A stretch of 37,682 nt of DNA from Octopus bimaculoides. Its lineage: Eukaryota. The DNA lies in NCBI RefSeq assembly GCF_001194135.2, contig NC_068981.1, positions 139,817,420 to 139,855,101 of the forward strand. Reading direction: 5' to 3'. How positions within the stretch are numbered: position 1 is the stretch's first letter; every line of letters starts with the position of its first letter. The notes beneath the pieces were generated by a model that was not told the origin of the DNA, did not search any database, and worked only from the letters and a program-made list of their open reading frames with translations. Position numbers and translations under genes: made by a program. Of the stretch, positions 1-37,682 are shown one piece after another.

Positions 1-32
<32 letters not shown>

Positions 33-35
<3 letters not shown>

Positions 36-205
36 TTTTATCCTTCTATTCGTTTCAGTCATTTGACTGCATCCATGATGCAGCATCACTTTTAAGTCAA
101 ACAAATCGATCCCAAGAGTTCCTCTTTGCAAGCGTAGTACTTATTTAATCGGATCTTTCCCGAACCGCTAATGTACGGGGACATAAACATACCAACATCG
201 GTCGT
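33..205 (-). mobile_element. 3' half of a microsatellite-bearing SINE family
   Basis: Reverse complement matches 9020-9223, including the terminal CAGTCAAATGACTG hairpin and A-rich tail. Adjoins (TG)/(CA) microsatellite. Confidence 0.7.
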
Positions 206-244
206 CAGGAAGGACAAACGCAGACATAGTATGTATATATATAA

Positions 245-311
245 CGTGTGTGTGTGTGTGTGTGCACGTGTGAGTGTACATATATATATACACATATATA
301 CAAACATCTCT

Positions 312-387
<76 letters not shown>
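245..387. repeat. (TG)n/(TA)n/(CA)n microsatellite running into an assembly gap
   Basis: Read directly from the sequence. Confidence 0.95.
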
Positions 388-1044
388 NNNNNNNNNNNNN
401 NNNNNNNNNNNNNNNNNNNNNNNNNNNNNNNNNNNNNNNNNNNNNNNNNNNNNNNNNNNNNNNNNNNNNNNNNNNNNNNNNNNNNNNNNNNNNNNNNNNN
501 NNNNNNNNNNNNNNNNNNNNNNNNNNNNNNNNNNNNNNNNNNNNNNNNNNNNNNNNNNNNNNNNNNNNNNNNNNNNNNNNNNNNNNNNNNNNNNNNNNNN
601 NNNNNNNNNNNNNNNNNNNNNNNNNNNNNNNNNNNNNNNNNNNNNNNNNNNNNNNNNNNNNNNNNNNNNNNNNNNNNNNNNNNNNNNNNNNNNNNNNNNN
701 NNNNNNNNNNNNNNNNNNNNNNNNNNNNNNNNNNNNNNNNNNNNNNNNNNNNNNNNNNNNNNNNNNNNNNNNNNNNNNNNNNNNNNNNNNNNNNNNNNNN
801 NNNNNNNNNNNNNNNNNNNNNNNNNNNNNNNNNNNNNNNNNNNNNNNNNNNNNNNNNNNNNNNNNNNNNNNNNNNNNNNNNNNNNNNNNNNNNNNNNNNN
901 NNNNNNNNNNNNNNNNNNNNNNNNNNNNNNNNNNNNNNNNNNNNNNNNNNNNNNNNNNNNNNNNNNNNNNNNNNNNNNNNNNNNNNNNNNNNNNNNNNNN
1001 NNNNNNNNNNNNNNNNNNNNNNNNNNNNNNNNNNNNNNNNNNNN
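388..1044. other. Assembly gap (N run). Other gaps: 8486-8987, 11207-11276, 16659-16789, 23150-23272, 24176-24626, 25733-26353
   Basis: N runs. All poly-X ORFs in the track are artefacts of these gaps. Confidence 1.
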
Positions 1045-1317
1045 CAAATGACTAGTTTTTCTTTATATTCATTTGCTTTCTAACATTAAGCTAGGAATAT
1101 TCATGCTGCATTCCCAGAAGGATATTATGTTCCTTTATTTAATTTAATAGGAATTTATTTTCATATCTCAGTCTTTGAACGTATTATACATATTTTGTAG
1201 GCGTTTGCTTGTTAAACTGATTCTGTCCTTATAACATTTCCATCACGTAGTTTAAGATAGGGTTGTGTATTTTCCTATAAATAACATACATACGTACATA
1301 CATACATACATACATAA

Positions 1318-1351
<34 letters not shown>

Positions 1352-1566
1352 CGAGGTGGTGCTGAAAATTTTCTGGCTTTAAGGGTATCACGAAAGGTCG
1401 GGCTCGAAGCCCAGCCTTCCCTGTTCTTTTACAGGGCTTAGAAAACTGAATGACCGATGCAATAACTGAGAATCTGAGAGGGAAATATATCGAATAAATT
1501 CATATTTAACTGATCCTCCTGTATTTTCTTATACTCAAAGTCAAGAACCTTTCGGCAATGACCTCT
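1352..1566 (+). mobile_element. Mariner-derived MITE (non-autonomous Tc1/mariner)
   Basis: TA at 1350-1351 and 1567-1568. Imperfect ~30-bp TIRs (CGAGGTGGTGCTGAAAATTTTCTGGCTTT ... AAAGTCAAGAACCTTTCGGCAATGACCTCT). Interior encodes GLRKLNDRCNN/NLRGKYIE*, resembling the mariner transposase C-terminus (KL..RW.KC....G.YVE*). Confidence 0.8.
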
Positions 1567-1662
1567 TATATATATATACATACGTACATATATACACTCA
1601 TACATACATCCATATATACATACACGCACACATGTATATATATATACATACATGATCACATC

Positions 1663-1695
<33 letters not shown>

Positions 1696-1699
1696 GGGA

Positions 1700-1905
1700 G
1701 AATGTACGAAAAAACAACAACAGACGAGGACAGGTGGTGTAAATAACAAAAGGATGTATTAGTATGACGCTCAGGAATACGGAAAGTCTTTGACGTTTCG
1801 AGCTACGCTCTTCAACAGAAAGAATACGGAGACAAGGAGAAAAATACGGAGAAGAAAAATTGAATAGTGTTCAGTCAACGGTCAATCATAATGGCTGACC
1901 GGAAG
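1700..1905 (-). repeat. Interspersed repeat with a hammerhead-like motif (possible Penelope pLTR derivative), copy 1
   Basis: Homologous to 3850-4030 (TGTATTAGTATGACGCTCAGGAA...TTTCGAGCTACGCTCTTCAACAGAAAG vs TGTATCAGTTTCACGCCCAGGAA...TCTCGAACCTACTCTCTTCGACAGAAAG). Abuts (TA)n. Confidence 0.55.
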
Positions 1906-1960
1906 TTATATATACACATATATAAAGACATAAAGACAGATATAAATGTATAGATATACA

Positions 1961-2006
<46 letters not shown>

Positions 2007-2091
2007 CATGTATACTTACACACACGCACACACACACATACACACGCACATATATATAAATATCTATGTATACAAACGTATATACATTTGT

Positions 2092-2335
2092 GGACGCACA
2101 TGGCTTAGTGGTCAGTGTGTTACACTTTCGATCGTAAGATTGTGGTTTCGATTCCTAGATCCCGCCATACATTGTGTCGGTGAGCAAATTACTTCGTTTC
2201 ACATTGCTACACCACTTAATTGGCAAAAATGTGTAATCCTGTAAGGGACTGGCATCTCGTCAAGCGGGATATATAAACGTCACACAATGCGGGAAACTGG
2301 CTTTATGAGCCTATGTCTAAGGAAGGACTTTTGAC
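2092..2335 (+). mobile_element. tRNA-derived CORE-type SINE
   Basis: A box TGGCTTAGTGG (2101-2111) and B box GGTTTCGATTCC (2144-2155), followed by CORE-like TTGTGTC..TGAGCAA...TTCACATTGCT. Homologous to the minus-strand copy at ~29055-29300. Confidence 0.75.
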
Positions 2336-2580
2336 CCTTTTTGACATATACATCATACATACATACATTTATACATACATACATATATACATACATACAT
2401 ACAATAATATCCAATTGTTGATGTTGAAATTCCAATGAGGTTGCCTTGGATCTCGATTAGAAACCGTTCCTTTCTCTATTGGCAAGACATCTAGAAATGG
2501 ACTGAAGAATAACACATAGGTACATTTATACATACATACAGAGGGACAGACAGACAAGCACACACATACACAAATACACA

Positions 2581-2625
<45 letters not shown>

Positions 2626-3519
2626 CCATGTGTATGTATGTATACAGGCCACCATGAGATTAAGTGTTCTATATGAAATTCGAACGCAATATCTGGATAG
2701 TGTCTGACCTGAAGAAAGTGCAATATTTGTTTTGTGTGTGATGATCCAATTAGAAACACTAATGTTTTTACGAGTGTCCTTTTCCTCACTTTCAGTGATC
2801 CTGTGCCTCTTTTTCTATCGAATGTCTTCTCTCCTCTATTCTTTCTGTTACCTACTCTCTTCATTTCTTTCCTTCTCTTCCCCTTAGACCTTTTTTTCCA
2901 AATCATCACTTCTCTTACTCTTCCCTCTTTATCTCTGTTCCACTTACCTTAAACTTATACTTATTGCTTCTCTTTCCTCTCCTTCACATGCGTGTATCAT
3001 TCTTCCAGTGTTCTGCTTGGTTATAACCAGATATGACCGACGAATGTAGCAATCATTTTCTAGGCCGTTCCCTTTTTCTCCACCGAACAATGGGTCGAGT
3101 AACCATATGAATAACGAACTAGAATAAAGAAAAATATGTAACGAACATTATTAATGCCTTGTCTTATATATGTGTGTATATATATATATTGATTGATTGA
3201 TTGGTTAGTTCTATTTTTGTATAAGAGAGAGTAGCAAGTGAAGAAGCGAGAAATATTTTGTTCCCCCAAAGCAGTATATTACACAGTGAAACCTAAATTT
3301 ATTTAATATTTCATTTAATATTCTATATCTGTTTCCACCAACATGCCTTCGAACTACTGTACTTTCTCGATGTAGGCCATCAAATAGAGAATTCATTACA
3401 TTATTAAGTATCCTATTAAAATTATTGTTTCCATTCTAAATTAAGCATTAAAGTAAGAGTGAGTCTGTAAGACAGAGTAAAAGCAAAGAGAAATACAAAT
3501 AATTTGAACTTTAAAAGGT

Positions 3520-3775
3520 TGCCTTCACCTTGGCAGTTCGGGAAGCGTGAATTGAGTAACATCAATATTGTTCCTATTGCATTTATATATATAACTCTTC
3601 GAAACGCCGGTGTTAAAACGGGGGTAGCTGATGAAGTAGAATGTTCTCTATGTGGCTTGTGTGTTTCTCGTCTACGTTTTGTTTGCAATGTCCTGTACCC
3701 AGATATGCACCTATACATACAGGTGGATGTCGGTATGCACATACCTGTACGTATATATGCATATACTCATTTACT
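3520..3775 (+). repeat. Interspersed repeat ending in a microsatellite (second copy at ~36700-36890)
   Basis: Shared TCGAAA...CTGATGAAG...GTCCTGTAC...(TA)n layout in both places. Confidence 0.45.
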
Positions 3776-3849
3776 ATTTGTTTATATATATATATATATA
3801 AATAAAGAAATTATAACATATTTAATATATGATTGAAATGAACAAAAAG

Positions 3850-4030
3850 AAAAAAACAAGACAGAGGCAGATGAAGGAACAACAGGTAAAGTGTATCAGT
3901 TTCACGCCCAGGAAAAATGGAAAAACATTTAACTTCTCGAACCTACTCTCTTCGACAGAAAGGAATGAGGAAAGAAAACGGAAATAGAAAAGTCGGAGAG
4001 AGAAAAATAAACCGGTCTGGATTGATGGTC
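3850..4030 (-). repeat. Interspersed repeat with a hammerhead-like motif, copy 2 (more diverged)
   Basis: Aligns by eye to 1700-1905. Confidence 0.5.
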
Positions 4031-5049
4031 CACATGTCGAATTGACTGTAAGGTTGTGGTTGAATGGAAGAGGAGATAACAGGGTTCTGTTTACTACTTT
4101 AGTGAAAAAAAAAAAAAAAGCAATAGCATGCAACGATAACAATTTAAATACATCATGATGGAGTGGAATGTAGAATAAACAAAAGAAATCACAATCATAA
4201 ATGATCATTCTGAAGCGAGATGATAGAACACCACAGTTTTGGTGCAGATGTTTAGCGATAGCCTTTTTGGTGATAAATTATTAGGCACTGAAAGCGCTCC
4301 TCGACACTCACAAGACATACACAAAAATACGCACAAAACACACATACCCACAAACACACACAAACACTCACACACACACTCACACACGCACTAACACACA
4401 CACATTCACACACGCACAGAAACAAACAAATGTATAGTAGCAGGAAGAGGGAAAGTTTTTGAGTGTGTGAGTAAAGGAGATAAAGACAAACAGAAATAAA
4501 ATGTACTGAAATTGAAATAGAATAGTTTTTATCTCCCTTTACATGACATAAATACACAGTGAAAGATTTTTTGTGAATATTTTTGTGATCTTTTTTTGAA
4601 TTTTTTCTGATCTTTTATTGAAAAATAGAAAATTGTAACTGTATATAAATTTTCATTTGGAAGTTGTGAGCATTATCTTGTTAGCCTCAACGGGGTTCAT
4701 GCCTATCTAATAGAAATAAGCTGTTACATTGAATAAAAGCAAACTTTTCTCGGCACTAAAATCGGTTACTGCTAAAGTGTGGATTTTGTGCAGAATCAGT
4801 GGTACCAAAATCAGTAGCGCTAAATTGCTCGTACTGAATCCTCCGCAATCTTTGGAATTCAATGTTCTCATGCGTCTATTTCATCATTAGGTTCCATAAA
4901 CATTCAAAGAAATAGCTAAAACCGAGAAAAAAAGCTAAGAACACACACACGTATATATATGTATATTTATATATTTTCCCGTGTGTATGTATGTATGTAT
5001 GTATGTATGTGAGTATGCATATATATATACATGTATATATATGTATGTA

Positions 5050-5083
<34 letters not shown>

Positions 5084-6639
5084 ACATTTACGTACACATA
5101 TAACAACTCTCACACACACGCACATATATATGTATAGGTATGTATAAATAGATATAGAGATAGAGCGACAGCAGAGAAGAGTTGTAGCTAACACATATTT
5201 TATAAAATATCATAGATGTAAAACCCCTTAATTGGGGAAGCAGCTGAGGAAGTCCAAAAAACACCCACAAAATACTCATTGTCCATTTGACGAGAGACAA
5301 ACAGAATTCATAAATGTGAAGTTTTCAAAGTTGTCTTATGTGTCAGATGCAGTCATAAGATTTTATGATCTTGTGGACAATAGTTAGAGCTCAGAATTTC
5401 ATGACGCATGACTTAAGATGTCTTCAATTCGAATACATGGTAACTACTATTCTGTATTGTATTGATAAGTTAAGCAGATAACAGCCTTAATTGTATCGCA
5501 ATCTTAATTTTTATTTTTACAAAATCTCTATGAAATATACAAAAAATAAGTATTATTGCCAGATAAATTATAATAGTATATGCACAAAATCATTCTTTGG
5601 TGTGACGTTTGGATATATTACTGTAAGGTAGTATAATGTATAATAACCAATTTGCTTCAGTGCAGTATGTTTTCTTGTGGAACTTATTCTGATTTCGCTA
5701 GATGAAAGTATTGACAATGAAATAGCCTTCTTATCGGCAAAAAGTAGCCACGGTCTAATCACTAGACAGACCCCTATCGAATTATTCAACTATGATATAT
5801 TGCAAGTAAACAGTGGATCTCAAATTGCAAAGTTGATGAAATATTCCCATATTTTATGAAATGTTCCTATAATTCATTTTCTCTAAAAGTCAAACATTAA
5901 GTTTCTACAAATACCTTTTACATTTGGAAATGTTATTTAGAAATGAAATATAGTTTAGTTTGTGATATTACATATTAATAGACTGGTGCACAGATGCTGA
6001 GAGTCGAAAGAACAGGAGTTCAAATATCGCAGAAAGTACATCGTTTAATATAAGATGGATATAAATAATGTCAAATGTTTTTAGATACTACCTCCTTGCA
6101 AAATGTAATTCACGGAATTCCCATCAGTTCGGAGTAGTGTTTGTCAGCTGTACTTGTAATTTCAACGAAGGGACAACATGGATTGCATTATCAAACCTTT
6201 TAAAACCGTATCGAACATTCATCATTTGAAAGGTAATAGTTTGTCATAGTTTAAGTCACTATAGGATATACGTAAACACTTATAACATTATTGTTAATGC
6301 ATTTCTTGCGTTTTTCAGCTAATCATAGCCTTCACTCTTTCGCCTTTTATCCAGCCATCAATCTGCCAAATTTAATAAGTTGATCTCGATTCAAACAGAG
6401 TATTGGGAAGACTGATCATGTCACTTTTGATTAAATAGACATCCATGTAGTTTAAGCAGTTGCGTGTGTGCATCAACAGAATAACTAAATGCATCCAGCA
6501 ACATACTTGCTTCGCCATAGTTTTATTGCAAGCAGGTATTGGCAACTGTCCATTTTCACGAGTCAGCGCATGCATGTCTTTTATTCACATAAATATTCGA
6601 CAATGGTGAATTCTCTCTCTACTTAGATAAACTTACACT

Positions 6640-6671
<32 letters not shown>

Positions 6672-6675
6672 CATA

Positions 6676-6726
<51 letters not shown>

Positions 6727-7039
6727 AGGTGTGTATATATGCATGTATATTATTATATATAATTATGTACATATGCTCTACCTACGCTGATACACGCCAA
6801 AATGTACGTATATATTTCATACATACACGCTCGTGTAAATATATATTGTGGGGAAGTGAAATGGTGCTTCAACCGAAGCAAAGAAAAACAACGAAGACCA
6901 AAAAGAGAAAACATACGTCTAGTTGTTATTTATTGTGAATTAATGCATTAATTATGATTTGTTAATGTGTTTTAATAACGGAACTTTTTTTTTCAATACG
7001 TTCTTACAACTGGTTTCCTTACTTTCCGACGATACACTA

Positions 7040-7830
7040 GTGGCCAGAGTCTTCTGGGAGTTAGTGATAGGTATGTCCACATTACTAATGGGATCATATG
7101 CCATATCAAAATCCAAGGCTTTTAGGCCTTTAGGAGTAAAGGTTTTGTTATCAACGAATACAAATCTACAACATCAAAGTGAGTAAATCGATAGTATTGT
7201 TTATCGCTTAAACTCTTAAACCACTTTCTCACACCCATGCTATTGTCCCATAGAGGGGAGTTCTATAATATTTCCACACCCAGTTAAGAAGAAATCTATT
7301 TTTTTTCATTAATTTTACCTATTTCGGTTTTAACCGGGTTTATATGCTTATACTTGGGGCGGTCCCTAAAGTTAATTTTCTTGGTTTTATGTGTAATAAA
7401 AGCTTTGAACATAGGAAAGTAATCTAGTCTATCACTAACATTTAGGCTGGTTGCAATACATTTGGCTGATAGCTTCTCCTGGTTGTATAACAGTTGGTCC
7501 ATCTTACACATATTACTAACAACGTTAAAATGGATGCTGTTATATATGTAGTCTCCCGTCAACAGCTTAAATTTCATGGTTGTCAGCTGGTATTAATATT
7601 TTACCAGGATTTTGCACAAGATCGAAACTTTCTTTGAGATACATTTAGAAGTTGCTGTTCATTTAGCAGAATTTTAATTTCCTTATTAGGATAAATAGAT
7701 CCCTATCAAAGGCTACTGGGTCCATAAATGCTGGATGGTAGTTCGTAGATTTAAATCCAATCTGCTGCTTTCTCTATCAAGTTCTTTATTGTTTATTCGA
7801 TGGGATGAGATTAAATATTCTGCAAATTTG
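7040..7830 (-). pseudogene. Decayed Penelope-like element, N-terminal and RT region
   Basis: Minus-strand frames give IGFKSTNYHPAFMDPVAFDRDLFILIRKLKF, KILIPAD, AKCIATSLNVSDRLD...KAFITHK...INPVKTEIGKI and WDNSMGVRKWFKSL...RFTHFDVVDLYSLITKPLL. These match recalled PLE RT motifs (GFKS..P...FE.DL, PADK, AFIT.KDHK..INP.K.EIGKIS, W.N...V..WF...FD(I/V)..FYPSI). Several stops and frameshifts. Confidence 0.75.
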
Positions 7831-8995
7831 TTTTCAGCTGTAGATCTCTTCCTCTTGTAGAATAGCGCACGAACCTGTCAAATGAGCGATGTACACGCAT
7901 GGAGCACATAAATAGAAAACGAGGTGATGAAAACAAAACTCGAATACCGGAGGTTGAGTAATATAGTTTTTTTTTTTTTGAGCTGAAAAGACTTCATAAC
8001 GATTACTCAGACTTTACAATTAACCTACAATCATACGGTCATGATTAATTAGAAAAATGCAATGATTTGTAAATATTTGTAAGAAGTGAAGAGGAAATTG
8101 TTTAGCAGCTCATCAAATAAAGCTGATTGATCAGGATATTATTACTATTATTATTTGTCGGATGAAATTCTGTTGACCGGAAAGGGGAAAAAGAAAACGT
8201 AAATATTACAAGCAAGTTAGAACTAAATTAAAAGCTGAAAAATATACCTCGTATATAGACGCGGAAATATGTAAAGTAAATATAACGAAGAAGAAAGGTC
8301 CTTTTAGATACCAAGTATATAACAAAACAGCCATGCTGACTGTGGTATTCGTTATGAAGCCCAGTACGTCCATAAAAGATATTATCTTCGAAAGAATACA
8401 GCACCTACTTTGGCTTTCGTGATATGTCAACATTAACTATGATGCAGTACTGGCTAATACATACATATATATATATATATATATANNNNNNNNNNNNNNN
8501 NNNNNNNNNNNNNNNNNNNNNNNNNNNNNNNNNNNNNNNNNNNNNNNNNNNNNNNNNNNNNNNNNNNNNNNNNNNNNNNNNNNNNNNNNNNNNNNNNNNN
8601 NNNNNNNNNNNNNNNNNNNNNNNNNNNNNNNNNNNNNNNNNNNNNNNNNNNNNNNNNNNNNNNNNNNNNNNNNNNNNNNNNNNNNNNNNNNNNNNNNNNN
8701 NNNNNNNNNNNNNNNNNNNNNNNNNNNNNNNNNNNNNNNNNNNNNNNNNNNNNNNNNNNNNNNNNNNNNNNNNNNNNNNNNNNNNNNNNNNNNNNNNNNN
8801 NNNNNNNNNNNNNNNNNNNNNNNNNNNNNNNNNNNNNNNNNNNNNNNNNNNNNNNNNNNNNNNNNNNNNNNNNNNNNNNNNNNNNNNNNNNNNNNNNNNN
8901 NNNNNNNNNNNNNNNNNNNNNNNNNNNNNNNNNNNNNNNNNNNNNNNNNNNNNNNNNNNNNNNNNNNNNNNNNNNNNNNNNNNNNNNTATATATA

Positions 8996-9019
<24 letters not shown>

Positions 9020-9026
<7 letters not shown>

Positions 9027-9223
9027 TTATGTATCGGTTTTGCTCCCCACCCTCATCGCTTCACAACCGATGCTGGTGTGTTTACGTTCCCGTAACTTAG
9101 TGGTTTGGCAGAATAAGTACTAGGCTTACAAAGAATAATTCCTGAAGTCGATATGTTCGACTAAGGGCAGCGCTCCAGCATGGCCACAGTCAAATGACTG
9201 AAATAAATAAAAGAATAAACGAA
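9020..9223 (+). mobile_element. 3' half of a microsatellite-bearing SINE family
   Basis: (TATG)n, then ACAACCGATGCTGGTGTGTTTACGT...GCTCCAGCATGGCCACAGTCAAATGACTGAAA and an A-rich tail. Related copies at 33-205, 12270-12485 and 30025-30220. Confidence 0.7.
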
Positions 9224-9386
9224 TATATATATATATTCTGATTCTTAAGCAAGACGCGTTATCGCCCTTAGATCGATCTGGACAGCAACTTCTTACGGCC
9301 CTAATCGACGAACAGGGAATCTCCGCCCTCCGGTTGGTTCCAGTCTGCGACTGCTATTTATGGACCTAATCAACGAGCAAGGAATC

Positions 9387-9750
9387 TCACGCCTGCAGCA
9401 GGTAACGTTTAAAATGCGGATAAAGGTTATAAATCTCTTTTCTGGAGGTTAAAAATGTCTCCGTGTCAAACGAGTCTTTTAGAATCCTTGCCAACTCTGC
9501 TATGCAAAGCTTTCACTGCCCGACCTCGTTTATATATGATCCCGGTTGCTCTAGGAGCCTGTCTGTAATTGTGTATGGAGTTCCTTCATCCTTAAAGCGC
9601 TACATGTGGTTGGTCAGAGACGTGACGTAACGTCTTTCCGGAATCTTAAAAGAGGACGTATGATTGTACAGGCGTCGCTTAAGGGCAGTTCCAACGAACT
9701 GATGTGTTTCTGTACTTGAGTGTTGATTGTGTTATCGCCTCTCTGTATGT
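9387..9750 (-). pseudogene. Penelope-like element GIY-YIG endonuclease C-terminus (decayed)
   Basis: Minus-strand frame LKRRLYNHTSSFKIPERRYVTSLTNHM*RFKDEGTPYTITDRLLE...*KLCIAELARIL...LTSRKEIYNLYPHFKRYLLQA* matches the recalled PLE endonuclease pattern FK.RY.NH..SF....T.LS..IW.LK......I.W.IL...C.LCL.EK..I...LN.R.E....C.H...LL. Confidence 0.75.
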
Positions 9751-10840
9751 ATGTATGCATGTGTTTATGTTTGTATGCTGGAAGTGAGAACGATTAGCCG
9801 CATAAATCGTGCGCCAGTCCTGACTGTGTCACAAGTGTGTGTAATGTTTTTTTTCGAACCAGCTATAGTTTGCAGACAAAAAGACGATTCATGAGTGGAA
9901 CGTCCGAGACAGTAATAATTGTTAGGTGATTTACATTGTAAAATGAAATCCTCTTACAACATCATATATGAAGGAATTCTCATTCGCCATTAATGTGTGT
10001 AAAATCTCACAAATTTTTGTATATGTTTACGAATGCTTTTAGCTTCATTGTGTGTTTATTACCTTGGTATTTCTGATAATAGCTTCATCTTCATCAGACT
10101 TTTGCTATTACCTTCAGCAAAATATAATCTGCATCGAACATTTACTACATTACACTGCAATTTTTCATATTAATAAAAATGGTACAACAGTGCTTCAGCC
10201 ATTATTATATACTAAGACTGATTGAACAAAAAAAGAACTATAAAGAATAAAAATGATAATAATGAAAAGTTCTATTTCTGACATTTAATGCCTAAAATTT
10301 TATCAATCTACAAGCAATGAACTCGATGTCTATTGTATGGATCGAAAAAAATTAATCGATATAATTTGGTATCTAGTCCTATGTTCATTTTATGGAGTCG
10401 AGTTTGTTTCAAAGAATGACTTTTAGCCTACCATTAGAACATTTATTCCTACCGTATATCAATGTTGTTTTCTGCTTCAATATTGTTTTTTTTCTTGCTC
10501 TGTTTTCTGTTTTACAATTATCTGTTAATCAATAATCTACAGAGTTTATCCTCCAAACACGTGATTTTTGTATTTTACAAGTAAAATTGAAGTAATGCAG
10601 ATGGTACGCGGGTTATTCAGATTTTTTCTTCAATGTTCGTGATGTACTAACTGATGTAGGATCTAAAAGATTATAGATTAATTTGGTTAATAATAACTAA
10701 ACTTGGTTAATAATAACTAAATATTTTTTTATTTAAACCTAGTGTACTTCTTTTTTTCTCAGTTGAGTTAAATATTTGAAAGAAAATATCTTATAATTAT
10801 TCAAATAGAAAAAAAAAACCCGTATAAAACCCTAAATTAT

Positions 10841-10972
10841 TTGTCTGCCTGCCTGACTGAAGGTCTGCTTGTCTGCCTGCCTGACTGGAGGTCTGCTTGT
10901 CTGCCTAGCTGACTTCTTCTCTGGTTGCATGTCTCTCGGTTTGCTTGCCTGTCTGTCTGTCTGTCCGTCCAC

Positions 10973-11035
<63 letters not shown>
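10841..11035. repeat. 28-bp tandem repeat (~2.6 copies, 10841-10914) followed by (CTGT)n and (CTAT)n
   Basis: TTGTCTGCCTGCCTGACTG(A/G)AGGTCTGC at 10841 and 10869, with a partial copy at 10897. Confidence 0.9.
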
Positions 11036-11036
<1 letters not shown>

Positions 11037-11070
11037 AAATGGATGTGCGTGTTTCTACACACGGACACAG

Positions 11071-11104
<34 letters not shown>

Positions 11105-11276
11105 GTATGTATATACTTACACATACATACATATAGATGTGTAATTCTGAGTATATGTGTATATATGTGTGTATATATGTGTGTATATATATGTATGTAT
11201 ATATATNNNNNNNNNNNNNNNNNNNNNNNNNNNNNNNNNNNNNNNNNNNNNNNNNNNNNNNNNNNNNNNNNNNNNN

Positions 11277-11310
<34 letters not shown>

Positions 11311-11932
11311 GTATGTATCTATGTATGTATGTATGTATGTATATATATATTCATCCACACATAGTTGCAGAATGACATTAAGCAATAATTCAAAGAATGT
11401 AGTTCGGCTTTACCTTCACAACGTTATTTTTTAAATCTCTGTTTTAAACTCATTATCAGAAAGCACATTTCGCGTCCAGACAGTTTTCTATTACAATTGT
11501 TATGTATTATTTGAAATTTTCTGACATTTTTTGCAATAAAAAAAAAGAAACAATCGAGTCTTAAGATAAAGTAAAATATCTAATATTTCTTTTTATAACT
11601 TCGTCTTTTTTGGTGTCATTAAACCTCTGTAGGACATGAATATACTGTTTCGTTTTAGATCTGTTCGAAATACATTTATTATTTAAAATAATATCTAACC
11701 GGCTGTCACATAATTTCAAAGTAAGATATTTCTTTGAGTGTTTTCCCCATTTAAAATATTGTAGACGCAAAGAGACTACTTTTGGTACGTTATAACATTT
11801 ATCATAACTATTCAACATCTATAGAATTGTCTAGAGGATGAGCACTAACTGCATGTCCTGTTTTCAGTGCTACACACATTATAAATTATCTGTAAACGTC
11901 TTTGTAATGAACCAGATGTGTATAACGGTACC

Positions 11933-12165
11933 CTACTTAACTACTTACTTAAGCCCTCGCTCCTCTGGCAGTATAAGCCAGCAACGACACTTCTCCACTA
12001 TTCTCGATTCTTGACTGTCCTTTTTGCTTCTTTCCAGTTTGAACTCTGGCTTTTCAGCTTCGCGTCAATATTTTAGGCTGTCCCTATCTTTTGTCTTTCT
12101 TGTAGCTTCCACGTCAGAGCCTGACGTGCCATATGTTTTCCAGAGGAATAGCCTTTCTCTCCCAG
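11933..12165 (-). mobile_element. RTE-clade LINE 3' fragment with (AAGT)n tail
   Basis: Minus strand encodes MARQALTWKLQERQKIG / NWKEAKRTVKNRE*WRSVVAGLYCQ, resembling the RTE C-terminus (RQALTW.P.G.R..GRP...W..A..R..WR..V..L). Ends in a short tandem tail. Confidence 0.75.
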
Positions 12166-12269
12166 GTCTTTAGGATTTTGAATTGTTATCGATTCTTCTG
12201 AAACACTACTTTTTCCTAGCTAGGATAGTTGGTCCTCCGCGAGTGCTTCCTACTATACCCCAGGCCGCC

Positions 12270-12485
12270 CAAAGCCTTGTGAGTCGACTTCGTCATATAT
12301 ATATATGCGTGTGTTTGTAAATATATGTGTATCTTTGTATCTGTGTTTCATTTCTATCAACCTCTTGACAGTCTGTGTTGGTTTTTTTACGTCCCCATAA
12401 TCAGCAGTTCGGCAAATATGCCTATAAAAATCGGCCCCAGCATGGCTGAATTCCATTCACTGACAAGTAAGAGATAAAAGGTAAA
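12270..12485 (+). mobile_element. Older copy of the microsatellite-bearing SINE family
   Basis: CAAAGCCTTGTGAGT, then (TA)/(TG) tract, TTTACGTCCCCATAA...GTTCGGCAAA...CCCAGCATGGC and an A-rich end. Confidence 0.55.
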
Positions 12486-14234
12486 ATATTATCGTCAATT
12501 TTAAAAGGCGAAAATATATCACAAAAATGAAGTAACCGTCCAAATATAAGGATCTAGTTACAGAGATAAGTAGTCAGTACAATGTGACTACAGAAACACT
12601 CTCTGCTATAAATATCGCAGATGAGTAGATTAAATAGTCGCAGGGCTTATAAATGCAAGATACATATAGGACATTGCACGGCTAGGCATAAAATGCACAC
12701 TATTATGCAATGTAATTCTAATAAAAGAGAAGAAGAATGGAAAACATCACACTAGAATATAGAGTGATATTACCAAAATAATAAGTACAATAATATTCCA
12801 AGAACATCAAGACAGACCGATTAGATATAATTATCAAGTAATGGAAAGCAGATTGTGGTGATATGAAAATAAAAACTGTTCTAATGATAACCAGTGTGCT
12901 AGATATGAAAAGGAAACACAATGAAAATATTGCAAATCACATTCCAAGTCACCTAACACCACACAATCAACGCTAACTCTACTACGAACATCACATATCA
13001 AATGTTACGCACTATTCTTTTCTATAGCACTACTGAAATAGTAGTTTTTCTACACAAAATGCACAATATATACCTTACATTACTCGATGAAATGGCATCA
13101 CGCACATTACATACTCGGCACATACTTCACTTAATACGACAAGCATTTTCTATACGACCGTAACACAAAATTCCTAATTCTTCTAAGGATATGGTCACGT
13201 ACTTTACGCCCTCTATACAGTTCAGGTTTGCAATACATAAATAGACTGCAGCACAATTTCATTTCTTCAACGGGACCTGCTCTATGACATTATTTCAAAA
13301 CAAAGATTCCGATACCTCCAAACGATATCTGAACAGGTTTCTTCAAAGGATACTAGACAAGTCATTTTTACCTGGATACATCTCAATCAACAACAACTCC
13401 CTACGGGAGTGGGTCATGATTCTACAAAACTTGACCTAAAAATGACATAACAAATTCTATCAGGGAGAGGTATTAAGTTAGACTTTGCCGGGACCAATTT
13501 CTGACCGAAATGTATCTATGTTTATGCACGTTTAATACAATTGTCAGTGTACACAGTCTCCACCCAATAAAATCCTAGAATCCCAGAATATATAATTTTT
13601 TCGATCATCATCAAAGTTGCAAAATATATATATATCAGGTACTCAACCCTCTCCAGCCAGTAGAAAAACAAAATCTACAGAGCATATAACCTACACAACC
13701 CAAATTGCAACTCGCACAAAAAACTTCGTAGTATACAGAAGCATCAGTTACCACACAACACTATAACATATAGCACAAACCAAGAAATTGCAGCCATTTT
13801 TCTTCTAAGGATTTCTATCGTTTAAGGAGGAAGGACATATTATATATTGCATACTCCTACGTATGCCAAAGGGCATAGCGGATACTCAAAGATAGAAATA
13901 GGCGAAAGTCTAAAGTAACTCGAGAAGACAGGAGACAAAGCGAGAAAAGTGCAAAACGTGCACGCACCAATACACGCACATAAACGCGAGCGCGCACTCA
14001 CCAGTTTCACAAGAAAATGCCGCATTCACCTCATGGACATGAAAGATAATCTGGTGGTGTAGTAGAAAATTGCAAGAAACTGGAGAAAAGACGATGCTAA
14101 TGACGATGCCTCTAAACGAATACAAAAGCTAATAATGATACCAGAGAAGAAGAAACAGAAGAAAAAAAGCAAAACAAGAAGAACAGTAACTGTAAGAACA
14201 TCGTTGAGTATCATGAAAATAGAAGAGAAAGGAA

Positions 14235-14320
14235 GAGAAAAGGAAGAGGGAGAAGAAGAAGAAGAAGAAGAAGAAGAAGAAGAAGAAGAAGAAGGAGGAG
14301 GAGGAGGAGGGGGAGGAAGT
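14235..14320. repeat. (GAA)n(GGA)n trinucleotide repeat
   Basis: Read directly. Explains the poly-E/poly-G ORF 14135-14437. Confidence 0.95.
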
Positions 14321-16544
14321 GAAGAAAAAGCGAAAGGAGACGAACGCTTGTTTTTTTTTTTTTACTTTATTTGCTACAAGTCCAAGTTAAAACAAATATA
14401 CGTAGAGAAAATGTCGCATTACACGAATGACATTTAACAGAAATGAATGAAATATAAAATGTAAAATATTTTACGATATTATACAAGTATTTTATGCATT
14501 GCTTGGAGCTGAATAATTAACAAACTCTCTTTCGTATTGTTGATTTTATATATTTTGCTACACGTATTTCTTACAAACGCTTCACGTATGTAGCATTGAT
14601 CATGTAGACAAAATAATAGTAATTTGTTTTGTCAAGATTACAAGTACACATGATAATAAATCTTTTATGGACAGCAACTTAAAGAGAGAAGTTACAAAAA
14701 AATATACGCTTGAAGTTTGTTCGATGTTTACCCATAGCGATTGGAGATTTTTAATCTCATAATTTTACGAAATAATCGTTCGAAAAGACAGTAGAGTGCT
14801 ACTTGGAGCAATGTGGTGCATACATATTTACAGTTAAGTAGATAGAGCCAGTAAGAATAAATGTTTACCGAAAAGACCACTGTCAAAATTTAAAGACAGA
14901 AAAAAGAAAAAAGGTAGTCGGACAATTACAACGCCAAGACATCTTGATATAGATTTTGGTAGGATATGTGTTGTCAATATGATAAAAAAATATAGCTAGT
15001 TCAGAGAATGAAAATAAAGCAGCGGCGATTTCTGGATCCTTAAAATAAATAATGGCCCTCTTATGAAGAAGACTGGTTCATTTAACAAAACTGTCGATAC
15101 ATATTGTCATTGATTAGATTGATACATTGATGAATTACTAGAGTTCCTTTATTCATCTTCAGAGAATTGAAAATCAAAATCAACGTCAGTGAAATTTGAA
15201 CTCATTTCTGAGGGAATTGCGAATCTGAATACTTTAGATTTCGTCTACAAATAGCACGTTTACCGAAATAAAACGTTAAATACGAGGAAAAAATGTAATA
15301 TCTGGAAGTCATCTGTATTATTCCGCTAGGAAATTATGAACAAGATACACAATTACAATACAATAATATAAAGAATGTTACGAAGCAATTTGGGGAACTT
15401 GAGCATTTTAAAGAAAGTTAGTGAAGCACTCACAAAAGCTACGTTACAAGAATGAAATACATATTAACAAAAGGCTACTCCTCATATGATATAACTCGAT
15501 AAATACGCTTTGAACAGTTTTTCGAGAAAATATTACAATGGCTGACAACCGAGGTGTATATGATTCTCTTCTCACCGGATGCGCATGCACGCGTTTCGAC
15601 CTTTTTTTCTCTCTACTCTAGCGATACGTTAAGCTGAGATGTGTTATATTTAATGCATATGACAATCTCACTATATTTAACATGTGAGAAAGCGAGGATA
15701 GAGTGGGAGTGTGTTTACGTTTGTATTCAAAAGAGATGTGCACTTACCCTGACCTCATCAAATCATTACCCATAACACATAAATGGAATGCGAGTTACAA
15801 CCTGCCTACTTCGTTCGCGCCAACTGCAATTTCTCTTCCGTTCACGAAAGAACCACATAGCGGCAGGAAAAGAAAAAGTAAATATCTCCGCCTACTTACT
15901 AATGTAGAACAACGACCAAATTGTTCAATCTTCCTCCCGCCATTATTCATTGCTCTTTGATTTCAGCAACAAGTATATGACTTACAATTGCGTTTCTATT
16001 ATATGACATATACAGGCATATATATATTTCTTCATTGATGAACACATGCAAGCGCATAGATAAATCTACACACATATGCGCATACAGGCACACATAATCG
16101 CACACTCACACACATACGCAGGCACACGTGAATACGCGAAGATATACAACAACGCCCATGTTTCACCACGTTATATTCACATGTATACGTGCAAGACTCA
16201 CATGTGTTGAAAAGTAAGTAATAAAGTAATATTGTGATTTATTTCTTCTAAAACACACACGAAAATGCATGCACGCGCGAAAACTCGTACACACGAACTC
16301 TCACTCTCTCACACACACATAAACGTGTAACTTTTATATCTTTCTATCTGTTACTCACCTCGTCTCTCTCTCTCTCTCTCCCTACCTATCTCTCCCTCCC
16401 TCTCTATTTCTCTCTCTGTTACAAATCCTTGAATATACGTATGTATGTATGGGTTTGTGTTTTTGTGTGCATATGCACGTTTGTGTATAAATACCTTAAA
16501 TATTAATACATCTATAAGTATGTGCGTGTATATATGTGTATGTG

Positions 16545-16547
16545 TAC

Positions 16548-16590
<43 letters not shown>

Positions 16591-16835
16591 CATACATACA
16601 CATACATATATATGTGTATGTGTGTATGCATATGTTTGTATATATATATATATATATANNNNNNNNNNNNNNNNNNNNNNNNNNNNNNNNNNNNNNNNNN
16701 NNNNNNNNNNNNNNNNNNNNNNNNNNNNNNNNNNNNNNNNNNNNNNNNNNNNNNNNNNNNNNNNNNNNNNNNNNNNNNNNNNNNNNNNNCATACATACAC
16801 ATACATATATATGTGTATGTGTGTATGAATATGTT

Positions 16836-16884
<49 letters not shown>

Positions 16885-16946
16885 CACATACATATATATG
16901 TGTATGTGTGTATGCATATGTTTGTATATATATATATATATATATA
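16545..16946. repeat. Compound microsatellite array with three copies of a near-palindromic ~50-bp unit, spanning a gap
   Basis: CATACATACACACATACATATATATGTGTATGTGTGTATG(C/A)ATATGTTTG at ~16587, ~16790 and ~16877, separated by (TA)n. Confidence 0.85.
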
Positions 16947-17577
16947 AAATCACGTATATATGTAACCAGAAGCACACACAAACACACACACATTAATCTA
17001 TATATATGATCCGGCATCTGTATTCGCTTATGTGCATGTGCATGTGCATGTGCATGTGCAAATGTTGTACAGCTAGAACGTAAGCATCGTACAGCGTGCG
17101 TTTCAGGAGAATCCCTATTCCAAAGTGTAAGACACTTCAAATTCTCATAAAACCCCTGGCAATAAAACACAGCAGGCAAATTATAGCATTCTATAAAACT
17201 GGCAACGCTAAAATTTATCTCAATACATCTTTTAACTAATATATTTATATGCATTTGAAGTTTGGGTTCAGTACTGTGCATAATTTTATGGATCCTCCGT
17301 CGTTCACAAACGAAACGTGATCAAAATTTAATCGTAAATCAATATGGTTTTATTTTACAGTTCAATATTTCTGAAATCAATAATATTTTCTTTCTGGAAT
17401 CCAATATTTCATTTAATTGATTGTACTGATGCTGAGAGTATTTTAAGGGCGATGCTGCAATATATAATGATGCAATGATTACTTATTAAGGTGATGATTA
17501 AAGCTTGGAATTTCTAAAAAGATATAAGATCAAATATTCGCAGAAAAAGTTTCTTTAATATTCCACACACACACACA

Positions 17578-17610
<33 letters not shown>

Positions 17611-18041
17611 GCTTACAGAAACGCACTAACACAAAAACAGTCGGTAACATGCATACATGCATGCATACATATGAAGACGTATGCATTTATACACATATAT
17701 CTCTACGTATGTGCTTGTGCGCGCGTGTGTGTATGTATGTTTGTGTATTAGTGTTCGTGTGAGTTGGTTTGTGTATATATTTACTTCATTAGGAAAGTTT
17801 GAATATGTCTCTTGCACTTACAACCACTGCAACTTCCACTGAAGATTGTCGTATCCCGAATTCTGTATGCAAATTCCTGTTCATGAGTAAAATCAGGCAA
17901 TAAAGAAATATGTTACACCCAAAGGGAGTTCGCAATTGCCCAATAAGCGTTTTGTTGTTTTATATAGAAAGAGCAGTGCTATTTATGGCATAAATTACAG
18001 TAAAAAATATATCGTAATTAAATTTCCCTTAACAATATATT

Positions 18042-18256
18042 CTTCTCTAATCTAAGCACAAGGCCGGAATTTTTTAGGGAAGGGGGATAGTCGATTAAAT
18101 CGACCCCAGTACGCAACTGGTACTTTATTTATCGACCCCGAAAGGATAATAGGCAAAGTTGACCTCGGCGGAATTTGAACTCAAAAGTTAAAGACAGACA
18201 AAATACCGCTAAGCGTTTCGCCTAGCGTGCTAACTTTTCTGCCAGCTCGCCGCCTT
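18042..18256 (-). mobile_element. tRNA-derived SINE, tail type B (copy B1)
   Basis: Minus strand: head AAGGCGGCGAGCTGGCAGAAAAGTTAGC, B-box-like GAGTTCAAATTCC, central GCCTATTATCCTTTCGGGGTCGATAAATAAAGTACCAG, tail ...CCGGCCTTGTGCTTAGATTAGAGAAGA. Confidence 0.85.
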
Positions 18257-18271
18257 TCTTCACAATATATT

Positions 18272-18503
18272 TATTTCTTTATTGCCCACATGGGGCTAAA
18301 CAAACAGGGGACAAACAAGGATAGACAAAGGGATTAAATCGATGACGTCGGCCCCAGTGCGTAACTTGTATATATTTAATAGACCCCGAAAGGATGAAAG
18401 GCAAAGTCGACCTCGGCAGAATTTTAACACAGAACGTAACGGCAGACGAAATACCGCTAAGAATTTCGCCCGGTGTGTTAGCGATTCTGCCAGCTCGCCG
18501 CCA
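18272..18503 (-). mobile_element. tRNA-derived SINE, tail type A, with an empty LINE target site
   Basis: Full head, centre and tail ending GCCCCATGTGGGCAATAAAGAAAT. Carries one uninterrupted GGTATTTCGTCT (plus-strand 18444-18455). Confidence 0.9.
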
Positions 18504-18721
18504 ATTCTTTTCTACTCTAGGCACAAGGCCCGAAAATTTGTGGGAAGGGGCCAGTCGATTAGATTGAGTCCAGTACGCAGCTGGTACTTAATTTATCAAC
18601 CCCGAAAAGATGATAGGCAAAGTCCACCTCGGCGGAATTTGAAAGCAGAACATAAAGACAGACGAAATATCGCTAAGCATTTCGCCTGGCGTACTAACGT
18701 CTCTGCTAGCTCGCAGCCTTT
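18504..18721 (-). mobile_element. tRNA-derived SINE, tail type B (copy B2)
   Basis: Same head and centre as B1; tail ...TTTCGGGCCTTGTGCCTAGAGTAGAAAAGAAT. Confidence 0.85.
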
Positions 18722-18764
18722 CTTCACAATATATTTACACACAAAAGGCGGCGAACAGGAATAA

Positions 18765-18997
18765 AAGGCGTGAGCTGGCAGAAACGTTAGCACGCCGGGC
18801 GAAATGCTTAGCAGTATTTCGTCTGCTGTAACGTTCTGAGTTCAAATTCCGCTGAAGTCAACTTTGCCTTTCTTCCTTTCGGGGTCGATAAATTAAGTAC
18901 CAGTTACGCACTGGGGTCGATGTAATCGACTTAGTCCCTTTGCTTGTCCCTGTTTGTCCCCTCTATGTTTAGCCCCTTGTGGGCAATAAATAAATAA
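18765..18997 (+). mobile_element. tRNA-derived SINE, tail type A
   Basis: A-box-like TGGCAGAAACG, B box GAGTTCAAATTCC, centre GCCTTTCTTCCTTTCGGGGTCGATAAATTAAGTACCAG, tail GCCCCTTGTGGGCAATAAATAAATAA. Confidence 0.9.
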
Positions 18998-19138
18998 GAA
19001 ACGTTAGCACGCCGGGCGAAATGTTTTGCGGTATTTCGTCTCCGTGAGTTTGGAATTATTGATAATTATTATTGGAGTGCGTCTGTATAGTAAGTGCAAG
19101 TTTCTGTTGACTGTTTTTGTTATTTCCTGTTATAATTA

Positions 19139-19450
19139 TTGTTCCTGTTAGTAAGGAAATTAAGCAGAAGGCAGAGGATAGTCGCGTTAAACAGCAAAAA
19201 TGACGATTTAATGAGAGAAATACAAGCGAAACAATCAGCCACTAGGATTGCAGAACTTTCTGATAAATATAAGAACTACGAGTTCTACGAAATAAATAAA
19301 AAGACTCACAATGTATTACTTAACACGTATAGAAAGTCGGTGTCGATGATGAGATTGGATTTTAATCAATCCATTTTTCAAGACTTGCTACATGCTACCC
19401 TATGTCAAGAAAAGGTGGAGAGTCCCTCTCCAAAGGACACCTCGGATTAA
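19139..19450 (+). pseudogene. Probable ORF1 C-terminal remnant of LINE copy 1
   Basis: Open frame ending 11 nt before the ORF2 ATG (19462). Assignment is by position only. Confidence 0.5.
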
Positions 19451-19461
19451 ATATGTAAGTA

Positions 19462-22220
19462 ATGTCTATTCACGTTGCTCGTGCAAATGTTCGTGGCCTG
19501 ATGTCTAGCTGGAAGCAAGGGCGCTTCCTAAATGACATCAGGTCAAGAAAATTGGATGTGATTGTTAAAACGGAAACCCGGGTGTAGGGGCTCCCCTCCT
19601 GAACGGCTGTGAGAAATATGTTTCTCCGAGTCGGGCTAGAGGTGTGGGCGGGGTGTTGGTCCTACTAAGAAGAAACCGGGTAGCCGAGAAAAAGTTGTCT
19701 TTTTCTGACCCAGAAGGTAGGTTGGTCGTTCTCGACCTGGCATTCAGTTGTGGCAAGATAATCAGGTTGGTTGCAGTTTATGCACCCAACGTAATGGGCC
19801 ACAAAGCGAATATTTTCGTGACCTGGTCAAGTTCCTGGCCACATCGCATTCGCTAGTACTGATAGAAGACTTTAACACAATATGTGACGCACACATAGAC
19901 TGTGTTGGCTCGAACATGAATAGAAAATGTAACCCTGGTTTACGAGATCTGCTAAGTCACATTCAGCTGGCAGATCCATATAGTTTGGAACACCCGAACA
20001 TTCCACAGCGGGCATGGTCAAATAGTAACGGGTCTTCCAGAACATATCTAGATAGGGTTTTCATTATAACAACAGATAAGTCCATAGCTAAGTGTTCACA
20101 GTTTTATCCAGTTAGCTAGAGTAATCACAAGATGGTCACCTGTAAGCTGACAGTAGATAAGTTGCATAGAGAGGGATCTAGATACTAGAAACTCAATACG
20201 TCCCTTTTGGCGATTGAGGAGTACAGAAAGCGGATCAAGATGTTAGTACAGAGAGGATTGAGAGGTATCATCATTAATAACAAATGGTAGTACGCCTTAA
20301 AAAGAGCCATAAAATATGAGTCTATTATGTTTAGCATAAGTTTAGCTAAGAAGTGGCATAGAATAAGAGATGGTCTAGTGAAAGAACTAGAAGAAGCCTG
20401 GAGGAGTGGTAATGCGGACCAAGTGAAGGAGAAGAGACTGGAGTTTAACCAGCATCTGTAAGCCCAACACATGAGCAGTATTGTCAGAGCTAAGTTACGT
20501 GGAGGAATCTAGGTCGCTGGATGGGCCAGAGTGGTGGAAGGTCGACAAGGAAATAGTTCCACTATGCGGTGTTTGACGAATCAAAATGGAGTCTTGGTAA
20601 ACGATCCCGAGGAAATGTGTGAGGCCTTTCAGGAGTACTTTGCCCAGCTGTTCGCGGCTGATGGCGGACGTGATAATGGGGGACTTTCTTGCCGAGGACT
20701 TTCTTCGAGGACTTTCTTGCCGAGCTGCCTTGCCTTTCGGGGTCGGATGCGGAGTCTTGTGAAGGGCCGATCACGCCTGTGAAGGTGATGGAGACTATGG
20801 CCAATTGTAAAGTGGATAAGTCGCCGGGACTTGATGGTTTTCCGTACGAGCTGTATAAATGTATGCCAGATTTGTTCGGGTACCTAATGGCTGACGTGTA
20901 CGCGAACTGGCAACAGAATGGGTTTATCCCAGATCTGTGCGCCGGGGAGTAATGACGTTAGTCAGAACAGATCCGGAAAAGGGGGACGTTTTAGATAACT
21001 TCAGGCCCATCACTCTGTTAAATGTAGAAGTGAAAAGTGTGCTTGCGTGGTTCGGCGGTGCTGGGCGCTGGACAGAGGGACTGGTTAACTTGCTGGGAGT
21101 CTGGTGTGGATCAGGCCTCCAAATAGAGAAGAACTGAATGGAAGTTTCGATCAGGGTGGCTAGAGTAGTCAAGTCTTGGCGGTGGCTATCCCTGAAAGAG
21201 ATGGTGGATGTGGCTAATGTCTTTATCGCATCAGTCTTTACCTACCACCTGACCGTCGTGCCCTGTCCGGGTTCGTGTTTGATCAGGTTGGAGAGACAGC
21301 ACTTAGGCTTTTTGTGGAAGGGCAGGTCGCCACTTGTGAAACGCTCTACCTGTTGTCAAAAGCCCTTAAAGAGAGGTTTCGGCATGACTTGGTTAATGAT
21401 CCGCAGGCATGCTTCGAAGTTGAGGCATCTCTGGATTCTCCTGGATAGTGAACGGGTGTGGTCTCCGCTAGCCAGACAAATGTTCCCCGAGTTCAAAATA
21501 TTTTGCGAACAGGAAGCCTGATGTTTTCGTAGACCGAGGTCGAGTGAATGGCATATAGAGTGCCGTAAGGCCCTCCTGTTATTCCAGCGCTCGGGCAAAG
21601 CCAGCGGTGGGGGTTCTACACGAATTTTATATAGTGGGTTGGTAGAGTCTGAATGTGATGATGGACGGGGGCGGCTCTAGGTCTCGGCTTTATTCAACTG
21701 GACAGCCTGTTCTATCGTACATACGGGTTGGGATCGTTGGACAACTTTTAAAAATCCTTGCCCTGGCAATGTTACAGAGGTGCCTTTGGTATAAGCTCGT
21801 AAGGCATGGTAAGCGTCAGTCTCCGACCTGTCCAGGATGTGGGGGAGACAGGGAAACCGTCCCTCACGCTTATGTCTAGTGTTCGGAGATATATGAAATG
21901 TGGGTTTTGTGGGTTTATGCTGAACACCTGTTGTCCTGCGAAATAAGAGTACAGCTGTCGACTGAGTCATTTATAAAAATTGACTCACCGGAAATTTTAA
22001 CAAATGAAAGTAAGAATTGTCTTCTCACGGTTGTAGCAATAGCGAAAGAGGCAGTATGAAAGGTTAGGATAAAAGGAATTAATACAGGCAACTTTATCTC
22101 CGGCCACGATTTACGATCATTTTTTACTTTCCATTTGAAAAGGAAGGTGTGGCTCGAGAAAAGGTGTCTGTCGGAGTGTGCATTTCAAAAGTGTTTTGCG
22201 TGCAAGGAACCGTGTGAATA
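19462..22220 (+). pseudogene. ORF2 (APE endonuclease, partial RT, CCHC) of LINE copy 1
   Basis: Motifs listed for copy 1. Many stops and frameshifts. The catalytic SDH is mutated to SNH, and the RT core (QGCPLSP, YADD region) is deleted near 21035-21063. Confidence 0.85.
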
Positions 22221-22954
22221 GTCTATAAAAGAAGCACAATAAAAAGGTACTAGCGATAGATCGGAGCTTGTGGGGTCGGAGCGTGGCCTGATCATCGCTA
22301 CATTTGTGTTGTCTCTGTATTGTTAATATCATTCGAATTTTTTATATGTTATATAATTTTTATATTCATATTTTATGTAAAATCATAACGTATTACTGAT
22401 CCCAATCAGTTGTGTTGTCCGTTTCTGAGTTTGGCCGCCTGTGGGCAATACAGAAATTGGTATTTCGTCTGCCGTAATACGCTCTGAGTTCAAATTCCGC
22501 CTATGTCGACTTTGCCGGTCAACTTTCCGGGGTCGATTAAATAAGTATCAGTTATGCACTGGGGTCGATGTAAACGACTTAATCCCTGTCCTCCTCTGTC
22601 CCCTGTATTTTTAGCCCTCTGTCGGCAATAAAAAAAGATATATATTAAAATTCTGCTTGTTAATCTGTAACTAAGCTAGCACGTGAATTACACTCTTTTG
22701 AGCAATTAGAATAAAAAAAAATTACAATTATTAATGCAACAAGAAGGCAGCGACTGGCAGAAACGTTAGCACGCCGGGCGAAATTATTAGTGGTATTTCG
22801 TCTGTGTGTCACCGGTTGAGGTGCTTAGCGGTGAGCGACTCCGTGAGATTGGATTGTTACTAGTTATTTGAGTGCGTCTGTACAGTAAGTGCAAGTTTCC
22901 ATTAACTGTTTTTGTGTGATAGTCTTCGTTTGAAAACTATCGTGTGTTTCCCCT

Positions 22955-23607
22955 ATGGGGGAAACAGTAATTGCTGGCAAGAAGCCGAATAATGTATCTT
23001 CGTCTGGCGAAGAGGAGTCAACCGGAGGAAAAAATATAGAAAATTTATTGTTTGGAGAAGTTTCGGATTCTTCTGAAGAGGAGTTTCCAAAGCTATCAAA
23101 TTGTACCGTTACAAGGAGGAACATAAATGTGAAAAACATACAAACAGAANNNNNNNNNNNNNNNNNNNNNNNNNNNNNNNNNNNNNNNNNNNNNNNNNNN
23201 NNNNNNNNNNNNNNNNNNNNNNNNNNNNNNNNNNNNNNNNNNNNNNNNNNNNNNNNNNNNNNNNNNNNNNNNACATATTAAAATACAAAGACATGCTAAA
23301 AATTCAAAACGGTGTTGTCAAAGTTCAACCACCGGAAGAATTATTATTAACAGAAAAAAAAAACCCAATTATTTTTAAAGTTTACTGCAAAAAAGGAAGG
23401 AAAATCGAGCGAGTGAGCGAAGAAAGAATTGAACAAGGTCTAAAGCCCATTTCGCAGGACATTACGTATCTAGCAAGCGGCAAAAAATTCGGTACCATTG
23501 AGGTACATTTTAAAAACATTGAAACTGCACAAGTGCACTCTGTAAAATCCTTGGAAACCGAGGATATAATTTTGATACCGATTTACAAAGGTCCCACCTC
23601 AAATTGA
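22955..23607 (+). pseudogene. ORF1 N-terminal part of LINE copy 2 (RRM-like), spanning a gap
   Basis: ATG at 22955 after a ~150-nt 5' UTR. The segment KFGTIEVHFKNIETAQ...LIPIYKG resembles the RRM-type ORF1 of Tx1/L2-like LINEs (recalled, not searched). Confidence 0.55.
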
Positions 23608-24680
23608 CCCAAAGTGGTTGATGGCTGCGGTCCTGGCAAAGAAGGTAGATGAGGTAAATATACTTCAAGCTATCGTCATCGAAAAACCATATTGGACAGG
23701 CCACACGGTCCACTTATTAAGTCACTTTCAGCTAGCAGACCCATATAGTTTGGAACACCCGAACACTCCACAGTGGACGTGGTCAAATAGTGACGGGTCT
23801 ACTTGAAAATATCTAGATCAGATTTTAATTAGAGAAACAGATAAGTCTATAGCTAAGTGTCCACAGTTTTTTCCAGTCAGCTACAGTGACCACAAGATGG
23901 TTACCTGTAAACTGACAATAGACAAGTTACATAGTCAGGGACCTGGCTACTGGAAACTCAATACGTCCCTTTTGGCGATTGAGGAATACAGAAAGCGGAT
24001 CAAGATGTTAATTCAGAGGGCATTGACAGGTACCATCATTAATAACAAATGGTGGTACGCCCTAAAAAGAGCCATCAAATATGAGTCTATTAGGTTTAGC
24101 ATAAGTTTAGCTAAGAAGGGACGTAGAATAGGAGATGGTATAGTTAAGGAACTAGAAGAAGCCTGGAGGACTGGCNNNNNNNNNNNNNNNNNNNNNNNNN
24201 NNNNNNNNNNNNNNNNNNNNNNNNNNNNNNNNNNNNNNNNNNNNNNNNNNNNNNNNNNNNNNNNNNNNNNNNNNNNNNNNNNNNNNNNNNNNNNNNNNNN
24301 NNNNNNNNNNNNNNNNNNNNNNNNNNNNNNNNNNNNNNNNNNNNNNNNNNNNNNNNNNNNNNNNNNNNNNNNNNNNNNNNNNNNNNNNNNNNNNNNNNNN
24401 NNNNNNNNNNNNNNNNNNNNNNNNNNNNNNNNNNNNNNNNNNNNNNNNNNNNNNNNNNNNNNNNNNNNNNNNNNNNNNNNNNNNNNNNNNNNNNNNNNNN
24501 NNNNNNNNNNNNNNNNNNNNNNNNNNNNNNNNNNNNNNNNNNNNNNNNNNNNNNNNNNNNNNNNNNNNNNNNNNNNNNNNNNNNNNNNNNNNNNNNNNNN
24601 NNNNNNNNNNNNNNNNNNNNNNNNNNAAAGCGGGTAGGTCGCCGGGACTTGATGGTCTTCCGTATGAGCTGTATAAATGT

Positions 24681-25601
24681 ATGCCAGACTTGTTCGGGCA
24701 TCTACTGGCTGACGTTTACGCGAACTGGCAACAGAATTGGTTTATCCCCAGATCTGTGCGCCGGGGAGTAGTGACGTTGGTCAGAAAGGACCCGGACAAG
24801 GGGGACGTTATAGAGAATGTCATGCCCATCACTCTGTTAAACGCAGAAGTGAAGATTTTGGCCAAGGTCTTAGCGAAAAGGTCGGCGCGTGTCGCGGATG
24901 GTATAGTCGGGGAAGCACAGACATGTGCCATCCCAGGCAGAACCATTCAGGATACCCTCCATCATATTCGCTATACCATAGAGAGGGTTGGTAATAAATC
25001 TGGCAAAGGTGGGGCACTGGTACATTTGGACCAGTCTAAAGCTTTTGATAGGGTTGACCATCGATACCTGGCGACTGTGCTTGCGCGATTCTGCTTGGGC
25101 CTTGGCTTCCTCAGGTGGTTTATTGCTTTGTACCACAACATTGACTCGATAGTTCGGGTGAACGGTTTCCTTTCGAAGCCGTTCTGTATCAGACGCTCGG
25201 TTCGTCAAGGATGTCCGCTCTCACCGCTTTTGTATGTGGTGGCTCTCGAGCCACTACTGCGGAGGTTGAATGGCATTCCGAGAGAACCAGGTCTAGAGGA
25301 GTTTGTTACGGCTTACGCGGATGAAATCACTATCACCGTAACCTCTGTAGCACGCCTACGTGAAGTGGGTAAGACTATTGAGGCTTACGAGGAGGTGGCA
25401 GGAGCAAAGATTAACCGGGAAAAGTCGGTCGGCTTAAAAATCAGCACTTGGTTTGGCAAGTCGATGCCTTCAGACAGCGCTGTTGGGCGCTGGACGGAGG
25501 GACCGGTTAGGTTGCTGGGAGTTTGGTTTGGTCCAGGCCTCCAGATAGAGAAGAACTGGACGGAGGTATTGAGCAGGGTGGCTGCAGTAGTCAAGACCTA
25601 G
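24681..25601 (+). pseudogene. Reverse transcriptase domain of LINE copy 2
   Basis: PITLLNAEVKILAKVLA, QTCAIPGRTIQD, LDQSKAFDRVDH, SVRQGCPLSPLLYVVALEP, YADEI (YADD variant), KINREKS, LLGVWFG. The frame ends in a premature stop at 25601. Confidence 0.92.
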
Positions 25602-26353
25602 TCTTGGCGGTGGCTATCTCTGAAAGGGAAGGCGGAGTGGCCAATGTGTTTATCGCATCGGTCATTACTTACCGCCTCACCGTCTTGCCTTGTCCGGATT
25701 CGTGGTTGATCAGGTTGGAGAGACAGCTCCTTNNNNNNNNNNNNNNNNNNNNNNNNNNNNNNNNNNNNNNNNNNNNNNNNNNNNNNNNNNNNNNNNNNNN
25801 NNNNNNNNNNNNNNNNNNNNNNNNNNNNNNNNNNNNNNNNNNNNNNNNNNNNNNNNNNNNNNNNNNNNNNNNNNNNNNNNNNNNNNNNNNNNNNNNNNNN
25901 NNNNNNNNNNNNNNNNNNNNNNNNNNNNNNNNNNNNNNNNNNNNNNNNNNNNNNNNNNNNNNNNNNNNNNNNNNNNNNNNNNNNNNNNNNNNNNNNNNNN
26001 NNNNNNNNNNNNNNNNNNNNNNNNNNNNNNNNNNNNNNNNNNNNNNNNNNNNNNNNNNNNNNNNNNNNNNNNNNNNNNNNNNNNNNNNNNNNNNNNNNNN
26101 NNNNNNNNNNNNNNNNNNNNNNNNNNNNNNNNNNNNNNNNNNNNNNNNNNNNNNNNNNNNNNNNNNNNNNNNNNNNNNNNNNNNNNNNNNNNNNNNNNNN
26201 NNNNNNNNNNNNNNNNNNNNNNNNNNNNNNNNNNNNNNNNNNNNNNNNNNNNNNNNNNNNNNNNNNNNNNNNNNNNNNNNNNNNNNNNNNNNNNNNNNNN
26301 NNNNNNNNNNNNNNNNNNNNNNNNNNNNNNNNNNNNNNNNNNNNNNNNNNNNN

Positions 26354-26801
26354 GGCAATGCTACAGAGGTGCCTTGCCCGTTTGGGATAAGCTTGCAAGA
26401 CACGGTAAGCGTCAGTCGCCGACCTGTCCAAGATGCAGGGGAGACAGGGAAACCGTCCCTCATGCTATTGTTCAGTGTCCGGAGATATCTGAAATGTGGG
26501 CTTATGCTGAGTACAGCTGTCGACTGAGTCAATTATAAAAATTGACCCACCGGGAGTTTTACCAAACGAAGGTAAGAATTGTTTTCTCACGGTTGTAGCA
26601 ATAGCGAAAGAGGTAGATTGGAAGACGAGGATAAAAGGAATTAAGACAGGCAACTTTATCTATGGCCACAATTTACGTTCCTTTTTTACTTTTCATTTGA
26701 AAAGGAAAGTGTGGCTGGAGAGGAGATGTTTGTCGGAGTGTATGTTCCAAAAGAGATGGAAGGATGTTGCACGAGTGTTGTGCGTGCAAGGAACCGTGTG
26801 A
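26354..26801 (+). pseudogene. ORF2 C-terminus of LINE copy 2 with CCHC zinc knuckle
   Basis: HGKRQSPTCPRCRGDRETVPHAIVQCP (C-x2-C-x8-H-x4-C). Terminal LKRKVWLERRCLSECMFQKRWKDVARVLCVQGTV*, with the stop at 26799-26801. Confidence 0.8.
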
Positions 26802-27222
26802 ATAGTCAGAAAAAAAAGAAAAAAAAAGGTGCCAGCGATAGATCGGGGCTTGTGTGGTCGGAGCGTGGCCTGATCATCGCTTCATTTGTGTTGTCTAACG
26901 TACTGTTGATATCATTCGATTTTTTATATTTTATAAAATTTTTAAAGTCATATTTATGTAAACCATTCGCATTACTGATCCCAATCAGTTGTTTTGTACC
27001 ATTCTATGTTTGGCCCCCTGTGGGCAATAAAGAAATTGGTATTTCGTCTGCCGCTACGTTCTGAGTTCAAATTTCGCCGAGGTCGACTTTGCCTTTCATC
27101 CTTTCGGGGTCGAGAAATTAAGTAGCAGTTACGCACTGGGGTCGATGTAATCGACCTAATCCGTTTGTCTGTCCTTGTTTGTCCCCTCTGTGTTTATCCC
27201 CTTGTGGGCAATAAAGACATAA

Positions 27223-27440
27223 GAAATGTTTCGCACTGAGCAAAACACTTAGCAGCAATTGAAATATTGCCAGAGTTAACTTTTCCTTTCATGCTTTCGG
27301 GGGTCTAGAAAATAAGTACCAGGTGAGTTCTGGGATAGATGTAATCGACTTACTCCTCCCTCGAAATAGACAGCTTCTGTTTTTTTTCCAGAACGGCTTT
27401 GAATTCCGAGTTCAAATTCCAACGAGGTCGATTTTGCATT
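27223..27440 (+). mobile_element. Older, diverged SINE of the same family plus a fragment
   Basis: GAAATGTTTCGCAC...ACTTAGCAGC, TTCCTTTCATGCTTTCGGGGGTCTAGAAAATAAGTACCAG, GATGTAATCGACTTAC. A further GAGTTCAAATTCCAACGAGGTCGATTTTGC at ~27407-27437. Confidence 0.7.
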
Positions 27441-29054
27441 TTACAATTGTGCCTATTATAGAAAAGACCGTTATTATTAGAAATAAAAATACTACTACTA
27501 ATAGTAGACATGTCACTCGTCGGGGCATTTTCTACTCGAGCAGGATAATTGGTTCAATGTGATATTGGCTTTGTATATATGTGAGGTGCATTTGTTTACA
27601 CGGCAGGGAGGGTTGCTTCTTCAGGGGATAAATCTTGCATTTTCTTTGGAATATCAAACAGGGCCAAAAATGTCAGTTGCAGTGTATTAGTGGAAATTAT
27701 AATAGACTGTAGGATAAAAAGAAAATTAAATTCACATCGTTGATGAATAAGAAATAACAAATCTATCCCACATAATCCGAAATGTTAAACTCCTGTGACG
27801 ACAAGGTAATGCAGAACATCGCGAACGAACTTCCGTATACGCGTAATCATGACCTTCAGTTTTTTCTTCACGTGCTGTTAAAAGAGAGTCTCTGACGGAG
27901 TGTCTCATGGCTTATTGACGGATCCTGAAGGAAGATGTATTCGGATTCCTTCCCCACCCAAAAATACAATATGAAAATTAGATTATCAGCCTAATTTATG
28001 TCTGCATTATGATGTTGGGGAGAAATAACGAATCTGAGGTAAGAAGGTCTACTAACAAATACGTACGGTCTTTTTTTTTTTTTTTTATAAATATACAAAC
28101 AATTCTGATTCTTGTATGATTTTTTTTTTAAATGAAATCTATTCAGATGAATATTGTTCAATTTTTCAAAAGATTTCTTTGTGATTCTTTTAAATTGAAT
28201 ATATTTTTAGATTGAACTCTTTTCATCAAATGTCACCTGAAATTCACCTCATCGGACATAGTATAAGAATAATCGATATACACATATACACAAAGCCACA
28301 CTCATACGCACACACAATCAGACGCCTACACAGATGCACACAAAGGCATAAATATACGCATTGTGTCTAACCATACATATGCAGAGAAATGGATAAAGGA
28401 AAAGCTGAATATATTTTTCTTTGAAGTTGGCCTTTAATATATTATACGAAATTTAGATTTGATACACATATACATATAGCCAATGAATTTTCCCTCCATG
28501 TGGTCGCTCGACATTTTAGAAATAGTATTCAAAACAAACAATTGCATCTTAAGATCAGAACGACACATTTATTAATATAGTTACCATTATACTGAAAAAT
28601 ACAGGGTCGTAATGTCTGGAAAAGTGTAGAGCAGAGATTTGAGCACATTTGACCTTAGACTAAACTACACCAAGAAGATATGTACTTATATATGCTATAT
28701 GAACAGTATTAAATTACGCAAACACACAATTCACGCACACACAGACACATAATATTGTAAATACAATTTACGATAAGGTGGACAATGCAGGAAGATAAAT
28801 GAAACATTGGCTTAACGCTTTAATAGAATGTGAATGTCTCGAAGTTTTGGATCTTATTCTTTTATCAGTAGAAGGGAGGAAAGAAATAGAGGTGGAATGA
28901 AAAACAGATATAATCATCTAAACGAACGGAAGAAGGGTTAGAAACTGGGTGGAAACAATGTATCATGATGTGGAATTATGAATCAACCAATCAGTCCACC
29001 ACGTGGTTGAACAACCAATCCAACCCAATCAGGATTCACATAGCGGATTGTAAT

Positions 29055-29300
29055 ATTCATCCATTCGATTGCTGGATACAAAACGTTGCTCGTGAAACCT
29101 CCGTTCGGGTGATTTTCCTGAGTCACTATCTCACTGTTGTACTCCAATCCGTCACAAGGTTACTCATTTACAGCCGAGTGGACTGGAGCAACATGAAATG
29201 AAGTGCACTGCTCAATAACACAATGCACAACCGATCTGGGAATCGAATCCACGACCTCGCAATCGGTAGAGTGCAGCAGCCTAGCCACTAAGCCATGCGC
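29055..29300 (-). mobile_element. tRNA-derived CORE-type SINE
   Basis: Minus strand GCGCATGGCTTAGTGGCTAGG (A box), GTGGATTCGATTCC (B box), then CORE-like TTGTGTTATTGAGCAGTGCACTTCATTTCATGTTGCTCCAGTCCACTCGGCTGTAAATGAGT. Confidence 0.8.
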
Positions 29301-29536
29301 ATTCGTTGTTCTGAATAGAGGAAGGGGGGGGGTCTGTAGATGCACGCACAAGAGAGTATATGGCTTTGCAAACGACACGGTTTCGAGTTTAGTCCGACTA
29401 TGTTGAAGCACGTCATACACGTACACACACACACACACATACACACCCATATATATGCACATACATACACACACATATATATATACATATACACATATAT
29501 ATATATATACATGTTTATACATATATATATACATAT

Positions 29537-29584
<48 letters not shown>

Positions 29585-29586
<2 letters not shown>

Positions 29587-30000
29587 TGGTGGTTGTCTAC
29601 TCCTTATGTAGAGTTTGATCACCTCCTGTACCTACACTTTTGAACCATCATGGTATCTGATGTGGCTTCTTAAACCAGACAATGTTCTGAAAAGACACCC
29701 CACATAGATTGCACACCCGACTTGGACCACCAAGAGCTGCAGATAAGTTCTGATCTTTGTGGATCTTAAAATGTCTTTTGAGGCCTCCGTTAGATTTACA
29801 AACCTTCTGGCATACATTGCATTCAAAGGTTTGCACAGACATATAGGCAGAATAGTTGGTGGAGTTTCGTTTTCCATGGGTTCGCAAATGAGAGTTGAGT
29901 CCAGTAAAAGAAAGGCATGGTCTGTCACAAACTTTGCACACATAAAGGTCATTGTCATTCACCTTGTCGACCGTAACATTTTTCCTGAGATCTCTGTATA
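29585..30000 (-). mobile_element. Probable RTE-clade LINE 3' end encoding three C2H2 zinc fingers
   Basis: CKVCDRPCLSFTGLNSHLRTH, CNVCQKVCKSNGGLKRHFKIH and a frameshifted CNLC...FRTLSGLRSHIRYH*. A ~50-nt 3' UTR then runs into (TA)/(TG) microsatellite. No TGEKP linkers. Confidence 0.6.
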
Positions 30001-30024
30001 TATGCCTATGTGTGTTGATGTTTG

Positions 30025-30220
30025 TGTGTGTGTGTGTCTTTGTGTGCATGTTTGACAACGCCGTTTGGTTTGAATGTTTTCCCTTAAAGTAGAGCTTCGG
30101 TAAAAGAGACCGACAGAATAAGCACAGGGGTTCACTTGTTCGCCTAACCCTTCATTTACAGACCAAACCCAGCACAGTCGCAGTTCAATGCCTGAAGCGA
30201 GTAAAATAAAAAAAAAGGAT
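30025..30220 (+). mobile_element. Diverged 3' half of the microsatellite-bearing SINE family
   Basis: (TG)n, then GACAAC...TTCGGTAAAAGAGACCGACAGAATAAG...CCAGCACAGTCGCAGTTCAATGCCTGAAG and an A-rich tail. Confidence 0.55.
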
Positions 30221-32564
30221 ACGTCAATGAGAGAACGATAGAGTAAGAGAAGAAGAGAGACAAGGAGACGTGATAGCCTGTACACTATATATATATATAT
30301 ATATATTTATTTATACGTGCGCGCGTCTGTGTGCATGGATATGTATACATTTTTTATTTAAAATTTGACGCACAGCAGTATAGAAATACAATATATCAAT
30401 ATAATATAATCTGTGTTGCGAAGATTGAGAATGCTTGAAGGAGAACTTACTAAAGATGCGATGGGACCGATTGTAATATGAATCCCATTATGTACTGTAG
30501 ACACACTCTATCAGGGGAATTTTTAGTCTCTAGAAGATAGACATTACGCCATTAAGTTTGTTTATATGTTAAATGTTAAATCTGAGCGAATTACCTAACA
30601 TTATGATTTTGTTTTACGTAGACCCTCCTCGCCTTCATTGTTTCTTTTCCTCTGTCGCTCAGATACACATATTTACAAACGCACACATATGTGTGTCTGT
30701 ATATGTGACGTTGACAAGCAAGCTGTATTTAAAACATGGCTCTAAATAAATACATACGCACACAAAATCACACAGACTTAGGTATGTGTCTGTCTAAACA
30801 GAGGTTTGTACGTATGCGTACATACATAGCGTGACATTATATCCAATCTCATTTTTTAATGAAGATGCCATTAGTATAATATAATATTAAAAATGTGAAT
30901 AGATAAAAAATCAATAAGAATCTTTTGTATAGAATCTACTCCGTCTGAGCAAAGACAATAGTTTCCAAATCACTCGAGAACCTTTTCAGTATGTCGCATC
31001 TCACCAGATCTAAAGGGAATATTTTTTTTATTTTTCATTTTTATAACAAATAGTCATTCATATTGTAGTATATTTGCTGAAAGTTAACTGGTACTTGATT
31101 TGAGCGACCGCGATGGAATGGAAAGTAGTTTTGGCATGATTTCTTTAACGTCAAAACTGTGTCCCTTCTATTTAGGACATTGCATGAAACTACCCGCGAG
31201 ATGTTCAATCTTGTGGGTGGTACATATCCAAAATTAACCACGTTCAGCGCACAAAGGCCCATGCATGTAAGAAAGAATACAAATTTCTATCTTATGCATG
31301 GGACAGTACAAGGCCTCTGTTTATGAGCTTCTTAGAAATATCTTATTTCCAGAGACACATATTGTCTAATTCGAATGACGAAATTGATACCACTCTATAT
31401 TCTTCTATAGTACCTGTCTACCACTACTTGTATGTGTGTATCTCTATTCGGCATTTTATAACATAATCGAACAATAGGTCCCACTTCTGCTGGTGGTTTT
31501 CTCCAGGAACTCTGCGAGTATTGCCAATGTGGCCTTCTATCACCTTTTCAGATAATACTTTCTCAAGTCTCTTTCGGAGACAGTTGTTCAATTATTTTTA
31601 CAACCCTTGCAAGGGGACCGGCTTTTGCAAATCTTTTGCTATAACCGCTACTTATACTGCTGCTGTTATTGCCGGTGCTTCTAGAAAGCTACAAATGATG
31701 TGGCACTAGTAACGGTGATGATCATAGCAGTTGTATTTGAGTTGAGAAAATTTAGTTTATGGCTGTGATGCTGGTGATGTAGTTGTTGCTTGTCTATAGA
31801 ATAGTATGTGGAAAGATTTGACTGGTCATCGTAGTCACAGTGATGGAGACATCAGTGATAATGGTGTTATTTTTGTTATTTCTTTTCTCTCATTTTTTCC
31901 CTCGTTGTCGTTGTTGCTATTTTGGTTTTTGTCACTTTCACTCTCCCTTGAGAAAAAGTTCAGCCGGAAAAGCTTTTTGATAAAAATAACAAAATACTTG
32001 TCATTGACGGTCTTATAATTATCTTTATCATTGTTGTTGTTGACGGTGGTAGTGGTGCTGTTGCTGCTGCTATTGGTGGTGGTGACAAAATCATATGTTC
32101 CCCATGACTTAAAATGTTTTCGAGATAAGCAATAATGGCCTTAGAGCGATTGCTACCACATTTGACATGGCTATCTCCCACTGCTCCTCTCTTTTTAAAC
32201 GTCAATACTATTGACATATTTTATAAAAGATGTTGTTCTGATAACAGCTGTTGATAGGGGAATTACTTGTGTTTCCTTAATTAAGGAAAACGCTTGGAGT
32301 TTTTAGATGCCCTGTTTTCCAGATAATAATTTTAAGTAAAGTTAATAGAATTTTAAAATTCTAAATGAAAAATTTGGAAATAAAATAGAATAAAATACGA
32401 AATATAAGGTTGGCGTAACTAAGCTACCATAAGAATTAACGAGAAAAATAATAATAGTTTCTCGTTTAGATACATGACCAGTAGTTTTCAGGAAGCGGGT
32501 TATTGTATTAAATCGTCACCAGTACTTGAATGGTACCTTGTTTTTGTTGAATGAGAAAGGATGT

Positions 32565-32855
32565 AAGACGAAATTGACCTTTATAGGATTTGAACTCAGA
32601 ATAAGAAGGGCTGGAACTAAAAGCACAAAAAAGCTTTGTCTGATGCTCTGACGATTTACAGTTCGTTACATTAAAATTTTTTCTCTTATCATCTGCAATA
32701 ATTACTACAGACAGTATTATAATTGCCTGGAAAGATAAAAGGCAAAATTGATCTCTGTAAGATTTGGGCTCAGAATATAAGAAGCGGAAAGAAAAAAAAA
32801 ACAACGCAAACCATTTCGTCTGACATTCCGAACAGTTTGTAGAATCACCAGCCGT
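32565..32855 (-). mobile_element. Two highly diverged SINE head remnants (same family as the 18-27 kb cluster)
   Basis: GACCTTTATAGGATTTGAACTCAGAAT...GATGCTCTGACGATT and GATTTGGGCTCAGAAT...CATTTCGTCTGAC resemble the reverse complement of the SINE head and B box. Confidence 0.45.
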
Positions 32856-35800
32856 ATTACGTTTAACTTTCTCTTCATTTCTTCCTATGAATTTTCTAAA
32901 TGGTTTCATCAATTTTAAACGAATTGATACTAAAAATTATGCAAATCTATTGTGTAAAATAAACTTGTGTGGTGTAATGGGAAGATTCGAACCCCGTAGA
33001 TGTCTGTTTGAATTATTTGAAATTCTGCTATGCTTCTATGTGAATTTTGTTGAAAGGAAAATTATATTTGCACTAACAATCTGAAGTGTGAAATTAATAT
33101 TCTCAAAGAAAAGAAAATTAAAGCAGACTTATTGAAGGAAGAAGAGTTAACGACCCTTATAGTAATATTCCGTTCGAGAATATTATTATAAATTGAGTAC
33201 GAGAGAGAAAGAAAAGAAGCACTTATTAAAGATCAATTTTCATATCCCGTGTAGTCAGCCATTTTTTGCCTCATTTGAAAACTGATTAGAAAATGTGACA
33301 AGAAGCGCATTAGACTGTACAATGCCTTCTTTCCGTTTTCATTTAATGATTTGACACCAGCTTCTATACAAATATTATTGAATTCTTTTTTTATCGGAAT
33401 GATAAAATACATTATGCTTCTAAGGCCTTTTGTATTTGTTGTGGATTTTCATGACACAACATTCTAATGACAAAAATTGAAAGACAAGACTTCCTTCACT
33501 TCATCCTGTATTTGGTGAAGTTAACGGACTAGATTTTGCTAATTAAAAAAATACACACACATGTTCTGTGAAAAATGGTCATGTCCACATCCTGTAGTTC
33601 AATTTAATCCTTTAAAGAGCCACTACATTAGAGTTACAATGAAATGAAGTTGTTATTTCATTCTGAATTCAAATATAACGAAATTATTACAAAAAGAAAA
33701 AGGAAATTAGATTTTTAACAATGATGGAAGACATAATAAATGTCTGTAAACAAAAAGAAGTGATTTAAAGCAAAGAATTTATTCATGATGTCGAATAAAA
33801 TATATTTGAATATATATTTTGGATAGATATTTTTAAATACATACATTTTTAATACACCTACAACACGGCATCTACATGGTTACTTGACTGCTATAAATAA
33901 CGGCCTAATCTCCCTCAAAAGACTGTACAGTGGCATAATAAATCTGACTGGTAGACAGTTATGATCGTAGATACCGTATGTCTGATAAACAAAAATGATA
34001 TGGTCGCAGTTCAATTCTTCTCGAAATAGGCTTGATATATAAGATCTCGACTTCAAAAGAGAAAAAAAAGTACTAACTGTGAAGCTGTGGCATACTTGTA
34101 CCTGTTTGCTTTGTCTACACAACAGTAATAATATTCGTCTCACCCACTTTACATTCTTAGACGAAAGAGCACGGGTTAATATATTTTAGCTCTGCCAATA
34201 AGCTGGGTTGATCAAGTCTGGAATCTTGATAAGTCCGATTTAACGGGGATAATATGGGATTACATAACTGCAACGGTATAAAAACTTCCTGTGCCTTTAG
34301 AGAAGACTAACCTTTTACAAGAATTTCTATGAGATTAACACTCCACGTTATTGCAGTTAAAGTTCATACTCGGTAAAAGATATCCGAATCATATACGTCT
34401 TGGAAAGGCTTGAAAGGTCGCGGGTACTCTAAATTCCTCAGTTTTTATTTGCATAATAGATACAATATTTTATAGTTTCTTCTCTATGTAGTTTTATACA
34501 TGCGAAGTTTTAGCGTGTTCAGTGTAATTTATTGTATGTTTTTGAATTCTTATTTTCTTATTTTCAATGTTTCTCTCCTTCGTTCAATCACATCAGAAAT
34601 GTCTCGCAGTAATTGTTCGAATTCTTAGCGACTTTCAACATAAAGGGGTGACAATTTCAAACCTTCTTGAAATTATCTTTTGAAGTAAATTCATACACAT
34701 TGGGAGAGGAAGACTGATAATTATTAGCAGGTAAGGGAAAACTATGGACATGATTTGATGTATAATAACTCATCGTCAAAGTGTAATCTACTCCACCCTC
34801 CAAATGTGTGCTAAATTATTCGCTATATTTTATGTATATTATAGCAATATTTTATAAAAATATAAAAGAGTAGTGATTTGGTGTTTACATATGTTCTCAA
34901 TTCAACTGCCACCAACGAGATTAATATAAGAAACAATAATCTAATACAGTTTCGTCAATCGACCGCGTTCTATTTAGAACCAAATTTCACCTGTTTTCGA
35001 AAGCTATCAATAATTTAAAATGAAAATAGTAATAAGTTTTCATTATTTTTACTACATTTAATTCTAAATATGTGGTTATGCGGCAATTACTTATGAATAT
35101 ACTGACATCAGTATGTGAAGTCTTATTGTATTGTGTTAATATTCACTTTGTTTGGTTATCTCTTCCATTAAAATGCATCTTCAATATATACCAACGAATC
35201 GTTCCCTATCAGGTATATAATTACGTAAGTCCAATCTTTTTAAGCACATGTAGACAACTATTGTGTTGCTTTTCTGTGTTCAGAATTCAAATGAAAACCT
35301 TGTAATAATCTATCCAACGTACACTCATTCAGTATAAACATCGAATGTTTTCATAAAAGAATTAAATATATACTTTGATTATATGAGAGAAAATTAACAA
35401 TGCATAAATAATAATATATTTGAAATTTATTTACTGACAGCATATAGAATTCAAATTATTTGATTTCAAAGCCTTTAGATGTAACTGACATGTAATATAC
35501 GTTTATCCAAATTTTATTCTACACCTCATATTATATACAATTTTATCCTCCTTCTCACAAGCATGTGTGTTCAGATCTCTCAACACCTACAATTAATCAG
35601 CAAACGAAAAAAATATGATGTTTATTTTCTACCACATCTATCTATCTAAGTCTTAAAATTTTTTTGAAATGAAATACGTAGGAGAGTAATAGAATTGGTC
35701 TAACATCGAATAATGCCATCCGATATTATATTCTAAATTCAAATACAAGTGAAGCTGACATGGCTTGTCCTTCCGTGGCATTAATTGACCCAGGACTACT

Positions 35801-36205
35801 AGAAATGGTTTATTTTAGGGTCCATGCTATATAAGTCCATGCTATGTAAGTGTAAATCCCAGCGTTTTATGTGTTAACTAACACTTGCTCCCAAAGCACC
35901 CAAATTTCGCAAAAGGTCACCAAATAAGATATTGATTAGGCTTGATGCTAAATTTCGGTGATCGAACGTGAGCCAGAATTTTCGATGAGACATGGCCATA
36001 AAATTAAAACAATAATATATACACAGTTTTGCATTGACTCTGTTTAATGTTTTGAGCAAACATCCAACGCAAAGCCTAGATAGGATTGCACTTCTTCGAA
36101 AATACACTATACATAATATATTTAATGAATCATTAATCGACGCCAATATGAAATATACAACACGTATATGGGTGTAAATGCAGATGAAGTGATGGACAAA
36201 GTAGA

Positions 36206-36246
<41 letters not shown>

Positions 36247-36361
36247 AAATGAAAGAAAGCAAACAAAATTTGTAGACCATGAATACTTAAGTATAAATAT
36301 ATAGATATTTATAACGAAATATTCATCGTCTGAAACTCTTCAATCTTTGTTTTTGTTTACA

Positions 36362-36364
<3 letters not shown>

Positions 36365-36396
<32 letters not shown>

Positions 36397-36456
36397 ACGT
36401 ATCCTATCTCTCTCTCTCTCTGGACGTATCCTATCTCTCTCTCGCTCTCTGGACGT

Positions 36457-36499
<43 letters not shown>

Positions 36500-36525
36500 G
36501 TCTGTCTGTCTGTCTGTCTGTCTCT
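36365..36525. repeat. (CT)n with three embedded CTGGACGTATCCT units, then (CTGT)n
   Basis: Units at 36393, 36420 and 36449. Confidence 0.9.
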
Positions 36526-36885
36526 TCTATCTTTTTTCTTGTCAAAGAAAATATTTCTTCCGCGTTCGCTATTTTACCCTCGTTCTGGTCTAACGACCCT
36601 CCATGCTTATTTTCGTTCGGTTTCTTTGTATGTCTCCTCTGTCCTGTTTTTGAACCCAACTTTCACTCTCCATAAATCCCAAATTTGATTTTAGTATTTG
36701 TGGGAGCAACTGCATCCGAAGACTCATAATGTCGTTCAATGCTCGAAATGAGGAGTAGGCAGGCAGCCGACAACTGATGAAGTGTTCCTTGTCCTGTTTT
36801 CTATTTCTTTCTCTCGTTGTTTGCGGTTTGAACTCACTTGTTTTCGTATTTTATGTTGTTCTGTGACGTCCTGTACGCATTACGC

Positions 36886-36916
<31 letters not shown>

Positions 36917-37444
36917 TATATATACATACATACATATATATATATATATATTGTATATCAAGTCCAAGCTGTTATATTTAATTTGATTATCCACATAATT
37001 GCCTCTTTCTCTATATATTATGTATACACACATACATATATGCGCGTGTATATAAGTGTATATGTGTGCGCGCGCATATATTCATGGATGCATGAATGTA
37101 TGTATGAGTGTATGTACGTATGGGTGCGTGTGTTCTTTAAATGTGTATGACTTTACAGATAAACTTTTGTAATTTCATCTCATTATTAATTACAACAAAT
37201 ATTATTATAATTAAGAAAACATAATTTAAGGCGTATACATTTCACTAAAACAAATAACGGTACTTCAATATACTGTAGTTCGAAAGCCCGATCCTCTAAT
37301 TACCATATTTGTTTACCATTTCTCACTAAAAATATGAACACATAAACCGCTGATAGCAGCAGAAATTTTGCGTCACTAAATATTGAAATAAATATTAATA
37401 ATGATAACTTTTTGCAAGCTACCAACCAATGTGTAAAATAAATA

Positions 37445-37575
37445 GAAAAATCATCACCACCAACACTATCATCGCCACCACCGCCAACAGCAGCACCACC
37501 ACCATCATCATCATCATTAAGATCGTGGTCATCGTCGTCGTCATCATAATCCTTCTCCTCCTCTTCATCATCAAA
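37445..37575. repeat. Degenerate (CAT)/(CAC)/(CGT) trinucleotide tract; a similar tract lies at ~31700-32085
   Basis: Read directly. Explains the poly-D/poly-M ORFs. Confidence 0.85.
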
Positions 37576-37648
37576 TATAATTTTTTTAAATATATCATAC
37601 ACACACTGTACACAAATGTGCATATACTTATACACAAATGTGTATATA

Positions 37649-37682
<34 letters not shown>

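What the first reader, a model, noticed from the sequence alone, without database searches (positions are those of the whole stretch)
18998..27222. Tx1-like LINE inserted twice at the same nucleotide of a SINE, with an identical 12-bp TSD
Seen: both LINE copies are flanked by GGTATTTCGTCT (19030-19041/22459-22470 and 22792-22803/27038-27049). Removing each LINE and one repeat restores an intact SINE. An unoccupied SINE nearby has the 12-mer only once (18444-18455), so it is a true TSD. The 5' junctions differ (copy 1 lacks the first 37 nt of copy 2), the host SINEs differ and the outer flanks are unrelated. This favours two independent insertions over a segmental duplication. Established: Tx1-clade APE LINEs are often sequence-specific (Xenopus Tx1L/Tx2L target transposons; other families target U2, 5S, tRNA arrays or microsatellites). 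Inference: this family targets a high-copy SINE. I do not recall such a system being described in cephalopods, but could not search.
Basis: partly seen in the sequence, partly recalled or inferred. Interest (0 to 1): 0.95.

Follow-up and report, generated by a model that had tools for sequence, protein, structure and literature searches.

The report
LINE hits same SINE site twice
Two decayed copies of an L1/Tx1-type retrotransposon sit at exactly the same nucleotide of two different copies of a short repeat (SINE), which most likely means this retrotransposon family prefers that site, a known kind of behaviour with a new kind of target.

Summary
GGTATTTCGTCT flanks both LINE copies. Removing each LINE plus one repeat restores a SINE that aligns with four unoccupied copies nearby. 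The LINE has APE, RT and zf-RVT domains, and its closest solved relative is human L1 ORF2p. I could not test whether it belongs to the Tx1 clade.

Three new results favour separate retrotransposition events over a local DNA duplication:
- The two copies differ with dN/dS 0.36. Differences by codon position are 50:43:76. Part of their divergence therefore arose in active lineages.
- The two host SINEs share no special similarity, and their outer flanks are unrelated.
- The "extra" 37 nt at the 5' end of copy 2 is a diverged copy of the SINE head. It ends exactly at the insertion point, as expected if copy 2's parent sat at the same SINE site.

The last ~45 nt of the LINE also resemble the SINE's 3' tail, so the LINE is probably the SINE's partner.

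The limit is sample size: two insertions, plus one inferred. No collection I could reach holds this genome, so the family-wide flank census was impossible. Two related LINEs (about 60% amino-acid identity) have non-SINE 3' flanks.

Verdict: probably a new site-preferring member of a known class. Moderate interest, unproven.

The parts
18089..18257 (-). Unoccupied SINE copy A, of the subfamily with the other 3' tail. Its target 12-mer has one mismatch (GGTATTTTGTCT, 18196-18207).
18273..18496 (-). Unoccupied SINE copy B, with the GTGGGCAATAAAG tail. The exact 12-mer occurs once (18444-18455): this is the empty site.
18553..18721 (-). Unoccupied SINE copy C, of the other tail subfamily. Its 12-mer has one mismatch (18660-18671).
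18757..18995 (+). Unoccupied SINE copy D, with the GTGGGCAATAAA tail. Its 12-mer has one mismatch (18813-18824). It abuts the head of host SINE 1.
18998..19041 (+). Head of host SINE 1. It lacks about the first 15 nt of the SINE and ends in the 5' copy of the duplication (19030-19041).
19042..22458 (+). LINE copy 1, 3417 nt, no gaps. ORF2 starts at 19462 (MSIHVARANVRGL..., APE) and stops at 22215-22217, followed by a 3' UTR of about 240 nt ending ...CCTGTGGGCAATACAGAAATT. It has many stops and frameshifts. The RT core (ORF2 aa ~530-733) is deleted at about 21035-21045, and the N-terminal part of ORF1 is absent.
22459..22637 (+). 3' part of host SINE 1. It starts with the 3' copy of the duplication (22459-22470) and ends in the tail GTCGGCAATAAAAAAAG.
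22638..22745 (.). Unique AT-rich spacer between the two SINE-LINE-SINE units. Nothing similar lies after unit 2 or before unit 1.
22746..22803 (+). Head of host SINE 2, full length from SINE nt 1. It ends in the 5' copy of the duplication (22792-22803).
22804..22840 (+). 5' leader present only in copy 2: GTGTGTCACCGGTTGAGGTGCTTAGCGGTGAGCGACT. It is a diverged copy of the SINE head segment that ends at the insertion point, and it contains the exact consensus 11-mer TGCTTAGCGGT.
22804..27037 (+). LINE copy 2, 4234 positions including 1195 N in three gaps (23150-23272, 24176-24626, 25733-26353). It carries an ORF1-like ORF (22955-23607), the C-terminal half of APE plus linker (23714-24175), an intact 306-aa RT ORF (24681-25601), a zf-RVT C-terminus (26356-26801) and a 3' UTR ending ...CCTGTGGGCAATAAAGAAATT. 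The N-terminal half of APE is absent.
27038..27222 (+). 3' part of host SINE 2. It starts with the 3' copy of the duplication (27038-27049) and ends in the tail GTGGGCAATAAAGACAT.
26993..27037 (+). 3' tail of the LINE, 86% identical to the SINE 3' tail over 44 nt. The same motif lies at 22414-22458 in copy 1. It is the presumed recognition element shared by the LINE and its partner SINE.

Best explanation
A family of APE-type LINEs of the L1 group, probably what repeat annotators call L1-Tx1, integrates preferentially at one position of a ~230-nt SINE. The position is after consensus nt 58, in the same orientation as the SINE, with duplication of nt 47-58 (GGTATTTCGTCT).

Shown: two different SINE copies in the window are occupied at that nucleotide with the same duplication, and the two LINE copies diverged partly under protein-level selection.

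Inferred:
- The element's endonuclease nicks the bottom strand between ...TAGC and GGTATTT and the top strand 12 nt downstream. The sequences at the two nicks are top GTCT^GCCG and bottom TACC^GCTA.
- Target-primed reverse transcription starts from the conserved 3' tail.
- Source copies are themselves lodged in SINEs and are transcribed from inside or upstream of the SINE head. The RNA can therefore carry a SINE-derived 5' leader, as copy 2 does. That leader can help form a precise 5' junction by homology with the new target, as copy 1 would show.

The SINE carries the LINE's 3' tail, so it is probably mobilised by this LINE lineage. Insertion falls between the SINE's A-box-like and B-box-like motifs. 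Neither motif nor any tRNA origin was confirmed, so any effect on SINE transcription is conjecture.
For: Same site, same orientation and identical 12-bp duplication in two SINEs. Four neighbouring SINEs are empty at that site.

The outer flanks are unrelated. The 108-bp spacer after unit 1 is not repeated after unit 2 or before unit 1.

The host SINE 3' parts are 82.9% identical to each other. Host 2 is closer to the unoccupied copies D (88.4%) and B (86.2%). I saw no shared derived substitutions by eye.

Over 428 aligned codons, dN/dS between the copies is 0.36 (bootstrap 0.26-0.52). Differences by codon position are 50:43:76 (chi-square p=0.005). A permutation that keeps the substitution spectrum gives 0.67 +/- 0.12, and 0 of 1000 permutations are as low as observed. 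A dead insert copied at the DNA level should differ neutrally.

The leader of copy 2 aligns, anchored at the junction, to the SINE head with score 9, against -3.4 +/- 3.0 for shuffles. 5 of 20000 shuffles and 0 of 1428 real 37-mers from the window reach that score. The same inference, a 5' extension derived from the master copy's target, was made for crocodilian SINEU-2B in Mariner-N4_AMi (PMC4494074).

Host SINE 2 starts at SINE nt 1. This fits a normal SINE that was hit later.

Tx1-clade families are known to target other transposons (PMC4494074), and L1-Tx1 is the only L1-group class listed for Octopus vulgaris (PMC13282606).
Against: Only two observed insertions, and they lie 108 bp apart. 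That proximity is itself unlikely for independent hits unless occupancy of this SINE is high.

The family-wide census could not be done. No same-family protein or DNA was found in any reachable collection.

Two related LINEs (60-62% aa identity in the C-terminal region, same 3' tail motif) have 3' flanks unrelated to the SINE.

If this LINE mobilises the SINE, a strictly site-specific machinery should also pile SINEs into that site. None of the six SINEs shows this.

The selection signal is moderate. About two thirds of the codons come from contigs of copy 2 that are placed by scaffolding only. The C-terminal block on the junction contig alone gives 16:12:25.

UTR divergence (12.9%) is lower than the synonymous divergence.

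The leader test was framed after I saw the pattern. Unanchored local alignments of the leader to the SINE are weaker: 26 of 5000 shuffles of the 37 nt, and 116 of 3000 shuffles of the first 110 nt, reach the observed score.
Confidence: 0.6

Rival explanations
1. There was one original LINE insertion into a SINE, and the whole SINE-LINE-SINE composite was then retrotransposed as a unit. The RNA would start at or upstream of the SINE head and read through the LINE's own end to the SINE tail, which the LINE's reverse transcriptase also recognises. The identical junctions and 12-mer are then inherited, not re-created.
For: The unit boundaries coincide exactly with SINE ends and the outer flanks are unrelated. 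The SINE tail resembles the LINE tail, so priming at the SINE tail is conceivable. Unit 1 begins about 15 nt into the SINE, as a 5'-truncated retrocopy would. dN/dS below 1 is compatible if the composites were active masters.
Against: The insertion separates the SINE's A-box-like and B-box-like motifs by 3.4-4.2 kb, and the LINE contains T-runs (for example 'ctgtttttgt' in the 5' UTR), so pol III could not make the RNA. A pol II read-through RNA would normally carry sequence from upstream of the SINE, yet unit 2 starts at SINE nt 1. The two SINE parts share no derived substitutions. It does not explain why copy 2 carries a second, older SINE-head fragment ending at the same junction.
Confidence: 0.15
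2. A DNA-level event produced the second copy from a single insertion. This could be a local duplication, unequal crossing-over between neighbouring SINEs, or ectopic gene conversion from the occupied SINE into the adjacent empty one. Later deletions produced the structural differences.
For: The two units are adjacent, in the same orientation, in a SINE cluster. LINE identity (79-89%) is similar to host-SINE identity (83-91%). The 37-nt difference could be a slippage deletion between the SINE head and the SINE-like leader, which form an imperfect direct repeat ending in CGTCT/CGACT.
Against: Differences between the copies are not neutral: dN/dS is 0.36, with a third-position excess at p=0.005 and 0 of 1000 neutral permutations as low. 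The spacer is not duplicated on either side. Host 2 is closer to other SINEs than to host 1. Three different large internal deletions would have to follow.
Confidence: 0.13
3. Assembly artefact. Copy 2 is stitched from four contigs, and its ends or internal pieces belong to other genomic copies of the family or to a misplaced duplicate of copy 1.
For: There are three N gaps inside copy 2, and repeats are the classic cause of mis-scaffolding.
Against: The 5' junction of copy 2 is on the same gap-free contig as all of copy 1 (16790-23149). The contigs are colinear with copy 1 and with a related ORF2. The copies are 11-21% divergent with different deletions, so they are not a collapsed or duplicated haplotype. 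Even if the ends came from different loci, each junction would still be a LINE end abutting the same SINE nucleotide.
Confidence: 0.04
4. Two independent insertions by a non-specific LINE landed at the same nucleotide by chance.
For: None beyond SINE abundance.
Against: Given that both are in this SINE, the chance of the same position of ~230, the same orientation and the same duplication length is about 1/230 x 1/2, before allowing for the SINE's share of the genome (my own arithmetic).
Confidence: 0.01

Closest known systems
Crocodilian Tx1-Mar LINEs and SINEU elements inserted into the Mariner-N4_AMi transposon (Kojima 2015, PMC4494074)
   Same: An APE LINE of the L1/Tx1 group preferentially inserted at a defined position and orientation of another interspersed repeat. 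A short retroposon depends on the same machinery. Some elements carry 5' extensions derived from the target of the master copy or from small-RNA heads.
   Different: There the target is a DNA transposon, and SINE and LINE share the target preference. Here the target is the SINE itself, and the SINEs in the window are not piled into the site. There the preference rests on dozens of copies, here on two.
Xenopus Tx1L / Tx2L inserted into Tx1D / Tx2D transposons (Christensen et al. 2000, cited in PMC4494074)
   Same: A LINE that lives inside copies of another mobile element at one specific sequence. The endonuclease has been shown to be site-specific.
   Different: The target is a piggyBac-type DNA transposon. 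The biochemical proof exists for Tx1L and not here. Whether the octopus-like element belongs to the same clade is untested.
Keno (U2 snRNA), Mutsu (5S rRNA), Dewa (tRNA-Leu spacer), Kibi/Koshi (microsatellites): Tx1-clade target-specific families (PMC4494074, PMC3706591)
   Same: Sequence-specific integration into multicopy sequences that serve as safe havens.
   Different: Those targets are genes or microsatellites, not a retroposon. No tRNA similarity was detectable in this SINE head, so a tRNA-gene-derived specificity cannot be claimed.
R1/R2 of arthropod rDNA
   Same: Constant target-site duplication or deletion, co-transcription with the target, and use of target-derived RNA ends for precise junctions (my own knowledge). 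The 5' leader of copy 2 suggests a similar co-transcription.
   Different: These belong to different clades. R2 uses a restriction-like endonuclease. The target is a single conserved gene family.
Stringent LINE-SINE pairs sharing a 3' tail (Ohshima and Okada; PMC4176376, title and abstract only, seen)
   Same: The last ~45 nt of the LINE are 86% identical to the SINE tail. The tail motif is conserved in related LINE families at only ~65% overall DNA identity.
   Different: In the classical pairs the LINE is not reported to insert into its partner SINE at a fixed site.

Membership tests
L1-group APE LINE (L1/Tx1) | ORF2 with N-terminal apurinic-type endonuclease, central RT and a C-terminal cysteine-rich domain | tested here: met
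   RVT_1 8.7e-25 and zf-RVT 1.9e-7 on window ORFs. A related full-length ORF2 with Exo_endo_phos+RVT_1+zf-RVT aligns to copy 1 from aa 66. Copy 1 begins MSIHVARANVRGL..TET, like that protein's N-terminus. The best solved relative is human L1 ORF2p, 2e-24 for RT alone, against 1e-13 for R2.
Tx1 clade | The RT domain groups with Tx1L/Keno/Kibi and the like, rather than with L1, in an RT phylogeny (RTclass1, Repbase references) | not testable with these tools
   No reference Tx1 or L1 RT set was available, and hits in the protein collection carry no clade names. The only support is circumstantial: L1-Tx1 is the only L1-group class listed for O. vulgaris (PMC13282606).
Target-specific LINE (criterion of Kojima 2015: one kind of sequence in more than 20% of flanks of a family) | Many independent copies flanked by the same target at the same position | tested here: inconclusive
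   2 of 2 copies in the window, plus one inferred parental site. No further family copies could be obtained. Two related families have other 3' flanks.
Target-specific LINE | The endonuclease cleaves the target sequence specifically in vitro | not testable with these tools
   Requires expression of the APE domain and nicking assays.
True target-site duplication (as opposed to an internal repeat of the host) | The unoccupied target carries the duplicated sequence once | tested here: met
   SINE B has the exact 12-mer once. A, C and D each have it once with one mismatch.
tRNA-derived SINE (SINE2) | Head recognisably derived from a tRNA, with A and B boxes | tested here: not met
   ARAGORN finds no tRNA in the window. 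Rfam at E<=10 gives no tRNA match on 17900-19100. Only B-box-like GAGTTCAAATTCC and a weak A-box-like motif are visible by eye. The head may be too diverged.
SINE mobilised by a partner LINE | 3' tail shared with a LINE | tested here: met
   44-nt tail match at 86%, E 7.5e-9 and 1.4e-7. The tail motif is also present in related LINEs L006 and L008.

The most novel reading that the evidence does not exclude
The LINE homes specifically into the very SINE that parasitises it (shared 3' tail). It uses SINE copies as a genome-wide safe haven. Source copies are transcribed from within the host SINE, so the RNA carries SINE sequence at its ends, and that sequence guides precise re-insertion into other SINE copies. 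Each hit falls between the SINE's putative A and B promoter boxes and might inactivate that SINE copy.
Probability: 0.25. Interest if true: 0.65.

Novelty: new member of a known kind. Interest (0 to 1): 0.45.

Why it matters
Sequence-specific LINEs are natural examples of targeted integration and of how mobile elements avoid harming the host. Tx1-type families are known to choose snRNA and rRNA genes, microsatellites, DNA transposons and LTR elements. None of the papers I could search reports a SINE as the target, still less the LINE's own partner SINE. Octopus-type genomes are unusually rich in SINEs. A LINE that nests in them would shape how these repeats cluster and decay. It would also give a simple system for studying target recognition: a 12-bp duplication at a defined site. 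With two copies in one window this remains a lead, not a result.

Tried and rejected
Fetching more copies of the family:
- Protein search with the intact RT. The best hits are only ~50% identical, from cuttlefish and unnamed ENA assemblies. No same-family proteins.
- Protein search with a 156-aa C-terminal composite of both copies. It gave only two Logan proteins at 60-62% identity. Their contigs gave 3' ends of related families, not of this one.
- Exact look-up of the window's 306-aa RT ORF. Not on record.
- Metagenome scan with a LINE-specific 3' UTR 20-mer.
- Viral and prokaryote genome collections scanned with a 25-nt SINE core. Nothing found, so no host DNA is present there.

Related loci L002 and L003: too distant (~65% DNA identity over short stretches), and they contain no SINE or 12-mer.

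Identifying the species with a zinc-finger-like ORF: one unnamed hit at 55% identity.

tRNA origin of the SINE head: no support. The Rfam MIR949 hit is only the hairpin formed by the inverted heads of SINEs C and D.

Extended homology between the LINE 5' UTR beyond the leader and the SINE: not significant.

Outer target-site duplications as a way to separate 'LINE into SINE' from 'composite retrotransposed': rejected, because both models predict the same outer junctions.

Host-SINE divergence against LINE divergence as a test for duplication: uninformative, because all values lie at 83-91%.


Full report
**1. What is there**

The 12-mer GGTATTTCGTCT occurs exactly five times in the window and three more times with one mismatch. 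About 0.18 matches are expected by chance. All eight occurrences lie in copies of one ~230-nt SINE.

Four of these SINE copies are uninterrupted:
- A 18089-18257 (-)
- B 18273-18496 (-)
- C 18553-18721 (-)
- D 18757-18995 (+)

Copies B and D and the two interrupted copies end in ...CCCCTTGTGGGCAATAAAG. Copies A and C carry a different tail.

Two copies are split exactly after the 12-mer, which is consensus nt 47-58:
- Host 1: head 18998-19041, 3' part 22459-22637.
- Host 2: head 22746-22803, 3' part 27038-27222.

In alignment A1 the heads end in the 12-mer and the 3' parts begin with it. Removing the insert and one repeat therefore restores a normal SINE. The 12-mer is a genuine target-site duplication. 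For copy 2 it could be 13 bp.

**2. The inserts**

The inserts are two copies of one LINE family. Copy 1 (19042-22458) is gap-free. Copy 2 (22804-27037) contains three N runs.

The copies align in five colinear blocks at 79-89% identity. Their structures differ:
- Copy 1 lacks the RT core and the ORF1-like region that copy 2 has.
- Copy 2 lacks the N-terminal half of the endonuclease.
- After a shared ~75-nt 5' UTR, about 800 nt are not alignable between them.

Domain evidence:
- Pfam finds RVT_1 and zf-RVT.
- A full-length relative from an unnamed ENA assembly (Exo_endo_phos + RVT_1 + zf-RVT, 1155 aa) aligns along both copies.
- ORF2 of copy 1 starts at 19462 with an APE-type N-terminus.
- The nearest solved structure is human L1 ORF2p, well ahead of R2.

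The element is therefore an APE LINE of the L1 group. I could not test whether it is Tx1 rather than L1, because no reference RT set was available. The only hint is that L1-Tx1 is the sole L1-group class listed in octopus repeat annotations (PMC13282606; PMC8967140).

**3. The gaps**

Copy 1 serves as a ruler for two of the gaps:

| Gap in copy 2 | Flanks map to copy 1 | Missing by ruler | N written |
|---|---|---|---|
| 24176-24626 | 20409 / 20809 | 399 nt | 451 |
| 25733-26353 | 21300 / 21765 | 464 nt | 621 |

The related ORF2 is matched in the order aa 168-319, 455-795 and 982-1137. Order and orientation are coherent. Frame and true length across the gaps are unknowable. The first gap lies in a region absent from copy 1.

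The 5' junction of copy 2 lies on the same contig as all of copy 1. Its 3' junction lies on the next large contig. If the scaffolding were wrong, the two junctions would come from different loci. Each would still be a LINE end at the same SINE nucleotide.

**4. One event or several?**

A simple tandem duplication is excluded. The 108-bp spacer after unit 1 is repeated neither after unit 2 nor before unit 1.

The host SINEs are not each other's closest relatives. Their 3' parts are 82.9% identical, whereas host 2 is 88.4% identical to D and 86.2% to B. I saw no shared derived substitutions. Because everything here is 10-20% diverged, this is only weak evidence.

A stronger test is the pattern of differences between the two LINE copies. 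I defined 428 codons from copy 2's frames, which were set independently of copy 1.
- dN/dS is 0.36, with a bootstrap interval of 0.26-0.52.
- Differences fall 50:43:76 on codon positions 1:2:3 (p=0.005).
- Re-dealing the same substitutions at random gives 0.67 +/- 0.12, and none of 1000 trials was as low as observed.

About half of the divergence therefore accumulated while the protein was under selection, that is, in active element lineages. This is not expected if a dead insert was copied by duplication or local gene conversion.

Caveats:
- About two thirds of these codons lie on contigs that are placed by scaffolding only.
- The C-terminal block on the junction contig alone shows 16:12:25.
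- The UTRs are less diverged (12.9%) than synonymous sites. This may reflect their own constraint, or some inflation of dS.

**5. The 37 nt**

These 37 nt (22804-22840) are in fact a diverged copy of the SINE head segment that ends at the insertion point:
- They contain the exact consensus 11-mer TGCTTAGCGGT.
- They end ...CGACT, where the SINE has ...CGTCT.
- They are followed by the same CCGTGAG that follows the SINE in copy 1.

Anchored at the junction, the alignment scores 9, against -3.4 +/- 3.0 for shuffles. 5 of 20000 shuffles and 0 of 1428 real 37-mers from the window reach it. Downstream LINE sequence shows no SINE similarity. The leader matches the SINE consensus better than it matches host 2's own head, so it is not a fresh duplication of host 2.

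The simplest reading is 5' transduction. The parent of copy 2 sat at the same place in another SINE, and its RNA began inside that SINE head. Kojima used the same reasoning for a SINEU-2B 5' extension resembling Mariner-N4_AMi (PMC4494074).

This cuts two ways. It adds a third, inferred use of the site. I framed the test after seeing the pattern, and unanchored alignments of the leader are weaker: 26 of 5000 shuffles of the 37 nt, and 116 of 3000 shuffles of the first 110 nt, reach the observed score.

**6.

The last ~45 nt of the LINE are 86% identical to the SINE's 3' tail. The same tail motif is kept in two related LINE families that are only ~65% identical in DNA (L006, L008). This is the signature of a stringent LINE and its partner SINE.

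It raises a difficulty. If this LINE's machinery moves the SINE, strict site specificity should also stack SINEs into nt 58, and none of the six SINEs shows that. Three explanations are possible:
- The preference is not strict.
- The SINE was spread by a non-specific sister lineage.
- Precision comes partly from SINE-derived RNA ends that only SINE-embedded LINE transcripts carry.

The two related LINEs have 3' flanks unrelated to the SINE. This shows at least that the target is not a property of the whole lineage.

**7. Mechanism proposed**

Shown:
- The positions of the two staggered breaks, 12 nt apart, with the LINE's 3' end next to the upstream break.
- The same breaks were used twice.

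Inferred:
- The APE nicks the bottom strand at TACC^GCTA and the top strand at GTCT^GCCG. The similarity of the two sites is my own observation on one target.
- Reverse transcription is primed from the conserved tail.
- The 5' end is joined either by homology between a SINE-derived leader and the target head (copy 1, seamless) or by end-joining of the full leader (copy 2).

The insertion lies between the SINE's A-box-like and B-box-like motifs. The tRNA origin of the head could not be confirmed.

**8. Rivals**

- Composite retrotransposition of SINE-LINE-SINE (0.15) explains the exact SINE boundaries. It needs an RNA that starts at SINE nt 1 without pol III, and it does not explain the leader.
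- DNA-level duplication or conversion (0.13) explains the adjacency but not the selection signature or the missing spacer copy.
- Assembly error (0.04) and chance (0.01) are minor.

The adjacency of the two units remains the most awkward fact for independent insertion.

**9. What could not be done**

The decisive flank census was not possible. No collection within reach contains this genome or this family. The literature searches found target-specific Tx1 families aimed at snRNA and rRNA genes, a tRNA spacer, microsatellites, DNA transposons and LTR elements. They found no LINE aimed at a SINE, and nothing on target choice in cephalopods. The library is incomplete, so this is absence of evidence only.

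**10. Verdict**

The most likely explanation (about 0.6) is recurrent, site-preferential integration of an L1/Tx1-type LINE into its partner SINE. That would be a new member of the known class of target-specific LINEs, with a new kind of target. It is worth a genome-wide check, which is straightforward for anyone who holds the assembly.

Noticed in passing
window 18679-18805: The heads of SINE C (-) and SINE D (+) face each other and form a ~127-nt hairpin. Rfam scores it as plant MIR949 (34 bits against a gathering score of 100, E=2e-4). This is a false positive caused by inverted SINEs.
   Followed up: yes
window 18030-18995: Four SINE copies are packed head-to-tail or inverted with almost no spacer, and host SINE 1 starts directly after the tail of SINE D. 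Copies A and C share an upstream stretch AAATATATTGTGAAGAAA that also resembles the end of A's own tail. New SINE copies seem to land preferentially at existing SINE tails.
   Followed up: partly
window 20681-20724: A 15-bp unit (GGACTTTCTTGCCGA) is repeated 3.1 times inside the coding region of LINE copy 1. It is a small tandem expansion in a decaying copy.
   Followed up: no
window 19121-19952 versus 22916-23717: After a shared ~75-nt 5' UTR, the two LINE copies have about 800 nt that do not align at all. Copy 1 has a 103-aa coiled-coil-looking ORF plus the N-terminal half of APE. Copy 2 has an acidic, RRM-looking ORF1. These are either complementary deletions of one longer element or different 5' modules.
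   Followed up: partly
window 27274-27441 and 32507-32601: There are fragments of a related SINE subfamily (central domain and B-box-like segment, 71-81% identity). One lies directly downstream of host SINE 2.
   Followed up: no
window 29648-30058 (-): A 136-aa ORF carries two or three C2H2 zinc-finger-like motifs (for example FECNVCQKVCKSNGGLKRHFKIH). Its only database relative is an unnamed 174-aa Logan protein at 55% identity.
   Followed up: partly
L006 1-1545, L007, L008 1-1083 (Logan contigs of SRR11869394 / SRR11869391): Related LINE 3' ends (60-62% aa identity in the C-terminal region) keep the tail motif ATGTTT..C..GTG.G.AATAAAGAA. They are followed by unrelated, non-SINE sequence. 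L008 has an internal deletion joining the C-terminal domain to the 3' UTR.
   Followed up: partly
window 388-1044, 8486-8987, 11207-11276, 16659-16789: The other assembly gaps are all bordered by (CA)n, (TA)n or (TATG)n microsatellites. The window as a whole is very rich in such repeats.
   Followed up: no

What the first reader, a model, noticed from the sequence alone, without database searches (positions are those of the whole stretch)
27003..27037. The LINE's 3' end matches the tail of the SINE it targets (mobiliser and target are the same pair)
Seen: the LINE end TCTATGTTTGGCCCCCTGTGGGCAATAAAGAAAT (27003-27036) matches the SINE type-A end TCTATGTTTAGCCCCTTGTGGGCAATAAATAAAT (18962-18995) at 31 of 34 positions. 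Both carry a GCCC-5nt-GGGC stem-loop whose loop varies among copies, although copy 1 and host SINE 1 each have one stem mismatch. Established: a shared 3' tail is the hallmark of stringent LINE-SINE partnerships (e.g. eel UnaL2/UnaSINE1). Inference: SINE-A parasitises this LINE's RT while the LINE uses the SINE as its landing pad. That is a closed loop in which the parasite multiplies its host's target sites.
Basis: partly seen in the sequence, partly recalled or inferred. Interest (0 to 1): 0.9.

Follow-up and report, generated by a model that had tools for sequence, protein, structure and literature searches.

The report
LINE sitting in SINE shares its tail
Two decayed copies of an L1/Tx1-like jumping gene sit at exactly the same nucleotide inside copies of a short repeat (SINE), and one subfamily of that SINE ends in the jumping gene's own 3' hairpin tail. 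The pairing is real, but the window cannot show that the two elements feed each other in a closed loop.

Summary
27003-27036 and 18962-18995 match at 31/34. The match is the distal part of a roughly 50-nt module that separates SINE subfamily A from subfamily B.

The element is a degenerate L1-type LINE (APE endonuclease, RT, CCHC/zf-RVT). Its 3' UTR, tail included, aligns along its whole length with related LINEs from other datasets, so the tail most likely passed from LINE to SINE. A 4-bp stem with an invariant UGU loop covaries across LINE and SINE lineages.

Both LINE copies interrupt a SINE head at the same nucleotide. Each is flanked by a (T)GGTATTTCGTCT duplication, and their 5' ends differ. 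This looks like Tx1-style target-specific insertion.

The closed loop is only partly supported:
- The target lies in the head that subfamilies A and B share.
- None of five SINE-A copies occupies that site.
- SINE 3' junctions favour ATATATT.
- A degenerate motif, RRTATWT(YGT), fits both kinds of junction, so a common endonuclease is not excluded.

I rate it a new variant of known kinds (shared-tail LINE/SINE pairs; Tx1 LINEs that target other transposons). A genome-wide survey would settle it.

The parts
22804..27036 (+). LINE copy 2, the longer at the 5' end. It has a 5' UTR, an ORF1 remnant at 22955-23607, the C-terminal part of the endonuclease from about 23714, RT at 24681-25601, a CCHC region at about 26356-26540, the ORF2 stop at 26803-26805 and a 3' UTR at 26806-27036. 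It is degenerate and interrupted by assembly gaps at 23150-23272, 24176-24626 and 25733-26353.
   Evidence: (RVT_1 E=7.4e-25)
19042..22457 (+). LINE copy 1. It is 37 nt shorter at the 5' end than copy 2. It has the endonuclease from 19462, lacks about 620 nt of RT, has the CCHC motif within 21655-21879, the ORF2 stop at 22219-22221 and a 3' UTR at 22222-22457. It carries many stops and frameshifts.
   Evidence: Exo_endo_phos E=0.0011 and zf-RVT E=0.0015, both below the Pfam cut-off; collinear with the full-length relative P0151
26987..27036 (+). 3' tail of LINE copy 2, homologous to the SINE-A tail. The hairpin GCCC-CCTGT-GGGC is at 27013-27025 and AATAAA at 27026-27031.
22408..22457 (+). 3' tail of LINE copy 1. 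The hairpin GCCG-CCTGT-GGGC is at 22434-22446 and has one stem mismatch.
19030..19041 (+). Left target-site duplication of LINE copy 1 (GGTATTTCGTCT), inside the head of host SINE 1.
22459..22470 (+). Right target-site duplication of LINE copy 1 (GGTATTTCGTCT).
22791..22803 (+). Left target-site duplication of LINE copy 2 (TGGTATTTCGTCT). It may extend by one G to 22804.
27037..27049 (+). Right target-site duplication of LINE copy 2 (TGGTATTTCGTCT). It may extend to 27050.
18997..19041 (+). Host SINE 1, head part. It starts at AGAAACG. The rest of the element is at 22459-22637.
22459..22637 (+). Host SINE 1, body and A-type tail. The hairpin at 22614-22626 has one mismatch.
22746..22803 (+). 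Host SINE 2, head part, with a full-length 5' end. The rest of the element is at 27037-27220.
27037..27220 (+). Host SINE 2, body and A-type tail. The hairpin at 27197-27209 has one mismatch.
18747..18995 (+). SINE-A copy with an uninterrupted LINE target site. Tail hairpin at 18972-18984.
18274..18502 (-). SINE-A copy with an uninterrupted target site. Tail hairpin at 18284-18296. Its 5' end abuts SINE-B2.
18040..18254 (-). SINE-B1. It shares the head and body with SINE-A and carries the LINE target site with one mismatch. Its tail differs (...GGCCTTGTGCTTAGATTAGAGAAGAA).
18503..18718 (-). SINE-B2. It has the same head and body as SINE-A, and a B-type tail.
22810..22832 (+). Segment at the 5' end of LINE copy 2 (CACCGGTTGAGGTGCTTAGCGGT). 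It resembles the SINE head immediately upstream of the insertion point.
   Evidence: 18 of 23 identical; 15 of 2000 shuffles score as well

Best explanation
The window holds two old, degenerate copies of an L1-type (Tx1-like) LINE and several copies of a roughly 230-nt SINE. The SINE comes in two subfamilies that differ only in their last 45-65 nt.

(1) Origin of the shared tail. The tail that defines subfamily A is the 3' end of this LINE lineage. It is continuous with a LINE 3' UTR that is conserved in related LINEs elsewhere, so it most likely moved from LINE to SINE. It carries a small hairpin (4-bp stem, NNUGU loop) followed by AAUAAAGAAAU.

Inferred: the LINE's reverse transcriptase recognises this hairpin on its own RNA ('stringent' 3' recognition), and SINE-A RNA borrows the enzyme by presenting the same tail.

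(2) Where the LINE lands. Both LINE copies are integrated in the SINE head, in the same orientation and at the same nucleotide. Each is flanked by a 12-14-bp duplication, (T)GGTATTTCGTCT(G). Copy 1 is 5'-truncated by 37 nt, with a CT microhomology at the junction. These are therefore two separate target-primed insertions into one specific sequence, as in Tx1-clade LINEs that target other transposons.

Inferred: the endonuclease nicks the bottom strand opposite ...TTAGC^GGTATTT. Specificity may be reinforced by read-through LINE transcripts that carry the downstream SINE sequence.

(3) The loop. Every SINE copy, A or B, adds a landing site for the LINE, so the loop is real in that loose sense. 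The strict version is that this very LINE mobilises SINE-A. The window does not show that. SINE-A copies do not land at the LINE's site. I think a sister or ancestral member of the same LINE group with the same tail moved them, or the same enzyme acting on a looser RRTATWT-type motif.
For: Tail match:
- 31/34 identity, and 6 motif hits where 0 are expected.
- The similarity extends to about 50 nt and ends roughly where SINE-A and SINE-B diverge.

LINE identity:
- RVT_1 at E=7.4e-25.
- The closest solved structure is human L1 ORF2p.
- The full-length relative P0151 (about 49.6% identical to the window RT) is collinear with L1 ORF2p over residues 7-866, E=7e-74.
- The C-terminal relative P0121 matches zf-RVT above the Pfam cut-off.

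The tail is ancestral to the LINE:
- The 3' UTRs of both window copies align along their whole length with those of the related LINE loci L003, L005 and L012, which are 64-73% identical at the DNA level.
- All of them end in ...TCTATGT...AATAAA(A)GAAA(A)T.

Hairpin:
- 88.5% of cells are paired against 62.4% in shuffles (0/500). The covariation score is 0.70 against 0.26. Slid controls give 50% or less.
- Three of the four pairs change on both sides, and the loop TGT is invariant.
- L005 keeps the fold with ACCA/UGGU.
- L018 and L021 differ by a compensatory A-U to G-C change in a fifth pair.

Target specificity:
- Joining the flanks of each LINE restores a continuous SINE.
- The duplications are read directly, and the different 5' ends.
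- Host 1 and host 2 are no more alike (84.5%) than unrelated SINE-A copies (81-87%).
- No N gap lies within 340 nt of any junction.
- A related LINE family has the same 3' flank on two different contigs and forms a tandem array.
- Tx1-clade LINEs are known to target other transposons (PMC4494074).
Against: - Only two LINE copies and five SINE-A copies could be examined. No further sequence from the source genome was reachable.
- Single-sequence folding of the tails is not better than shuffles (z from -1.6 to +0.3).
- The covariation rests on essentially two or three lineages and on 18-nt slices that I placed in register myself.
- Placement in the Tx1 clade was not tested phylogenetically.
- The endonuclease and zf-RVT matches in the window copies are below Pfam's cut-offs.
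- The three related LINE loci with homologous tails are not followed by this SINE. A third copy of the ENA relative (L021) has a different 3' flank.
- Trans-mobilisation and the recognition mechanism are inferred, not shown.
Confidence: 0.65

Rival explanations
1. Strict closed loop. The same LINE subfamily both reverse-transcribes SINE-A through the shared tail and uses the SINE head as its landing pad, at the same time. SINE amplification then directly multiplies the LINE's own target sites.
For: - Shared tail with a covarying hairpin.
- 2 of 2 LINE copies lie in the SINE head.
- The two elements are of similar age.
- A degenerate motif RRTATWTYGT fits the LINE site and two SINE junctions. 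Of its 17 matches in the window, 12 are SINE-head sites or insertion junctions.
- The 5' end of LINE copy 2 carries a SINE-head-like segment. Tx1-Mar LINEs likewise share U1/U2 heads with SINEU.
Against: - 0 of 5 SINE-A copies are at the LINE's site, against 2 of 2 LINEs (Fisher 1/21 = 0.048, my arithmetic).
- SINE junctions favour ATATATT.
- The motif was derived after the fact from the same sites, so the argument is circular.
- The target is in the head shared with SINE-B.
Confidence: 0.3
2. The two LINE copies are not independent events. One SINE::LINE composite was either duplicated locally or retrotransposed as a unit, so site specificity is not demonstrated.
For: - The copies are adjacent and in the same orientation.
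- LINE divergence (83.5%) equals host-SINE divergence (84.5%).
- Relatives form tandem arrays.
Against: - The 5' junctions differ by exactly 37 nt starting at the duplication boundary, with a CT microhomology.
- The two copies have different internal deletions.
- The hosts are no more similar to each other than to unrelated SINE-A copies.
- There is no homology between the flanks outside the SINEs.
- A transcript that included the SINE head would have to start upstream of the LINE's own 5' end.
Confidence: 0.1
3. Reverse direction of transfer. The LINE acquired its last ~50 nt from SINE-A, for example by 3' transduction from a host SINE, rather than the SINE from the LINE.
For: The LINE lives inside SINE-A copies, and read-through into the host's tail is easy to imagine.
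Against: - The tail is continuous with a 3' UTR that aligns along its whole length in related LINEs. Those relatives are 64-73% identical at the DNA level and their flanks lack this SINE.
- In the SINE the tail is a swappable module, seen as A against B.
- The B tail in turn matches the 3' end of a sister LINE lineage.
Confidence: 0.08
4. Chance or low-complexity resemblance with no biological meaning.
For: The 3' part of the tail is A-rich.
Against: - 0 of 100 shuffles give any match, against 6 observed.
- The matches occur only at element ends.
- The tail is conserved across datasets.
Confidence: 0.01

Closest known systems
Tx1-clade target-specific LINEs: Tx1L in the piggyBac element Tx1D (Xenopus), and Tx1-Mar LINEs plus SINEU in Mariner-N4_AMi (crocodilians; Kojima 2015, PMC4494074)
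   Same: - An L1-like APE-endonuclease LINE inserted at a fixed position of another transposon, with a target-site duplication.
- An associated SINE.
- LINE 5' ends that carry sequence shared with the SINE head.
- A relative that forms a tandem array.
   Different: - Here the target is itself a SINE, and one subfamily of that SINE carries the LINE's 3' tail.
- SINEU shares the LINE's target. The SINE-A copies seen here do not sit at the LINE's site.
- Tx1-clade membership was not tested by phylogeny.
Stringent LINE/SINE pairs with a common 3' stem-loop, e.g. eel UnaL2/UnaSINE1 (Kajikawa and Okada 2002; from my own knowledge, and cited in PMC4494074)
   Same: - The SINE tail is homologous to the LINE's 3' end.
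- Both carry a small conserved hairpin with an invariant loop element.
   Different: - UnaL2 belongs to the L2 clade, ends in short tandem repeats and is not target-specific.
- This LINE is L1-type, has no terminal repeat and is target-specific.
- Mobilisation has been shown experimentally for UnaL2. Here it has not.
L1-clade LINEs with a structured 3' end shared with SINEs (maize LINE1-1_ZM with ZmSINE2/3; Ohshima 2012, PMC3472496)
   Same: - An L1-clade LINE that shares a specific, structured 3' end with a SINE instead of relying on poly(A).
[quoted passage not shown]
   Different: - Those are plant elements with no reported target specificity and no LINE-in-SINE nesting.
R2 and its derived non-autonomous SIDE elements in rDNA (from my own knowledge)
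   Same: - A site-specific LINE with a short non-autonomous partner that uses its 3' end.
- Co-transcription with the target.
   Different: - R2 has a restriction-like endonuclease and targets 28S rDNA.
- SIDEs occupy the same site as R2, which SINE-A does not do here.

Membership tests
LINE/SINE partner pair with a common 3' tail (stringent type) | The SINE 3' tail is homologous to the 3' end of the LINE | tested here: met
   31/34 identity, extending to about 50 nt. The motif occurs only at element ends, with 0 expected by chance.
LINE/SINE partner pair with a common 3' tail (stringent type) | A conserved RNA stem-loop in the shared tail | tested here: met
   88.5% of cells paired against 62.4% in shuffles (0/500). 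Three of four pairs change on both sides and the loop UGU is invariant. Caveats: few independent lineages, a hand-set register, and folding energies that are not exceptional.
LINE/SINE partner pair with a common 3' tail (stringent type) | The SINE RNA is mobilised in trans by the LINE's proteins | not testable with these tools
   This needs a retrotransposition assay.
LINE/SINE partner pair with a common 3' tail (stringent type) | LINE and SINE share insertion-site features (target preference, duplication type) | tested here: inconclusive
   The LINE is followed by (T)GGTATTTCGTCT in 2 of 2 copies. SINE-A is at that site in 0 of 5 copies, and 4 of 8 SINE junctions start with ATATATT. A degenerate RRTATWT motif fits both, but it was chosen after the fact.
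Tx1 clade / target-specific L1-like LINEs | APE-type endonuclease, RT and C-terminal CCHC in ORF2, collinear with L1 ORF2p | tested here: met
   RVT_1 at 7.4e-25. The endonuclease (E=0.0011) and zf-RVT (E=0.0015) matches are below cut-off in the decayed window copies. Relatives show the features clearly: P0121 zf-RVT at 1.7e-08, and P0151 against L1 ORF2p over residues 7-866 at E=7e-74.
Tx1 clade / target-specific L1-like LINEs | RT phylogeny places the element inside the Tx1 clade (RTclass1 or a tree with reference Tx1 elements) | not tested
   No reference Tx1 sequences were available in the tools. Only 'closer to L1 than to R2' was shown.
Tx1 clade / target-specific L1-like LINEs | A substantial fraction of copies is flanked by the same sequence (more than 20% in Kojima 2015) | tested here: inconclusive
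   2 of 2 copies lie at the identical nucleotide of the SINE head, with duplications and different 5' ends. The sample is only two copies in one window.
tRNA-derived SINE | The head is recognisable as a tRNA with A and B boxes | tested here: inconclusive
   ARAGORN finds no tRNA and Rfam gives no tRNA match at E<=1. By eye there are box-A-like TAGCACGCCGGG and box-B-like GAGTTCAAATTCC about 45 nt apart.
R2/SIDE-type relationship (the non-autonomous element occupies the LINE's own specific site) | The short element is found at the same specific target as the LINE | tested here: not met
   All five SINE-A copies (four in the window, plus L019) lie elsewhere.

The most novel reading that the evidence does not exclude
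A self-reinforcing LINE-SINE alliance. An L1/Tx1-like LINE recognises a hairpin tail that it shares with a SINE subfamily and therefore amplifies that SINE. Its endonuclease is tuned to a motif in the SINE's own head. Each SINE copy made by the LINE then becomes a new, harmless landing site for the LINE. This could help explain why this genome is so rich in SINEs.
Probability: 0.3. Interest if true: 0.8.

Novelty: new variant of a known kind. Interest (0 to 1): 0.55.

Why it matters
SINEs are usually treated as pure parasites of LINEs. A LINE that integrates specifically into a SINE family, one subfamily of which carries its own 3' recognition tail, would be a case of reciprocal dependence. 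The SINE would supply abundant 'safe harbour' sites and the LINE would supply the enzymes.

The case would also add to two short lists. One is L1-clade LINEs that use a structured 3' tail rather than poly(A), which Ohshima 2012 found to be rare. The other is Tx1-like LINEs that target other transposons.

The element also defines a compact 13-nt target and a roughly 35-nt RNA tail that could be tested directly. The key question has a cheap and decisive test, a genome-wide census of junctions in public cephalopod assemblies.

Tried and rejected
- **Metagenome scans.** A scan for the tail motif found nothing. A scan for a SINE body motif found only three chance matches in GC-rich bacterial contigs. 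No extra copies were obtained this way.
- **Protein search with the RT.** It gave only relatives at or below 61% identity. The source genome's own copies are not in the protein collection.
- **Search with a junction-spanning peptide (SINE plus LINE tail).** It returned one SINE-A copy, L019, with an empty target site. It was useful as a fifth SINE-A but yielded no new LINE junction.
- **Cuttlefish relative L002.** It has a different 3' UTR and no similar tail.
- **tRNA origin of the SINE head.** ARAGORN and Rfam found nothing. The many Rfam 'miRNA' hits are TA/CA microsatellites.
- **Rfam on the flanks of related LINEs.** No RNA-gene target was found.
- **Thermodynamic test of the hairpin on single sequences.** Not significant. 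I rely on covariation instead.
- **My first reading of the junctions.** I initially took the 0 of 5 SINE-A copies at the LINE's site as proof that two different enzymes acted. I softened this after seeing that LINE and SINE junctions share RRTATWT.
- **Tandem duplication or a retrotransposed composite as the origin of the two copies.** Considered and judged unlikely; see the rival explanations.

Full report
**Observation.** The core GCCCCNTGTGGGCAATAAA, allowing up to 3 mismatches, occurs six times in the window. None is expected in 100 dinucleotide-preserving shuffles. All six sites are ends of repeated elements: two LINE copies (22434, 27013) and four SINE copies (18278-, 18972, 22614, 27197). 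BLAST extends the LINE/SINE similarity to 44 nt at 86%, and global alignment extends it to about 50 nt.

**Anatomy.** The region 18.0-27.5 kb is a cluster of SINEs with two LINE copies.

An alignment of the SINE copies shows a common head and body of about 185 nt, followed by one of two tails.
- Type A ends ...TTGTTTGTCCCCTCTGTGTTTAGCCCCTTGTGGGCAATAAAGAAAT. Its copies are 18747-18995(+), 18274-18502(-), host 1 and host 2.
- Type B ends ...CCCTTCCCTAAAAATTCCGGCCTTGTGCCTAGAGTAGAAAAGAA. Its copies are 18040-18254(-) and 18503-18718(-).

The LINE's last ~50 nt correspond to the A-specific module.

LINE copy 1 (19042-22457) and copy 2 (22804-27036) are 79-89% identical in five collinear blocks. Their internal deletions differ, and copy 2 has three assembly gaps. 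Both are riddled with stops.

**What the LINE is.**
- The RT piece 24681-25601 matches RVT_1 at E=7.4e-25. Its closest solved structure is human L1 ORF2p (E=2.7e-21, against 1e-13 for R2).
- A stitched endonuclease translation gives a sub-threshold Exo_endo_phos match. The C-terminus gives a sub-threshold zf-RVT match with a C-x2-C-x9-H motif.
- The full-length relative P0151 (49.6% identical to the window RT) maps collinearly along copy 1 from the endonuclease to the C-terminus. It also aligns with L1 ORF2p over residues 7-866 at E=7e-74.
- The C-terminal relative P0121 matches zf-RVT above the Pfam cut-off.
- ORF2 ends at 22219-22221 in copy 1 and 26803-26805 in copy 2, leaving a 3' UTR of about 235 nt.

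So this is an L1-superclade LINE. I could not test placement in the Tx1 clade, because no reference sequences were available. L1-Tx1 LINEs and very abundant SINEs are reported for octopus genomes (PMC13282606 and PMC8967140). The best named protein hit is from a cuttlefish. A cephalopod origin, probably an octopod, is therefore likely but remains an inference.

**Direction of tail transfer.** A profile of the LINE's C-terminus retrieved three related LINE loci from one set of sequencing runs (L003/4, L005-11 and L012/13). They are 64-73% identical at the DNA level.

Their 3' UTRs align with the window LINE along the whole length. All end in the same way...TCTATGTTTATCCATTGTGAGTAAAAAAAAA...TCTATGTAGACCATAATGGTGAATAAAAGAAAAT and ...TCTGTATTTAAACATGAATGGCTGAAATATAAAGAAAG. 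None of them is followed by the window's SINE.

The tail is thus an old, integral part of the LINE 3' UTR, whereas in the SINE it is an exchangeable module. Transfer from LINE to SINE is the economical reading.

In passing, the B-type tail finds its best match in a 6.4-kb sister LINE (L018, from an ENA assembly) about 45 nt from that LINE's 3' end (1-2 of 300 shuffles do as well). Both SINE subfamilies therefore seem to carry tails from two lineages of one LINE group.

**Hairpin.** Folding single tails gives the GCCC/GGGC stem, extended by U-rich/A-rich pairs. The energies are not better than shuffles (z from +0.3 to -1.6).

The comparative evidence is better. I took 18-nt slices from 13 tails: the window LINEs, five SINE-A copies, two SINE-B copies, and LINEs L018, L021, L020 and L003.
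- 88.5% of cells pair, against 62.4% in shuffles (0/500).
- The covariation score is 0.70 against 0.26 (0/500).
- Slid controls give 50% or less.
- Three of the four pairs change on both sides (GCCC/GGGC against RGGC/GCCU).
- The last three loop bases, TGT, are invariant (the smaller set is).

L005 keeps the same architecture with ACCA/UGGU. L018 (AAGGC...GCCTT) and L021 (GAGGC...GCCTC) differ by a compensatory change in a fifth pair.

Two caveats apply. Only two or three independent lineages are involved, and I set the register myself.

Within the A type, three of six window copies have a stem mismatch. The loop's UGU is the most conserved element.

**Target specificity.** The two junction pairs read as follows.
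- Copy 1: ...GCGAAATGTTTTGC[GGTATTTCGTCT]|CCGTGAG...LINE...ACAGAAAT|T[GGTATTTCGTCT]GCCG...
- Copy 2: ...GCGAAATTATTAG[TGGTATTTCGTCT]|GTGTGTCACC...LINE...AAAGAAAT|[TGGTATTTCGTCT]GCCG...

Evidence that these are two independent insertions into one site:
- Removing the LINE and one repeat restores an uninterrupted SINE in both cases.
- Copy 2 has 37 nt more at its 5' end. Copy 1 joins at a CT microhomology, the usual signature of a 5'-truncated target-primed insertion.
- The two host SINEs are no more alike (84.5%) than unrelated SINE-A copies (81-87%).
- Nothing outside the SINEs is shared.
- No assembly gap lies within 340 nt of any junction.

I conclude that these are two independent insertions into one specific site (about 0.85).

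That site is also present, with zero to two mismatches, in the uninterrupted A and B copies. The target is therefore the head of the SINE family, not SINE-A as such.

A related LINE family in an ENA assembly behaves in a similar way. It forms a head-to-tail array with a 6448-bp period at 98.9% identity. Two different contigs carry the same 3' flank for more than 200 nt. A third, 90%-identical copy has another flank.

**Test of the closed loop.** In Kojima's study of Tx1-Mar and SINEU, shared target preference was the argument for partnership (PMC4494074). Applied here, the result is mixed.

Against the loop:
- None of the five SINE-A copies (four in the window plus L019) lies at the LINE's site, against 2 of 2 LINEs (Fisher 1/21).
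- Four of eight SINE 3' junctions begin with ATATATT:
  - A(-): AAATATATTGTGAAGAAA. This is a 19-nt duplication at 18255-18273 and 18719-18737, flanking a B2+A dimer.
  - B1: AATATATTGTT.
  - Host 1: ATATATATT.
  - L019: AAATATATTAAG.
- ATATATT occurs only 0.9 times per kb per strand, giving a binomial probability of about 1e-8. The motif was chosen after the fact.

For the loop:
- GGTATTTCGT and AATATATTGT both fit RRTATWTYGT.
- That motif has only 17 matches in the window, and 12 of them are SINE-head sites or insertion junctions. This is circular, because the motif was derived from those sites.
- The relative L012 ends next to GGTATATAATG.
- The ages are compatible: SINE-A copies are 81-87% identical pairwise and the LINE copies 83.5%.

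I therefore cannot decide between two readings. One is a single endonuclease with a degenerate motif, where the LINE is additionally guided by read-through homology to its host SINE. The other is a sister LINE with the same tail that moved the SINEs.

**Comparison and novelty.** Shared-tail LINE/SINE pairs are known. L1-clade examples are rare (PMC3472496). Tx1-type LINEs that target other transposons are also known, as are SINEs that share target and head sequences with them (PMC4494074).

What I did not find in the searchable literature is a LINE whose specific target is a SINE that carries the LINE's own tail. I class this as a new variant of known kinds. The sample is very small, and the functional steps are inferred.

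**Caveats.**
- This is a draft assembly with gaps.
- The copies are degenerate.
- There are only two LINE junction pairs.
- The motifs were chosen after the fact.
- No additional sequence from the source genome was available.

Noticed in passing
window 18040-18254(-), 18503-18718(-); L018 7682-7713 and 14111-14142; L021 13160-13200; L020 12925-12945: The tail of SINE subfamily B (...CCCTTCCC..AAAAATTC.GGCCTTGTGCC...) finds its best match near the 3' end of a sister L1-like LINE family from an ENA assembly (1-2 of 300 shuffles do as well). The GGC-CTTGT-GCC hairpin recurs in three LINE families there. Both SINE subfamilies therefore seem to use tails from one LINE group.
   Followed up: partly
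window 18255-18273 and 18719-18737: An identical 19-nt direct repeat (TAAATATATTGTGAAGAAA on the minus strand) flanks a SINE-B2 + SINE-A(-) dimer. This looks like one insertion of a chimeric B-A unit, probably made by template switching, just upstream of SINE-B1.
   Followed up: partly
window 18990-19003 and 27215-27228: Twice, a SINE-A tail (...AATAAAKAMAT) is joined directly to another SINE that starts at the same head position (AAGAAAYGTT). This could be an RNA-end-to-RNA-end template-switch chimera or an alternative SINE 5' end.
   Followed up: no
window 22810-22832: The 5' end of LINE copy 2 contains CACCGGTTGAGGTGCTTAGCGGT. It is 18/23 identical to the SINE head immediately upstream of the insertion point (15 of 2000 shuffles do as well). 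It may be a fossil of co-transcription with, or 5' capture from, a host SINE.
   Followed up: partly
window 18026-18041, 18255-18273, 22638-22649; L019 (minus strand) about 170-181: SINE 3' junctions are enriched for ATATATT (4 of 8 events; background 0.9 per kb per strand). This suggests that the SINE mobiliser prefers a target motif.
   Followed up: partly
window 35888-36003 (-): A degenerate 5S rRNA-like sequence scores 36.9 bits, just under Rfam's gathering score of 38. It could be a pseudogene or the head of a 5S-derived SINE.
   Followed up: partly
L018 1-14184; L017 13334-17796: A related LINE (ORF1 of about 640 aa plus ORF2 of 1158 aa) forms a head-to-tail tandem array with a 6448-bp period at 98.9% identity. 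It has the same 3' flank (GAGCAGCTTCTTATAGGAATAG...) on two different contigs, which points to target-specific insertion. A 127-bp tandem repeat lies just downstream (L018 14305-14548).
   Followed up: partly
window 27222-27370 and 27384-27470: Two further SINE fragments lie here. The first lacks about 27 nt, and the deletion starts at the LINE's target position in the head. The second is 5'-truncated, internally deleted and B-tailed.
   Followed up: no
window 18794-18826 (and the equivalent position in other copies): The LINE target lies in the 3' arm of a perfect 6-bp inverted repeat in the SINE head (CGAAAT-N10-ATTTCG). This is the anticodon-arm-like region between the box-A-like and box-B-like motifs.
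   Followed up: no
window 229-355, 1570-2100, 6640-6750, 11020-11370, 16430-17050, 29310-29580, 36880-37100: TA/CA-rich microsatellites produce dozens of spurious sub-threshold Rfam 'miRNA' matches (mir-3149, mir-297, mir-466 and others). Seven N gaps (70-657 nt) mark a draft scaffold.
   Followed up: no
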